Shown piece by piece: positions 1 to 64,000 of a stretch of 64,000 bases of DNA. The DNA is taken from the NCBI GenBank assembly GCA_047285535.1, contig JBJBDC010000001.1:2240136-2304135 (forward strand). Reading direction: 5' to 3'. Below the pieces are notes generated by a model that did not search any database, had not been told where the DNA came from, and saw nothing but the letters and a program-made list of their open reading frames with translations. The translations under genes were made by a program, and so were the position numbers. The DNA comes from Synechococcus sp. GTDB lineage: Bacteria; Cyanobacteriota; Cyanobacteriia; PCC-6307; Cyanobiaceae. The number at the start of each line of letters is the position of its first letter. Position 1 is the first letter of the stretch.

Positions 1-412
1 GGCAGCGGTGGTTTTTGATGCCATTGGTGCAGCTCGCTCCAAGGGAACTGATTTGGTGCTTGTTGATACAGCTGGTCGACTTCAAACCAAGCACAACTTG
101 ATGGAGGAGCTTGAAAAGATTCGTCGTGTGGTTGATCGTCTTGCTCCTGATGCCCATGTGGAATCCTTATTGGTGCTTGATGCCAGTCAGGGTCAAAATG
201 GCTTGAAGCAGGCGATGGCATTTGCCCGCGCTGCTGGCCTGACTGGTGTTGTGATTACCAAGCTCGATGGAACTGCAAGAGGAGGTGTTGCTCTTGCTGT
301 TGCTTCAGAAGCGAAGTTGCCAATTCGCTTCATTGGAGCGGGTGAGTCCATTCGTGATCTTCGTCCTTTCAATAGTTTTGAGTTTGTGGAGGCCCTGCTG
401 GCAACGCGTTGA
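1..412 (+). CDS. ftsY: Signal recognition particle receptor FtsY (C-terminal part, truncated by window start)
   Basis: DTAGR, TKLDGTARGG and FIGAGE SRP-GTPase motifs. Confidence 0.95.
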   Translation, partial: AAVVFDAIGAARSKGTDLVLVDTAGRLQTKHNLMEELEKIRRVVDRLAPDAHVESLLVLDASQGQNGLKQAMAFARAAGLTGVVITKLDGTARGGVALAVASEAKLPIRFIGAGESIRDLRPFNSFEFVEALLATR

Positions 413-477
413 TGCGTTGCATTACGGCTTGATCGGCTTGAACTTGCTACGTTGCGCCTTCTGCTGGGTGGTATGCC

Positions 478-1887
478 GTGAGCAGCACACCTTTTTGGAG
501 ATATCCGGCACCTCCTCAACGGGGAGTCAGCCAATCGTCGACGGCCTCAGCTTCGTTAAGACAGCTTTTGGAAAGCCTGTCACGAGAACAGCGGTCCAAT
601 CAGGAACTGTTGGTGTCTCTTGGTTTTGCGTTGCGAAGTTTCAGCAACCTCAACCGCTTTCTGGAATTGGTGCCAGTGGTGGCTGCTCGACTCGTTGGAG
701 TGCAGGGTTCACTGCTGGTTCCGTTTCAGGCTGACGGACGCCTTTGGCGAGATCAGCTTCAGATGCTCCCTGGTTCACGTACAGATGGGTTGTTGCGGGC
801 TCTTGCTGCTCATGAGCCTGGAAACACTGTTGGGTTTGGTTCTGACGAACGCCTTGTGCGGGCCATGGATCAGATGGTTCAACGGCACCTTGGAAGTGCA
901 GGCCTGTTCTCTACCTCTTTGATTGCTCGAGGTCGTCCTAGGGGGCGCCTTTATGTATTCAATCCATCGAGTCCTCTCGCTTGGAGTGATATTCATCGCC
1001 GACACGTGCAGTTGGTTGCAGATCTCACTGGAGTCGCGATTGAGAATGATCTGATGCTTCAGGAGGCCCGTCGTCACGAACGGGTTGATCGTCAGCTCAG
1101 TATCGGAGCTGATATTCAGGCTCAGCTTTTGCCGGATCATTGTCCTGTGATTGAAGGTGTGGATCTTTCGGCTCGATGCAGGCCTGCTTTTCAAGTTGGA
1201 GGTGATTACTACGACTTCATTCCTACCCGTCCAGAACTGATCGGGCGCCGTAGGGAGCGTGGACGTTGGGCCTTTGTCATGGGCGATGTGATGGGTAAGG
1301 GTGTGCCTGCAGGACTATTGATGACGATGCTCCGCGGCATGCTGCGAGCAGAAGTTTTGAGTGGGCTTCCACCTGATCGCATCCTTTATGACCTCAACCA
1401 ATTAGCGCTTGAGGATTTGTCTCAGTCCCATCGGTTTGTGACGCTGTTTTATTCCGATTTCGATCCTCGGACCAGGCGCCTGCGTTATGCCAATGCCGCT
1501 CACAATCCACCTTTGATTTGGCGTGCTCAGTCAAGGAAATTGATGCGTTTGGATGCCCCTGGTCTCTTGATTGGCCTTCAGCCTGAAGCGGAATACGGCT
1601 GTGAATCGCTCGTTCTTGAGCCTGGTGATGTTCTTCTTTATTACACGGATGGAGTGACTGAAGCTCCTGGAATGACAGGTGATCGCTTTGATGAAGCACG
1701 GTTGATGCGTTCGCTGGAGCAATCCTGCCGATCTGGAACTGGCTCCCAAGGAATTCTTGATCAGTTGTTCAGTCGCCTTGATCGTTTTGTGGGGCCAGAT
1801 CGGCAGTTGGATGATGATGCCTCGATGGTTGTGCTCAAGATCAAGGAAGAGATCATGTTGCCTTCTGTTCCGAGGTCTTTGGCCTGA
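478..1887 (+). CDS. GAF + PP2C/SpoIIE (RsbU-like) Ser/Thr phosphatase
   Basis: VGGDYYDF, GDVMGKG, YTDGVTEA and DDASMVV PP2C motifs; N-terminal GAF-like region. Confidence 0.9.
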   Translation: MSSTPFWRYPAPPQRGVSQSSTASASLRQLLESLSREQRSNQELLVSLGFALRSFSNLNRFLELVPVVAARLVGVQGSLLVPFQADGRLWRDQLQMLPGSRTDGLLRALAAHEPGNTVGFGSDERLVRAMDQMVQRHLGSAGLFSTSLIARGRPRGRLYVFNPSSPLAWSDIHRRHVQLVADLTGVAIENDLMLQEARRHERVDRQLSIGADIQAQLLPDHCPVIEGVDLSARCRPAFQVGGDYYDFIPTRPELIGRRRERGRWAFVMGDVMGKGVPAGLLMTMLRGMLRAEVLSGLPPDRILYDLNQLALEDLSQSHRFVTLFYSDFDPRTRRLRYANAAHNPPLIWRAQSRKLMRLDAPGLLIGLQPEAEYGCESLVLEPGDVLLYYTDGVTEAPGMTGDRFDEARLMRSLEQSCRSGTGSQGILDQLFSRLDRFVGPDRQLDDDASMVVLKIKEEIMLPSVPRSLA

Positions 1888-1910
1888 CAAGCTGAGTAAA
1901 AGCGCAAAGG

Positions 1911-3338
1911 ATGAGTTCCATGCAAGGCGGGGTGACAGGTGGAGGCTCCGCAACCTGGAGTGACCGGTTTGACAAGGGATTACATCCGGTGATTGAGCGT
2001 TTCAATGCCTCGATTGCCTTTGATATCACGCTTCTTCAAGAAGATCTGGATGGATCAATCGCCCATGCCCGCATGCTGGCCGAGTGTGGTGTGATCCAGT
2101 TAGATGAGGCTGATCAACTTGTAGGTGGTCTTGAACAGATTCGCCAGGAAGCGGCATCAGGAGAATTTCAGCCGGGGCTGGCTGATGAAGACATTCATTT
2201 TGCTGTTGAACGCCGTTTAATCGCTTTGCTCGGACCGGTGGGCAAAAAATTGCACACCGGGCGGAGTCGTAATGACCAGGTTGGGACTGATTTGAGGCTT
2301 TGGCTAAGACGTCGTTTAGATGAGCTTGAACAAAATCTGCTGTTCTTTCAGCGCGCTTTGCTTCAGCAGGCCAGTCTTCATCGCAACACTCTGATTCCGG
2401 GTTACACACATTTGCAGCGGGCTCAGCCCCTCTGCCTCGCCCACCATCTTCTTGCCTATGTGGAGATGTTGGAGAGGGATCGGCAGAGGATGGCGGATGT
2501 TCGCAAACGGTTGAATTGCTCACCTTTGGGAGCCGCAGCTTTGGCTGGCACTCCGGTGCCGATTGATCGCAGAAGTACCGCCTTGGCCCTTGGATTTGAC
2601 AGCATCTATGCCAACAGCCTTGATGCGGTCAGTGATCGTGATTTCACAGTTGAATTTTCGGCCGCGGCCTCACTGGTGATGGTCCATCTCAGTCGTCTTG
2701 CCGAGGAGGTGATTTTTTGGGCTTCAGAGGAATGTGGCTTTGTACAGCTCACAGATCGTTGTGCGACTGGAAGCAGCCTGATGCCGCAAAAAAAGAATCC
2801 TGATGTCCCTGAATTGGTGCGTGGCAAATGCGGCCGCGTCTTCGGCCATTTGCAAGGTCTGTTGACAATGATTAAAGGCTTACCACTGGCTTACAACAAA
2901 GATTTTCAAGAAGATAAAGAGGCTCTGTTTGATGTGGTTTCCACCACCATGCAATGCCTTGAAGCGATGACGATTTTGATGCAGGAAGGCTTGAGTTTCA
3001 GGACAGAGCGCCTTGCAGCTGCTGTGGCTGCGGACTACTCCAATGCCACCGATGTGGCCGATTATCTTGTCGCCAAGAACGTTCCTTTTCGGGAGGCCTA
3101 TCAACTGGTAGGTGCTGTCGTGAAACATTGCCTCCAGGAAGGTGTGCTTCTTTGTGAACTGACTCTTGAAAGTTGGCAGCAGTTTCATCCCGCTTTTGAG
3201 GCTGATTTGTTCGAGTCACTGAAACCCCGAAATGTTGTGGCAGCTCGAACCAGCGAAGGAGGAACAGGATTCGATCGCGTCCAGGAACAGCTTGCAATTT
3301 GGAACAAACGACTTGGACTTGAGGATCAGATTTTGTAA
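1911..3338 (+). CDS. argH: Argininosuccinate lyase
   Basis: [15 protein letters not shown] and [12 protein letters not shown] signature; start could be 1920. Confidence 0.97.
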
Positions 3339-3465
3339 TGGGTGATCATTAGGCTGAGATCGGACTACTCTGATAAGGCCTGAGATTCAAAGATCCTTTA
3401 CTGGTCGATGAATCGATGGCCTTTTTGATCCCATTGGTCCCTCTCAACTTCGGTCCATCAGGAAA

Positions 3466-4068
3466 GTGAGCATTTTTGTTGGCAATCTGCCGTTCCGGGC
3501 AGAGCAGGAAGACATCATTGAGTTGTTTTCAACCTATGGAGAGGTCACGAATTGTGCCCTCCCTCTTGAGCGCGATACGGGTCGCAAACGCGGCTTTGCT
3601 TTCGTCGAAATGAGCGACGAAGCAGCTGAAGCATCCGCTATCGAAGCGCTTCAGGGTGCTGAGCTGATGGGGCGTCCATTGCGCATCAACAAGGCTGAGC
3701 CTCGTGGCAGTGCCCCTCGTCGTGGCGGCGGTGGCTACGGCGGTGGCTACGGCGGCGGTGGCCGTGGTGGTGATGGTGGCTACGGCGGCGGTGGCTACGG
3801 CGGCGGTGGCCGTGGTGGTGATGGTGGCTACGGCGGCGGTGGCTACGGCGGTGGCCGTGGTGGTGATGGTGGCTACGGCGGCGGTGGCTACGGCGGCGGT
3901 GGCCGTGGTGGTGATGGTGGAGAACGCCGCTCTGGAGCTAGTGGCTGGGAAGATCGCAGCTATGGGGGAGGAGCACCTCCATCTGGCGGCAGCTACGAAG
4001 ATGGTCGTACTCGTCGGCGTCGCGGCGGAGCCGACGACAACGGTGGTTACAGCGGTGCCGAGAGCTGA
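3466..4068 (+). CDS. RRM RNA-binding protein with glycine-rich tail (cyanobacterial Rbp family)
   Basis: RNP2 IFVGNL and RNP1 RGFAFVEM, followed by GGY/RGG repeats. Confidence 0.93.
   Translation: MSIFVGNLPFRAEQEDIIELFSTYGEVTNCALPLERDTGRKRGFAFVEMSDEAAEASAIEALQGAELMGRPLRINKAEPRGSAPRRGGGGYGGGYGGGGRGGDGGYGGGGYGGGGRGGDGGYGGGGYGGGRGGDGGYGGGGYGGGGRGGDGGERRSGASGWEDRSYGGGAPPSGGSYEDGRTRRRRGGADDNGGYSGAES
3730..3915 (+). repeat. Four tandem 45-48 bp coding repeats (GGYGG(G)GYGG(G)GRGGD)
   Basis: Near-identical units at 3730, 3775, 3823 and 3868, each ending ggccgtggtggtgat. Confidence 0.9.
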
Positions 4069-4085
4069 CGCCTCTTTGAGTATGT

Positions 4086-5090
4086 TCAAAGCCCGGCATC
4101 TAGAAGCTGCTTAGTTGCGTTTTCGAGGACATCAACTCCAGCATTTGCTCTTTGAGCTTTGGTGGTTAGTTGATGTCTCCAATGCTTTGCTCCTGGTACA
4201 CCTTCCACAATCTGGACCAGGTGGCGACATATATCCCAAATTCGTCCTCCTCGTTGAAGATGACGTTCAGCGTGGGGAAGCAGTCCGATCAGCACATCTG
4301 AAGCAAGCAACTTCTGAGGAGCGTCGCCGAAGATCAATCTGTCGATGTTTTTCCAGCGCATGGGATGGGCATAGGCGGCGCGTCCGACCATGGCTCCATC
4401 ACAGTGCTTTAAGGCTTTAAGGCAATCATCAGGAGTTTCAAGACCACCATTCAATTCGATGGTGAGCTCAGGTCTGGATTCTTTTAAAGCGATGACCCGA
4501 TCATGCTGAAGGGCAGGAATTGTGCGGTTTTGTTTGGGGTCCAATCCCTCTAGCCATGCTTTTCGAGCATGCACTGAAAAACGCATGGCACCGGCGGCAG
4601 ACACCTGATCCACAAATCTTCTTAGTAGGTCATCACTGTCGAGATCATTAATCCCAACTCGATGTTTGACAGTGACTGAAAGGGATGATGCTCTAACCAT
4701 GGCTTCTACGCAGCGCGCGACGGTCTCAGGTTCTGCCATTAGGCAAGCCCCGAAATTTCCCGCTTGAACTCGAGGGCTAGGACAGCCCACATTGAGATTG
4801 ATTTCGTCGTAACCCCAATCTGCGGCCATCCGAGTTGCTTCAGCTAGCAATGCAGGATCGTCGCCCCCTACCTGCAGTGCTAGGGGATGTTCCTCTGGAT
4901 CGAAGTCCAGCAGGCGTTCACGGCGCGTGCTGTGATGCAGTGCCTGCGCTACCACCATCTCGCTGTAAAGCAGGCTTTTTTTGCTGATCTGGCGCATCAG
5001 CATGCGGAAATGCCGATCAGTGCAGTCCAGCATGGGTGCAACACTGAAGCGCCAGGCGGGTTCCCGATCAGGGTTCAGTGGGGAATCCAT
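4086..5090 (-). CDS. dusA: tRNA dihydrouridine(20/20a) synthase
   Basis: FSVAPMLDCTDRHFR, INLNVGCPS, VHARKAW motifs; start taken at MDSPL (ORF open to 5153). Confidence 0.93.
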   Translation of the reverse strand: MDSPLNPDREPAWRFSVAPMLDCTDRHFRMLMRQISKKSLLYSEMVVAQALHHSTRRERLLDFDPEEHPLALQVGGDDPALLAEATRMAADWGYDEINLNVGCPSPRVQAGNFGACLMAEPETVARCVEAMVRASSLSVTVKHRVGINDLDSDDLLRRFVDQVSAAGAMRFSVHARKAWLEGLDPKQNRTIPALQHDRVIALKESRPELTIELNGGLETPDDCLKALKHCDGAMVGRAAYAHPMRWKNIDRLIFGDAPQKLLASDVLIGLLPHAERHLQRGGRIWDICRHLVQIVEGVPGAKHWRHQLTTKAQRANAGVDVLENATKQLLDAGL

Positions 5091-5170
5091 TCCACCATGC
5101 TGCCTCGTCTCATGCCCGTATCGCTTTAGAACAAAGAGACTGTTTAAGGACACGTCAGATGAGTGCTTCG

Positions 5171-5668
5171 ATGCAGCCTTGGTTGTTGAGTCGACGTTTG
5201 ATGCTTATGGCCTTCATCGCCGGGATAATGCGTCTGTTGAAAGTCCCTCAGGTATTGGCCGCATCCAAAGCAGGAGAGGCATCATGGGATCTCAGCGACG
5301 CGGAATGGAAGAAGCGTTTGTCTCCTGAGGCTTATCAGGTTTTGAGGAAGGAAGGGACAGAACGACCGTTTACCAGTCGGTTCAACGACGAAAAGCGTGA
5401 TGGCACTTATCACTGCGCTGGTTGTGACCTGCCTTTGTTCGCTTCAGCCACCAAGTTCGACAGTGGCACCGGCTGGCCCAGTTTCTGGGATCCGCTTCCT
5501 GGTGGTGTTGAAACGAAAATAGATTTTAAATTAATTCTTCCGCGCACTGAATATCACTGCAGTCGTTGTGGGGGTCATCAGGGTCATGTGTTCAATGACG
5601 GTCCCCGACCGACGGGAAAACGCTACTGCAACAACGGGGTCGCCCTGCGTTTCAAACCCACGCCATGA
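5171..5668 (+). CDS. msrB: Peptide methionine-(R)-sulfoxide reductase with N-terminal signal-like extension
   Basis: GTERPF, CxxC, GTGWPSF, HQGHVFNDGP and RYCNN motifs; start 5159 or 5171. Confidence 0.93.
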   Translation: MQPWLLSRRLMLMAFIAGIMRLLKVPQVLAASKAGEASWDLSDAEWKKRLSPEAYQVLRKEGTERPFTSRFNDEKRDGTYHCAGCDLPLFASATKFDSGTGWPSFWDPLPGGVETKIDFKLILPRTEYHCSRCGGHQGHVFNDGPRPTGKRYCNNGVALRFKPTP

Positions 5669-6911
5669 TCTGATCGTTATTGGTGGTGGGCCTGCGGGAT
5701 TTATGGCGGCCATCACCGCCGCTGAGCGAGGGGTGAATGATGTTTTGATTTTGGAAGCCACCACTGAGGTGCTCACAAAAGTGCGCATTAGTGGTGGCGG
5801 ACGATGCAATGTCACCCATGCCTGTTGGGATCCGTTGGAGTTGGTGGGCCATTACCCAAGAGGATCTCGCGCATTGAGAGGTCCATTTAGTCGCTTTGCC
5901 TGTAGTGATTCGATCGCTTGGTTTGATGACCATGGTCTAACGCTGGTCGAAGAGTCTGATGGCCGTATGTTTCCTCAGCAGAATCGATCTGAAGCCGTAG
6001 TCAAGTGCCTGAAGCAGGCGGCTTTGGCTGCAGGTGTTGAAATTCGATGTTGCTCTGCTGTGCGAGATCTCAGCTGCTCCGATGGGGGGGAGTTTCAAAT
6101 CTCCGACCAACATGCTTCTCTCCATCGCGCTCGTCGGGTCTTGTTGGCCAGTGGTGGTCATCCCAGTGGTCGTCGTCTTGCTCAGCAGTTGGGCCACACC
6201 ATCGTGCCACCGGTGCCTTCGCTGTTCAGCCTGACCTTGCATGCTCCTGCCTTGAATCAATGCAGTGGTATTGCGATTGATGATGTGAGTTTGAAGTTGC
6301 AGGTTGGTGATCAACGCTTTCAAGAGATGGGCCGGGTGCTGATTACCCATCGAGGTGTAAGCGGTCCTGCCACATTGAGGCTCACGGCGTTTGCCGCTCG
6401 AGCCCTGCATGCGAATCGTTACAAGGGTGATTTGCTGGTTGATTGGAGCTGTGGCTTGGGACGCGAGCGCGTTCAGCAGAGGTTGCAAAAGGCCCGTCGT
6501 GAGAAGGCGCGTCGCACTGTGGTGGCCGCGAAGCCTTTTGAGCATTTGCCACGACGCCTTTGGCTTGCCTTCCTGATGCAGGCGGGAGTGCACGGTGAGC
6601 TGCGTTGGGCGGATCTTCCTGCCAAAGCGGAACGCAATTTAGTGGAGATACTCTGCGCTCATCGTTTGGCCATTCAGGGCCGCGGTCCTTTCGGCGAAGA
6701 GTTTGTGACCGCTGGTGGCGTTGATTTGGGTCAGGTGAACTTGGCCACCATGGAAAGTCGGTGCTGTCCTGGGTTGTATTTAGCGGGTGAGTTGCTCGAT
6801 GTGGATGGGGTCACAGGAGGCTTTAATTTCCAAGCCTGTTGGAGTGGCGGCTGGCTCGCTGGTGAGGCCATCGCGGCGGGGTCATTTATTGAATCTGATC
6901 GAACACCGTAA
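5568..6911 (+). CDS. NAD(P)/FAD-dependent oxidoreductase, HI0933/BaiN family
   Basis: IGGGPAG, KVRISGGGRCNVT, VTAGGV and GGFNFQAC; true start uncertain because the ORF overlaps msrB. Confidence 0.88.
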   Translation: MGVIRVMCSMTVPDRRENATATTGSPCVSNPRHDLIVIGGGPAGFMAAITAAERGVNDVLILEATTEVLTKVRISGGGRCNVTHACWDPLELVGHYPRGSRALRGPFSRFACSDSIAWFDDHGLTLVEESDGRMFPQQNRSEAVVKCLKQAALAAGVEIRCCSAVRDLSCSDGGEFQISDQHASLHRARRVLLASGGHPSGRRLAQQLGHTIVPPVPSLFSLTLHAPALNQCSGIAIDDVSLKLQVGDQRFQEMGRVLITHRGVSGPATLRLTAFAARALHANRYKGDLLVDWSCGLGRERVQQRLQKARREKARRTVVAAKPFEHLPRRLWLAFLMQAGVHGELRWADLPAKAERNLVEILCAHRLAIQGRGPFGEEFVTAGGVDLGQVNLATMESRCCPGLYLAGELLDVDGVTGGFNFQACWSGGWLAGEAIAAGSFIESDRTP

Positions 6912-8142
6912 ACATCGGTAGATACATCGCCAGTAGGATTGAGCCCACAATTCCTCCCACAACAACAATCATTGCTGGCTCAAGCATGGAGGTTAGTGCT
7001 TTGACAGATGTGGAGACTTCGTCTTCATAGAAGTCGGCAACTTTGCTTAGCATTCGATCCATTTCGCCGGTTTCTTCTCCGATCGAGAGCATACTGAGAG
7101 CCATGCTTGGCAATACCTTTTGACGGGTGAGAGCTGTGCTGAGCAATACACCCTCTTGAACCTGGGCCCGGGATTCCAGAATTGCGTCAGAGATGATGGA
7201 ATTGCCTGCGGTTTCACTGGAGATTTCAAGAGACATCAGGATCGGAACGCCGGCGCGTGTAAGTGAGCTGAAGATGCGACAGAACTGAGCGGTGGCCGTT
7301 TTCATGATGAGATCGCCAAATAATGGCAGCTTAAGTATTAATTTGTCAAGTTTTCTTCGACCGTTGTATGTGTTGTAATAACGACTGATTATCCAGATAA
7401 TCCCCAATAGAAAGCCGGCGAAAACAAGTGAGGCTGAAGAACGAAGTAAACCACTTAAATCCACCATTAATTGAGTAAATAGGGGTAATTCAGCACCAAG
7501 ATCTTCGAAGATTCCGGCGAAGGTTGGAATCAAAAAGATCGTCATTCCTAGAAACACGAGAATGGCGATCACCAGTACAGCGATCGGATATCCCAAGGCA
7601 CCTTTGATCTGGTTCTGGAGTCTGGCGTTGTCTTCCAGAAGCTTTGCAAGTCGTTTCAGGGATTCATCTAGAACACCTCCGGCTTCGCCTGCTTCGACCA
7701 TCGCGATGGTGAGCTGGTCGAAGACTTTGGGCCACAGGCGCATGGCTGCTGCCATCGCCGTGCCTTGATTCACCTCTAGTCCCACTGCAGTGAGAGCCTT
7801 TTTGAACATCGGGAGTTTCTGCTGCGTGGCCATGAGGTCAAGGCTGCGTACGATCGGCACTCCTGCATCCACAAGCGCGGCCAATTTGCTTGCCCAAATG
7901 GCTTTTTCTTTGACTCCAGGTGGCTTTTGAAAGGCTTCTCCCAGATCCATCGACAACCAACTTCCTGACGAGCTTCCATCAACGTTTTTGGAATCGGATC
8001 TGGCTTGGTCTTGGCGAAGGTCATCCGCTTTAATTCCCCGCCTCCTCAACAGTCGTTTAGCTGACACAGCATCACTCGCCTTGATTGTCACAGTGCGCGG
8101 CTGCCCTGTGCTTGAGGTGTAGGTGGCGGTGAAAGAAACCAT
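6886..8142 (-). CDS. pilC: Type IV pilus inner-membrane platform protein (GspF family)
   Basis: Two T2SSF domains (AGEAGGVL, IGEETGEMD, LEPAMIV); downstream of pilB-pilT. Confidence 0.93.
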   Translation of the reverse strand: MVSFTATYTSSTGQPRTVTIKASDAVSAKRLLRRRGIKADDLRQDQARSDSKNVDGSSSGSWLSMDLGEAFQKPPGVKEKAIWASKLAALVDAGVPIVRSLDLMATQQKLPMFKKALTAVGLEVNQGTAMAAAMRLWPKVFDQLTIAMVEAGEAGGVLDESLKRLAKLLEDNARLQNQIKGALGYPIAVLVIAILVFLGMTIFLIPTFAGIFEDLGAELPLFTQLMVDLSGLLRSSASLVFAGFLLGIIWIISRYYNTYNGRRKLDKLILKLPLFGDLIMKTATAQFCRIFSSLTRAGVPILMSLEISSETAGNSIISDAILESRAQVQEGVLLSTALTRQKVLPSMALSMLSIGEETGEMDRMLSKVADFYEDEVSTSVKALTSMLEPAMIVVVGGIVGSILLAMYLPMFTVFDQIQ

Positions 8143-8158
8143 GCCCTGAGCAACCGAT

Positions 8159-9232
8159 TCAGTTGTTGATCAGACGATCAAGTTCAGCGGGTTTGCTGGC
8201 TTTGCTCTGCGCTTCATCAAGGCTGATCTCGCCCTGTTGGATCAGATCGGCAAGAGCTCTCTCCAGAGTTTGCATGCCGCGTTCGCCCCCGGTTTGAATT
8301 TGGGAATACAGCTGTGCTGTTTTGCCTTCCCGGATCAAATTGGCGATCGCTGGTGTGTTGATCATGATTTCTTGAGCCATGACGCGACCGAACTGTCCCG
8401 GGGCAGGATTTTGGCGGCGGCAGAGGGTCTGAGAGAACACTGCAGTCAGGCTTCCAGAGAGTTGAACGCGGATTTGGGTTTGTTGGCCAGGTGGGAACAC
8501 ATCCACCATCCGGTCAACGGTTTGGGCGGCAGAACTGGTGTGCAGGGTTCCGAATACCAGATGACCGGTCTCCGCGGCGCTAATGGCCAGCTGAATTGTT
8601 TCTAGATCGCGCATTTCACCCACCAAAATCACGTCTGGGTCTTCGCGTAAAGCGGCGCGAAGAGCATTGGCGAAACTGCGTGTGTCTTCGTTGAGTTGGC
8701 GTTGATGCACCAAGCTGAGATCACTTTGATAAATGAATTCGATCGGGTCCTCGATGGTGAGGATGTGTTCGGCTCGTGTGTGGTTGATGTGATCAAGAAG
8801 CGCTGCCAGCGTGGTGGTTTTGCCTGAGCCCGTGGGGCCTGTCACCAACACAAGACCACGAGGGCGTTTGCTGGTTTCCACCACCACTGGCGGCAACTTC
8901 AGACGTTCAACAGTGGGGATTTTGTTTCCCAAAGCACGTAGGCAGGCGGCATAGCTTCCTTTTTGTCGATATACATTCACGCGGAAACGGGCGACGCCTT
9001 TGAGGCCATAAGCACAATCCAGTTCCCAAGTCTGCTCCAGAGTTTTGCGCTGGCTGTTGTTGAGCATCGAAAAGATCAAACGGTTGCAGCTCTCCTCACT
9101 GAGCGCTTCTTCTTTCATGGGTCGAAGTTCACCACTAAATCGTCCGAAAGGCGGCTGTCCGCTGGCGATGTGGAGGTCGCTTCCACTTTCGTTCACCAGT
9201 TGTTCCATGAGGTCTTCGATCATTAGGTCCAT
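8159..9232 (-). CDS. pilT: Type IV pilus retraction ATPase
   Basis: GPTGSGKTT, TIEDPIE, ALREDPD, GEMRD and AIANLIRE motifs. Confidence 0.95.
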   Translation of the reverse strand: MDLMIEDLMEQLVNESGSDLHIASGQPPFGRFSGELRPMKEEALSEESCNRLIFSMLNNSQRKTLEQTWELDCAYGLKGVARFRVNVYRQKGSYAACLRALGNKIPTVERLKLPPVVVETSKRPRGLVLVTGPTGSGKTTTLAALLDHINHTRAEHILTIEDPIEFIYQSDLSLVHQRQLNEDTRSFANALRAALREDPDVILVGEMRDLETIQLAISAAETGHLVFGTLHTSSAAQTVDRMVDVFPPGQQTQIRVQLSGSLTAVFSQTLCRRQNPAPGQFGRVMAQEIMINTPAIANLIREGKTAQLYSQIQTGGERGMQTLERALADLIQQGEISLDEAQSKASKPAELDRLINN

Positions 9233-9243
9233 GCTCGGAGCTC

Positions 9244-11016
9244 TCACTGGCGTGGTGTTAGGCAATAGGGGCATTCCAGCCAACCTTCTTGCAAGCCGCC
9301 ACCACATCCTTGGCAGGTGACGGAGCTGAGGGCTCTGGCTCGTTGCTCCGATTCCAGGCCAGCATCTGTCAGCACCATCCGATCGACTTCTTCAAGAGTG
9401 GTGTGACCTTCGCGTACAAGCTCGAGGCTGTAACCAAGCAAGGTTTTCATTCCACCTTCGAGGGCTAATTGGCGAACGAGATCAGTTGTTGCACCCTTTG
9501 CCACCGATGCGGCCAAGGTTTCATTCATGCGCAGCACTTCGTACACACCGATGCGCCCCTTGTAACCGGTGCCCTGACAGGTGGGGCAAGGCTTGTTTGA
9601 TCCTTCATGGCGTTTGGCTTTGAAAAATGTGACGTCATTTTCATTGCTAGTAATGAGGCCAAATCGACCCAATTCATGGGCGTCAGGGTGATAAGGGATA
9701 CGGCAATCGTTGCAAACTCTTCGAAGCAAGCGTTGAGAAACGATGCCGAGCAAGGAAGCGCTCACCATGAAAGGTTCGATGCCCATTTCATCGAGTCGCG
9801 CGATGGCACTTGGTGCATCGTTGCAGTGCAGGGTGGTCAATACAAGGTGACCGGTTAGGGCCGCTTCAATGGCGGTTTTTGCAGTTTCCTGGTCTCGGGT
9901 CTCACCTACCAAAAGCACATCAGGGTCCTGGCGCATGAAAGCTCGAAGAGCGGTACTGAAATCGAATCCCTTTTCTCGATTGACCTGGCATTGAGTGATT
10001 CCTGGTAATGTGTATTCAATTGGATCTTCTACAGTGGAGATATTGATACCAGGTTCATTGCGCTCTGCCAACAACGAATAAAGAGTTGTCGATTTACCAG
10101 ATCCTGTAGGTCCGGTAACAAGAATCATGCCAAATGGTTTCGAACCAAGAGTTCGAACAGTTTCCAGTGTGACCGGGTTTGAAATCAGTTTGTCTAACCC
10201 CAGTTGAGTGGACTGGCTGTCGAGTAAACGCAGGCAAATCTTTTCTCCGTAGCGGCTTGGCAGGCTGTTGACACGGAAGTCGACGGTTCGTTCTTTATGC
10301 TTTCTACGGATGCGACCATCCTGTGCTTGTCTTCTTTCAGCAATATCAAGATCCGCCATAATCTTGAAGCGAGATGTGATCGCAGGAATTAATCGAGTGG
10401 GAAGTGGTTGTGTTAAATTAGTGAGAACACCATCCTTTCGCATTCTTATCTGTAACCCAGATTGCTGTGGTTCTACGTGGATGTCGCTGGCATTCATTTC
10501 CAGTGCCTTGATTAAAATCCGATCCACAAGAGTGATGATCGGAGATTGATCAGCACCGGAAAGATTGAGTGTTAGTGAGGATAGAGATTGGCTCTGTATT
10601 TCCTCTTCGTCGGGATCAGTATATAAAACACCTTCAGTATCAAATCCTTCAAGAAACGATTCAGCTGTAGTGCTAATTAATTCTTGATTGATTTCTGAGT
10701 TGGATTCGCTTGTGTGAGGATCAAGAATTCGATTTAGATGGACTGCATTGGTCAGTACAAGCTTGCAGATATAGCCATGGTTTTTTAAGGTCTGTAGAAC
10801 CTGCTCACGGCTCGCCCGCTCGCTGCTGCTTGCAATGGCAACGGTGAGGGCGTCGTTGGTGAGATGGATTGGGAGCGCCTGCAGTTGCCTCCATGTCTCA
10901 AGGTCAAGAACCTTGCCGGAATGAAGGAGCGCTTCTCCGGCTGTCAGCTCTGCTTCGGAAATCAGAGTTGCCGGCAGAGCAGGCGGTAGTGGCATTCGGG
11001 TGGGGTCGGCGCTCAT
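9244..11016 (-). CDS. pilB: Type IV pilus assembly ATPase (GspE/PilB family)
   Basis: [28 protein letters not shown], tetra-Cys motif and C-terminal CxxC..CxxC tail. Confidence 0.93.
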
Positions 11017-11095
11017 GCAGATTCGGCTTTCCGCGCTTGTGTTGGGTCCGTGTTACCTATCAACATGTATAGACGTGATTTTGCATCTGGTCAGC

Positions 11096-11821
11096 ATGAG
11101 CGGCGACGCTTCCATCCCGGCTAACGACTCGGCATCGGATGTACCCGAAGCCCAGCAGGACCCCACAATTTCTTTGGAGGAAGAGCCTGCGACCAACGCT
11201 CCGGAAGCGGGGGAAGAACCGGAGTCTTCTCCAATGAACAATGAGGCTCGTTTAGAACAGCTTGAGCGCGAGCACGACACACTTCGCCAAGAACATGAAA
11301 CATTGCGCAGTCAGTACGTGCGGATAGCGGCTGATTTCGATAATTTTCGCAAACGTCAGACTCGGGATCAGGACGACCTGAAGTTGCAGATCACTTGCAG
11401 CACGCTCTCCGAAATTCTGCCCGTGGTTGATAATTTTGAACGCGCTCGCCAGCAACTTGATCCACAGGGTGAAGAAGCTCAGTCGCTTCATCGCAGTTAT
11501 CAAGGTCTTTACAAGCAGCTAGTCGACGTTCTCAAGCAATTGGGTGTGGCCCCTATGCGCGTTGTTGGTCAAGAGTTTGATCCAAGCCTTCATGAAGCTG
11601 TCTTGAGGGAACCGAGTGACGAACATCGAGAGGATGTGGTGGTTGAAGAACTGCAGCGTGGTTATCACCTCAGCGGAAAGGTCTTGCGCCACGCCATGGT
11701 CAAGGTCTCGATGGGACCAGGACCACAGCAGTCAGATGGATCGACCCATGGAGCTGAGGGTGGCGATGATGCAGCGAATCAAGTGGATGAAGCCACGAAT
11801 GCCCCCGAGACGACCGAATGA
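11096..11821 (+). CDS. grpE: Nucleotide exchange factor GrpE
   Basis: [18 protein letters not shown] and [16 protein letters not shown]; upstream of dnaJ. Confidence 0.95.
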
Positions 11822-11863
11822 TTCAAAACTTTTCCTTAGTGTTCACGGTGGAATGACGAGCTG

Positions 11864-12997
11864 ATGGCCGATTATTACGATCTTCTTGGCGTCAGCAGGG
11901 ATGCAGATGCCGACACTTTGAAGCGTGCTTATAGGCGTTTGGCTCGCCAGTATCACCCTGATATCAATAAAGAAGCTGGCGCAGAAGATCGTTTTAAGGA
12001 AATCGGTCGCGCCTATGAGGTTCTCAGCGATCCTCAGACCCGTGGGCGATATGACCAGTTTGGCGAGGCCGGACTAGGTGGCGGTGGCATGCCCGATATG
12101 GGGGACATGGGTGGCTTTGCAGATTTATTCGAAACTTTTTTCAGTGGTTTCGGTGGTGCTGGTGCTGGTGCCGGTTCAGGTCGCCAACGCAGGCGTGGTC
12201 CTCAACAGGGGGATGACCTCCGCTATGACCTCACGATTGATTTTGAGCAGGCTGTTTTTGGCCAGGAGCGGGAGATTCGCATTCCCCATCTCGAGACCTG
12301 CACCACCTGTGGTGGCAGTGGAGCCAAAAAAGGCAGCGGTCCCACTACCTGCACTACTTGTGGAGGAGTCGGGCAGGTGCGTCGCGCGACCCGCACTCCG
12401 TTCGGAAATTTCACGCAGGTGGCTGAATGCCCCAATTGTGATGGAACTGGCCAGGTCATTGCCGACCCTTGTAGTTCCTGTGGTGGTCAAGGGGTAACGC
12501 AATTACGCAAGAAATTGCGGATCAACATTCCAGCTGGTGTGGATACCGGGACCCGTTTGCGGGTTGCTGGTGAAGGGAATGCTGGTTTGCGTGGTGGTCC
12601 AGCTGGAGATTTGTACGTTTTTCTCACAGTTAAATCACATCCGAGCCTGAAGCGTGATGGCCTCACTGTGCTTTCGGAAGTGAAGGTGAGTTACCTACAA
12701 GCGATCCTCGGCGACACCATTGAAGTTGAGACAGTAGATGGACCTCAGTCTTTGGAGATTCCCGCCGGAACCCAACCGAATGCGGTTTTATCTCTAGAAA
12801 ACAAGGGTATCCCCAAGCTGGGGAATCCAGTCGCTCGCGGTCACCATCGCATTGCTGTCACTGTGACATTGCCGTCGCGTCTCAATGATCAGGAACGCGG
12901 TCTTCTAGAGGAGTTAGCTGGTCATCATTCAGCACGGGGTGAGCAGCACCATCACCATAAAAGTGGTTTGTTTTCCCGTTTATTTGGTCAACGCTGA
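11864..12997 (+). CDS. dnaJ: Chaperone DnaJ
   Basis: J domain HPD, G/F-rich region and four CxxCxGxG repeats. Confidence 0.97.
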
Positions 12998-13000
12998 GGG

Positions 13001-13243
13001 ATGAGTGATGCCCAGTTCGATCGCAATCTGGATTTAAGAGGCACCCCCTGTCCAACAAATTTTATTCGGTGTCGTCTGGCTTTAGAAGCTATGAATCCAG
13101 GACAACGTTTTCAAGTTGATCTGGATCGGGGTGAACCTGAGGAGATGGTGATTCCAGGGTTGGCTCGGGATGGCCATGAAGTGGTGGTGGTTCTCGAAGC
13201 TAAGGATTGGGTCCGTCTTCAGGTGGTCCGTGGCGGAGCTTAA
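13001..13243 (+). CDS. TusA/SirA-family sulfur carrier protein
   Basis: LDLRGTPCP motif, 80 aa. Confidence 0.85.
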   Translation: MSDAQFDRNLDLRGTPCPTNFIRCRLALEAMNPGQRFQVDLDRGEPEEMVIPGLARDGHEVVVVLEAKDWVRLQVVRGGA

Positions 13244-14144
13244 TCAGTCGGCTCAGTCCGGCATGGTTGTTGCGCTTCAGGCCAATTATCTGGAGGTGGA
13301 GTTAGATCAGGTTCTCGGGTCGATGCCTTCACGGCTGCTGTGCACTCGTCGAACTCGATTGAGTCATCGCGGGGTGGCTGTTTACGTGGGTGATCGCGTG
13401 TGGGTGGAAGCGATTGATGTCAATAATGCCCGCGCTGTGGTGGTCAGTATCGAATCTCGCACCAGTTTTTTGATACGCCCCCCTGTCGCCAATGCCGTCA
13501 CGGTTGTGGTGGTACTGGCTGTGGATCAGCCAGCTTTTGATCCCGACCAGGCCAGTCGTTTTTTGCTGACAGCAGAACAAACGAGTCTGGCCGTGCAACT
13601 CGTGCTGACAAAATCCGACCTCCTTGAGCCGGTGGCCCTGGAACGCTTGTACCTGCGCCTTCAGGCCTGGGGATATAACCCTTTGATGGTTTCGACGCGT
13701 AGTGGCCTTGGACTCTCTCTGTTGAGACAAACACTCGCTGGATCTTCTCTTTCTGTTCTTTGTGGGCCCTCAGGCGTTGGGAAGAGCTCATTGCTGAATG
13801 CCTTGATTCCAGAACTCGACTTGCGGGTGAACGCCGTTTCAGGGCGGCTGCAGCGTGGACGTCACACAACCCGCCATGTGGAGTTGCATCGCTTGGAGGG
13901 TGACGCTCGAGTTGCCGATACGCCAGGTTTTAACCGGCCTGACTTGCCAAATGACCCTAGGAATCTTGAGGTCTTGTTTCCAGAATTGCGTTCTCAGCTG
14001 GAGCATCATCCCTGCAGGTTTAGGGATTGTTTGCACCGCGATGAACCTGGATGCGGAGTGACTCGTGAATGGGAGAGATACCCGATCTACAGGCGAGCTG
14101 TGGAGGATTTGTTGGGTCTCACCCGCCCATCCCAGGGAGGTTGA
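13230..14144 (+). CDS. rsgA: Ribosome small subunit-dependent GTPase A
   Basis: Circularly permuted GTPase: [22 protein letters not shown] and [15 protein letters not shown] start assumed. Confidence 0.93.
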
Positions 14145-14460
14145 GATTGAGGCCGCCGGTGAGTTCTTCCATTCTTTCTTTCATCGTGGTGGTGGAGCGT
14201 TCGTAAGCTGATTGCAATGCAGCGAATGTGGCGGCTTCTGTTGCCTCCTGTCCTTCACTGATCAGGGATGGATCTAGTTGAACCCGCAGAGGTTGTTGAT
14301 TGCCTGATAACCAAATACTGGCTCGGCCATCCTCACTCTTTCCCTCGATTTCCATGGAATCGAGTTCTTCTTGGAGTTTTTGCGCATCTTGCTGGATTTG
14401 CTGAGCCTTTCGGAAAGCCTCCGTGAGCTGTCCAAAATTGGGAAGTCCAAACCCTGCCAT
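14119..14460 (-). CDS. YbaB/EbfC family nucleoid-associated protein
   Basis: [21 protein letters not shown] pattern, 113 aa. Confidence 0.88.
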
Positions 14461-14484
14461 GAAACCAGTGAAGTGACGCGAAGG

Positions 14485-15423
14485 CTAATCGGTCGTTTGG
14501 AAGCCCAGGCGTTTCACTTCAGGATGCAATGTGATGCCATGAACTCGATTCACTTCGTTCCGCACTAGATCGATCAAGTTGCGGATGTCATCGGCAGTGG
14601 CACCGCCAACGTTGACAATGAAATTGGCATGCACTGGAGAGATTTCGGCCCCTCCAATTCGTCGTCCTTTGAGCCCTAAATCTTCGATGAGTCGACCAGC
14701 TTTCTCAGGTTCTGGATTGCGGAATACGCTTCCGCAGCTTGGCCATTGATAAGGCTGGGTGGTGATGCGGTGATTCAGGTTGCCACTGGTTGTCTGTGTC
14801 AAATCCTTGGCATCATGGCCTGGCTCTAATTGGAAATGAGCCGCCATCACCAATCGTTTGCTGCCCTGAAGATCGCTGTGCCGATAGTCGTAGGCAAGAT
14901 CCGAATTGTGAAGGGTTGTTGTGGTCTTCCAAGTCTCGGGTAGAGATAAATCGATCACGTCGACTGAGGCCAAACATTCGGCGGTGCAGCCACCCTGAGC
15001 TCCGGCGTTCATGACTGCGGCTCCACCCACGGTTCCAGGGATGCCAACGGCCCATTCGAGCCCATGTAATCCATTTCTTGCAGCACGTCGGGCGAGAGTT
15101 GGGAGTGGTTCACCTGCCCAAGCCTTCACGAGTCCTGATTCTGCATCCAATTCGCTGCCCTGGAGGCGGCGCATGCATAAGGTGAGGCCCGGGAGTCCAG
15201 CATCAGCAATCAGCAGGTTCGATCCGGCTCCAATGACTCGGGTGGAGAGACCTTCTTGCTGGGCCCATTCAACAAGGCAGAGACACTGTGCCAGATCGTT
15301 TGGCTCTGCCAACCATTGAGCGGGACCGCCCACACGCCAAGTGGTGTAATTCGCGAGGGAAACCTGTTGCTGAAGAACTCCAGACTCAACAAGGGTTTTT
15401 AGGCTGCTATCGCCGATGAACAT
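14485..15423 (-). CDS. murB: UDP-N-acetylmuramate dehydrogenase
   Basis: [41 protein letters not shown] and HANFIVN. Confidence 0.96.
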
Positions 15424-16850
15424 GACGCTTCTCCTTCAATTCCCTTCTTTGACAAGCGGTCCCAGAGGCTATTCACATCACCAGCACCCATGGCCAAAAT
15501 TAAGTCACCTGATTGACTGTGATTTTTTACCAGATCTGTGAGTTCTTCCATATTTTGAGCCACAAAGACAGGCCGATTGGGATCAATCTGGTGGATGGTG
15601 CGAGCAAGCAGTTCACTACTGATACCTGGGATGGGTTGTTCCCCTGCGCCATAAACCGGTGCCAGAACAAGTGAGTCGGCAGTCAAGAGTGCTTGGGCAA
15701 AGGCATTGAGAAATTCTTGTGTACGGCTGAACCTGTGTGGTTGGAAAACAGCTAAAAGGCGTTTCGGCGTGCGAGGTAGAGGACTGCGTTGACTCTGCAC
15801 CATCAGCTGGGCCATGGTCAGAGTTGCATTCACTTCGCTGGGGTGATGGGCGTAGTCATCGACGACTTGTCGGCCTTGCCACTCTCCTCGAAAATCGAAG
15901 CGTCGTCCTGGTGAACGCAGTTCAGCAACGGCGGAAAGAAGGTGAACCCATGGAACACCTTCCATTCGGCAAGCAGCCAAAGCTGCCACAACGTTGCTGA
16001 GGTTGTGAAGGCCAGGCAGTGGAATCGTGATTCGACCAACCTTTTGCCCTTTTTCGTAAAGGTCGGCCATGGTGCGATCACCATCGAGGTGTATGGGCAA
16101 AGCGGCGTAATCCACGTCCTCGAAATGGCGGACAGACCAACGGGCATCGGCCTGAAAATGTGCTTTGAGAATGGGATCGTCGTGATTGATAAGCAAGCGT
16201 TTGCAGCCATGGCCAAAGGTCTGCATCGTTTTGATTAAGTCTTCGAGATTGCGGTAATGGTCTGTATGGTCAAGTTCAAGGTTGGTGATGATCCCAAGAC
16301 TGGCTTTGAACTTCACCAGTGATCCATCGGATTCATCCGCCTCTGCGACTAGCAGACGACCAGTGCCGGTATGACCGTTGCTTCCATAACAGGGGACGAC
16401 ACCACCTATGACAGCTGTTGGATCTTCGCCGAGAGTGGCTAAGAGGGTTGTCAGAACTGTGCTCGTAGTGGTTTTCCCATGGCTACCTGCAACAGCTATG
16501 GCTGGTTGATTTTTAATCAACCAAGCCAGAAGGTCGGAACGATGCCAAATCGTTAAGTTCAAGCGCCGCGCTTCGATGAGCTCCGGATTGGTTGCAGGAA
16601 TGGCAGTGCTGACCACTACCAATGGATCCTCGACGCCTCGAGACGCAAGTTTGGTCAGATTGGTGGCTTCCTGACACTCAAAGACGATGAGTGCTTTGTT
16701 TTGGAGGGCCTGCATTGCAGGTGTGAGTTTGCGGTCAGAACCACTCACAGAGTTGCCACGTTCAGCCAATATGAGAGCGAGAGCTGACATTCCTATGCCT
16801 CCCATCCCAATGAAGTGAATGTGCTTCTGGGGGTGGAGCAAATCGGCCAA
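15399..16850 (-). CDS. murC: UDP-N-acetylmuramate--L-alanine ligase
   Basis: [35 protein letters not shown] and FQPHR. Confidence 0.96.
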
Positions 16851-17013
16851 GACGAGACAACAGAATGAACAACGATAAGTCAGATTTCGTTGTGGTCACC
16901 TGCTTTCACTGAGCCAGAGTTGATTTTGAATTTTTAATAGAGGGAAATTCCCGATAACTTCTGTATGATCGCGGGCCAAAACCTCTACGCGGTTAAACCG
17001 CTTAACTCCTGCC

Positions 17014-18039
17014 ATGACCCTGCGCGTTGCCATCAATGGATTCGGCCGAATTGGTCGCAATGTGTTGCGGGGTTGGATCAGCCGCGGAGCTGACACAGGT
17101 CTGGAAATCGTCGGTATGAACTCCACTTCCGATCCCAAGACCAGTGCTCACCTGTTGACCTATGACTCCATTTTGGGTCGCCTGGATCCATCGGTGGATA
17201 TCAAAACCACCGATGAGTCCATGTTCATCAATGGCAAGGAAATCAAGTTCTTTGCCGATCGCAATCCTCTCAACTGCCCTTGGAAAGATTGGGGTGTTGA
17301 TCTGGTGATCGAATCAACCGGTGTCTTTAATACCGATGAGAAGGCCAGCATGCACATCAAGGCTGGTGCCAAGAAGGTCATCCTCACTGCTCCTGGTAAG
17401 GGCGCTGGTGTCGGAACATTCGTGGTTGGAGTGAATGACGACCAATATCGCCATGAGGATTGGGACATCCTCAGTAACGCCAGCTGCACCACCAATTGCT
17501 TGGCTCCAATTGTCAAAGTTCTAGATCAGAACTTTGGAATGGAATGGGGTTTGATGACCACCATTCATAGCTATACCGGTGACCAGAGAATTCTCGACAA
17601 CAGCCACCGTGATCTCCGCCGCGCACGAGCAGCAGCCTTGAATATGGTTCCTACCACCACCGGGGCAGCCAAGGCTGTTGCGTTGGTGTATCCCGAAGTC
17701 AAAGGCAAGCTCACCGGTTTCGCGATGCGGGTTCCGACTCCAAATGTGTCAGCTGTTGATCTGACTTTTGGAACTTCAAAAGCCCCAAGCGTTGATGATG
17801 TGAAAGCCGTGATGAAGAGTGCTTCTGAGAACGGCATGAAGGGAATCATCAAGTACAGCGATTTGCCGCTCGTCTCGACCGACTACGCCGGTACGAACGA
17901 GTCGACCATCTTTGATGCTGATCTCACTTATGCGATGGGTGATAAGGCAGTGAAAATCCTGGCTTGGTACGACAATGAGTGGGGCTATAGCCAGCGTGTT
18001 GTTGATTTGGCTGAGGTTGTTGCTAAGGGTTGGAAGTGA
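17014..18039 (+). CDS. gap: Type I glyceraldehyde-3-phosphate dehydrogenase (Gap2-like)
   Basis: [21 protein letters not shown] and WYDNEWGYS. Confidence 0.97.
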
Positions 18040-18069
18040 TCCTTGGTTAGGCGGATGCAATGATTTTTT

Positions 18070-18095
18070 GCCCTCTCGACAGAGAGGGCTTTTTT
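18070..18095 (+). terminator. Intrinsic terminator after gap
   Basis: gccctctc-gaca-gagagggc 8-bp hairpin followed by tttttt, between convergent gap and thiL. Confidence 0.85.
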
Positions 18096-18124
18096 GCTTC
18101 TGTTTTGGCTTTATTCCTCTGCCT

Positions 18125-19117
18125 TCATTGTGTTGGTCTGTGGTAATGAGAGAACCCTGATAGTGGAATCCGAGTTCCGTCGTCTTTCCAGATGATCTTT
18201 CCTTTGTTGGCGGTGATGGCACCGAAGCAGCGACTGCCAGGTTGATGTTGTGTCCAGGTTTCTGCCCATTCAGGTGGAAGACTCAGTACCAGCTCGAAGT
18301 CTTCTCCTCCAGATAGGCACCAGCTGTCCCAAGCGCTTTCGGCTGGCCAGGTTGCTGCGCGAGGGAGGTCATCTCTTCGCAAAGTAGCTCCGCAGCTACT
18401 ACTTCGGCATAGGCCTTCCACTGCAGCAAGCAGCCCATCGCTGCTATCGGTGCCAGCAGCTCTCCAGGGAAGTCCTTTGGGTTTGCAGGCAAGAAGTGTT
18501 TGTAAGGCGTCAAATCTTGGAGATGGTCGCTGGTGGCATCGAATCGCTTGCTCTTTCAGAGTTCTTGGTAGTGGGAGTGACGTGGGTAGCGGTGTTCCTT
18601 GTAGCAGTGCTAATCCGAGGCGGCTCAGTCCATGGGGGCCGCTACTCATCAGCAGATCTCCAGGCCTGGCCGCCGCACGATGCAGTCGCAGTGAGCCGAG
18701 TCGTGCAAAAGCAGTGATCGAAAGGATCCGTTGGCTGCCATTGCTGCAGTCACCGCCGAGGAGAGTGCCACCAAAATTCTCCAGAGCTTCGGTGATGCCT
18801 TGATAAACCTCTTCGACCCAGCACCATGCAGTGTTGCCGGGAGCCACAAGTCCCACCGTGATTCCCTCCACCTGTTCGGAGCCGCTGGCGGCAAGGTCAG
18901 ACAGGTTGGCGACCACAGCACGCCAACCCACATCGGCAGCTGACGTTGTGACATTGCTGAAATGAACACCCTCTACAAAGATGTCGGTGTTCACCAGCAG
19001 TGACCTGGGATCAGGCGGTAGTAAGGCAGTATCATCATTCAGCTGACCTGGAGGTGCAAAGCTGGCCAGACGGTCAATCAGCTCTGCTTCTCCTAAGTCG
19101 TCCAGCGTGATGTTCAC
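18125..19117 (-). CDS. thiL: Thiamine-monophosphate kinase
   Basis: GEAELI, DDTA, EGVHF, NLSDLAA, GGD, DSSDGL and GGEDFEL. Confidence 0.93.
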   Translation of the reverse strand: MNITLDDLGEAELIDRLASFAPPGQLNDDTALLPPDPRSLLVNTDIFVEGVHFSNVTTSAADVGWRAVVANLSDLAASGSEQVEGITVGLVAPGNTAWCWVEEVYQGITEALENFGGTLLGGDCSNGSQRILSITAFARLGSLRLHRAAARPGDLLMSSGPHGLSRLGLALLQGTPLPTSLPLPRTLKEQAIRCHQRPSPRFDALQTLLACKPKGLPWRAAGTDSSDGLLAAVEGLCRSSSCGATLRRDDLPRAATWPAESAWDSWCLSGGEDFELVLSLPPEWAETWTQHQPGSRCFGAITANKGKIIWKDDGTRIPLSGFSHYHRPTQ

Positions 19118-19124
19118 TGCAGCC

Positions 19125-20198
19125 TCATGCGTGATCCTGAAGTCGATCGGCGCCTTCGATCACCTTGATGCGTTTGATGTCGTCATCAACGCCAAGCTCT
19201 TCAAGGACATCGAAGCCATCAATCACGTAGCCGAAGGCAGCGTTACGCCCATCCACGAGGTTCAGGCCAGCAGGTGTGAGTTCTGCTTCATATAAGAACA
19301 GGAAGAATTGCGACGATCCATCGTCGAGGGCTTGGTTTGAATGAGCCCAACCCAGCGTCCCAAGGGTGGAGAACGGAAGGACGGGTGTCGCTTTGAAAAG
19401 ACCAACGTCTTCAAAGGTTTCGTTGTAGAGGGTGTCACTTTCGCCAGGCACGCGAATCTCTAGAGGAACGTGTCGCTCTTGTTTAGTCTTTGGGTCCACG
19501 TAGCCGATGTCAGGACCCTTCGGATCTCCGGTCTGAAGGATGTAGAAATCTTCAGCTCGGGTAAAAGGAAGACCGTCATAGAAGCCCTTCAGGCTGAGAT
19601 CGATGAAAGCTCCCGCTGTCAGCGGGGCGTTGTAGCCGTCCACAACAGCTGTGAGATTGCCCTGCGTTGTTTCAATCACCACGGTGGCCCGTCCAGCTAG
19701 TCGTGGCAGTGCATCGAATTCGGATGGGATATCAGGAAGACGATCGTTGATGAGGAGTGTTTCCAGATCACCAACCCGGTTCAGCGTTTCGCGTCGGATC
19801 TGGATGAATCCAGCTTTGTCGTTGGCCTCAGCCTTTTCTTGTAGTTGGACCAGGTCAGTGCTGACCTGGTCCAGGAGAAGCTCAGCTGTGCTGCGTTGAT
19901 CCTCAGGAGTGGCATCAATGATGGTGTTACTTCTTGTGGCCACCAGCGCTTGGGCACGGCCCACATTGCGTGCCAACGCATTCCAGCGCTTGGCTCGCAG
20001 GTCATTACTGGTGGACTCGAGTCGATGTTGAAGTTCTCTTAGATCCTGTTGATTCATGGGCAATGAATCGCGCAGGATCGCTGCAGGATCTTGTACGGCA
20101 TTGCCTTGGGGCAGGCCTGCCCACGCCGGTTGGGTGAACCAGAGGCCAAAGGCGGCGAGCCAGGCAATAAGCAGAGCTGTCAGACGGCGGTAAGCCAA
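19125..20198 (-). CDS. Cyclophilin-type peptidyl-prolyl isomerase (TLP40/CYP38-like)
   Basis: Signal peptide, helical N-domain, [22 protein letters not shown] and SSQFF. Confidence 0.88.
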
Positions 20199-20263
20199 GG
20201 AGAACCCTAGGTGCTGTCAGGACTTTGGCACAGCCGTATGATCCACTGAACCGTTCAGCGGGA

Positions 20264-20827
20264 ATGATCTCCAGCAACGACTTTCGCACCGGCACCACGA
20301 TCGAGCTCGACGGTGCTGTCTGGCGCGTAGTTGAGTTTCTGCACGTCAAGCCGGGCAAGGGATCTGCATTCGTGCGTACCAAGCTCAAGGCCGTTCAAAG
20401 CGGAAGTGTTGTGGAGAAAACTTTCCGAGCTGGAGAGATGCTGCAACAGGCTCTGCTGGAAAAGTCGACCCTTCAACACACGTATATGGATGGTGAAGAC
20501 TTTGTCTTTATGGACATGTCCTCCTATGAAGAGACTCGCCTCACGGCCAAGCAGATCGGAGAGAGTCGCAAATATCTCAAAGAGGGTATGGAGGTCAACG
20601 TTGTGACTTGGAACGAGAAGCCTTTGGAGGTCGAGTTGCCCAATTCGGTTGTTCTCGAGATTGCGGAGACCGATCCTGGAGTGAAGGGTGATACTGCCAC
20701 CGGAGGGACCAAGCCTGCGATCTTGGAAACAGGTGCCCAAGTGATGGTTCCCCTGTTTTTATCTATTGGAGAAAAAATAAAGGTTGATACTCGCAATGAC
20801 ACCTATTTGGGACGGGAGAACGGTTAA
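20264..20827 (+). CDS. efp: Elongation factor P
   Basis: MISSNDFR start, [12 protein letters not shown] and PGVKGDTA. Confidence 0.97.
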
Positions 20828-20829
20828 TC

Positions 20830-21315
20830 ATGCAGCTCGACCACGATCAGCTTCATCGCTTGCTTGCCGCTCTTCGAGAGAGTGATATTCAGGAATTTCG
20901 CCTGGAGGGAGACGATTTCCGTTTGGAAGTACGTCGCAATCTCCCTGTGAACGCAGTTGCTGCACCATTGATGCCAGTCGTTGCGTCTACTCAGCAGGCT
21001 CCTCCTCCTGTTGATGTCCCTGCCGTTGATTCCGCGGCTAGCAGCCCTCCACCGGCTGCAGGATCTCGTTCAGATCTTTTGGAAGTGACTGCACCCATGG
21101 TTGGCACTTTTTACAGAGCTCCAGCCCCAGGTGAACCCTCTTTCGTGGAGATCGGTACGCGTATTGGCGTAGGCCAGACAATCTGCATCCTTGAAGCTAT
21201 GAAGCTGATGAACGAGCTCGAGGCTGAAATAGCTGGAGAGGTGGTTGAAATCTTGGTTGATAACGGCACCCCTGTTGAATTTGGTCAGGTGCTGATGCGG
21301 GTTAAGCCCGGCTGA
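20830..21315 (+). CDS. accB: Acetyl-CoA carboxylase biotin carboxyl carrier protein
   Basis: APMVGTFY and EAMKLMNE biotinylation motif. Confidence 0.96.
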   Translation: MQLDHDQLHRLLAALRESDIQEFRLEGDDFRLEVRRNLPVNAVAAPLMPVVASTQQAPPPVDVPAVDSAASSPPPAAGSRSDLLEVTAPMVGTFYRAPAPGEPSFVEIGTRIGVGQTICILEAMKLMNELEAEIAGEVVEILVDNGTPVEFGQVLMRVKPG

Positions 21316-22330
21316 GGTCCAAGGCGGCTCGAATCGCTGCCACCATGCTTGTTGCTCGAGCCACGCCTTGTCCTGCGATATCGAAACCAGTTCCATGGTC
21401 TGGTGAAGTGCGTAAAAAAGACAGGCCCAGTGTGGTGTTAACAGCTTCGTCAAAAGCCATCAGCTTCATTGGGATCAAGCCTTGGTCGTGATAAAGAGCA
21501 AGGATTCCATCGGGTGATTTCGAGTGCTTTCCCTGCTGCCAGGACTTGGCAGCGTTTAGCCAGCACGTGTCAGGAGGCAAAGGTCCTTTCAGCTGAACGT
21601 GAGGATTGCTGTGCTGCCAAGTTTGGAGTGCGGGGATGAGCCAGTTTTCTTCTTCGGTTCCAAGCCTGCCCTGTTCACCTGCATGGGGATTGAGACCAGC
21701 GACAAAGAGAAGGGGGTTGGGATTGAACTGCAGACAGAATTCGTGCAGCACATCTAACTTGCTGAGTACAAGCTCAGATGTCAGTGTTTTGGGGACCAGT
21801 TGGAGTGGGATATGGGTGGTAGCGAGCAGGGTGTTGAGTCTCCAACCGTGGTTTGGTGAGATGGCTGTGAACAGCATTGAGGCTTGACTCGCACCGTCGA
21901 GTTCCGCCAAGCGTTCTGTTTGGCCCTGATAGAGGTGTCCTGCGGAGTGCCAGGCATGTTTGGCGATTGGTGCTGTGACTAAAGCAAGCTTGTGATGCTC
22001 TTTCACACGTTTGACAGCATGGCTTAGCCAGCGGAAACTGCACGCACCACTTTCAGGGCTCGGCTTTCCGGGAGTGATCTGGTCGTTGATGGGTAGGTCA
22101 TCGATATCCAGATCATTTGGATCAGCGATCAAGGAGCAGTGTTGAGCCTTTAGCCTGAAGTACGTTTGTTCTAGGCTTTTTTTGCATCCTACTAAAAGTG
22201 GCTTCAATCCAATTGGCAGCCGAGTATCCGCAAGCGCTTTCAGAGTTACCTCCATGCCGATTCCAGCAGGATCACCCAAGGCAATGACCAGGCGGTGATT
22301 AGCGTCAGACGAGGGATGAGTCAAAGTCAT
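21302..22330 (-). CDS. pdxA: 4-hydroxythreonine-4-phosphate dehydrogenase
   Basis: GDPAGIGME, TAPIAK, GLNPHAGE, YHDQG and RTSPDHGT. Confidence 0.95.
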   Translation of the reverse strand: MTLTHPSSDANHRLVIALGDPAGIGMEVTLKALADTRLPIGLKPLLVGCKKSLEQTYFRLKAQHCSLIADPNDLDIDDLPINDQITPGKPSPESGACSFRWLSHAVKRVKEHHKLALVTAPIAKHAWHSAGHLYQGQTERLAELDGASQASMLFTAISPNHGWRLNTLLATTHIPLQLVPKTLTSELVLSKLDVLHEFCLQFNPNPLLFVAGLNPHAGEQGRLGTEEENWLIPALQTWQHSNPHVQLKGPLPPDTCWLNAAKSWQQGKHSKSPDGILALYHDQGLIPMKLMAFDEAVNTTLGLSFLRTSPDHGTGFDIAGQGVARATSMVAAIRAALDLSRA

Positions 22331-22523
22331 GCTGCGCTGGTTGCTACTCGGTTTATTGCTTTATGGGTTGGTCACTGCGTTGCGCAAGGGTTGGCTTGAA
22401 GTGCAGTGGCAGCGATTGCTGGATGATGCTGGGTTCACCGTGGTCGATCCGGACAAGCCACTTGAGCTACACGAATTGCCGTTATTCAAGGCTCCATCAG
22501 CTGTTCAGGATTCTTCTCGTTGA
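22329..22523 (+). CDS. Small hypothetical membrane-anchored protein
   Basis: 64-aa ORF with N-terminal hydrophobic helix that fills the gap between pdxA and the SDR gene. Confidence 0.55.
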   Translation: MLRWLLLGLLLYGLVTALRKGWLEVQWQRLLDDAGFTVVDPDKPLELHELPLFKAPSAVQDSSR

Positions 22524-23415
22524 ATCTTTCACTCTGGTAGCAATCCTTGAGCCCGCTTTTAAAATCGGGGTGCAGCAGTGAGTATCCCAGTTCTTCTCGA
22601 AGTCGAACATTGCTCACTTTGCGATTCTCTGCCCAGAAGGAGCGTGCCATCGGGCTCATGTTGGCCTGGGCTTCGCTGAATGGAATTGCCAAGGGAAGGT
22701 CGCATCTCAATAATTCGGCAGCATGGCGATGCACCTCGAGGCTTGAGGCTGGTCTGTTATCGCAGATGTTCACCACTGTTGGTTGTTGTCCGGCAGCGGC
22801 CTTGTGCATGAGATGAAAGCAAGCCCCAGCTACGTCATCAACATGGATTCGGCAAAACATTTGCTTGGGTTTGTCAACAGGTTTTAGTTGACCCGCGTGG
22901 ATGGCTGCCAGAGGGGAGCGTCCAGGTCCATAGATGCCTGGCAAACGAAGGATTTGTACCGGTAGACCGCTGTTGCGCCAAAGCTGCTCACAGTCGAGCC
23001 TCCTCTTGCTGCGGGTTTGAGTGGGTTGTGGTTGGTCGGTTTCATAGACCCAGTCGCCGTTGCTGTTTCCGTAGACCCCTGTTGTGGAGAAATAGCCCAC
23101 CCATTGGAGTGGTAGTTGATGCAGCAGCTCTCCAAGGGAAGACAGGGCTGGATCGGTGCCTTCTTGGGTGGGTGGGATTGTGCTTACCAGATGGGTGATT
23201 GAATCGAGCGCTGTTCGGTTGGGCACGATCCCGCCAGCGCTATCAAAGCGCAGATCTTCGCTTTCAGGGTCCGGTCGCCGGCGTGTACAGATCACCTTGG
23301 TGCCGAGCGCTTTGGATAGCTTGGCGAGATGGCCTCCACTGAATCCAGCGCCAAGAACGCAAAGAGTGGCCTCTCTAGGGAGAGGACGGCAGCGGTTGAC
23401 AAGATCATTCAGCAT
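22486..23415 (-). CDS. Atypical SDR / NAD-dependent epimerase-dehydratase
   Basis: VLGAGFSG, STTGVYG, ILRLPGIYGPGR and RIHVDD. Confidence 0.85.
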   Translation of the reverse strand: MLNDLVNRCRPLPREATLCVLGAGFSGGHLAKLSKALGTKVICTRRRPDPESEDLRFDSAGGIVPNRTALDSITHLVSTIPPTQEGTDPALSSLGELLHQLPLQWVGYFSTTGVYGNSNGDWVYETDQPQPTQTRSKRRLDCEQLWRNSGLPVQILRLPGIYGPGRSPLAAIHAGQLKPVDKPKQMFCRIHVDDVAGACFHLMHKAAAGQQPTVVNICDNRPASSLEVHRHAAELLRCDLPLAIPFSEAQANMSPMARSFWAENRKVSNVRLREELGYSLLHPDFKSGLKDCYQSERFNEKNPEQLMEP

Positions 23416-23487
23416 CAGTACAAATGTATTAGTTGCGTTTTGGTTGTGGCTGCTTCTTCCTTTTCACTCATATCCTCACAGGATTCC

Positions 23488-23679
23488 ATGCTGCATGAGC
23501 GCCAGCTCTCCCGCGGTCATGGAGCTCGCACATCAGAGCAAGCAGTGGTTCGCGCTGGTTCAGCCCTTTTGGCCGCGGCTTTGGTCACTGTTGCATTTCT
23601 GCTGGCTCCAGAGAGGCCTGAGCAGAGGGCGTCCATCTGTCAGGAACACCACTCAGCTGCAGCCTGTCGTGTTTGGTGA
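23488..23679 (+). CDS. Small hypothetical protein (TM helix, C-terminal SICQ..H...ACRVW)
   Basis: 63-aa reading from ATG 23488 with a hydrophobic segment and Cys motif. Confidence 0.55.
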   Translation: MLHERQLSRGHGARTSEQAVVRAGSALLAAALVTVAFLLAPERPEQRASICQEHHSAAACRVW

Positions 23680-24111
23680 TCAGGCCGTCCGAAGCCCCCA
23701 GTCCTGCTCTTCCTCGGTTTTCTGCTGAGATTCGTTATTCAGCACAGAACTCGATGATTGGCTCTGTTCTGGTTGAGCCCATTGCAGTAATCGCAGGGCG
23801 AGACGCAGATCGCTATCGATCCAGGCTCGAATGGCCATGGCACGGCGGGGGTCGTAGAAGCGCTGACGCCGATACCAGTCAAAAACGTCTGCGTCGGATT
23901 TAAGTCCGTTGCAGGACAGACATGCGGGGACGCAATTTTCGGTCACGCTCATACCCCCACGACTTAGAGGGAAAACATGATCAATGGACTCTGAAGGCTT
24001 ACCACAGTAAATGCAACGTTTGCCGGTGTGTAGATGAATTGATTGACGCCAGCGTCGATTTCGTAGCTTGGGGCAGAGATCTTCAAGGAATACCGCATCC
24101 CTGCTGTGCAT
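23680..24111 (-). CDS. HNH endonuclease family protein
   Basis: CIYCG..SIDHVFPLSRGG...ENCVPACLSCN..K. Confidence 0.9.
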   Translation of the reverse strand: MHSRDAVFLEDLCPKLRNRRWRQSIHLHTGKRCIYCGKPSESIDHVFPLSRGGMSVTENCVPACLSCNGLKSDADVFDWYRRQRFYDPRRAMAIRAWIDSDLRLALRLLQWAQPEQSQSSSSVLNNESQQKTEEEQDWGLRTA

Positions 24112-24299
24112 CTCAATACCTCAGCTAAAGGGATTCTGACGTGAGGGTCCTGTTCGTCAATGTGTCAATGGCTGCACTTCTACGGTCTAACGGTTCTTGT
24201 GGATAGGTAGTCTTCATGCTTGTTGGTGAGCTAGACGACTAACGTCTAGTTTCTTGAATTTGAATCACGGCTTCATCATCAACAGCCTGCACGCTGGGA

Positions 24300-25868
24300 T
24301 TGACTCCGTCTGGCTTGGTGCAGGTTCGTTATCCCTTTGATGCGGTAACCCATGCGGAGATGCGCAGGATTCGTCCAAGAGGCGTTTGGCGTGGTTCCCG
24401 AGTGGGTTGGGAATTTCCTCTCGCGTCAGCGGAGGCTCTGATAGGGCGTTTTGAACGGCGCTTCAGGGTGGATGCGGACTTGATTCGCTGGTTGCACTGG
24501 CATCAACATCCTCTGCCTCCGTTGCCTCCCCACCGAGATCTGATCGCGCAAGCCGATCTGGATCAACGTTTGCCTGATGGACGCTTGCCATTGCCTCATC
24601 AACGCTCTGGTGCTCGCTGGTTGCTGGCGCGGCGAGGGGCGGTGCTAGCAGATGAGATGGGGCTCGGCAAAACCCTCACAGTTTTACTGGCAGCGAGGGC
24701 CTTACTGCGTGCTTTACCGCTGCGATTGTTGGTTGTGGCTCCTGTGGGATTGCATTCGCATTGGCGCCGTGAGGCTGCGGCACTGGAGCTGATGCCGGAG
24801 CTTTGTAGCTGGGCGCGACTTCCGACAGAGCTCCCTGAGGCGGGCACCTTACTGATGGTGGATGAGGCCCACTATGCCCAGACTCTTGGAGCACAACGCA
24901 CTCAGGGCTTTCTACGTCTCGCCCGTCATCCCCGCCTGCGCGCCATTTGGATGCTTACAGGTACACCAATGAAAAACGGTCGTCCTGATCAGTTGTATCC
25001 CTTGCTGGCAGCGATGGACCATCCAATAGCCAGGGATCAGCGTTCCTTTGAGGAGTTGTTTTGCCAGGGTCATTTTCGGGAGCAGGGAGGTCGACAGCGT
25101 TGGCAGGCCACAGGAGCCACTCGACTGGACGAGCTGCGCAGGTTGACTCGACCTCTTGTTTTGCATCGGCGTAAGCGGCAGGTTTTAGACCTTCCTCCAA
25201 AACAAAGGCAGTTTCAAACGATTGCTCTGACTGATGATGAGTCAAAAGGTTTCGATCATCGTCTTCGGCTTGTCATTGATGATTACCGCCAACGTGTATT
25301 GGAAGGACTAGTACGTTCTGATGCTGAATCGTTGGCGGTGCTGACAGCCTTGCGACAAATAGCAGCCGAATTTAAGTTGCCAGCAGCGCAAGTTTTGATT
25401 CAGCATTTGCAGGAGCAGCACAAGCCGATCGTGTTGTTCAGCAGTTTTGTGGAACCGTTGCTTTTGCTTCAGGAACGCTTGGGAGGAGTTTTGTTGACAG
25501 GTCGGCAGAAACCTGAACAACGACAGCTTGCTGTCGATCGCTTTCAAGCTGGAGAGATTGACTTGCTCCTGGCAACGTTTGCTGTTGGTGGGCTTGGTTT
25601 TACCCTTCATCGCGCCCAACATGTCGTTCTTTTGGAACGTCCCTGGACTCCTGGAGACATCGACCAAGCAGAAGATCGTTGTCACCGCATTGGGATGAAT
25701 GGGGGCCTGACTAGCCATTGGCTTCAGCTTGGATTGGCTGATCAGCTGGTGGATGGTTTGGTGGCTAGCAAAGCGGAACGGATTGAGCTGCTGCTTGGGC
25801 CACGTCGCTTGACGCTTGATCGTCAACCATTACCAATCATGCTGTCGCGTTGTTTGCAGGATTTCTGA
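24300..25868 (+). CDS. SNF2-family (DEAH) helicase/ATPase
   Basis: LADEMGLGKT, VDEAH, LTGTP, GLGFTL and QAEDRCHRIG. Confidence 0.92.
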   Translation: MTPSGLVQVRYPFDAVTHAEMRRIRPRGVWRGSRVGWEFPLASAEALIGRFERRFRVDADLIRWLHWHQHPLPPLPPHRDLIAQADLDQRLPDGRLPLPHQRSGARWLLARRGAVLADEMGLGKTLTVLLAARALLRALPLRLLVVAPVGLHSHWRREAAALELMPELCSWARLPTELPEAGTLLMVDEAHYAQTLGAQRTQGFLRLARHPRLRAIWMLTGTPMKNGRPDQLYPLLAAMDHPIARDQRSFEELFCQGHFREQGGRQRWQATGATRLDELRRLTRPLVLHRRKRQVLDLPPKQRQFQTIALTDDESKGFDHRLRLVIDDYRQRVLEGLVRSDAESLAVLTALRQIAAEFKLPAAQVLIQHLQEQHKPIVLFSSFVEPLLLLQERLGGVLLTGRQKPEQRQLAVDRFQAGEIDLLLATFAVGGLGFTLHRAQHVVLLERPWTPGDIDQAEDRCHRIGMNGGLTSHWLQLGLADQLVDGLVASKAERIELLLGPRRLTLDRQPLPIMLSRCLQDF

Positions 25869-26212
25869 CGCACGTTGAGTTCATGCACCACCATCGGATC
25901 AACTGAACGTTTGTTTTGACGTACTAGTCCTATGGCTTGATTCACGTCTGCGCAGGCTTGGTCCGTTTTACCCATCAGAGTGAGTAAGAGGGACCGATCT
26001 GCAAGTACTGCTGGTGTGTCTCCATGGGCCTCTACCACTGCATTGCAGCGCTTGAGAGCATCCTCGAGATTGTTGAGATCAAGATTCGACATGCAGTCCG
26101 CGACTGATGAAGCTTCACCAGAGAGGTTTGATGTCTTGGGTTCTGATCGGCTTCGGCAGCCCACACCAGTGAGTAGCAACCCACCAATCATCAGCAAGGG
26201 AATCAGTCGCAT
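25823..26212 (-). CDS. Hypothetical TPR-like lipoprotein
   Basis: Signal peptide ending LTGVGC and TPR-like helices (DQACADVNQAI); start inferred. Confidence 0.6.
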   Translation of the reverse strand: MRLIPLLMIGGLLLTGVGCRSRSEPKTSNLSGEASSVADCMSNLDLNNLEDALKRCNAVVEAHGDTPAVLADRSLLLTLMGKTDQACADVNQAIGLVRQNKRSVDPMVVHELNVRQKSCKQRDSMIGNG

Positions 26213-26243
26213 AGACGTTTGAGACGGACGTCTGATCGACGAG

Positions 26244-26675
26244 TCAGTAGTTGTAACGGTCATCCCCATTCCAATTAGACGAATCAGATGCAGTTGAATT
26301 GGTATTGCTCGAATCGTTTGAATTGAGGATGCTGCTTAGGGATTTTGTAGTTCCATTATTTCTGCCGAAAAGATCACCGAGGTACTGACCGCAGTCTGGA
26401 TAACTGCCAGGGTCCTCAACGACGGCCTCAGTGATCATGACTGCAGCATGTTTGGGTGAGGTTTTGAACATGCCGCTTTTTTGACGTTTGATCAGGGCAT
26501 AAGCCGCTTCCCAACTGACCGTGTGATCATTATTGCTACTTCTCATATAGCAATAAATTTTTGCGCCTTTCATGGCTTCCGTTGTTCCTGCGATCGCCTC
26601 TGAAGGAACCAAACTGAATCCAGCCAATCCGGCCAGTGGAAGGAGGAGCGCAAGGCTTTGGCGCAATCGGGCCAT
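26244..26675 (-). CDS. Hypothetical exported protein
   Basis: Signal peptide (SEAIA), GAKIYCYMR motif and low-complexity tail. Confidence 0.7.
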   Translation of the reverse strand: MARLRQSLALLLPLAGLAGFSLVPSEAIAGTTEAMKGAKIYCYMRSSNNDHTVSWEAAYALIKRQKSGMFKTSPKHAAVMITEAVVEDPGSYPDCGQYLGDLFGRNNGTTKSLSSILNSNDSSNTNSTASDSSNWNGDDRYNY

Positions 26676-26738
26676 GACAGTAAGGATGGAGCAATCAGCG
26701 TCAAATTATCGATTGGAATCGCTCTGTCTAGGTCTGGG

Positions 26739-27263
26739 TTAGGAATCACCAAGCCCAAGGGGCGTGAGCAGCTTCACCACAATGGGAATCACAAGAAGAA
26801 CTGTGATCAGTCGAACGGCATGCAGCGCAGCAACGGCTGCTCCAACGCCGTAGTCAGCACCAACAAGACTCATGCCGCTAATGCCTCCTGGCGCCGCACC
26901 CAGGAGGGTGACAAGTGGGTCTACACCCAGCAACCTGCTGCTCCAAAGACCCACGACAATTCCTGTCAGCACCAGGGTGAGCGTGATTAAAACCGCTGGT
27001 TTCCACAACATCTGCAATTGTTCGAGTGAGGCTTTGGTGAGACCTGTCCCGATCACCGTCCCGATGGCGATTTCCAATCCTGTTCGTGTGCCTGTGGGCC
27101 ATTGGGCGACCTCAAGACGCCCACTCATACTCACAAAGGCTGCTCCTATTAAGGCCCCTGCAAGGGGCGCAGCCGGTATGCCAGTGCGTGTTGCAAGCAA
27201 ACCCATACCCGTTCCAGCAAGCAGATAGATGAGCACCGTTGTGAGTGGGGGCATGAACTCCAC
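26739..27263 (-). CDS. AbrB-like membrane protein (putative ammonia monooxygenase family), single repeat
   Basis: Five hydrophobic helices, IPAAPLAG, APGGISGM and HAVRL. Confidence 0.8.
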   Translation of the reverse strand: MEFMPPLTTVLIYLLAGTGMGLLATRTGIPAAPLAGALIGAAFVSMSGRLEVAQWPTGTRTGLEIAIGTVIGTGLTKASLEQLQMLWKPAVLITLTLVLTGIVVGLWSSRLLGVDPLVTLLGAAPGGISGMSLVGADYGVGAAVAALHAVRLITVLLVIPIVVKLLTPLGLGDS

Positions 27264-27338
27264 GCTGCATATCGGTCCTCAGTCTGGATCGTGAGGTTGT
27301 GATGTGCTGTTATCGGGGCATGTCAGTTTTTTAAAGAG

Positions 27339-27629
27339 ATGACCCAGTCGGTTTCCTTTCGCATCACACGCACAGCGGAAGATGTTGCTCAGACTCTTAC
27401 TGCGCTATCTCAACGTCTGATCAAACTTGAAAATCGTCTTGAGAGTTTGGAACTTCAGCTGGTTCGTCAGGCTTCTGAACCCAGCGCCATGCCAACGGAT
27501 GAAATCGAACGTCTCGACGAAGTGGATCGCTTACTCATCGACTGCAGAGATTTGTTGCTTCGTTCTGAGCCTCAAGTAGTGGGTCTATCCAATCCTGAAA
27601 TGTCTTCGGAGCAAGATTTGGCAGCCTAA
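27339..27629 (+). CDS. Hypothetical coiled-coil protein
   Basis: 96-aa ORF with a leucine heptad pattern. Confidence 0.65.
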   Translation: MTQSVSFRITRTAEDVAQTLTALSQRLIKLENRLESLELQLVRQASEPSAMPTDEIERLDEVDRLLIDCRDLLLRSEPQVVGLSNPEMSSEQDLAA

Positions 27630-27669
27630 CCGCTCATACGAGTGGCACAATGAAAAGAAAGCCACCTCC

Positions 27670-27912
27670 ATGGCTCGTCCTTCCAACGATCCCTTAGCGA
27701 CTTGCGAGACAATCAAGCAAGATGTGATTCGCTCTTCTCCTGGCACCAGGTTGTCTGCCACCCATCAAAGTTTTTTTGAAGGTGGTCATCAACTTGAAAA
27801 ACTGGAATTTGCTCTTGCTGTGGCAATGACTCAAGGTGATGTCAATCGATGCGAGTTGCTTCGGGGGCAGATTGCCGAGCTAGGGGGCAACGTTGAAGAA
27901 CCTGGAACTTGA
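27670..27912 (+). CDS. Hypothetical protein
   Basis: 80-aa ORF, FFEGGHQLEKLEFALAVA..EEPGT. Confidence 0.6.
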   Translation: MARPSNDPLATCETIKQDVIRSSPGTRLSATHQSFFEGGHQLEKLEFALAVAMTQGDVNRCELLRGQIAELGGNVEEPGT

Positions 27913-27969
27913 ACTTAGATGGATTTGCGATTCATTCGTTAGACTTTAGGCGCTAAATTCCATTGAGTA

Positions 27970-28194
27970 TTGAATTCGGTCCTTAATAGAAATTCAAATA
28001 TGATGCATTCGGCTCCCAATCAAAAGCAGGAGCATCTTGCAAAAGCCGATGTTTTGTTTCAGCGCGCTCAAACTGCTGCTGAAGCTGGAGATTATGTAGC
28101 CTCAGGTTCTTTGATCTTGAAAGGTCTTGAGCAAGAACGTCGCGCAGGAACCGTCGGTCCGCAGGTGATGCAGTTGATTAAACCAAGGGCTTGA
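27970..28194 (+). CDS. Hypothetical protein
   Basis: 74-aa ORF (start may be ATG at ~28000) ending GPQVMQLIKPR. Confidence 0.6.
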   Translation: MNSVLNRNSNMMHSAPNQKQEHLAKADVLFQRAQTAAEAGDYVASGSLILKGLEQERRAGTVGPQVMQLIKPRA

Positions 28195-28197
28195 TCA

Positions 28198-28269
28198 AGC
28201 GGGTGACCGGATTCGAACCGGCGACGACCAGCTTGGGAAGCTGACATTCTACCGCTGAATTACACCCGC
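28198..28269 (-). tRNA. tRNA-Gly (anticodon CCC)
   Basis: Reverse complement GCGGGTGTAATTCAGCGGTAGAATGTCAGCTTCCCAAGCTGGTCGTCGCCGGTTCGAATCCGGTCACCCGCT folds as a cloverleaf with GGTTCGAATC T-loop; CCA not encoded. Confidence 0.96.
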
Positions 28270-28319
28270 ATTCACGTGATTCTATCTCATCGCGAATGTT
28301 TAGTTGAGCATTAATTGTT

Positions 28320-29471
28320 TTATTTTTTGCTTAATATCGACGATGCAGCCCTAACCCCTGCGCCCGTGTTCTCGTGAATTCCGAGAGCATTCAAGACAGC
28401 TTCAATGGCGGCTACTGCAGTGAGGACGTCTCGATCGCAGACGAAGCCGAGATGGCCGATGCGAAAGACTTTCCCTTTGAGATGGTCTTGGCCTCCAGCC
28501 AAAAGAATGTCAAACCGATCTTTAACTGTTTTGCGCAGCAGTTCCGCATCAATTCCTTCTGGCGCGACTGCAGTAATGGCTGGACTTCCATAGCTCTCGG
28601 CAGCAAAGAGTGTCAGTCCGATGGCTTTCATGGCAGCTTGTGTTGCATCGCGGTGGCGAGTATGGCGGGCAAAGATTGCTTCCATCCCCTCCTCCTGCAT
28701 CATCTCCAGTGCCGCATCAAGAGCGAAGTACAGATTCACCGCCGGGGTGAAGGGATTGCTGTTTTTGGCTGAGGTTTTCCGATAGGGACCTAAATCCAAA
28801 TAAAATTTTGGAAGGTCTGAACGTTCATAAGCCTTCCAGGATCGTTCACTCATGGCCACAAAGCTGAGGCCGGGAGGCATCATGTACCCCTTTTGGGATC
28901 CGGATGCGACCACATCCAGGTTCCAGTCATCCATGGGAACGTTGGTCGCTCCCAGGCTGGTCACACAGTCAGCGATGGTGAGTGCTGTGCCATGAGCTTG
29001 AACGTGTCGGCTGATCGTTTCAAGGTCATTGATCACCCCTGTGGATGTTTCTGAATGGGTCAGAATCACCGCACGGATTTCTTTCTCAATGTCGGCTTCC
29101 AGAGCACTCCGGAAGTCATCTGGGTTGAGTGGATGACCCCATTCTGCCTTGATGACGTCAACAACCAGCCCGTAAGCACGGGCCACCTTCACCCAGCGCT
29201 CACCAAATTTGCCATTGTCGCCGCAGATCACCCGATCTCCACGACTCAATGTGTTGATGATGCCAGCTTCCATGGCAGCTGTGCCGCTGCCGGTGATCAC
29301 CAGGACGTCATCCTTGGTTTGATGCAGCCAGCGCAGTCGAGCGGTGGTGCGCTCCACCACCGCCTGAAACTCAGCGCTGCGATGTCCGATCGGATGGCCT
29401 CCCATCGCTTTCAGCACTGTTTCTGGCACCGGAGTGGGTCCGGGGATCATCAGGGTGAGCTTGTCCTGCAC
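28320..29471 (-). CDS. Class V PLP aminotransferase (alanine/serine-glyoxylate; DhsS-like)
   Basis: MIPGPTP, HSETSTG, SGSQKG and FRIGHLG. Confidence 0.92.
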   Translation of the reverse strand: MQDKLTLMIPGPTPVPETVLKAMGGHPIGHRSAEFQAVVERTTARLRWLHQTKDDVLVITGSGTAAMEAGIINTLSRGDRVICGDNGKFGERWVKVARAYGLVVDVIKAEWGHPLNPDDFRSALEADIEKEIRAVILTHSETSTGVINDLETISRHVQAHGTALTIADCVTSLGATNVPMDDWNLDVVASGSQKGYMMPPGLSFVAMSERSWKAYERSDLPKFYLDLGPYRKTSAKNSNPFTPAVNLYFALDAALEMMQEEGMEAIFARHTRHRDATQAAMKAIGLTLFAAESYGSPAITAVAPEGIDAELLRKTVKDRFDILLAGGQDHLKGKVFRIGHLGFVCDRDVLTAVAAIEAVLNALGIHENTGAGVRAASSILSKK

Positions 29472-29513
29472 GACCGGAAGAGCGCCAATCGTTCAGTTTA
29501 AAAAACGATCCGC

Positions 29514-30701
29514 ATGCAGATAGCTATCACTCAAAACCTGACAGATTCGCCTCACGGGCTGACTCTCCCGGTCTGGGTTGCCGCTGCAGCTCGAGCGGCA
29601 ACGCAAGTCCTGTGTGGACAGAGCGCTGAAAATCAACAATCCCTGCAGATTCCAGGCCGAGATGAGGCCTTACTCGTTCCGATTCAGTCTGCGGCACCTT
29701 TGCATGGAGGTGAGCTGGCGCTGGCGATCAGCCGTTGCGATCCAGGCCCAGGGCTTGACCTCACTCGAGATTTGGAGATTTGGGTTCAGGCGCGTTGGAG
29801 CCATACGGAAGCGGGGTGGTTGCAGATCATCCCAGGTGAGGGGATTGGTAGGCAGGGACGTGATGGTGACCTTTGTGCATCGGAATTTGCACGCTGTTTG
29901 CTTGAGGAGAATCTGCGACCCATGGTTCCATCCGGTCGATGCTTAGAGCTGGAGATTGTGTTTCCGTTGGGCCGTGCCCTGGCCCAGCGCACAAGCAATG
30001 CGGCTTTTGGTGTGGTGGAGGGCTTGGCCTTGATCGGAACGCAAGCGGAGGTCCAGACCAGTGCCTCGCCAGATCAGCTGAGCGCCAGTCTTGATGCCCT
30101 TCAGTCAATTGCAACAGCATCGGATTTTTGCGGATCTTTGACCTTGGTGATTGGGGAGAACGGGCTGGATCTTGCCCATCAGCTTGGTCTTGCAGATCAC
30201 CAGCCCCTGATTAAGGCAGGGAACTGGATAGGCCCTTTGCTCGTTGCTAGTGCGGAAGCGGGGGTCAGCAACCTGCTTCTGCTGGGGTATCACGGAAAGT
30301 TGGTCAAGTTAGCGGGTGGGATCTTTCATACCCATCACCATTTAGCTGATGGCCGTCTAGAAGTTCTCGCGGCGATTGCCTTGAAGCAGGGCCTTGGTGT
30401 TCATTTGGTCAAAGATCAGCTTGCGGCTTCCTCGATGGAAGAGGCTCTTCAGAAGCTGCAGAAGCGCGATGCGGCCCTGGCCAATCGCGTCTGGCAAGCG
30501 ATTGCGCAGACGGTAGAAGTGCGAAGCGAGGCTTACCTAAAGCGCTATGGAAACTGGCCGATGAGGGTGGGAGCGGCATTATTTGATCGTCAACGCCGTC
30601 TGCGCTGGTCCGGATCCATGGGGCACTCTCTGCTCGAGCGTTCCGGACTTGCCATTCATTCAGAAGGGGAAGAGTCTGGCTTTGATCCTTCTCTACGCTG
30701 A
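29514..30701 (+). CDS. cbiD: Cobalt-precorrin-5B C1-methyltransferase
   Basis: GLTLPVW, LDLTR, RTSNAAFGVVEGLALIGT and GYHGKLVKLAGGIFHTH. Confidence 0.92.
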   Translation: MQIAITQNLTDSPHGLTLPVWVAAAARAATQVLCGQSAENQQSLQIPGRDEALLVPIQSAAPLHGGELALAISRCDPGPGLDLTRDLEIWVQARWSHTEAGWLQIIPGEGIGRQGRDGDLCASEFARCLLEENLRPMVPSGRCLELEIVFPLGRALAQRTSNAAFGVVEGLALIGTQAEVQTSASPDQLSASLDALQSIATASDFCGSLTLVIGENGLDLAHQLGLADHQPLIKAGNWIGPLLVASAEAGVSNLLLLGYHGKLVKLAGGIFHTHHHLADGRLEVLAAIALKQGLGVHLVKDQLAASSMEEALQKLQKRDAALANRVWQAIAQTVEVRSEAYLKRYGNWPMRVGAALFDRQRRLRWSGSMGHSLLERSGLAIHSEGEESGFDPSLR

Positions 30702-30749
30702 AGGGACTGAAGGTTTGGAAGACCGTTTCATGAACGGTCCAAGTGTGGT

Positions 30750-32336
30750 ATGTCATCAGTCCAGAGCAAAGGTCATCGCAAGCCGGCCATTGTCATTCTT
30801 GATTTCGGTTCCCAGTATTCGGAACTGATTGCACGCCGAGTGCGGGAGACGGAGGTCTTTTCGGTGGTGTTGAGCCATACCACCAGCGCGGAGGAATTAC
30901 GCAAGTTGTCTCCTCGTGGAATCATCCTCAGCGGAGGTCCAAGTTCGGTGTATGCCGAAGGAGCTCCCCTTTGTGATTCAGCGATTTGGGATCTGGGTAT
31001 TCCAGTGCTGGGGGTGTGTTACGGGATGCAGTTGATGGTGCAGCAACTTGGTGGTCAGGTTGTCGCGGCCACGGGTAAAGCTGAATACGGCAAGGCTCCA
31101 CTTGTGGTGGATGACCCCACCGATCTCCTCACCAATGTGGAAAACAAATCCACAATGTGGATGAGCCACGGCGATTCCGTTGAAGCCTTGCCAGAAGGCT
31201 TTGTGCGTTTGGCACATACAGCCAATACTCCTGAGGCGGCGATTGCTAATCACAATCGTCATTTATATGGTGTTCAATTTCATCCTGAAGTGGTTCATTC
31301 CATTTTTGGGATGGCAATGATTCGCAATTTTGTTTATCACATTTGTGGTTGCGAACCGGATTGGACTACGGATGCATTCATTGATGAAGCTGTCGCTCAT
31401 GTGCGCGAGCAAGTTGGTAGTAAGAGAGTGCTTTTGGCTCTCTCAGGAGGGGTTGATTCTTCAACCCTTGCCTTTCTTTTGAAAAAGGCGATTGGAGATC
31501 AGCTCACCTGCATGTTCATCGATCAGGGCTTCATGCGTAAGGGGGAGCCTGAATTCTTGATGGAGTTCTTTGATCAGAAATTTAATATTCATGTTGAATA
31601 CATCAGTGCGCGTGAACGGTTTCTCAAGAAACTTGATGGCATTACCGATCCAGAAGACAAACGCAAAATTATCGGGACGGAATTCATTCGTGTATTTGAA
31701 GAGGAAAGTCGCCGTCTTGGACCCTTTGATTACCTAGCCCAGGGCACGCTCTATCCGGATGTGATCGAGAGCGCAGGTACCAACGTGGATCCCAAATCCG
31801 GTGAACGGGTGGCAGTGAAGATCAAGAGCCATCACAACGTGGGTGGTCTACCTAAGGATCTGCAGTTCAAGTTGGTGGAGCCCCTGCGCAGACTCTTTAA
31901 AGATGAAGTGCGTAAGGTGGGCCGATCGCTTGGTTTGCCTGAGGAGATCGTGCGTCGTCATCCTTTTCCAGGTCCAGGTCTGGCGATTCGCATCCTGGGC
32001 GAAGTCACGGAAGAAAAACTCGATTGTTTGCGCGATGCCGATCTGATCGTCCGCGAGGAGGTGAGTGCTGCTGGGCTTTATCACGACATTTGGCAGGCGT
32101 TTGCTGTTCTTCTCCCCGTGCGCTCGGTGGGTGTCATGGGTGACAAGCGCACCTACGCCTGGCCAATCGTGCTGCGCTGCGTTTCCAGTGAAGACGGTAT
32201 GACCGCGGATTGGTCCAGGCTTCCCTATGACCTGATGGAAACCATTTCCAATCGGATCGTGAATGAGGTGAAAGGAGTCAATCGCGTGGTGATGGACATC
32301 ACCAGTAAGCCTCCTGGAACAATTGAGTGGGAATAG
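30750..32336 (+). CDS. guaA: GMP synthase (glutamine-hydrolysing)
   Basis: [27 protein letters not shown] and KPPGTIEWE. Confidence 0.98.
32322..32336 (+). repeat. Putative attL: 3' end of guaA (ATTGAGTGGGAATAG)
   Basis: 13/15 identical to 38402-38416, with an exact 11-mer GAGTGGGAATA. Confidence 0.7.
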
Positions 32337-32438
32337 TTCAGGGGGTCAAATCCCATCTGATACTAAAAAATTAGGTTCCACCTTGCACCTTGTCACCTTC
32401 TCTATCGAGAAGTCGTTGACCAGAGGTTTTCTCTACAC

Positions 32439-32785
32439 GTGGGAATCAAGAACAATCGAGGCAACAATCAACGGACCTATGCCCTCTTTGAGGAACTCAG
32501 GCACTTGAGGGTGTTTCCTCAAGCAGAGGTCCCTTACATCTACAGGCGTCTTGATCGTCAGCAGGATTTGCTCGTGGAAGAGCGGGCGTATCAAGTTCGT
32601 GTTCCTGTGCCAATGGAGAAAGGCGTCAGGAAATCCCTGAGGACTTCAGACAGGACCACTGCCATTGAGCGAGCAGAGGACTTAGTGCTTGAACTCAAGA
32701 GTGCCCTGAGAGCGGGAGGTAATGCCTCCAGGGTTACTGCTGAGGATTTAGTCAGTCGCTTCCTCAAGACCAAGCGTGCTCGTGC
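32439..32785 (+). pseudogene. Truncated N-terminal arm-binding region of a tyrosine integrase
   Basis: YQVRVPVP..VRKSLRTSD...A...A pattern directly after guaA; no catalytic domain in frame, ORF runs on to a stop at 32864. Confidence 0.65.
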
Positions 32786-33077
32786 TCTTTTTCAATCAAT
32801 TTCAATCAATCGCCCACAAAGACCGAAGGACTCATCTGCGTCCACTCTCGATTTAGTCCTTTGACAAGAAGTCTACGTAATTTTGTGACTGAATTGGTCT
32901 TTCATGCACCTCTTCTCACTCTTTTCGTAGGACATAACAGACTGAGTTGTATCGTGAAGGGTGTTCATTAAGAGAAATTCAGCACATTTCTGGTAGCAAA
33001 TCCCCTCAGTCTTCCAGGAGTATCTGGAAATTGAAAAAGAAGAGATTGTTGAAAAGTTCCATCAAAAATGGCGCTAG
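32786..33077 (+). pseudogene. Decayed C-terminal catalytic part of a Xer-like tyrosine recombinase
   Basis: Hand translation across frameshifts and stops: FDKK/LRNF/CD*IGLSCTSSHSFRRT*QTELYREGCSLREIQHISGSKS/FQEYLEIEKEE..WR*; HxxR at 32917-32928 and Tyr at 33021. Confidence 0.75.
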
Positions 33078-33256
33078 AACTAGCTTAATCTTTAATTGCT
33101 GACACTAAGGGAAGTCTGTTGAGGGCTTAAATTGTCTGAGCAGATGTGGCGATGGGTTTTATATCATTCAAATCTCACAGGCAATTGCTTTGTTTAAAGG
33201 GAATAAGCTTGGGTTTAATATAAAACGAAATCGTGTCTTGTTGATGTGATAGCAAA

Positions 33257-34357
33257 TCAGTTGCTTATTGCGCCAGATGCTTGTATGTATGAACCAATCT
33301 TTTTGCTGCCACTAGGATTTGTGTGGATGAAGTCGTATACGTCTTCTGGGCCAAGAATATTTTTAAGATACATGGGTAAGACAACTACTTTCTCTGTTGA
33401 GGGAAGTGTTTTTAGCGCTTCATCTTGAGTGGCATATATAGTAGCGAGTTTGTTGCATATGGTACCAGTAGAATCTCTGTTGGGATGAATATCTGTCCCG
33501 TAATATTTGGATTTGAATATGCATCCAGGCGCTTGCTGCTGAACAAGTATAATTTTTGCCCTCGGAAAATTATTCCTTGTCTGCGTAATTAATTCAAAGA
33601 AAATTTGCTTGTAATTGGAATAATTAATTGAGAAATCTCCTGAGAATTTCTTTCCGTCGTTAGGGCTTAAAAAGTTGGAACTTGTCCTTCCATGCATTGC
33701 AAGTGATACTTTCTTTCTCTCTTCATTCGTTTTGAACATTCTTGAAGTTGATTTATATATATTTAAGAGTCGTGGGTAGAAAAAGGAATATGTAGACAGG
33801 AATCCTTTGATGAAACTTGAAATATTCTGAGGTTTGTCATAAGCATTTAAGTCGTCCTCTAGAAGTCTTGGATCGTTGACCCCGAGATAAAAAATAATCA
33901 TGCTGACCATTTCCTGGTTCAGAGATGTTGAGTGCCAAGAATTAATTGAGGCAAGGTGTCCATATGTCGACTGACCATCCACTCCTCCGTTGATGAAATC
34001 ATAAGAGGGAAATTCTTTGTCCAAATAATCTTGCCAAGTCTCACCATCAGTGATGTAGCGCTGGTCAGTAGTAGAACCTCCTATCGTTAAAATTATTTTT
34101 TTTCTTGAATTCTTATCTTTGCCCCTGTATCCATCTTTGTCACGAGTATATGAAATTTTAACTGGATTACTGGATCCATATAGGTTGCGGGCATCGTAAT
34201 GAATGGTTTTATCTTTGATTAAACCTGGAATGGTTGCCGGTGGGTTTCTACGAGTCACTAGGTTTTTCCAGTCGCCAATAAACAATTCAATTAGTGCCAA
34301 TAATAACGCAAAGAAAAGAATGTTCAGCGAAAGGACTTTAGTGTGTGCTGATTTCAT
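33257..34357 (-). CDS. SGNH/GDSL hydrolase family protein with N-terminal membrane anchor
   Basis: Block I IGGSTT, block II INGGVDGQST, block III YLGVND and block V DFIH. Confidence 0.8.
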   Translation of the reverse strand: MKSAHTKVLSLNILFFALLLALIELFIGDWKNLVTRRNPPATIPGLIKDKTIHYDARNLYGSSNPVKISYTRDKDGYRGKDKNSRKKIILTIGGSTTDQRYITDGETWQDYLDKEFPSYDFINGGVDGQSTYGHLASINSWHSTSLNQEMVSMIIFYLGVNDPRLLEDDLNAYDKPQNISSFIKGFLSTYSFFYPRLLNIYKSTSRMFKTNEERKKVSLAMHGRTSSNFLSPNDGKKFSGDFSINYSNYKQIFFELITQTRNNFPRAKIILVQQQAPGCIFKSKYYGTDIHPNRDSTGTICNKLATIYATQDEALKTLPSTEKVVVLPMYLKNILGPEDVYDFIHTNPSGSKKIGSYIQASGAISN

Positions 34358-34361
34358 TTGC

Positions 34362-34523
34362 TTAAAAAATCGAATAAATGAATGGCGCTACAACTGATCC
34401 CTGGGTAAACACTATGAGCGCTCCCATAAGGAGAATTGTGATGATCAAGGGTGCCAACCAGTACTTTTTGCGAACTTTCAGAAAGTCCCAGATCTCTTTG
34501 ATGAGATCAAGAAATGCTTCCAT
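34362..34523 (-). CDS. SxtK-like (DUF5989) small membrane protein, 53 aa, absent from the ORF track
   Basis: MEAFLDLIKEIWDFLKVRKKYWLAPLIITILLMGALIVFTQGSVVAPFIYSIF*; RKKxWLxP..APFIY pattern; fills the operon gap. Confidence 0.88.
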   Translation of the reverse strand: MEAFLDLIKEIWDFLKVRKKYWLAPLIITILLMGALIVFTQGSVVAPFIYSIF

Positions 34524-34526
34524 GGT

Positions 34527-34925
34527 TCAAAAGGTGCGGGTGAGGTCAGTGCGATGGTCTTGGCAGTTTTCTCTGTAAGTTTTCTCACCTTTTCGCCGTC
34601 TTCTTAATGGGTCATATCCAGTAAGGCGCATGACATAAGCGATGGGTTGAAGAACAACAATGAACACAAGACCCAGGATGACGTGACTGTTAACCCATCC
34701 AAGAGCGTGTCCTAGTGACATCCAAACCTTATAAGGGTAGTGAAGTAGGCGGGGTTCTGTAAGGCCAAGGATCAATCCTGGAATCCCTACCCATACAGTC
34801 CATGCTCTGAATTCATGTCCGAAGAGTGAAGGGAGTAACCAACCGATAAGGATGGGGAATCCAAATCCGATAAGCAGTCCGAACTCGCGAAGTTGTTTTC
34901 GGGAAATTGTTTCTTTCATGATCAA
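34527..34925 (-). CDS. SxtJ-like membrane protein
   Basis: LREFG, WMSLGHALGWVNS and GYDPLRR patterns; overlaps the carbamoyltransferase stop by 4 bp. Confidence 0.82.
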   Translation of the reverse strand: MIMKETISRKQLREFGLLIGFGFPILIGWLLPSLFGHEFRAWTVWVGIPGLILGLTEPRLLHYPYKVWMSLGHALGWVNSHVILGLVFIVVLQPIAYVMRLTGYDPLRRRRKGEKTYRENCQDHRTDLTRTF

Positions 34926-36775
34926 TCGAGTTCAAACTCCTCCATCCAGGTCTCATCTTTTTCAACTTTTGGTTGTTCGCTTTTGAAAAGGATCTGGTTT
35001 TGGAGAACCAGGACATCCATTTCTGTCCTCATGAAGCATCTATAAGCATCTCGAGGTGTACAGACAATAGGTTCACCTCTCACATTGAAGGAAGTATTGA
35101 CGATGGTAGGACAACCAGTCTTTCGCTTGAAGGCACTGATTAAATTGTAATAACGGGGATTCGTTGTCTTGCTAACTGTTTGAACCCTTGCTGAATAGTC
35201 CACATGAGTGATTGCAGGCAGTGAAGATCGCGGGATATTCAGTTTTTCGATACCAAAGAGTTTGTCTTCTTCCTCTGTCATTTGCTTGCAGAGTTCTTTT
35301 TTGACTGGAGCAACCAGAAGCATGTAGGGACTCTTGGCATTCATTTCAAACTGATTGCTGACATCTTCTTCCAGAACCGATGGAGCAAAGGGACGGAAAC
35401 TCTCTCGGTACTTGATTTTGAGGTTCATCACGCTCTGCATCTTCTGATTACGCGGGTCCCCAATGATGGAGCGACCACCTAGTGCTCTTGGTCCAAACTC
35501 CATAGGACCGTTGAACCAACCAATCACATGACCTTTCTCAAGTTCTTCTGCTAGACGCTCAAATAACTCTGGATCAATATGAGTGTGGAATGGCGCATTA
35601 ATCTGTTTAAGATAGTTACTGATGTCATCGTTGCTGAACTCAGGACCCAAGTAGGTTCCTTTCATTGAGTCGTTCATGTTGACGACTCTTTCCTGTTCTT
35701 GATGTTGATGCCATCCCACCAAGGCGGCACCCAGTGCTGAACCCGCATCACCGCTGGCAGGTTGAATCCAGATGTCGTCAAAGATTTTCTCTTGAAGCAA
35801 TTTCCCATTTGCAACGCAATTCAGAGCGACGCCACCAGCAAGACAGAGATTCTTGATTCCTGTCTCTTTCCTAAGTGATCTTGCCAGTTTGAGGATGATC
35901 TCTTCTGTGACGACCTGGATCGATGCCGCCAGGTCCATGTGGAACTGGGTGAGTTCTGTTTCTCCCTTGCGTGGTGGTCTACCAAAAAGTTTGTGGAACT
36001 TCCGTCCTGTCATGCGGAATCCACGATGGTATTTGAAGTAACTAATGTCGAGGTGGAAGGTCCCGTCCTCTTTGATATCAATCAGGTTGTCCTTGATCTG
36101 ATCGACATAGTTGGGTTCTCCGTAGGGAGCAAGACCCATGAGTTTATATTCACCAGAATTCACCTTGAACCCGCAGTAGTAGGTGAATGCTGAGTAAAGA
36201 AGACCCAGGGAGTGAGGAAAACTGATTTCCCAAAGGGGTTCGATGTTCTTACCCTTACCAATCCAGGCAGAGGTGGTTGCCCACTCACCAACGCCATCCA
36301 TACAGAGGACGACTGATTCTTCCAATGGACTTGGATAAAAGGCAGCAGCAGCGTGTGAAAGATGATGTTCTGAAAAAAGCAGGTTTGGAATATGGGTTGA
36401 ATTAGTGCCGAATGATTCTTGAACTTCTTTGAGGTTCTTCTTGAGTTCATTCTTTAAAAAGAGTTTTTCCTTTAACCAGACTTGCATCGCCGCTACAAAG
36501 GATCTGCTTCCTCTTGGTGCTGCACCCAGATAAGTCTCTAGAAGACGTTCAAAGGTCAATAGAGGTTTTTCGTAGTAAACGACCTCCTTGAGGTCTGAAA
36601 GATTGATGTCCTGTGATTTCAGGCAATATGAAACGGCATTCTTTGGAAATCGTGAATCGTGCTTTTTTCTGGAGAATCGTTCTTCTTGTGCTGCTGCAAT
36701 GATTTCGCCGTTTTTTAAAAGTGCGGCAGCGCTGTCGTGGTAATAACAAGATAGTCCAAGAATATATTCATCCAT
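34922..36775 (-). CDS. O-carbamoyltransferase (NodU/CmcH/TobZ family, SxtI-like)
   Basis: YHDSAAAL, QEERFSRKKH, EHHLSHA, GEYKLMGLAPYG, AGGVALNC, EFGPRALG, KYRESFRPFAP, HVDYSAR and NTSFNVRGEP. Confidence 0.95.
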   Translation of the reverse strand: MDEYILGLSCYYHDSAAALLKNGEIIAAAQEERFSRKKHDSRFPKNAVSYCLKSQDINLSDLKEVVYYEKPLLTFERLLETYLGAAPRGSRSFVAAMQVWLKEKLFLKNELKKNLKEVQESFGTNSTHIPNLLFSEHHLSHAAAAFYPSPLEESVVLCMDGVGEWATTSAWIGKGKNIEPLWEISFPHSLGLLYSAFTYYCGFKVNSGEYKLMGLAPYGEPNYVDQIKDNLIDIKEDGTFHLDISYFKYHRGFRMTGRKFHKLFGRPPRKGETELTQFHMDLAASIQVVTEEIILKLARSLRKETGIKNLCLAGGVALNCVANGKLLQEKIFDDIWIQPASGDAGSALGAALVGWHQHQEQERVVNMNDSMKGTYLGPEFSNDDISNYLKQINAPFHTHIDPELFERLAEELEKGHVIGWFNGPMEFGPRALGGRSIIGDPRNQKMQSVMNLKIKYRESFRPFAPSVLEEDVSNQFEMNAKSPYMLLVAPVKKELCKQMTEEEDKLFGIEKLNIPRSSLPAITHVDYSARVQTVSKTTNPRYYNLISAFKRKTGCPTIVNTSFNVRGEPIVCTPRDAYRCFMRTEMDVLVLQNQILFKSEQPKVEKDETWMEEFELD

Positions 36776-36796
36776 TTAAAAAGGTATGAGTGAATA

Positions 36797-36819
36797 TGCT
36801 TGAGGTGCTTGAGATTATA
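36797..36819 (-). promoter_or_regulatory. Putative -10 box (TATAAT) and adjacent direct repeat upstream of the carbamoyltransferase operon
   Basis: ATTATA at 36814-36819 (TATAAT on the minus strand) ~40 bp before the ATG; TGCTTGAG twice at 36797 and 36806; no clear -35. Confidence 0.4.
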
Positions 36820-37398
36820 CCTTGAAAACTGCTCCCAAACTCTTTGAGACCGCCTCAACAACCATTGTGATTCCTAGATTGGTCAAGGTTTATTCGTTGC
36901 ACGCATAGTCTCAAGTCTTGCTAGGAGTTCTTCAAATCATGGTCGAAATCCTCTTCTTGAGTTCATTGTTCTTGAATAATTTTCAATTTTACTCGTTGGA
37001 TGCGTTGCTCTAGTCGATGACATCTTTGCTATCAGGGCCTGGATACCAACCCTTGTTTTTCTTCTTCAGACCGAAGATGAGCATTCCCAGAGAGATGCCA
37101 TGACCACAACGCTTCAGGAACATCTCTCCTTCTTCTGCCAACTCCTCTTGAGTCAACGCGTTGGAGACAGCAGTGATTATGTCTAACTCCGACTAAGTAC
37201 GCTACAGACTTTTAGTTCAGCGTTGGACCTCTCGTTTAGTCAATTATGAGGGACATGACTTCTAGAAAGGGTATTAAAATTGCCGCAGTAGAACTGGTTG
37301 AGAGATTTGTGAGTGATTCTGGTTCCCTTTGAGTCGTGGACGTATGGATCTCGCATCCAGTCGCTCCTTTGAGTTGTCCTCGTCAAGACGCGAGTGCA

Positions 37399-37504
37399 TC
37401 AATCAGTCGCTCTCTTTACATCGTAGTGGAAGTAGTGCTCTTTCACATACTGGATGCTTGTATCGTAGTTGTTGCCAACTGTCGCGATCGGAACACCGCT
37501 CTCT
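37399..37504 (-). pseudogene. Possible extreme C-terminal fragment of a tyrosine integrase
   Basis: ESGVPIATVGNNYDTSIQYVKEHYFHYDVKRATD resembles the GVxIxxLAxNxGTSxxxIxxHYxH end of large integrases. Confidence 0.5.
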
Positions 37505-38165
37505 TCAGATCCCAAGAGTTTTGACCATCCGTGAGACCAAAGATGGATGAAATTGGTACCACGTTCTCTTTTCATCCCAGAAGTGTTTAGTACGTTGCAG
37601 ATTCCACCCAATGACATTTCTTGGGATCTGAGGGGAATGAGAAGGTGGGAGATCTTCTGGTAGTTCTGACGATTTTTCTCCTTCTTCGCTTTTACTAGAC
37701 GATCAAGGTTCCATTGAGGGGTTCCTAACTTGACCCCTCTGTACTTTAGAGACAGGAGACCTGACTTTGATCTCTGACTAATGGAGTCTTTCTCCTGCTC
37801 AGACAGATAGGAATAGATATGGAGTTGAAATTTGGTTGAGTGTGGTAGTGAGGAGACCACCAGTTCCTAATCCTTGTCCTCCATTAGTTTTGAGACAAAA
37901 CTGACTTTTCTGGATATACGGTCGAGTTTGGAAACGATCAGGATTCCCTTTATTTGCTTGACCAGTTCAATCGACTTCAGGAGTTAAGGACGTGAGTCGT
38001 CAGAACCCGAATGAACTTCTGCGAATCTCCCAACCACCTCATAGGGAGTCTCCTGGTGGTAGGTCTCTAGGTAGTGGTTGATATCCTTCTCTTGTCCCTC
38101 TCACCCCAAACCTGGTCTACCCTGTCCCGAGTCGAGACGCGGAGGTGCTTCGAATGTTTCTTCAT
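37505..38165 (-). pseudogene. Serine recombinase (resolvase family) pseudogene
   Basis: HLRVSTR/QGRPGLG*EGQ..EVHSGSDDSRP*L..LIVSKLDRISR..*..LSEQE..ISQRSKSGL..RGVKLG../FHPSLVSRM; stops at 38101-03, 37984-86 and 37867-69 plus two frameshifts. Confidence 0.85.
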
Positions 38166-38401
38166 TGGTTCTCCTCTCCTGAAATGAAACGACCGTATTA
38201 AATAGGACAAAGATACGTTTTCTCTGCGTAGAGAACCTGTAGAGGTCGTTCAGGCTCTTCAATTGTCACAGTTTTACGAGATCTCTATGCTCCGACTCGT
38301 TTTTTGCCGTCTGTCCCCACTGCAACTGGAATTCCTCAGTTTCACTTGATCTGACCTTCTTCCGGTCTCCTTTTCCTCGCTAGACCCAGGAGATCCAATC
38401 C

Positions 38402-38416
38402 ATCGAGTGGGAATAA
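38402..38416 (+). repeat. Putative attR: copy of the guaA 3' end (ATCGAGTGGGAATAA, IEWE*)
   Basis: Direct repeat of 32322-32336; both differences are silent (ATT/ATC, TAG/TAA); lies in non-coding DNA just past the recombinase remnant. Confidence 0.7.
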
Positions 38417-38891
38417 CAGCTGAGGCTATGAGCTGAAAAGGCGTGCTTTTGTTTGCCAGCTTTGATTAGTTTTTGTGCCTTCAGTGCACCTTTGCTTGCT
38501 AATCTGTCTGTTTAAGTGGTGGATTGAACGGGGCATGAGTATTGATCAGTTACGGCTTCTTCTTCACCTAATCAAACTCCTTGATCAGCAGCCTTGAAAA
38601 AGTGAATGGAAATGAGTGCGTTTTGATGCTTCTGGTTAAGTGTTAGGAAAGAAGGTGGTGTTTGGGATAAGGCGTTAGCGATGTAATGCAAGAACTTCTG
38701 CTGTCAGATAAGTTACTTGATCATTTGGTTGTGATCTGTGTGCATAAACTGGTTCAATCTATGACCACCAAGGTATAAAATATGTAGATTTGATGATCAG
38801 TTTCTTTCCGCCGAGTCAAGCAATCCCAAGCTCCATGGCTAAGAGATAAGCCCATAAGGTTTGGAAGGTTAAAGATTAAAATCTACTTTTT

Positions 38892-39707
38892 CTATGCCCC
38901 AAGTCCTATCAATTCTACAAGTCTCAAATTGCATCCACTTTTGCAAAATACATAATTTTCGCCGCATATATAGGAGCTGCCCCAGATATCCATCGCGGAC
39001 AAATGCGTCATAATCCTTTGGAATGAGCCTGCTCGGTCGTTGTCAGGCATTTCCATGATAAACACATTTACATAGTTCAACCATTGAGTATCTCCTTGGG
39101 TAAATATAAATTCTTCTGCCCCTTCTATGTCAATTTTGAAAACGTCAATCTGCATGCCAAGCAATCCAAATTTCTTCATCAAATCAACAACGGTGTAGGC
39201 TGATACAAATACATTATTGCTTTGCTTGAAAGAATCGCTGTTCTTTGATTTGTCAACATAAAACGATTCAAAGTTTGATCCTGATAAAAGTTTAATTGAT
39301 CCAGTTTCGTGCCAAAGCGCTCCATGAACCAAGTCAACAGAGTCGTCTCCTGAAAAGTTTTCACTTAAAAGCTTGTAGTTTCTCGCAGAGGCTTCCACTG
39401 CAACAATGCGAGCTTTTGGGTTGAAGTGACGAAATCTCAAGGTCTCGTCGCCGATATTTGCTCCTATGTCAAAGATTAATTTGACATCACCTATTATTTT
39501 ATACCCAGGCTTATACATATGGCTTATGACACCTTTGTCGGATCGAGGATAAAAATAAAAAAATCTTCCATGCACAAATATGTGTTTTTTGGTGTCAGTC
39601 TTGGATAGTAAATATGAGAAGATTTTTATAGTATTAGTAATTCCTGTTTGGTTGACGCACTCAAGAAAGCGGTCGCAAAGCCGTATCGCTCTGTTGATGC
39701 GATTCAT
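38892..39707 (-). CDS. FkbM family SAM-dependent methyltransferase
   Basis: IFDIGANIG, VAVEAS and KIDIEGAE; very AT-rich. Confidence 0.9.
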   Translation of the reverse strand: MNRINRAIRLCDRFLECVNQTGITNTIKIFSYLLSKTDTKKHIFVHGRFFYFYPRSDKGVISHMYKPGYKIIGDVKLIFDIGANIGDETLRFRHFNPKARIVAVEASARNYKLLSENFSGDDSVDLVHGALWHETGSIKLLSGSNFESFYVDKSKNSDSFKQSNNVFVSAYTVVDLMKKFGLLGMQIDVFKIDIEGAEEFIFTQGDTQWLNYVNVFIMEMPDNDRAGSFQRIMTHLSAMDIWGSSYICGENYVFCKSGCNLRLVELIGLGA

Positions 39708-40120
39708 TGGAGATAAATTTTATAATTAATTATTGCATGTGCTTAATTCAAAATCAAGTGTAAAAGCTGATCTTGGCAATTGATCTTCATGCCTTTAAGC
39801 CTTGTCTTGGCTTTAATTGGCAATCCCTGGTCGTATTTCTAGGTATTTTGTTTCAATTCCTTGTCAGAGTTGTTGTCGTTTTTGTGTAAAGGTGCCGAAT
39901 AGTGGAACTCCCCTTCGGAGTGTCTTTAGAGAAGGTCTATTTTTCTGCGGTGGAGAGTGGGACCTCTTATTCAGGAATCTTTATCATTCACGTCAAGTCC
40001 CCCGGTTCTTCTGTTGATGCTAGAGAACAGTGGGTCTTCCGCTGAACCATTAGCAAGGCGCCTCATGCTTTTGCTGAGTATGAGGTTTTCCATGAGTTTT
40101 GATCACTGTGCCACATTCAT

Positions 40121-40300
40121 TTAAGGCACGATTGGGTGTTGGTTGGGCCGTTTGATTCTGTTTTCCAGTAGTTCAAGAATTGGTTGAAGCATGCAGGAAG
40201 AATCTTGCTTTGCAGGAGCTGCTTGATTCATGAGAAAGGCATGGAGCAATCGTCCAGTGTCCTCTTCTCCTTTGATGGTCAATGAGCAGTCTTTTGCCAT
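40121..40300 (-). CDS. Possible small hypothetical protein (59 aa, absent from the ORF track)
   Basis: MAKDCSLTIKGEEDTGRLLHAFLMNQAAPAKQDSSCMLQPILELLENRIKRPNQHPIVP*. Confidence 0.35.
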   Translation of the reverse strand: MAKDCSLTIKGEEDTGRLLHAFLMNQAAPAKQDSSCMLQPILELLENRIKRPNQHPIVP

Positions 40301-40601
40301 GAATCTTCTGGTTCAGTCGTTAGCAACCTTGGGGAGGCTCCAGTGGAGTCGGCAGACCCTGGGGGCGTAGACAACGACCTCTCTCAGTTATGGGTGTCGT
40401 TATTGGTCTTGATCAGTGACTTCGCTTGGCAACACGTGGTTTCACGTGAAAACTTATCTCAAGTTAAATCTTGAGAAGTGTCTCTATGACTGGGTTTCTG
40501 TTCAAACTCCGTCTGGGATCTAATCCAGTAGGAATGAGGTTGATTGAGGGGCTGGTGGATGAGCCTCAACGTCGATATCCTTAGCGCCCGGCTGCAAACC
40601 C

Positions 40602-41213
40602 TTGACCGCTGCTCAAGAGCAGGACATCCAGCTTCAGCGCCGCCTTCAGCAGGACAGCATTTTGCTTGCTGGGAAAACGATCTACATCAATCCATTCCTG
40701 TATTGGCGTCGTTTCGACAGCAATACAGATCGTTGGCTACGAGAACCAGGTCAGCTCTCTGAGGAGCAGATCGCGACCAATCGCGGTCGGTTTTATCCAG
40801 AGCTTGATTGGACATCTCTTAAGGACTCCGATCGGGAGATTAAGGATGGAGCTGTGGAGATGTTCCTCAAGAGCCTTGAGCTCATCGGGACGTTTCATCC
40901 TGAGCTCAGCTCCGGACACCTGCTTGAGGTGGAGCGGAAGATGGCGATCACCAAGAAGCGATCGTTCGAGCGCTGGGTTGAAAAGTCATACCGGCGTCGT
41001 GCCAAGCAGGAGACGCGGGAGCGACGTCGCTTTGTGCGTGACCGTTTTTGGCGGTCCTGGGGCGAGTGGCTTGCTTTAGAAGCCACTCACCACGCTTTGG
41101 CTCCAGCGGTGGCGTTATTGGTGCTTACGGGCGTTGGTGGTTGGTGGCTCGGGTCGTCAAATTCCAGTTGTCCAACACTTTTGCCTCCTACGGAGCAGAC
41201 TGGAGTTCGCTGA
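40602..41213 (+). CDS. Conserved-type hypothetical protein with C-terminal TM helix
   Basis: 203-aa ORF with core-like composition, YINPFLYWRRFD. Confidence 0.75.
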   Translation: MTAAQEQDIQLQRRLQQDSILLAGKTIYINPFLYWRRFDSNTDRWLREPGQLSEEQIATNRGRFYPELDWTSLKDSDREIKDGAVEMFLKSLELIGTFHPELSSGHLLEVERKMAITKKRSFERWVEKSYRRRAKQETRERRRFVRDRFWRSWGEWLALEATHHALAPAVALLVLTGVGGWWLGSSNSSCPTLLPPTEQTGVR

Positions 41214-41227
41214 ATTCGGTTCTGCTC

Positions 41228-41623
41228 ATGGCTGAGAGTCAACCGTTTGACACCTTGCGATTGACGTTGATGCAGGACGTATTACCCGTTGGGCTCGCTT
41301 TGGTTGAAAGAGTCCGTGCAGGTGGCCCAGGCAAGGTTATGGAAACGTTCACTTCGGGTGCGTCCGATCCTTTGCGCGAGTTGCGACATGAGGGTGAACC
41401 CGCGGCGAAAGATGTGCGTGAACGACTCGATCACTTGAGCCCAGGACTCGGTAATCCTGTGATGCCGGTGCAAGTTGCTGTGGAGGAGCCTTCATCGGAG
41501 GTACGAGATGTTCTTGACGAAGGCCGGTCTCCTGAGCAGGACGAACAGCAGTTGCATGAGGTCCTGGAGAGGATTACGCAGCGCCTTGAGGCCTTAGAGG
41601 CTCAGCTTGAGGAAGAGAGCTAA
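41228..41623 (+). CDS. Hypothetical protein
   Basis: MAESQPFD start, MQDVLPVG, PGLGNPV and C-terminal coiled coil; directly upstream of mrdA. Confidence 0.7.
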   Translation: MAESQPFDTLRLTLMQDVLPVGLALVERVRAGGPGKVMETFTSGASDPLRELRHEGEPAAKDVRERLDHLSPGLGNPVMPVQVAVEEPSSEVRDVLDEGRSPEQDEQQLHEVLERITQRLEALEAQLEEES

Positions 41624-41628
41624 AGGGT

Positions 41629-43434
41629 ATGACCCGCTCGGCTACGCCTCAGAGGGACAGTCAGCGTCAAAGCGGATCGCGTCAGCAGCCCTTGGTGTTG
41701 TTTGGATTGGTGCTGTTGTTTTGTGGCGCGATGGTGGCGCGGTTGGTATGGCTCCAGTTGTTGGAGGGGCCTCGCTATCGACAGTTGGCGGATGAAAATC
41801 GGATTCGTCTGGTACCCAGATCACCAACGCGAGGTCGTCTGCTGGATCGCAAAGGAAGGGTTTTAGCCTCCAGCAAGCTCACCTATTCGCTGTATGTGGA
41901 GCCGCGATTGGTGGATGACGCAGCGTGGCCTGAGTTGCGCGACCGCTTATCCAGTCTTTTAAATCTTGATTCCGTCACCTTGGATCAGCGCCGCCAGTCG
42001 GCTCCTGATCGCAACGGCTATCGCATCAATTTGGCAACAGAACTCACCCCCGAGCAGGTGCTGCGCTTCCGTGAGCAGTCCCTCGGCCTCAAAGGAGCCC
42101 AAGTGGATGTGGATATTCTTCGCTTGTATCCCCATGGGACACTCGCAGCCCATGCTCTGGGCTACACCCAGCCAATTACGGAGGAGGAATACAAAGCCCT
42201 TGCCGATCGCGGTTACGAGATTCGCGACCGCATCGGCCGGATCGGTGTAGAGGCTGCCTATGAGTCGCATTTGCGTGGTCAGTGGGGTGGGCAAATGCTC
42301 GAAGTGAATGCGATGGGTGAGGTGCAGAGGCATCTTGGTGATCGCCCCTCTGTGGCCGGTAAGGATCTAACGCTCACTCTTGATCTCGATCTGCAGAAGA
42401 CAGCTGAGAAAGCTTTGGCTGACAAACCTGGGGGCGCAATCGTGGCCATGGACCCTCGTAATGGAGCGATCTTGGCCTTAGCGAGTAAGCCCAATTTTGA
42501 CCCTAATTTTTTCTCCAAGCTGGTGACGACCCAGAAGGAGTACGACGCTCTGTTCTCCAATCCGCGCAAGCCTTTGTTGAGCCGAGCGATGAATGCTTAT
42601 GACCCTGGCAGCACGTGGAAGCCTGTGACGGCGATGGCTGGGATGGCGACTGGAAAATTTCCTCCTGAGGTGAAGTTGAACACGACTGCTTGCATCACGT
42701 ATGGAGGGCACTGCTTCCCGGATCACAATGGTGCCGGATTTGGACGGATTGGTTATGCCGATGCCTTGCGCTTCTCCAGCAATACATTTTTCTATCAAGT
42801 CGGAGTTGGTGCAGGTTCTTTAGCTCTCAAAAAGGCTGCTACCCAGCTTGGTTTTGGACGTAAGACGGGCATTGAGATCGGTTGGGAAGAGAACGTTGGT
42901 CTTGTGGGAGATGAAGACTGGGCTGCGGCAGGGCGGGGCTGGGCAAAACCTGGTTCCACACCCTGGATCCCAGAGGACATGGCCTCTGCTTCGATTGGGC
43001 AGTCGGTGGTGCAGATCACCCCTCTTCAATTGGCGCGGGCTTATTCCGTGTTTGCGAATGGTGGGTGGCTGGTGACTCCTCATCTGGCCGATCAAGGTTT
43101 GGATTGGACGGCTCCATCCCGGCGTACCAAGGTGCCGATCAAGCCATCAACCTTGGCCAAAATCCGTGAAGGATTGCGCAAGGTGGTGGAGGACGGCACC
43201 GGTTACGGCCTCAATGGGGAGGGGATTCCTCCTGCGGCTGGTAAGACCGGCACAGCGGAAGACAGCACGGGCGGTCCGGATCATGCCTGGTTTGCCAGTT
43301 ATGCCCCGTACCCGAATGGCGAAATTGTGGTGGTTGCTTTTGCTCAGAACACGCCTGGGGGAGGTTCCGTGCATGCACTTCCGATGGCCAAGAAAGTGAT
43401 TGAGGTGTGGAACCGCAATCGCAAGCAGAATTGA
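41629..43434 (+). CDS. mrdA: Penicillin-binding protein 2
   Basis: TM anchor, RGRLLDR, PGSTWK (SxxK), SSN (SxN) and KTGTAE. Confidence 0.93.
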   Translation: MTRSATPQRDSQRQSGSRQQPLVLFGLVLLFCGAMVARLVWLQLLEGPRYRQLADENRIRLVPRSPTRGRLLDRKGRVLASSKLTYSLYVEPRLVDDAAWPELRDRLSSLLNLDSVTLDQRRQSAPDRNGYRINLATELTPEQVLRFREQSLGLKGAQVDVDILRLYPHGTLAAHALGYTQPITEEEYKALADRGYEIRDRIGRIGVEAAYESHLRGQWGGQMLEVNAMGEVQRHLGDRPSVAGKDLTLTLDLDLQKTAEKALADKPGGAIVAMDPRNGAILALASKPNFDPNFFSKLVTTQKEYDALFSNPRKPLLSRAMNAYDPGSTWKPVTAMAGMATGKFPPEVKLNTTACITYGGHCFPDHNGAGFGRIGYADALRFSSNTFFYQVGVGAGSLALKKAATQLGFGRKTGIEIGWEENVGLVGDEDWAAAGRGWAKPGSTPWIPEDMASASIGQSVVQITPLQLARAYSVFANGGWLVTPHLADQGLDWTAPSRRTKVPIKPSTLAKIREGLRKVVEDGTGYGLNGEGIPPAAGKTGTAEDSTGGPDHAWFASYAPYPNGEIVVVAFAQNTPGGGSVHALPMAKKVIEVWNRNRKQN

Positions 43435-43435
43435 T

Positions 43436-44581
43436 TTATGCCGCCGAGCTGATGTCTGAGGAGAGCACTTGGCGGTAATAGCCGCGTAGCTGTTCCGTGG
43501 CCCCAGCCCATCCCCAACGTTCGGCTTCCGAGCGGGCGGCATTGCGGAGGGCTTGCCGCTCGAGGTCATTGCCAAGCAGTTTTCCGGTGGCTTCGATCAA
43601 GCTGGCAGCACCTGCATCGTCTCCATCCGGTTCGTAGAGACACCCGTTCACACCATCGGTGATGATGTCTGGAATCCCGCCCCGATTGGCGCCCACGACT
43701 GGGCAACCTGCTGCCATCGCTTCAAGCAAAACAAGACCAAGGGTTTCGGTGCTGGAAGGGAAGAGGAACGCATCACCGCTGGCGTAGGCACCGGCTAGTT
43801 CTTCGCCGGCGAGATATCCCACGAAGGTGGTGGCGGTTCCTTCGAAATGTTTTTCAAGCTGCTGCCGGTGGGGACCGTCACCTACGAGCGCAAGCCGAGT
43901 GTCGGGCAAAGCCTCGAGGACTGGACGGATTCGCTCGATTTGCTTTTCTGCAGAGAGCCGACCTACATAAAGCAGAAGAGCATCGCGGTCGTCGTATTCA
44001 CCATGCAGGCGTTTACGGAGTTCTGAGCTACGCAACTCCGGTCGGAATAGTTCTGTGTCTACGCCTCGCTGCCAGAGGGCGGTGTGCTGGATGCCCTTAT
44101 CGCTGAGTTCCTTCACCATTGCGGTGGAGGTGCACAGATTCAGCACAGCTTGGTTATGAGCCGCTTTCAGGAGCTCCCAGAGCAAGGGTTCGAGCATCCC
44201 CATGCCGTAGTGCTCGAGATACTTCGGAAGATGGGTGTGGTAGCTGGCCATCAGGGGGATGGCCTTGGTCTTGGCGAGCCAGATGCCTCCTAATCCAAGG
44301 ACTGCTGGATTGACAACGTGGATCAGGTCTGGATGAAATTGATCAATAGCATCGGAGACAGCCGGACGGGGTAAGGCCAGCTTGAGCTCTGGGTACAGCG
44401 GCAAGGGCATGGCGGGAACGCCAACGACTTTGGCCCCCATGTAGTGATTGGGTGCGCCTTCCGGGCAGAACACCACCACCTCATCTCCCCCATCGACCAG
44501 ATGCTTCACCGTTTTCGTAAGCCGAGTGACGATGCCGTCGACTTTGGGCAGAAACGTTTCGGTAAAGAAGGCGATTTTCAA
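43436..44581 (-). CDS. sqdX: Sulfoquinovosyldiacylglycerol synthase (GT4)
   Basis: KIAFFTETFLPKVDG, YHTH, VGRLSAEK and ETLGLVLLEAMAAG; follows sqdB. Confidence 0.88.
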   Translation of the reverse strand: MKIAFFTETFLPKVDGIVTRLTKTVKHLVDGGDEVVVFCPEGAPNHYMGAKVVGVPAMPLPLYPELKLALPRPAVSDAIDQFHPDLIHVVNPAVLGLGGIWLAKTKAIPLMASYHTHLPKYLEHYGMGMLEPLLWELLKAAHNQAVLNLCTSTAMVKELSDKGIQHTALWQRGVDTELFRPELRSSELRKRLHGEYDDRDALLLYVGRLSAEKQIERIRPVLEALPDTRLALVGDGPHRQQLEKHFEGTATTFVGYLAGEELAGAYASGDAFLFPSSTETLGLVLLEAMAAGCPVVGANRGGIPDIITDGVNGCLYEPDGDDAGAASLIEATGKLLGNDLERQALRNAARSEAERWGWAGATEQLRGYYRQVLSSDISSAA

Positions 44582-44594
44582 AGGTTCGTCCCGA

Positions 44595-45791
44595 TTAGGA
44601 GGCGTTGCCAATGGCTTGAGCTTGCGTTTTGGTCCAGGCGGATGTGCAGAGGATACGATCGCGATCGCAACGATCAGCGAAGCGGGTGGCGATTTCCACC
44701 ACTTCTTTCAAGAGACCGTCATCGAGGGTTGTGGGGTTGAGCCCTAGCTCAATGAAACAACGGTTGTCGACAATCAGGTCGTTTTCAACGGCTTCATTGC
44801 GGGGGTTGGGCAGATGATTCACCTTGGTTCCTGTGAGGGCTGCCACCTTCTTGGCCAGTTCGCCCACCTGATGGCTTTCGGTCATCTGATTGAAGATCTT
44901 GACTCGTTCGCCTTGCTCTGGGGGGTTGTCCAGGGCCAGCTGGACGCAGCGCACTGAATCGCGGATGTGAATGAAGGCACGGGTCTGGCCGCCAGTGCCG
45001 TGTACGGTCAGCGGGTAGCCAATCGCTGCCTGCATGAGGAAGCGGTTGAGCACGGTGCCGTAGTCACCGTCGTAATCAAAACGGTTGGTCAGCCGTGGGT
45101 CGCGATCCGTTGCTTCTGTATTCGTGCCCCAGACGATGCCCTGGTGGAGGTCGGTGATTCTGACCTTGTCGTTTTTGTTGTAGTAAAGGAAGAGCAGCTG
45201 ATCCAGCGTCTTGGTCATGTGATAGACGCTGCCAGGGCTGGCTGGGTGAAGGATCTCCTCCTCGAAGCGACTGCCGTCAGGTTGGGGTACTTCCACTTTG
45301 AGATAGCCCTCGGGAATGGTGGCGCCACGGTGGGAGCCATACCCGTACACACCCATGGTGCCGAGGTGCACCACATGGATGTCTCGCCCGGATTCCACGA
45401 TCGCTGCAAGCAGGTTGTGGGTGCCGTTCACATTGTTGTCAACGGTGTAGCGCTTGGTGGAGCTGCTCTTCATCGAGTAGGGAGCTGCGCGCTGCTCGGC
45501 GAAGTGGACGATCGAATCGGGTTGTTCCTCGATGATCAGATCCAGAAGACGTTGGTATTCGTGCGCAATGTCCATGTGCACGAAGCGCATGGGCCTACCG
45601 CCAGTGCTTTTCCATGCATTGAGGCGCTCGCCGATGCTCACGATCGGCGTAAGTGATTCCACCTCAAGGTCGATGTCGATCTTGCGTCGGCTGAGGTTGT
45701 CCACGATCACAACGTCGTGACCCTGGTCCGCCAAATTCACCGCACAAGGCCAACCGCAGAAGCCGTCACCACCTAAAACGAGAACTTTCAC
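44595..45791 (-). CDS. sqdB: UDP-sulfoquinovose synthase
   Basis: VLGGDGFCGW, HFAEQRAAPYSM, GTMGVYG and YHMTK. Confidence 0.95.
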   Translation of the reverse strand: MKVLVLGGDGFCGWPCAVNLADQGHDVVIVDNLSRRKIDIDLEVESLTPIVSIGERLNAWKSTGGRPMRFVHMDIAHEYQRLLDLIIEEQPDSIVHFAEQRAAPYSMKSSSTKRYTVDNNVNGTHNLLAAIVESGRDIHVVHLGTMGVYGYGSHRGATIPEGYLKVEVPQPDGSRFEEEILHPASPGSVYHMTKTLDQLLFLYYNKNDKVRITDLHQGIVWGTNTEATDRDPRLTNRFDYDGDYGTVLNRFLMQAAIGYPLTVHGTGGQTRAFIHIRDSVRCVQLALDNPPEQGERVKIFNQMTESHQVGELAKKVAALTGTKVNHLPNPRNEAVENDLIVDNRCFIELGLNPTTLDDGLLKEVVEIATRFADRCDRDRILCTSAWTKTQAQAIGNAS

Positions 45792-45848
45792 CCAAACTCC
45801 TGCTGAAGCGAGCAAGCCGCTGATTTCTGGCAAGCTACTACAGGGTTT

Positions 45849-46016
45849 TCAGCTCACGGCCACAGACAGAGCCATCAGAGCGACAACCAGCACTGCTCCG
45901 GCGATGACCAGGAGCCGAGAGCTGGTGCTGCGAGAGGCTTCTTCGCTGATCACTTCCATGCGAGGTTCCTTTGCGAAGGCGTTCAGACGGCCGCCATCTT
46001 CTTTAGTGACCTGCAT
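45849..46016 (-). CDS. psb34: Ssl1498/Psb34-family PSII assembly factor
   Basis: MQVTKEDGGRLNAFAKEPRM plus one C-terminal TM helix. Confidence 0.75.
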   Translation of the reverse strand: MQVTKEDGGRLNAFAKEPRMEVISEEASRSTSSRLLVIAGAVLVVALMALSVAVS

Positions 46017-46125
46017 GGATCGCACTACAACTGAACGGGACCTTATGGATTTAATCGTTGTTGCGCTCACACTCCTTTACGTCTCGAGACATGCTGTTAC
46101 AAGTTGGTGTCCGTATTGAGTGCCT

Positions 46126-46938
46126 CTAGGCGTTGATGCGTCCGCTGATGGGGGAGCTGGGAGAAGCATCTGTGCGGGGCGGCAGCCGACCTGCCAGCAA
46201 GGCCTGACGTCCTGCCTGCACGGCAGCAGCCATCGCTTCTGCCATCAGAGGAGGTTGTCCTGCAAGGGCGATGGCGCTGTTGATGAGAACGGCATCAGCG
46301 CCCATTTCCAACGCTTGGGCGGCATCGCTTGGTACGCCGATGCCTGCATCCACCACCACCGGCACGCAGGCATTTTCAATGATCAGGCCAATATTGGCGG
46401 CATTGCGTAAGCCTTGCCCTGAGCCTATCGGTGATCCCAGCGGCATCACAGTGGCGCAGCCAACGTCTTCTAAGCGTTTGGCGAGTAACGGATCGGCATT
46501 GATGTATGGCAGCACGGTGAAGCCTTCTTGAACCAGTGTTTCTGCTGCTTCCAGCGTTCCAAACGGATCGGGCAGCAAGTGATGGCTGTCAGGGATCACT
46601 TCTAATTTGACAAAAGTGTTGTTTTCCTGACCAGCCAGTTTCGCTAGTTCCCGGCCAAGCCTGGCGACGCGCACAGCTTCTTCCGCGTTGGTGCAGCCCG
46701 CTGTGTTGGGGAGCATCCAGATTCGGGTCCAGTCAATCGCTTGCATCAGGCCTTCATGCCCCTCAGCGACAGCCTGAACCCGTCTCACGGCGACGGTGAC
46801 CATATCGCAGCCTGATTTCTCCAGGCTGTTTTTCATTGTTTCCAGGCTTGGGTATTTGCCTGTTCCCGTGATCAGCCTGCTTTGAAAACTGCGCCCTCCA
46901 ATCAGGAGTGCATCGTCGTGAAAGTGGGTCGAATCCAT
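46126..46938 (-). CDS. thiG: Thiazole synthase
   Basis: [34 protein letters not shown] and VDAGIG. Confidence 0.96.
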
Positions 46939-47007
46939 AGTGGTCAGTTGCGGTTTGGTTGGAGAACCGGATCTTTATGTGGTCAAGCAGGCCGCAACCG
47001 CTCTACC

Positions 47008-47571
47008 GTGCGCCCATCATCTATTCCATCCATGCCCGTTCCTCCTGTCATGGACGTACCGGTCGATATTCAAGTGCCGGTCAATATTCAGGCACCGTTT
47101 GAGGCTCCACCGCCATTTGACAGTTCACAACCGGTGCTTCCTCTGGTTCTTGACGAATCGGTTGAAAGGTTTGATCCGGTTGCACGAGCGTCTTATCTTG
47201 CCGAAACATTGCCCAAGCAATGGTGCGGAAATTACACCGCATTTGATTCGAATTCCACCGTGGATGTGGAGTTGACGCTTGCCAGCGTGAAACCCATGGG
47301 TCAGATGGTTGATTTGCGTGGTGATATGCGTATTGGTTCGATTTCAACGGCTGTGCAGGGGAACCTCAATGCTAAGTCTGATCAGCTTGATCTTCTTCCC
47401 TTGTCTCCAGTGCTTACGAATGACTTGGAGATTGGCGGAAGGTTTCTAGGAATGCAGGGTTTCTCTCTCGCTGGTTGGGAGGCCCCAAGATTAACCAATA
47501 CTGGTGGCAGGCTTGACCTTTCCTCCAGCTGTACCAGCTTAGAATCCGCGCCCATCAGAGCTCTTTGGTGA
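47008..47571 (+). CDS. Hypothetical protein
   Basis: Long ORF (open from 46882) with Pro-rich N-terminus; start uncertain. Confidence 0.6.
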   Translation: MRPSSIPSMPVPPVMDVPVDIQVPVNIQAPFEAPPPFDSSQPVLPLVLDESVERFDPVARASYLAETLPKQWCGNYTAFDSNSTVDVELTLASVKPMGQMVDLRGDMRIGSISTAVQGNLNAKSDQLDLLPLSPVLTNDLEIGGRFLGMQGFSLAGWEAPRLTNTGGRLDLSSSCTSLESAPIRALW

Positions 47572-48114
47572 AGCCTTGAGAGAGCTATTACCTTTTGAGC
47601 CGGCGCGTTCCAAACGTTTTAATCGCTTGCTTGCCGTTTTGTTGTTTGGATCAAGAGCAAGCACTTGGCGATAAAGGGAACAAGCTTCTTCCTTTTCTAA
47701 AAGACGTTCTTGAGCAAAGGCAAGGTTATTAATAGCGACTGGATAATCCTCTTTTGCTCGTAGTGCAGCTTTGTAATGGCGTACTGCAGTACTGAAGTCT
47801 TTCTCGGCAGCTAAGGCATAGCCCAAGGCATTCTGAATGAGAGCGCGTGCTTCATCTGGCTCTTCGTTGAGGCTTTTAAGGGCTTGGCGCAACGTAATAA
47901 TTGCCTGAGGGTAAAGACGCTTGCGCAACTGCACTGATGCGAGTTCGTATAAAGCACTTGCGTCTTTTGAGGATGCAATTTTGTTTTGCTCCATTGTGCG
48001 CAAGCTTTGTTCATCGCGACGAACGCGAAAAAACTGACGACCCGCGACAACCGCAACGATCGCCAAAAGGCCAATCAGGCCCAGTAAATAGGTCTGCGGC
48101 AAAAGAGCGTTCAT
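47539..48114 (-). CDS. TPR protein (Ycf37-like)
   Basis: N-terminal TM helix and three TPR-like repeats; downstream of rplT. Confidence 0.75.
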   Translation of the reverse strand: MNALLPQTYLLGLIGLLAIVAVVAGRQFFRVRRDEQSLRTMEQNKIASSKDASALYELASVQLRKRLYPQAIITLRQALKSLNEEPDEARALIQNALGYALAAEKDFSTAVRHYKAALRAKEDYPVAINNLAFAQERLLEKEEACSLYRQVLALDPNNKTASKRLKRLERAGSKGNSSLKASPKSSDGRGF

Positions 48115-48150
48115 TTCAGTGCCAAGAAACGTCCGATTAAGGACTGGTCA

Positions 48151-48498
48151 TTACCCCTGAGTGGCGTTGACGACGGAGGCAAAACTTGCGGGATCCACCA
48201 CTGCCATCTGAGCCAACATTTTTCGGTTGATGCGCACATCGGCTTTTTTAAGACCACCGATCAAACGGCTGTAACTCACGCCATTGATTCGTGCTGCAGC
48301 ATTGATCCTTGCAATCCATAGGCGACGGAAATCACGCTTGCGACGACGTCGGTCGCGGTAGGCATTGCAAAGCGCTTTCATCACGCGTTGGTTAGCCGTG
48401 CGGAAGAGTGTTCCGTTGCTGCCCTGGAATCCACGGGCTAAACGAAGAATTTTATTGCGACGTTTACGGGCAACATTGCCTCTCTTGACGCGAGCCAT
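48151..48498 (-). CDS. rplT: 50S ribosomal protein L20
   Basis: [22 protein letters not shown]. Confidence 0.98.
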
Positions 48499-48573
48499 GA
48501 ATCAGATGTGGAGAAATTAAACGGGAAAAAAGGTCCTGCATTGTGGACGACCTAGCAGGAATGAACGCAGAGC

Positions 48574-48771
48574 CTAGGCGTAGGGCATCATCAGAGTGAC
48601 GCGTTCCTCATCGGTTCGGTCAACAACTGCTTTCGTCTTGAGATGACGTTTCTGCTTTGGCGATTTGTGGTCGAGAAGGTGATTGTGGAAGGCCCTGCGA
48701 CGCATAAACTTGCCAGTGCCAGTTGCTTTGAACCGCTTGGCGGCTGCTTTGCGGGTCTTGAGCTTGGGCAT
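48574..48771 (-). CDS. rpmI: 50S ribosomal protein L35
   Basis: [21 protein letters not shown]. Confidence 0.97.
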
Positions 48772-48871
48772 GGGTCTGGCTGCACGTGGCATAAGCGACA
48801 ACCATAGAACGTTGCCTTCCGTTCGGCCAATCGTTTCTGGCCACGTCATGCTGAATTGAGTTGCAGCGCAA

Positions 48872-50464
48872 GTGTCCTTGACTCCTCTCTCTGGCTGGCC
48901 GAAGCGTCAGGTTTTCGTGCCGCTGATTTTGGTCAGTGCGATCGCCTGCAGTTGTCGTGCTCAAGAGACGTCGCTTGAGCCTGGACTTCCTCCTGCTATC
49001 GCGACCCACCGATCGGTGCCTCGACCCCCCAATGTTGATGAGGCGCCTTTGTGGGTGGCATTGGCTGACCATCTTGGACGTGGCACCAAGACCCAGCGAT
49101 CCGCTCCTTTGCTGACTTTGAATGCGGCTGGCCAGGAGCCCTTGCGCTTGAGGGATGGATCCGGCGCCGATGTTGCTGAGGGAAGGACGTTGCGCCTCAG
49201 TTGGCGACTGGCTCCCCTGGAGTCACCTCTGGAGATTGCCCGTCAGATTGCGGGTCCTTTTGCCAGCTTTGAATCAGCTGATCGTGTTGCGGGTCAATGG
49301 CGTGATCGTGGTGTCGCCGCTCGTGTGGCTCACCCTGGTGAGTGGGAGGTTTGGGCGCCTTTTGATGCAGAGCTTCTGGATGGGGTTTCCGTTCGGCCTT
49401 GGCTTCGCACCTTGACCACTGAGATCAAAGCCGTGCTTGAGGGTCCCACTGGTGGTCGAACCCTACAGGGTCCGCTGACGCTCGAGGCGCCGAATGGTCT
49501 GCTTTGGCAAGGAGGGGTTTTACAAGGACCATTTCGTCTTCAGCAAGATGCCTATGGCACTTGGACGTTGTTGGAACAAGTCCCCCTAGAGCGTTACTTA
49601 GAGGGTGTGGTTCCCCATGAAATTGGCGCTGGGTCTCCGACAGCGGCGCTGCAGGCGCAAGCGGTCCTTGCTCGCACCTGGGCGCTGGCTAACAGCCATC
49701 GTTTTGCCATTGATGGATATCACCTATGCAGTGATACACAGTGCCAGGTTTACAGCGATCCTCGTCAAGCGAGTGTTGCGGTACGTGAGGCCATTCGTGC
49801 CACAGCTGGAAAGGTGCTGACGTGGAATGACGAGCCCATCCAAGCTTGGTATCACGCTAGCAATGGGGGTGTGATGGCCGGAGGAGAGGAGGCCTGGGCT
49901 ATGGATTCACTGCCTTACGTACAGGCCCGTGCGGATGGTTCAGAGGCATGGACGAGTGGCGTGACTTTGCCACTTCAGGACGCCTCCGCTTTGAGTTCCA
50001 TCCTTTTAAGAAGCGATGGTGCCTATGGCACGAGTCATCCTCGTTTTCGTTGGACTCGGATCTACAGCTCTGCGCAGATCGCACAGGCCTTGCGTGCTGC
50101 TGGTCTGTCTACTGGAGATCCCAGTGCCATAAGGGTGCAGGAGCGTGGAGCCAGTGGAAGGGTGCTGGCTCTTGACGTCGAGATGGGTCGTGACGGTGAT
50201 GCCGTCAGGTTGCGACTTGATGGCATCCGTCGGACCCTGCGCCGCCTGCCCAGCACATTGTTTGTGGTTGAGAAGCTGGGCGCTGATCGTTGGCGATTTC
50301 AGGGTGGAGGATTTGGCCATGGAGTAGGCCTGTCCCAGGCTGGTGCCATTGACCTAGCGGTTCGTGGTTGGAGCGCTGAGCAGATCCTCAGCCACTACTA
50401 CCCCGGGACAACATTGACCACAGTCCAGCGTTCTGAGAGTTCTCTGTCTGACAAGGCCCCTTAA
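48872..50464 (+). CDS. SpoIID/LytB domain protein
   Basis: [32 protein letters not shown] and [12 protein letters not shown]. Confidence 0.9.
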
Positions 50465-50467
50465 AAT

Positions 50468-51856
50468 TTGATGCATTCGAACGTTGAGAGGGTTGTGGCC
50501 GCAGGGACAGGCGATCGCCGACGCGGCAAGACAGCCTTGTTTGTGGTGGCTTGCGGTTGTGTGGGTGCTGCTCCTCACTGGCTGGATCCCTCTAGGAGCC
50601 TGATTCCATCCATCACCCTGGCAATTGTGCTCGGTGGATATTCCCTAAGTACGGCGCTACGCGGCTCTGGTGAGAGCAGCTTCTCCAGCATCAGTACTTC
50701 TGCAAAGGATGGGGATGAAGCCTCCGGGTTGGACCCTGCTCTCGTTGACAGCTTCACCGCTTGGCCGAACGTGGATGTGGTAGTTGCCGCAAGGGATGAG
50801 GAAGCCGTGGTGACGCGTCTTATGGAACGTCTCGGGGCGCTGCGCTACCCAGCTGATCGACTCACGACCTGGATCGTGGATGACGGCAGCCAAGACAAAA
50901 CACCAGATCTACTGAATGAACTGAAGCCTCGATACCCCAACTTGAATGTGATTCGCCGTCAACGCAATGAAGGAGGTGGCAAGTCTGGTGCTTTGAATGC
51001 TGCGTTGGCTCAAAGCAGTGGGGAATGGATTCTTGTGCTTGATGCCGATGGTCAAATCAGTGACGATCAGCTGGAACGTTTGATCCCGATCGCCGTACTG
51101 GGCGATTGGTCAGCGTTGCAGATGCGCAAGGCGGTCACAAACGCGGACACTAATCTCCTCACGCGGGCGCAGGCCATGGAGATGGCTTTTGATGCGCTGA
51201 TTCAGCAGGGCAGGCTTTTGGGTGGAGGCGTCGCTGAACTGCGTGGCAATGGTCAGTTGCTGCGCCGGGATGTGTTGGAAGCCTGCGGCGGCTTCAATGA
51301 GGACACCGTCACCGACGATCTCGACCTGAGTTTTCGTTTTCTGCTTCAGGGTGCTAGCACGGTCGTTCTTTGGAATCCACCGGTGAGAGAAGAAGCGGTG
51401 GAAACGGTTTCGGCGCTTTGGAAGCAGAGACAGCGTTGGGCGGAAGGAGGGTTGCAGCGCTTTTTTGATTACTGGCCAGGGCTGTTGTCAGATCGGCTGA
51501 CGCCCAGTCAACGCCGCGACCTGGTTTGTTTTTTCTTGCTTCAGTACGCCTTGCCCGTGCTCTCCTTGGCTGACTTGATCACCAGTGCATTCATGAGAAC
51601 AACTCCCGCGTATTGGCCATTGTCGATCGCGGCATTCAGTGTCTCCGGCCTGGCCTATTGGAGAGGGTGCAGGCGCTTCAGTGAGGGTCCTGACCTGCCC
51701 AAACCCAATCCCTTGTCATTGCTTTTGGGTATTGCCTACCTCGGTCATTGGTTCTTGGTGATTCCATGGGTCACCCTGCGAATGGCGCTACTGCCGAAGA
51801 GTTTGGTCTGGGCAAAAACGAGTCATCGTGGCAGTGAGGAGACGGTGGAAGTCTGA
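50468..51856 (+). CDS. Family 2 glycosyltransferase (membrane-bound)
   Basis: VAARDE, VDDGSQD, GKSGALN, LDAD, TDDLDL and QRQRW. Confidence 0.9.
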   Translation: MMHSNVERVVAAGTGDRRRGKTALFVVACGCVGAAPHWLDPSRSLIPSITLAIVLGGYSLSTALRGSGESSFSSISTSAKDGDEASGLDPALVDSFTAWPNVDVVVAARDEEAVVTRLMERLGALRYPADRLTTWIVDDGSQDKTPDLLNELKPRYPNLNVIRRQRNEGGGKSGALNAALAQSSGEWILVLDADGQISDDQLERLIPIAVLGDWSALQMRKAVTNADTNLLTRAQAMEMAFDALIQQGRLLGGGVAELRGNGQLLRRDVLEACGGFNEDTVTDDLDLSFRFLLQGASTVVLWNPPVREEAVETVSALWKQRQRWAEGGLQRFFDYWPGLLSDRLTPSQRRDLVCFFLLQYALPVLSLADLITSAFMRTTPAYWPLSIAAFSVSGLAYWRGCRRFSEGPDLPKPNPLSLLLGIAYLGHWFLVIPWVTLRMALLPKSLVWAKTSHRGSEETVEV

Positions 51857-51896
51857 AGCACCACTGTTTAAATCTCCAAAACCCTTTCCGGTGCAA

Positions 51897-53765
51897 CTAG
51901 TTGTCCAGCTCCACATCCAACACCTGACCGTTAAAAAAATCGGCAAATCGCTTCACCTTCTCATCCATGATTGAGGGTTCGCTTTCGTCTGCAGATGCAA
52001 GCGGGGTAGAAACCTTTGCCTGCTCTGCGGCCGCTTCTTTGGTGTCTGTTGAGACAACGGGTTGCTGAAGCGCAATGGGTCTTGGAGTTGCAGCTGGCGG
52101 TGAGGGTGCAGCAGGGATTGCTGTTGGAGATGGAGATGCTGTTGGTTTTGTTTCAGAAGGCTTTGGATTGGCAATGGGCTTGGTTGGTGTGGAAGGTGGG
52201 GTTGAGGCCATAGGTGCCACACCGCCATGGTTTTCCAGGACGAGTTGTCGATTCCCACCGACAGCACGCTTGATGGCTTGCTCCAGCAAGCTCGCCCTGC
52301 TTTGCACCATCCCCATCCAATTCCCGGCGACTTGCACTACTGCTCGATGGGGATCAAGCCGGACCAGTTGGGCCTGCTGTGACAGAAGCATTCGGGTGGA
52401 TGGGAGCTCGAGACTGGCCAGAATCTGTTGCCATAGTTCAGGCAGATTGTTGGTCTCAGGTGCTGTGGCTGGTTCTGGGGTTGATGCCGCGGAAAGCTCT
52501 GCCTTGACGACGGGTTGTGGATCCGTGTTGGGAAGGCTGATCGATGCTGCCACTGCCTCAACTGTGGATGCCCCCGCTGAGCGGGAGGGGGCAGCTGCAG
52601 GGACTGAGGGCGCACTGGTGCTTGATGCAGTGACTTGTTGAGTGCTGACTGGCGACACAACTTTGGTCTGGGCTTCGGCGAGTAGACCCAGCAGCAGCAC
52701 TTCCAGCCACAGCCTTGGCTGGACGCTTTGACGTAGTTGTTGCTCGGTGCCTTTGAGTTGTGCCTGCCAGTGCAGCAGTCGCTGACGACCAAGGCGTTTT
52801 GCTAGGGGAGGCAATTGATCCCGAAATTGTGGTGAGACCCCGGTGAGTTCCGGACGATCTGGTGCGGCGGTCATTAACACCAGATCGCGAAGAATGCCTG
52901 CAAGGCCCTGAAGCACAGCGCCTGGGTCTCGACCACGATCCAAGAGGCGTCTGCTCGCTTCCAGAAGGGTGAGGGGTTCTCCCTCTGCAAGCGATTCAGC
53001 CAGGTTGATCAACTCCTGTTCCGGAACAGCTCCCAATAGGTCCCAGACGGAATCAGCTTCGATTGGACCTGGAAGAAGGCTGAGCTGATCCAGAAGGCTT
53101 TCGGCATCGCGCAGTCCGCCTTGGGCGCGCTGGGCGATCACATGCAACGCTTCTTCTTCGATGGGAATGGATTCCTGTTCGGCAATCCAGGCCAAGTGCT
53201 TGTTCAGGGCTTCGAGAGGAATTCGCCTGAAATCAAACCGCTGGCAGCGGCTGAGGATCGTGGGTAGCACCCGTTGTGGGTCGGTCGTGGCCAAGACGAA
53301 CACCACTTGTGGTGGTGGTTCTTCCAGCGTTTTGAGCAGTGCATTAAATGCGGCTGTGGAGAGCATGTGGCACTCATCCACCACGTAAACCTTCCAGCGC
53401 CCTTGGACGGGTGCAAATCGAGAGCGTTCGATCAGATCACGAATGTTGTCAACACCGGTGTTGGAGGCGGCATCGATCTCGATGACATCGAGCGCGGTGC
53501 CTCGAGCAATCGTGGTGCAGAGCTCACAGGTACCGCAGGGTTGAGGTGTGGGGCCGTCATGGCTGAGACAATTGAGTGAGCGGGCCAGGATCCTGGCACT
53601 GGAGGTTTTTCCCGTGCCGCGTGGACCACTGAAGAGATAAGCGGGGGCAATCCTTCCAGATGAAAGCGCATGGCCGAGTGTGGTGGCAATCGCTTCCTGG
53701 CCCACCAGCTGGTCAAACCGTTGAGGACGGTATTTGTGATGCAGCGGCTGATAGGCCTGACTCAT
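51897..53765 (-). CDS. dnaX: DNA polymerase III subunit gamma/tau
   Basis: KYRPQRF, GPRGTGKTS, EIDAAS, DECHML and ILSRCQ. Confidence 0.96.
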   Translation of the reverse strand: MSQAYQPLHHKYRPQRFDQLVGQEAIATTLGHALSSGRIAPAYLFSGPRGTGKTSSARILARSLNCLSHDGPTPQPCGTCELCTTIARGTALDVIEIDAASNTGVDNIRDLIERSRFAPVQGRWKVYVVDECHMLSTAAFNALLKTLEEPPPQVVFVLATTDPQRVLPTILSRCQRFDFRRIPLEALNKHLAWIAEQESIPIEEEALHVIAQRAQGGLRDAESLLDQLSLLPGPIEADSVWDLLGAVPEQELINLAESLAEGEPLTLLEASRRLLDRGRDPGAVLQGLAGILRDLVLMTAAPDRPELTGVSPQFRDQLPPLAKRLGRQRLLHWQAQLKGTEQQLRQSVQPRLWLEVLLLGLLAEAQTKVVSPVSTQQVTASSTSAPSVPAAAPSRSAGASTVEAVAASISLPNTDPQPVVKAELSAASTPEPATAPETNNLPELWQQILASLELPSTRMLLSQQAQLVRLDPHRAVVQVAGNWMGMVQSRASLLEQAIKRAVGGNRQLVLENHGGVAPMASTPPSTPTKPIANPKPSETKPTASPSPTAIPAAPSPPAATPRPIALQQPVVSTDTKEAAAEQAKVSTPLASADESEPSIMDEKVKRFADFFNGQVLDVELDN

Positions 53766-53788
53766 GCACGACCCGCGATACCGTGAGG

Positions 53789-54484
53789 CTACTCAGCTGC
53801 ATCGCTGGTGGAACCCTCATGGCGGTCGTTGAGTAAATTGCTGATGCGTTGTTCGAGCTCTTCAACGGCAGCCAGCTCATCAGCCAGGCTTTGGCCAGCT
53901 TGAATTAGCTTCAAGCTCTTTCCGCTGTAGCGATTGGTTGCGCCATTGTTGGGCCCCCCACGAATCCAGCCTTCAGCTTGTTCAAGAGTTCCTTCCAATT
54001 GTTCGAGCAAGGTCTGACGAAGCTCCTTCAGCTGGATTAGGCCGCGACGAGCGCGGGCCCGTGATTGTTCATTGACTAAACCTCGCTTCAGCAGCAGCCG
54101 GAGTCCTGTGAGAAGAGCAGCAGGCATGAGCTGGCCCAAGGCCAAAGCGCCGAGGCTGGTGGTATGCAGTAAGTTCTCAACTTGTCCACTTTGATGACGG
54201 CCAGTTTTGCACCAGCTGGCAAAGTGTTCGCAGTTGTTGAACAGCAGGTTGTAGCGCTGTTCGCCGATGCGGCTCATGGCTCGTCGAAGGGTGACGCCTA
54301 CGGGTGATGGATGGTCATGCTCAACGACACTGATCTCAAGCCCGCGTTTGAAGTCTGCCAACGGACTACGCAAAATTTCTCGCCCTTCGAGGTAGTGGGC
54401 AATGGTTCCATCGCCTAGATCGATGCCGTGATGCAAGAAAAGACCGTGCTGGCGAGGAACAGAAAGGTGGTCAGCGGCGGACAT
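53789..54484 (-). CDS. LRAT / NC-domain (permuted NlpC/P60) protein
   Basis: HHGIDLGDGTIAHY and YNLLFNNCEHFA. Confidence 0.85.
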   Translation of the reverse strand: MSAADHLSVPRQHGLFLHHGIDLGDGTIAHYLEGREILRSPLADFKRGLEISVVEHDHPSPVGVTLRRAMSRIGEQRYNLLFNNCEHFASWCKTGRHQSGQVENLLHTTSLGALALGQLMPAALLTGLRLLLKRGLVNEQSRARARRGLIQLKELRQTLLEQLEGTLEQAEGWIRGGPNNGATNRYSGKSLKLIQAGQSLADELAAVEELEQRISNLLNDRHEGSTSDAAE

Positions 54485-54496
54485 TCACGTTGAAGC

Positions 54497-55852
54497 TCAG
54501 GCTGATTCTTTGTGCTGGTTGTTGCCGGGCAGGGGAAGAACTTTGCCACCTGTGTTCTCTTCGACCATCGCTTTGGTAATGGTGAAGTTGGTAATGGTTT
54601 GATCGGAAGGCAGCTCGTACATCACATCGAGCATCAACTCCTCAACGATGCCGCGCAAGGCGCGCGCGCCGGTTTTACGTCGGTGGGCTTCTTTGGCAAT
54701 CGCTTCAACAGCTTGGGCTTCGAAGTCCAACTGCACGTTGTCCATGCTCAGCAGGGTCCTGAATTGCTTCACTAGCGCATCACGCGGTTCGGTCAGGATT
54801 GATTCGAGAGCACGTTCATCTAAAGGTTCGAGCACAGCGCTGACGGGCATGCGTCCGATGAACTCCGGGATCAGTCCATACTTCACTAGATCATCCGGTT
54901 CGAGGTGACGGAGCACTTGCGCCGCTTGAATATCACGGGTGGCGCGGTTGCGGCCCCGTCCATCGTTGGGCACAAAGCCGATGGCATTGCGCCCCATACG
55001 CTTTTGCACCACGTCATCAAGCCCAACAAAGGCTCCACCGCAAATGAAGAGGATTTGACTTGTGTCGATCTGGATGCAGTCCTGATAGGGGTGCTTGCGG
55101 CCGCCTTGGGGCGGCACGTTGGCCACAGTGCCTTCGAGCATTTTCAGGAGGGCCTGTTGCACGCCTTCGCCTGATACGTCACGGGTGATCGAAGGGTTTT
55201 CGCTTTTCCGAGCGATCTTGTCGATTTCATCGATATAAATAATTCCCCGCTGGGCTTGGTCAACATCCATATCTGCTTTCTGCAGGAGCCGTAGAAGAAT
55301 ATTTTCAACGTCTTCACCGACGTAGCCAGCCTCTGTGAGGGTTGTGGCATCGGCAACGGCGAAGGGCACATCGAGCATTTCTGCCAGGGTTTGGGCCAGC
55401 AGGGTCTTGCCACATCCCGTAGGACCAATCAGCAGGATATTGCTCTTGTGCAGGCGGGTGGCCGTTTGTGCCGTTTCTCCTTCTCCATCACCTTGCCAAG
55501 CCAGACGTTTGTAATGGTTGTAAACGGCAACAGACATCACCTTTTTGGCCGCTTCCTGGCCCACCACCTGTTCGTCGAGGAAACTCTTGATGTGCTGAGG
55601 CTTTGGAATCGTGGCCAGCGTTGGAGCAGGTTTACTGGGTTTGCTAGTTCCTCCTGCAGCAGCTTTTTTGGAGGGTTCAGTCCCGTGACGGGGGTTCCCC
55701 TGAGCATCGATCAGTTCTTCATCAAGGATCTCGTTGCAGAGATCAATGCACTCATCACAGATATAGACCCCAGGACCGGCGATCAGTTTTCGAACTTGCT
55801 CCTGGGACTTTCCGCAGAAGGAGCACTTCAGATGGGCGTCGAATTTGGCCAT
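54497..55852 (-). CDS. clpX: ATP-dependent Clp protease ATP-binding subunit
   Basis: CSFCGK zinc finger, [22 protein letters not shown] and IGF loop. Confidence 0.97.
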
Positions 55853-55940
55853 CGGGCTCTGGTCACGTCAAACGGAAAGACAGAACCGGTCGGAGTGGGA
55901 TCGGACTGAGTACGTAGGATCGTTGAGAAAGTGGGCTCTG

Positions 55941-56630
55941 TCAGCCCCCCGTAATGATTCCTTCGCTCCCAAGGTTGTCCACCACGCGATCGATCAAACC
56001 GTATTCAACCGCTTCTGCGGGAGAAAGAAAGTAGTCCCTCTCTGTATCTTCAGTGATTTTGGCGAGTGGTTGGCCCGTATGTTCTGCCATTAGGCCGTTA
56101 AGGGTTTCTTTAAGAAATAAGATTTCCTGAGCCATGATTTCAATGTCGACGGCCTGTCCTTGAGCACCGCCAAGGGGCTGATGAATCATGATCCTCGCGT
56201 TAGGAAGGGCTAATCGTTTGCCTTTGCATCCTCCGCTGAGCAAAAACGCTCCCATGGAAGCAGCTAGGCCGTAGCAGATCGTGACAACGTCTGGTGCTAC
56301 TTGCTGCATGGTGTCGTAGATCGCCAAACCAGCTGTAATCGATCCACCTGGTGAGTTGATGTAGACCTGAATGTCTTTTTCGGGATCTTCTGCTTCCAAA
56401 AAAAGCAGTTGTGCTACCAGGGCATCAGCCATTTGGTCATTGACGTCTGTCCCGAGAAAAATGATTCTCTCCCTGAGGAGACGGGAGTAAATGTCAAAGG
56501 AGCGTTCACCTCGCCCGGATTGCTCCACAACAGTGGGAACTCCAGGAGAAGCGGATGGGGTGTGAACTGAAACAGGAAGAGTTCCCTGCCAGCGATTCTG
56601 TATCGGATGTTGGCTGCAGGCGTTGATCAC
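55941..56630 (-). CDS. clpP: Clp protease proteolytic subunit
   Basis: [23 protein letters not shown] and MIHQP. Confidence 0.96.
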
Positions 56631-56676
56631 GCGGCGGCGGGCGGGGGAAATGATGGAATCAATCTATGGCCGAAGA

Positions 56677-58026
56677 TCAGGCATCGGTGGAACTTGGCTT
56701 CTGCTGTTCAGGAGCTTTTTCGCTCACGGTGCAGTTTTCTTCGAGCCAACCCAGCAGTTTCTCTTGCAGAAGATCCTCAATGACAGCTTGACGAAGGCGC
56801 TTGGGATCGATGTCACGCTCTCCTGAGAGTTGGCCTTTGACCTCCTTCACTTTCGCGTCAATCTCGGGGTCCTCAAGCTTCAGGCTTTCGGCTTCCGCCA
56901 GGGCAGAGAGGGCGAGGCTGCGGCGCAAGCGCTCTTCTGCTTCAGGGCGTGAAGATTCCATCAGATTGCGGACCAGCTCTGGTGTGAAAAGGGATTTGAC
57001 ATCCATTCCCTGCTGTGAGAACTGAGCTGCGGTTTGTTCCACAAGGTTGCGAATCTCCTGTTGCACCAGGGTCTCGGGAAGTTCAACTTCGAGTTCCTTC
57101 ACCAGTGCGGCAAGCAGGGCGTCGCGACGGTTGCTGGTGGTGCGACGCTCAGCGTCATCCTTCAAGCGCTTCTCTAGGTCGGCACGGAGTTCGGCCAGAG
57201 TCTCCTGCTCGCTGGCTTGTTTTGCGAAGTCATCATCTAGGTCAGGGAGTTCTCTCGTCTTTAGATCCTTGAGTTCGATCTCGAAGCTGGCCTTGCGTCC
57301 GCGGGCGTCTTCTTTTGGGTAATCCTCAGGAAAGTTGCAGGCAACGGTTTTGCTATCGCCAATCTGCATCCCCACCACACCCTCAATGAAGCCTGGGATC
57401 ATGCGGCCATGCTCGAGGTCTACATCCATCGAATCGGAGGTGCCACCTTCGATCTCACTACCGTCATCGCTGTAGGTGCCCTTAAAGCCAACCACTGCGA
57501 TATCGCCTGCCTCAGCCTTGCGGCCTTCTACCGGGACCACAGTGGCGAGTTGACGACGGGACTGTTCCAACATTTCGTCGACTTTGGCGGCATCAAAACT
57601 GACGCTCTCCGCTTCAGCTTTGAGGCCTTTCGTGGCCTTCAGTGTCGGTGTGGGAGCCACATCGGCTTCAAAAGTGACCGACAGGGGCTTTCCAGGTTCA
57701 AAGGACTCCAGCAAGGCTTCGTAGCCGCCATCGACCTCGGGTTGGCTTAGCGCTTCAATCGTTTCCTGCTTGATGGTGTCACGCCAGATGCCGTCAACGA
57801 GATTCTCGAGCGCGGTTGCGCGAATGCGCAGTCCGCCAAGTTGTTGCACCAGAACTGAGCGTGGCACTTTTCCTTTGCGGAATCCAGGCAAATTCACGCT
57901 GCGGCTGAGCTGTGAGATCGCCGCTTCGTAACTGGCCTTACTGCGTTCGGCTGGAATCTCTACTTCAACGGACAGTCGGCTGCCTGGGCGGGCTTTGGAG
58001 GTGACCTTCAGGCTGGCGGCACTCAT
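56677..58026 (-). CDS. tig: Trigger factor
   Basis: [13 protein letters not shown]-like MIPGF and FPEDY; tig-clpP-clpX order. Confidence 0.96.
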
Positions 58027-58200
58027 CGGCGTCGGTTAAAAGCAGAATTAACACTTTAATTAAGTGCCTGTCCGATGCCATCCGCGTAGGCTGGATACAA
58101 CGCCTAGGCAGTTCCCTTCGTCTTTACAACGGCAGGAATTGATGCAGTGGGTGGCAAGTAGCCACCACTAACTCCAGATTTTTGTTCCGGTTTCATTCGC

Positions 58201-59232
58201 TTGATTTCCGCCGCACTATTTCCCAATCGACCGCTCACCGTTGCTGTGCTTGGTGCCAGTGGTGCTGTAGGGCAGGAGCTCCTTCAGCTTCTGGAGGAAA
58301 GGACCTTTCCTGTGGCTGAACTGAGGCTTCTTGCTTCAGCTCGTTCGGCTGGAAGTTCCTATCAATGGAAGGGCCAGAAGCTCACCGTTCAAGAAACCAG
58401 AGAAGAGGCTTTTGAGGGTGTGGATTTGGTCCTCGCCTCTGCAGGCGGCTCCGTTTCAAAGGCTTGGCGTGAGGTGATTGTGGCTTCAGGAGCCGTAATG
58501 GTCGACAACTCCAGTGCTTTCCGTATGGAGGAGGGTGTACCTCTTGTGGTGCCAGAGGTGAATCCCACTGCGGTGCAGGAGCACCATGGCGTCATCGCTA
58601 ATCCAAACTGCACCACGATTTTGCTCAGTTTGGCGTTGGCACCATTAGCGGCGCGGCGGACTCTTCGCCGCGTGGTGGTCAGTACCTATCAATCGGCTAG
58701 CGGCGCCGGTGCCCGTGCCATGGATGAGCTCTGTGATCTTTCCCGTGTGGTGCTTGATGGTGGCACCCCCATCAGCGAGGTGTTGCCGCATTCGCTTGCT
58801 TTCAATCTCTTTTTGCACAATTCCCCTCTTCAGGCCAACGGATACTGCGAAGAGGAGTTGAAGATGGTTCATGAAACCCGCAAAATCATGGGCATTCCCG
58901 ATTTGCGTTTCACTGCAACTTGTGTGCGAGTTCCGGTTCTGCGCGCTCATTCAGAAGCGGTGAATGTGGAATTCCATGAGCCCTTTTCTGTAGAGGAGGC
59001 TCGTTCACTCCTTGCGGCTGCTCCTGGTCTTGAGGTACTCGAAGATATCGATCACAATCGTTTTCCAATGCCCACCGATGTGACTGGTCGAGATCCGGTG
59101 ATGGTGGGGCGTATTCGCCAGGACATCAGTGAGGAGAACGCTCTCGAGTTTTGGTTATGTGGCGATCAGATCCGTAAAGGGGCCGCTCTGAATGCCATCC
59201 AAATTGCTGAACTGCTTCTTCCCTCAGGCTGA
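58201..59232 (+). CDS. asd: Aspartate-semialdehyde dehydrogenase
   Basis: [28 protein letters not shown] and [10 protein letters not shown]. Confidence 0.96.
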
Positions 59233-59237
59233 TTTAT

Positions 59238-60146
59238 ATGAGTCTCGCTGCTGAACTTTCTCCGACTCCCTTTGGCCGTTTGTTAACGGCCATGGTGACT
59301 CCCTTTGATTCAAACGGACGCCTGGATCTGGCCTTGGCGGGTCGGCTGGCTCGACATCTTGTGGATGAAGGCTCCGATGGCATTGTCGTCTGCGGCACTA
59401 CAGGCGAATCGCCTACGCTGACCTGGCAGGAACAAGTCAAGATGTTGGAGGCGGTCCGTCAAGCGGTGGGCCCTGACGTGAATGTATTGGCAGGCACCGG
59501 AAGCAACAGCACGAGTGAAGCGGTAAAGGCCACGCGAGAAGCGGAGGCTGCTGGCGCTGATGGAGCACTTGTCGTTGTTCCCTATTACAACAAGCCCCCG
59601 CAAGAAGGCTTGGAAGCTCATTTTCGAGCCATCGCCACGTCGGCCCCTGAACTGCCGCTGATGCTTTACAACGTGCCTGGTCGAACTGGATCGAACATGG
59701 CTGCAAGCACGGCTGCTCAACTGATGGATTGCGCCAATGTGGTGAGCTTCAAAGCCGCCAGTGGTTCGATCGAGGAAGTGACCAACTTGCGTCTGGCCTG
59801 TGGACCTCATCTGGCTGTCTACAGCGGCGATGATGGCTTGCTTCTTCCGATGTTGTCTGCTGGTGCTGTGGGTGTGGTGAGTGTGGCCAGTCATGTCGTT
59901 GGCAAGCGTTTGCGCCACATGATTGATGCGTTTTTCAATGGTCAGAATGCCGTTGCTCTTGGTCAGCACGAGCAGTTGACGCCGCTGTTCAAGGCTCTTT
60001 TTGCCACCTCCAACCCCATCCCTGTGAAAGCTGCTCTCGAGCTGAGTGGATGGCCTGTGGGTGCTCCTCGTCTTCCTTTACTACCTCTTAATTCAGCCAT
60101 GCGCGATTCCTTAGCCGACCTGCTCACTGCCCTGCGTCAAACCTGA
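59238..60146 (+). CDS. dapA: 4-hydroxy-tetrahydrodipicolinate synthase
   Basis: TAMVTPF, GTTGES, PYYNKP and YNVPGRT. Confidence 0.96.
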
Positions 60147-60198
60147 CGTTCCGGCTGCTGATTCAGATTTTTCTTTTTTAAATCCTTCGCGACATTGA

Positions 60199-62247
60199 TT
60201 GATGACATCCACCGTTTCCAAAACCAAGCAGGCCAGCCTTCGTGTGATTCCACTGGGTGGTTTGCATGAGATCGGCAAGAACACTTGTGTGTTCGAGTAC
60301 GGCAATGATCTGATGCTGGTGGATGCCGGTTTGGCGTTTCCCAGTGATGGCATGCACGGAGTGAACGTGGTGCTGCCCGACACCAGCTTCCTGCGTGAAA
60401 ACCAGAGTCGGATTAGGGGAATGATCGTGACTCACGGTCACGAAGATCACATCGGTGGGATTGCTCATCATCTCAAGCATTTCAATATCCCCGTTATCTA
60501 TGGGCCCCGTTTGGCCCTGTCCATGCTCACCGGAAAGATGGATGAGGCTGGCGTGACCGACCGCACCACCCTCCAAACGGTGGGTCCCAGAGACGTGGTG
60601 AAGGTGGGACAGCACTTCTCGGTGGAGTTCATTCGCAACACCCACTCGATGGCTGACAGCTTTTCGCTGGCGATCAGCACCCCGGTGGGAACTGTGATTT
60701 TCACCGGTGACTTCAAGTTTGATCACACCCCAGTCGATGGTGAGCACTTCGACCTGGCCCGTCTTGCCCATCACGGTGATCAGGGTGTCCTTTGCCTGTT
60801 CAGTGATTCCACAAATGCTGAGGTGCCTGGCTTCTGTCCGCCTGAGCGTTCGGTGTTTCCCAACTTGGATCGCCATATCGCGGAAGCGGAAGGGCGGGTG
60901 ATCATCACCACCTTCGCCAGCTCGATTCATCGCGTTTCGATGATTCTGGAGTTAGCACTTAAAAATGGCCGCAAAGTGGGGCTGCTTGGGCGCTCGATGC
61001 TGAATGTGATCGCGAAGGCCCGTGAACTTGGCTACATGCGTGCACCAGATGAATTATTCGTGCCGATCAAGCAGATCAATGATGTGCCAGATCGCGAGAC
61101 ACTCTTACTGATGACTGGCAGCCAGGGGGAACCCTTGGCCGCTTTGAGCCGGATCTCCCGTGGTGATCACCCTCAAGTGAAGGTCAAAACCACAGACACG
61201 ATCATTTTCTCTGCGAGCCCGATTCCAGGCAACACCATTTCGGTGGTGAACACGATCGACAAGTTAATGATGCTGGGCGCCAAGGTGGTGTACGGCAAGG
61301 GCGAAGGCATCCATGTTTCTGGGCATGGTTTCCAAGAAGATCAGAAGCTGATGTTGGCGTTGACCCGTCCGAAGTATTTCGTGCCCGTGCATGGTGAGCA
61401 CCGCATGCTGGTGAAACATGCCCGCACCGGCCATTCGATGGGCGTGCCTGAAAACAACACGCTGATTATCAACAACGGTGATGTCGTTGAACTCACTCCA
61501 GATTCGATTCGGAAAGGGGATCCGGTCAAAGCAGGCATTGAGCTGCTCGATCAGTCCCGCAATGGAATCGTTGATGCCCGTGTTCTGAAGGAGCGTCAGC
61601 AGCTCGCCGAAGACGGCATCGTGACAATCTTGGCTGCAATTAGCACTGATGGGGCGATGGTGGCTCCACCCCGCGTCAACTTGCGAGGAGTTGTCACCAC
61701 AGCGGATGCGCGAAAGATGTCCCTTTGGACCGAGCGGGAAATCAAATGGGTGCTGGAAAATCGCTGGAAGCAGCTCTGCCGCCAGCTCGATGGATCGTCG
61801 CCTGAAGTGGATTGGATGGGCGTGCAGCGTGAGGTGGAGGTGGGCTTAGGGCGACGCATGCGCCGCGAAATGCAGGTGGAGCCCTTGATCCTTTGTCTTG
61901 TGCAGCCTGCACCTGGTGGCACACCGGTTTACAAAGGTCGGGCAGATTCGGAGCCTGATACCAGGCCTGTATCCCGCGGTCGCGGTGGACGACATGGCGG
62001 TCATGGCAATGGTCAGGTCCGTCGTGATCGGAATGCGACCCCGGCTCGCGTCGTGCCTTCCCGTGTCGTTGGAACACCGGCTCCAGCACCGGCACCGGCA
62101 ACCTCTGCTCCACCAGTGACGCCAGCAACCTCTACAACTGCAATGAAAGAACCGGTTGCAGCTTCCGCAGCTGTGGATGTCACTCCTTCTCCAGAGCAGG
62201 AGATGCCTGCTGGCCGCACCCGTCGACGCCGTTCAGCTGCGGCGTAG
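60199..62247 (+). CDS. rnj: Ribonuclease J
   Basis: PLGGLHEIGKN, THGHEDHIG, TGDFK, DSTNA, HVSGH and PVHGE. Confidence 0.95.
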   Translation: MMTSTVSKTKQASLRVIPLGGLHEIGKNTCVFEYGNDLMLVDAGLAFPSDGMHGVNVVLPDTSFLRENQSRIRGMIVTHGHEDHIGGIAHHLKHFNIPVIYGPRLALSMLTGKMDEAGVTDRTTLQTVGPRDVVKVGQHFSVEFIRNTHSMADSFSLAISTPVGTVIFTGDFKFDHTPVDGEHFDLARLAHHGDQGVLCLFSDSTNAEVPGFCPPERSVFPNLDRHIAEAEGRVIITTFASSIHRVSMILELALKNGRKVGLLGRSMLNVIAKARELGYMRAPDELFVPIKQINDVPDRETLLLMTGSQGEPLAALSRISRGDHPQVKVKTTDTIIFSASPIPGNTISVVNTIDKLMMLGAKVVYGKGEGIHVSGHGFQEDQKLMLALTRPKYFVPVHGEHRMLVKHARTGHSMGVPENNTLIINNGDVVELTPDSIRKGDPVKAGIELLDQSRNGIVDARVLKERQQLAEDGIVTILAAISTDGAMVAPPRVNLRGVVTTADARKMSLWTEREIKWVLENRWKQLCRQLDGSSPEVDWMGVQREVEVGLGRRMRREMQVEPLILCLVQPAPGGTPVYKGRADSEPDTRPVSRGRGGRHGGHGNGQVRRDRNATPARVVPSRVVGTPAPAPAPATSAPPVTPATSTTAMKEPVAASAAVDVTPSPEQEMPAGRTRRRRSAAA

Positions 62248-63000
62248 GGAACGCCAAGCCAACCCCAGTCTCTTGTGCCACCGAGGTTGAGGTTTTTGGT
62301 TGTCCATAGCCGATCGTGTCGGAGTCGATTCGAGGTCTTGGGTGCCCTTCAAGGTTACGCGCAGTAGCCCTGCTTCCAATCGAGTGGGGTCGATCTCAAA
62401 CTGGCGATCGACCGATGCGGGTGAAGTCTCTTGAGGGATTCGTACCAAGGGGTCTTCAGCATGCTGTTTTGCTTTGTTGAGTTGTCTTGGTTCATCAGCT
62501 TCTTTCTTCAGCCAAGGGATAGCGGTGTTCGTCTCTTCAGCGCCGCGTCCTCCCGAGGTTGCATGCGTTGAGCTGGAGTTCAAAAATGGATCACGAATCA
62601 GATCATTACTCGCTGGTTGCTTCGCTGCCTCGTTTGATTGAGCTGATTCATCTTCAGCAGCAGCAGAAACAGAAACATCAACGACAGGTGATCGCTCTAG
62701 GGCTTCGTTGAGGCCTTGTTGGGCAAGCTCTCTGAGGGTGTCTTGCGGTTCGCTGGCCAGCACGAGCCTGTAAAACTCTGTCCCCTGGCTGACATCGTCC
62801 TTTCCATAGAGGTGGATGTGGCCGAGCAGCAGTGCCACAAAGGCACGCCAGGCCAGGGTGGCCTCCCGTTCAGCTCCTGAGGACGGCAGAGGGTCCAGCT
62901 TCCCTAGCAGTTGTCGTGCCACATCTTCTGCTTTGCTGAAATCGCCGGCGCTGTAGGCCTGCTCAGCGATGACGTATTGCTCTTGAAAGTCAGCGTCCAA
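62233..63000 (-). CDS. Hypothetical protein (N-terminal TPR-like helices)
   Basis: 255-aa ORF directly downstream of tilS. Confidence 0.65.
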   Translation of the reverse strand: MDADFQEQYVIAEQAYSAGDFSKAEDVARQLLGKLDPLPSSGAEREATLAWRAFVALLLGHIHLYGKDDVSQGTEFYRLVLASEPQDTLRELAQQGLNEALERSPVVDVSVSAAAEDESAQSNEAAKQPASNDLIRDPFLNSSSTHATSGGRGAEETNTAIPWLKKEADEPRQLNKAKQHAEDPLVRIPQETSPASVDRQFEIDPTRLEAGLLRVTLKGTQDLESTPTRSAMDNQKPQPRWHKRLGLAWRSLRRS

Positions 63001-63009
63001 GCTTGTTTG

Positions 63010-64000
63010 TTATTGCTTGCCTTCCAGTTGTACTGAGTCTCGGGTCCATTGCAGAGTCATTTGCTCTGGCAAGGAGCGGCTGCCGGGGGGGCGGCCAGGG
63101 CCGATTGCCAGGCTCAATGCCTCCAGTTGGCGGAAGGAGAGTGTGCGAATGCCCTGTTGCTGAAACCAATGATGCAGCAGGAGTCTCCGAGTGGCTTCTG
63201 GGAAAGCCATGAGCCCGGAGCGTCTCAAACCGCGCTCACAGCGCAACTGTTCAAGGGCCAGTGTTGCGAGGATCCTTTGGGTCTCCTCCACTTGGGACAG
63301 GCCTTCACTGAGTTGGGCGATTCGTTGGCTGCAGCCGGGGTGCAAGTCCTCCAGCACCGGAAGAACCTCGTTGCGAATGCGGTTGCGGCTCAATGTTGGA
63401 TTGGCATTGGAAGGATCCAGCCAAACAGGCAGTTGCAGGTCTTGGCAGATTTGGGCTGTGTCCTTTCGGCTGAAGTTCAGCAGGGGTCTCACTAAACTTG
63501 GACTGGTTCGGTCCTTGTTCTGGAGCAGTCTGATCGGCCGCAGGCTGCAGAGGCCGGCAAGATGCGTCCCTCTGGCGAGTTGAAGCAGCAATGTTTCTGC
63601 TTGGTCGCTTGCGGTATGCGCAGTCAGCACACTTTGGCAGTGCAGATGTTGGCTCAGAGCGGCTAGTTCTTGGTACCGCCAGGTTCGGGCGCTGGCTTCT
63701 GTGCCAGTGGTCTTCGGGGTGCTGGTGCTGATGTGCAGGCGTAGGTTTTGCTCTTTGCACCACGCTGCCAATTCAGCGGCAATCGCTTCTGATTGATTGT
63801 GCCAGCCATGGTCACCATGCCAAAGCTGGAGGTGCCAGTGGTGTAGATGCTGCAGCCCCATGAGCAGGCCAAGTAAGGCCATGGAGTCCTGACCACCGGA
63901 GATGGCCAACAGCAACGTTGCCCCATTGGGAAGCAGGTCCTGCTGCCTCAGCAGTTGGCGGTGCAGTTTGTCGTGCCAGTGCAACCAGGATTTGCAGGCA
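63010..64000 (-). CDS. tilS: tRNA(Ile)-lysidine synthase (frame stays open to the window end)
   Basis: AISGGQDS, AHTASDQAET, RPLL, DPSN and RNRIR. Confidence 0.93.
   Translation of the reverse strand, partial: ACKSWLHWHDKLHRQLLRQQDLLPNGATLLLAISGGQDSMALLGLLMGLQHLHHWHLQLWHGDHGWHNQSEAIAAELAAWCKEQNLRLHISTSTPKTTGTEASARTWRYQELAALSQHLHCQSVLTAHTASDQAETLLLQLARGTHLAGLCSLRPIRLLQNKDRTSPSLVRPLLNFSRKDTAQICQDLQLPVWLDPSNANPTLSRNRIRNEVLPVLEDLHPGCSQRIAQLSEGLSQVEETQRILATLALEQLRCERGLRRSGLMAFPEATRRLLLHHWFQQQGIRTLSFRQLEALSLAIGPGRPPGSRSLPEQMTLQWTRDSVQLEGKQ

Follow-up and report, generated by a model that had tools for sequence, protein, structure and literature searches.

A decayed serine recombinase gene at guaA in Synechococcus sp. 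and its relatives on integrative elements devoid of the dinucleotide GpC

Introduction

The avoidance of restriction sites by phages and plasmids concerns, in the known cases, sites of 4-6 bp and is usually partial. Depletions of very short words are represented by CpG in vertebrate viruses (ZAP), by the TC footprints of APOBEC, by ACA-less mRNAs in relation to MazF and by GCU-poor mRNAs in relation to MqsR, a toxin that cuts at GCU. Enzymes of chlorella viruses include the GpC-specific methyltransferase M.CviPI and the nuclease CviJI, which recognizes RG^CY. Prochlorococcus and Synechococcus harbour tycheposons and cryptic integrative elements, which are small and site-specific and whose genes include replication genes and one for a tyrosine recombinase, in some cases together with one for a small serine recombinase (bioRxiv 10.1101/2020.12.28.424599); the searched portion of that preprint text makes no mention of dinucleotide, alanine, guaA, GMP synthase or rolling. 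Here we describe the relic of a small serine recombinase gene in a 64-kb stretch of Synechococcus sp. DNA (the whole stretch analysed, hereafter the window) and compare it with intact relatives on elements that are almost entirely without GpC.

Results

A GpC-poor serine recombinase pseudogene

The features of the relic are as follows:

37505..38165, minus strand: small serine recombinase pseudogene (PF00239) with 3 nonsense codons and two 1-bp deletions; 7 GpC, 2 Ala
38165-38163, minus strand: start codon ATG
between 38126 and 38125: 1-bp deletion
38103-38101: in-frame stop TGA
37986-37984: in-frame stop TAA
37869-37867: in-frame stop TAG
between 37553 and 37552: 1-bp deletion
37507-37505: native stop

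The read-through translation of the relic matched PF00239 with an E-value of 1.1e-13 and 51.9 bits (cut-off 23.3), and its 2 Ala lie in FAEV and VKAKKE. The three in-frame stops and the two deletions break the reading frame of the relic; its relatives L008-L015 are intact, and the precomputed PF00239 domain is present in all intact homologues. The motif LRVSTRD, upstream of the first frameshift, has been kept in the window, and YLRVSTREQ is nearly invariant across 13 Ala-free homologues, with R9, S11, T12 and Q15 invariant and V10, R13 and E14 conserved in at least 90% of them. The Ser of the R-V-S-T motif is presumably the catalytic nucleophile.

The 661 bp at 37505-38165 have a GC content of 46.0% and hold 7 GpC (odds 0.20) and 19 CpG (odds 0.54), in agreement with the hand count of 7 and about 19 given in the preliminary description, and ~35 GpC would be expected from the base composition. 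The overall GpC odds ratio of the window is 1.10, and the minimum among its 660-bp sliding windows falls on 37505-38165. When 660-bp windows were scanned with a step of 60 across the 3,025,339 bp of the genome, the median of the GpC odds was 1.13 and the minimum 0.20, and the only merged region below 0.45 in the 3.03-Mb genome was C1:2277361-2278560, which equals positions 37226-38425 of the window. The relic also stood apart at 0.20 from the 10,271 genome windows of similar composition (43-49% GC), for which the 0.1 percentile was 0.51. The GpC depletion at 37505-38165 is real and unique within the genome. Its flanking core genes, which had been described as GpC-rich, are GpC-normal: the odds are 0.99 for guaA and 1.10 for PBP2, against 1.14 for the whole genome.

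Intact relatives on GpC-free elements

Intact relatives of the recombinase (77-85% identical) were found on circular metagenome contigs of ~7.5 and ~8.3 kb, which hold 0 or 1 GpC against ~360-410 expected. The metagenome contigs were the following:

L011: 7642 bp, 0 GpC
L012: 7641 bp, 0 GpC
L015: 8349 bp, 0 GpC
L014: 2359 bp, 0 GpC
L013: 8439 bp, 1 GpC

The single GpC of L013 reads GG in three other runs. GpC is absent in all 16 flanking contexts across the whole replicons, and GC is the only word absent from the elements, every other 4-mer being present. Evidence for circularity came from 123-bp terminal overlaps and from end-to-start joints in 3 DNA runs, and the attP on the circles matches the 3' end of guaA. 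Words of L013 are present in 20 runs from 16 studies. Of 30 bins of L013, 15 are covered by metatranscriptome run X18, the library of which may contain DNA. An integrated element was identified in the genome G264 (~68% GC) as a GpC-free run of 4798 bp at 38-47% GC, flanked by 20-bp direct repeats and surrounded by DNA of 63-72% GC with GpC odds of 1.1-1.4. All proteins of the GpC-free elements, on the circles as well as in G264, are without Ala. The DNA evidence for these elements comprises 1 genome and 5 metagenome contigs, the latter representing ~3 distinct elements. The suspicion, raised by the relic, that a lineage of mobile elements avoids GpC is borne out by these whole circles with zero GpC and alanine-free proteomes, on which the intact close homologues are carried. 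The same site in the same genus is also occupied by GpC-normal sister elements that share the integrase, p319 and recombinase families, and GpC exclusion is therefore dispensable for this lifestyle.

The same division was apparent among the recombinase homologues. Among the 119 matches listed, 16 have at most 2 Ala, all of them at least 71% identical, and most of the others have 19-36; homologues at ~50-60% identity, from GpC-normal elements, are Ala-rich at the same columns. Ala-poor close homologues were sought in GpC-normal genomes, and the Ala-poor ones proved to sit in GpC-free or GpC-poor DNA. The replacement of Ala by Ser that had been read from three stretches of the relic held for IYSYLSEQE and KSGLLSLK, which correspond to IYAALAEQE and KAALAAAK, and did not hold for IVSKLDR, for which Ala-rich relatives read VVSKLDR. 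Such extreme sequence avoidance is apparently undescribed: we could not find a precedent for GpC-free or alanine-free elements in searches of openly accessible full texts or in a term search of the tycheposon preprint.

Other proteins of the elements

When the element ORFs were compared with Pfam, PHROGs, NCBIfam and PADLOC, the two recombinases were the only named functions; the integrase matched PF00589 at 5.2e-12 and phrog_1 at 1.1e-30. A 627-aa Walker-A protein matched one PHROG of unknown function, and PADLOC gave one marginal row among the element ORFs. Besides the integrase and the Rep-like p239, the gene content of the smallest element (4.8 kb, in G264) is limited to two signal-peptide proteins and four or five short ORFs.

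From its motifs and its structural model, p239 is a candidate HUH rolling-circle replication initiator. Its invariant residues are T103, E105, R106 and H107 (TxERH), H131-x-N133 and Y215-x-x-K218 (YxxK), of which the HxN differs from the canonical HUH motif, and it had no Pfam match. The model (pLDDT 79) had SIRV1 ORF119 as its best VIA match, with a middling score (Z 7.8, rmsd 2.8, 111 aligned), and further matches to MVM NS1 (6.5), AAV5 Rep (6.0) and IS200-type transposases; Foldseek gave E-values of 0.03-0.1 only. Relatives of p239 at 32-35% identity have 3-8 Ala and 12-20 GpC, and a representative-library search with the p239 alignment (A2) returned 36 clusters with 0-5.4% Ala. The AlphaFold model of p319 is all-helical (pLDDT 83, pTM 0.44), Foldseek found no PDB match for it at E <= 0.001, and the only clusters from the ESM Atlas were 'hypothetical' ones with a viral label. 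There was no match by tblastn for p319 and p239 in the phage collection or for p239 in the plasmid collection, and neither recombinase P0003 nor alignment A2 had relatives in viral_contigs and genome_contigs.

A probable invertible segment with the attP core

Between the integrase and recombinase genes lies a 357-bp segment with the attP core that, judging from its arrangement, the intact recombinase probably inverts. The segment at ~4465-4821 of L013 is inverted relative to 3682-4038 of L011 (83% identity), and the inverted repeats that bound it are TACGAAATCTCTAC and GTAGAGAT.TCGTA. Opposite-strand joints at 4464/4822 and 4475/4805 were present in runs X1 and X3, alongside colinear contigs; these were accepted at 85% likeness and have a depth of 2-3, so that co-occurring relatives are a possible source as well as flipping within a clone. 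The nearest solved relatives of the recombinase are Sin (Tn552 bin3), Gin and Tn3 resolvase.

The mosaic remnant at guaA

The chromosomal attachment site of the element family is the 3' end of guaA. The relevant features of the window are as follows:

30750..32336, plus strand: guaA, GMP synthase (Pfam GATase 3.5e-46, GMP_synt_C 1.5e-45)
32322..32354, plus strand: attL core, the last guaA codons (IEWE*) and 18 bp; 0 GpC
32439..32864, plus strand: N-terminal tyrosine integrase fragment of the same family, from an alanine-containing (GpC-normal) lineage
37399..37504, minus strand: probable 3' tyrosine integrase fragment (..YVKEHYFHY..), GpC-normal, directly downstream of the relic
38166..38401, minus strand: recombinase upstream region, element-derived, partly GpC-depleted
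38402..38416, plus strand: attR core remnant ATCGAGTGGGAATAA, direct repeat of the guaA end at 32322-32336

A GMP synthase named from Synechococcus sp. ROS8604 belongs to the 90% cluster of the guaA product. The attL core is identical at 32 of 33 bp to L013 4600-4632, which is intergenic between the integrase and recombinase of that circle. A pattern search for the att core gave 2 matches in the window, and at least 2 matches were found in 0 of 100 shuffles. The direct att repeats at 32322 and 38402 bound a 6.1-kb mosaic remnant (32322-38416) with the relic at its right end, and the attR remnant is placed upstream of the recombinase, as in the layout of L011. An integrase domain, an attP core that matches the target at 32 of 33 bp and direct repeats at the ends were all found, and these sequence features mark the family as site-specific tyrosine-integrase (phage-type) elements.

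Within the remnant, the left integrase fragment (32439..32864) aligns with the L013 integrase over 113 aa at 59% identity (E 1e-44), and the segment that holds it, 32337-32864, has GpC odds of 0.80. The fragment at 37399..37504, with GpC odds of 1.03, weakly matches the L013 integrase at its residues 392-424 (21% identity, E 2e-4); its counterpart is kept beside the recombinase in L008 and L010, and related DNA was found in G015, G016 and G019. The region upstream of the recombinase has 6 GpC per 236 bp (odds 0.49), and at 38337-38349 the CAGTTTCACGTGA repeat is present in decayed form. Two stretches of L011, 4052-4838 and 3964-4016, match the window at 38287-37504 and 38349-38297, respectively, at 79% in each case.

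Inheritance and maintenance of the GpC-free state

In its DNA the relic is closer to the intact chromosomal copies L008-L010 (83-88% identity) than to L013 and L011, the GpC-free circles (77-79% identity). Chromosomal copies have 3-4 regained (derived) GpC in common, and the window copy has 3 further derived GpC, including both its Ala codons. As judged from these alignments, the GpC poverty of the relic and its near-absence of Ala are evidently inherited and not the result of local decay. The best explanation of the locus as a whole, and one that we consider likely, is that the relic is the decayed serine recombinase gene of an element that was inserted at guaA and came from a GpC-free donor lineage. 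The element would have been integrative and probably rolling-circle-replicating, resident in marine Synechococcus and inserted at the guaA 3' end, and its right arm would be the sole part to survive within the 6.1-kb mosaic remnant. Its donor lineage would consist of elements of 4.8-8.3 kb with GpC on neither strand, in no codon phase and nowhere in non-coding DNA, and the pressure against GpC would lapse once a copy was stranded in the chromosome, where GpC would then be regained. Given that the integrase fragment belongs to the GpC-normal lineage and the island is thus a mosaic, it may be that no complete GpC-free element was ever present at this site.

The proteins of the elements are under purifying selection, with dN/dS of 0.047-0.135 at dS of 0.43-0.57. 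At the divergence between two circles, a crude simulation with uniform sites and composition-weighted bases gave a gain of ~71 GpC in four genes, and 1 was observed. The GpC-free state is actively maintained. In five GpC-normal homologous genes, GpC occurs at 144, 75 and 95 sites in codon phases 1-2, 2-3 and 3|1, respectively, and all 314 of these 314 sites are gone in the GpC-free genes, 170 of them outside Ala codons; non-coding element DNA, attP region included, is equally GpC-free. Since GpC is missing in all codon phases and in non-coding DNA, the constraint is on nucleotides and not on alanine, and because no GpC is tolerated all GCN alanine codons have been replaced, mostly by Ser (Ala columns in the GpC-free genes read S 37, G 15, E 13, T 13 and V 11 times, plus others). 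The earlier proposal that the donor was selected against GpC to the point of having its protein recoded accords with these results, as the Ala-free proteins are under purifying selection and their GpC-normal homologues are Ala-rich.

Discussion

Our leading, though tentative, reading is that the pressure comes from a GpC-directed agent that acts at the level of DNA, is near-lethal per site and operates during an extrachromosomal or transfer phase. Hosts, phages or a competitor would supply it, in the form of a nuclease or something similar. We further speculate, with no more assurance than this, that picocyanobacteria, their phages or their rivals may own an undescribed activity that targets bare GpC in DNA, and that one lineage of rolling-circle elements could have escaped it by purging GpC, leaving a 19-amino-acid proteome that is functional and diversifying. 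Candidates for such an activity are nucleases, glycosylases and modification-dependent killers. The preliminary description had named a restriction-modification system or a modifying enzyme encoded by the element as possible causes, and neither was confirmed. The element proteins yielded no nuclease, methyltransferase or defence family in Pfam, PHROGs, NCBIfam or PADLOC, and a search for the C5 methyltransferase family PF00145, which covers one enzyme class in two hosts, found none in the window genome (G000) or G264, so that the cognate host enzyme that restriction-modification avoidance calls for was not found in this class in either.

It seems unlikely that GpC was removed by mutational drive, in which editing or deamination in the GpC context would act on single-stranded replication intermediates and protein selection would merely filter the outcome. 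A very efficient context-specific mutator would yield total loss of a short motif, and the candidate HUH initiator makes a single-stranded stage plausible, but GGC at conserved residues was replaced by GGA 13 times and by GGT 2 times, unlike C-to-T deamination, Ala became Ser (G to T) in 37 cases against 11 for Val and 13 for Thr, and the most enriched dinucleotides are GA/TC (odds ~1.5), above GT at 1.2 and AC at 1.05, although this replacement spectrum is a weak test because the comparisons span saturated distances. A self-inflicted cause, whereby the element would encode its own GpC nuclease or modifier against host, phage or rival DNA and be immune for lack of the target, must be given a similarly low probability. 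It would fit with the lapse of the pressure in stranded chromosomal fragments, and s52, s75 and s83 (the partners of p239), p319 and the signal-peptide proteins of G264 belong to no known family. However, the smallest element, of 4.8 kb, holds few genes. Islands that contain GpC encode relatives of p239, s52 and s75, there are GpC-normal relatives of p319 and the recombinase, and no nuclease or methyltransferase signature was detected among the element proteins. As a candidate cause, p239 itself was rejected since its relatives at 32-35% identity keep Ala and GpC.

Avoidance at the level of RNA, with transcripts without GC escaping a GC-specific endoribonuclease comparable to the toxin MqsR, is quite improbable. 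GpC is self-complementary and both-strand avoidance in RNA would therefore look identical in DNA, and metatranscriptome contigs cover parts of L013, which is a weak indication as DNA is possible in RNA libraries. Against it, the attP region and the other non-coding DNA are just as free of GpC, and cutting an mRNA at one site would hardly be lethal enough to keep ~400 sites empty over a dS of ~0.5. Avoidance of alanine itself, for example to escape an activity directed at tRNA-Ala or its synthetase, the loss of GpC being secondary, would explain why Ala is missing from all element proteins but is refuted, since the 170 of 314 GpC sites that are not in Ala codons were also eliminated, as was non-coding GpC. 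Local decay in place, which the pseudogene state of the window copy might suggest, or an assembly or sequencing artefact such as a misread modified base, can be practically dismissed, since the intact homologues hold fewer GpC than the pseudogene, the extra GpC of the window are derived, the pattern is seen again in contigs of several projects as well as in a closed and a second genome, and a misread base would give one replacement type where many were seen.

If these elements are what they seem, they are natural replicons wholly without one dinucleotide and with an abundant amino acid missing from every protein, whose integrases, recombinases and replication proteins are still under purifying selection, and they amount to a natural reduced-alphabet experiment on which residues replace alanine across whole folds. 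A reader of GpC only, in globally important phototrophs, would be a new defence or weapon and possibly a useful enzyme. Long GpC-free runs are a computable signature with which such elements can be found and immobilised relics dated.

Among known systems, the GpC-free elements resemble tycheposons in being small site-specific integrative elements of picocyanobacteria (bioRxiv 10.1101/2020.12.28.424599). The invertible attP segment that adjoins the recombinase is an unusual arrangement. It is like the Hin/Gin/Pin invertase switches in that a small serine recombinase gene adjoins a segment that has inverted repeats at its ends and occurs in both orientations, but the recombinase resembles solved invertases only weakly in sequence (E 1e-5 to 1e-4), and the flipped segment holds an attP core where the known switches have a promoter or a tail-fibre exon. 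As in restriction-site avoidance, a mobile element has shed a short DNA word that is seemingly lethal per site and that the host chromosome retains; unlike in those cases, the word is 2 bp long and wholly absent, at the cost of one amino acid of the proteome, and to our knowledge no cognate enzyme is known for this exclusion of GpC. The depletions related to ZAP, APOBEC, MazF and MqsR likewise concern a very short word that is depleted through host or toxin recognition, but they are statistical and delete no amino acid, whereas here the loss is absolute and includes non-coding DNA; the words CpG (ZAP), TC (APOBEC) and ACA (MazF) also differ from GpC. M.CviPI and CviJI are of algal-virus origin, with nothing similar detected on the elements and no PF00145 in the two hosts, but they show that natural enzymes can read little beyond GpC.

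The recombinase relic and its genomic background

At 37505-38165 of the window, the minus strand carries the gene of a small serine recombinase (PF00239, E 1.1e-13) whose reading frame is broken:

38165-38163 (-), start ATG
between 38126 and 38125 (-), 1-bp deletion
38103-38101 (-), TGA
37986-37984 (-), TAA
37869-37867 (-), TAG
between 37553 and 37552 (-), 1-bp deletion
37507-37505 (-), native stop

The read-through protein has two alanines, in agreement with the preliminary description of a nearly alanine-free serine recombinase relic, and on its own the relic is an ordinary pseudogene. The hand count of GpC in that description was also correct: the 661 bp (46.0% GC) contain 7 GpC (odds ratio 0.20) and 19 CpG (0.54), at a GpC odds ratio of 1.10 for the window and 1.14 for the single 3,025,339-bp contig (50.6% GC) in which the window is C1:2240136-2304135. 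When the genome was scanned in 660-bp windows (step 60), the GpC ratio fell below 0.45 in one region only, C1:2277361-2278560 (window 37226-38425), and for the 10,271 windows of similar GC content the 0.1 percentile was 0.51. The stretch is the most GpC-poor place of the genome.

A search with the relic protein found 393 homologues, and the counts given here rest on 119 of the 120 listed, the window's own ORF being excluded. Sixteen of these have two or fewer alanines, each being at least 71% identical to the relic; the fragment P0059 has 4; and the other listed homologues except P0015, at 42-55% identity, have 19-36. The alanine-free state is thus a trait of a clade whose proteins are intact, and not of the pseudogene, as anticipated by the proposal of a donor element with a recoded recombinase. 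With 11 Ala, the 219-aa recombinase P0015 seems to be a chimera, its N-terminal half being alanine-normal and its C-terminal half resembling the alanine-free clade, which suggests recombination between GpC-normal and GpC-free lineages.

GpC-free circular elements

A metagenome scan seeded with the alignment of the alanine-free clade yielded 8 close loci, among them the following contigs:

L011, 7642 bp, 0 GpC
L012, 7641 bp, 0 GpC
L015, 8349 bp, 0 GpC
L014, 2359 bp, 0 GpC
L013, 8439 bp, 1 GpC

Depletion of GpC over whole elements was a point that the preliminary description had singled out for checking. Base frequencies predict about 360 GpC for L011 and about 410 for L013. The odds for CpG are ordinary (about 0.65-0.70), every tetranucleotide without GC is present, and GA/TC is enriched to about 1.5. 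The sole GpC of L013 (position 7892) is the only Ala codon of the element protein p319 and reads GG in 3 of 3 DNA runs, and none of the 40 L013 variants listed (of 239) creates a GpC. Based on the 123-bp terminal overlaps on each of L011, L012 and L013, and on contigs of three DNA runs that join L013 position 8316 back to position 1, the elements are circular, with sizes of about 7.5 and 8.3 kb. Words of L013 were found in 20 runs from 16 studies, and 8 of the runs have at least half of them. The circles encode:

Tyrosine integrase, 452 aa (PF00589 at 5e-12; phrog_1 at 1e-30)
Serine recombinase, intact
p319, 319 aa, no assigned function
p239, 239-248 aa, with short conserved neighbours s52, s75 and s83
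Walker-A protein, 627 aa, L013 only (phrog_28855, a PHROG without assigned function)
Repeat protein, 206 aa, L013 only

No alanine was present in any element ORF examined. One contig from run X5 skips 762 bp (L013:525-1286) and with them the repeat protein gene, so that cargo varies among near-identical circles.

The p239 protein has the invariant motifs ExRH (E105, R106, H107), HxN and YxxK. The best structural matches of its AlphaFold model (pLDDT 79) are HUH endonucleases, namely SIRV1 ORF119 (Z 7.8), MVM NS1 (Z 6.5), AAV5 Rep (Z 6.0) and IS200-type transposases, and Foldseek returned weaker rows for parvovirus NS1, AAV Rep and pMV158 RepB. With structural scores that are middling, p239 is a probable rolling-circle initiator. 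The p239 homologues that could be detected reach down to 50% identity; all 62 have four or fewer alanines (58 of 62 have two or fewer), and a six-frame profile search of 401 family genomes gave a match in 12. More distant relatives at 32-35% identity (genomes G307, G222 and G259) have 3-8 Ala and 12-20 GpC, indicating that GpC exclusion is not inherent in the Rep family. For p319, whose homologues bear Synechococcus and Prochlorococcus names, the alanine-free state is confined to a clade of at least 81% identity; among 120 listed homologues, 11 have two or fewer alanines, three have 3 and the rest 7-33.

The strongest p239 profile match was in genome G264, within an integrated, apparently intact element (L049:7528-12324, G264:C11). 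It is a 4798-bp GpC-free run of 38-47% GC, set in DNA of 63-72% GC (genome roughly 68%) with GpC odds of 1.1-1.4. On either side of it lies a 20-bp direct repeat, AGTAGTGGTTCCCCACTTTG, formed by the 3' end of the gene for a 580-aa flavoprotein. Its genes encode a different integrase (25% identical), p239 (69% identical), short ORFs and two signal-peptide proteins, and all of its proteins are alanine-free. The att cores of this element and of guaA both lack GpC. The GpC-free lineage is deep and spans more than one backbone.

Attachment sites and the mosaic island

L013 positions 4600-4632, between integrase and recombinase, match window 32322-32354 at 32 of 33 positions; the latter is the end of the GMP synthase gene guaA (IEWE*) plus 18 bp. 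At 90% clustering, the window GuaA groups with a protein bearing the name of Synechococcus sp. ROS8604. The att core recurs in the same direction at 38402-38416, as ATCGAGTGGGAATAA; the window has no further match, and two matches occurred in 0 of 100 shuffles. Between the cores lie, in order, the following and then the relic and its upstream region:

32439-32864, integrase N-terminal fragment of an Ala-containing lineage (59% over 113 aa)
33257-36775, cargo: GDSL-like lipase, SxtJ-family protein (PF19588, 1.1e-54), carbamoyltransferase
37399-37504, integrase 3' fragment (weak match)

An integrated element in the L011 arrangement would be expected to have this layout. Low GpC is limited to 37505 to about 38400 (odds 0.20 in the relic, 0.49 in its upstream region and 0.61-1.03 in the rest), which makes the island a mosaic. 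The SxtJ-family (0.61) and carbamoyltransferase (0.79) genes are under the genome's 1st percentile (0.82; 1-kb windows, same GC class). Outside the island, 1-kb windows with odds <0.7 were found only at C1:7001-8000 and 461501-463000 (minimum 0.67). Contigs of runs X1 and X3 pass from host-like, GpC-containing DNA into L013 at the att core (junctions 4628, 4584 and 4169), one ending in guaA-type sequence; these samples thus seem to contain integrated copies as well as circles.

A 357-bp segment (L013 about 4465-4821, in the stretch L013:4462-4822; in L011, the stretch L011:3677-4064) is inverted between L011 and L013 in colinear flanking DNA. It contains the attP core and four CAGTTTCACGTGA-type repeats (11-13 bp, CACGTG-containing), which may be protein-binding sites, and is bounded by the inverted repeats TACGAAATCTCTAC and GTAGAGAT.TCGTA. 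The repeat copies are:

L013:4523-4734 and L011:3765-3988, four copies, integrase-recombinase interval
Window 38337-38349, decayed copy CAGTTTCACTTGA, upstream of the relic

Runs X1 and X3 have opposite-strand joints (4464 to 4822 and 4475 to 4805, depth 2.1-2.9), which at 85% likeness may derive from co-occurring relatives; colinear contigs across the segment are likewise present (depth 5-11). Among solved relatives, the adjacent small serine recombinase is closest to Sin, Gin and Tn3 resolvase (E values from 9e-6 to 1e-4). The intact recombinase probably inverts the segment and would thereby turn attP round within the element; the segment looks like a putative invertible attP switch next to the recombinase gene.

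Nature of the GpC exclusion

Divergence between L011 and L013:

Recombinase, dN/dS 0.047, dS 0.43
p319, dN/dS 0.090, dS 0.47
Integrase, dN/dS 0.134, dS 0.57
p239, dN/dS 0.135, dS saturated

Matched numbers of random substitutions in the L011 genes gave means of 22.7, 9.9, 15.8 and 22.6 GpC in a crude simulation with uniform sites, and 1 was observed. The genus genomes G063 and G014 have GpC-normal integrase, p319 and recombinase homologues (51-61% amino acid identity) with 55-74 GpC and 26-32 Ala per gene. GpC sites in these fall at codon positions 1-2 (144), 2-3 (75) and 3|1 (95), and their disappearance from the GpC-free genes in all three phases indicates a constraint on the dinucleotide and not on alanine. 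At 139 aligned Ala columns the GpC-free genes have S 37, G 15, E 13, T 13, V 11 and I 7, the remainder being R 6, P 6, D 6, L 5, Q 5, C 5, N 3, K 3, H 3 and M 1; in place of GGC they have GGA (13) or GGT (2).

In three metagenome contigs (L008-L010), similarity to the window extends past the gene into its flanks (83-88% identity over 857-1054 bp); their recombinase genes are intact, with 4-5 GpC beside GpC-containing flanks. Chromosomal copies share GpC at four alignment columns at which no free element has one (three columns common to 4 of 4 copies, one to 3 of 4), one being the VEAKKE Ala codon. The window copy has three more private GpC, among them its other Ala codon (FAEV). These gains imply that copies left behind in the chromosome escape the pressure, which we infer to operate during the extrachromosomal or transfer phase.

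The exclusion of GpC is absolute and has persisted through dS of about 0.5, which fits best with an attack on the DNA that is near-lethal at each site. The replacements do not resemble those of cytosine deamination, though distances are saturated, and we consider it unlikely that a very efficient GpC-context mutator excludes GpC. The preliminary description had suggested looking for methyltransferase, nuclease or DNA-modification genes on the elements; no candidate for a GpC-excluding gene was found there, and C5 methyltransferase is absent from the window's genome and from G264. Exclusion by a self-encoded GpC-directed weapon is similarly improbable, and an RNA-level nuclease seems less probable still.

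Comparison with described elements

GpC-normal sister elements in the same genus use the same att site, so that the GpC-free state is a lineage-specific adaptation and not a requirement of the lifestyle. No description of GpC-free or alanine-free replicons was found in the openly searchable full-text literature or by term search in the tycheposon preprint. As far as we could determine, the GpC-free lineage exposed by the relic is unreported.
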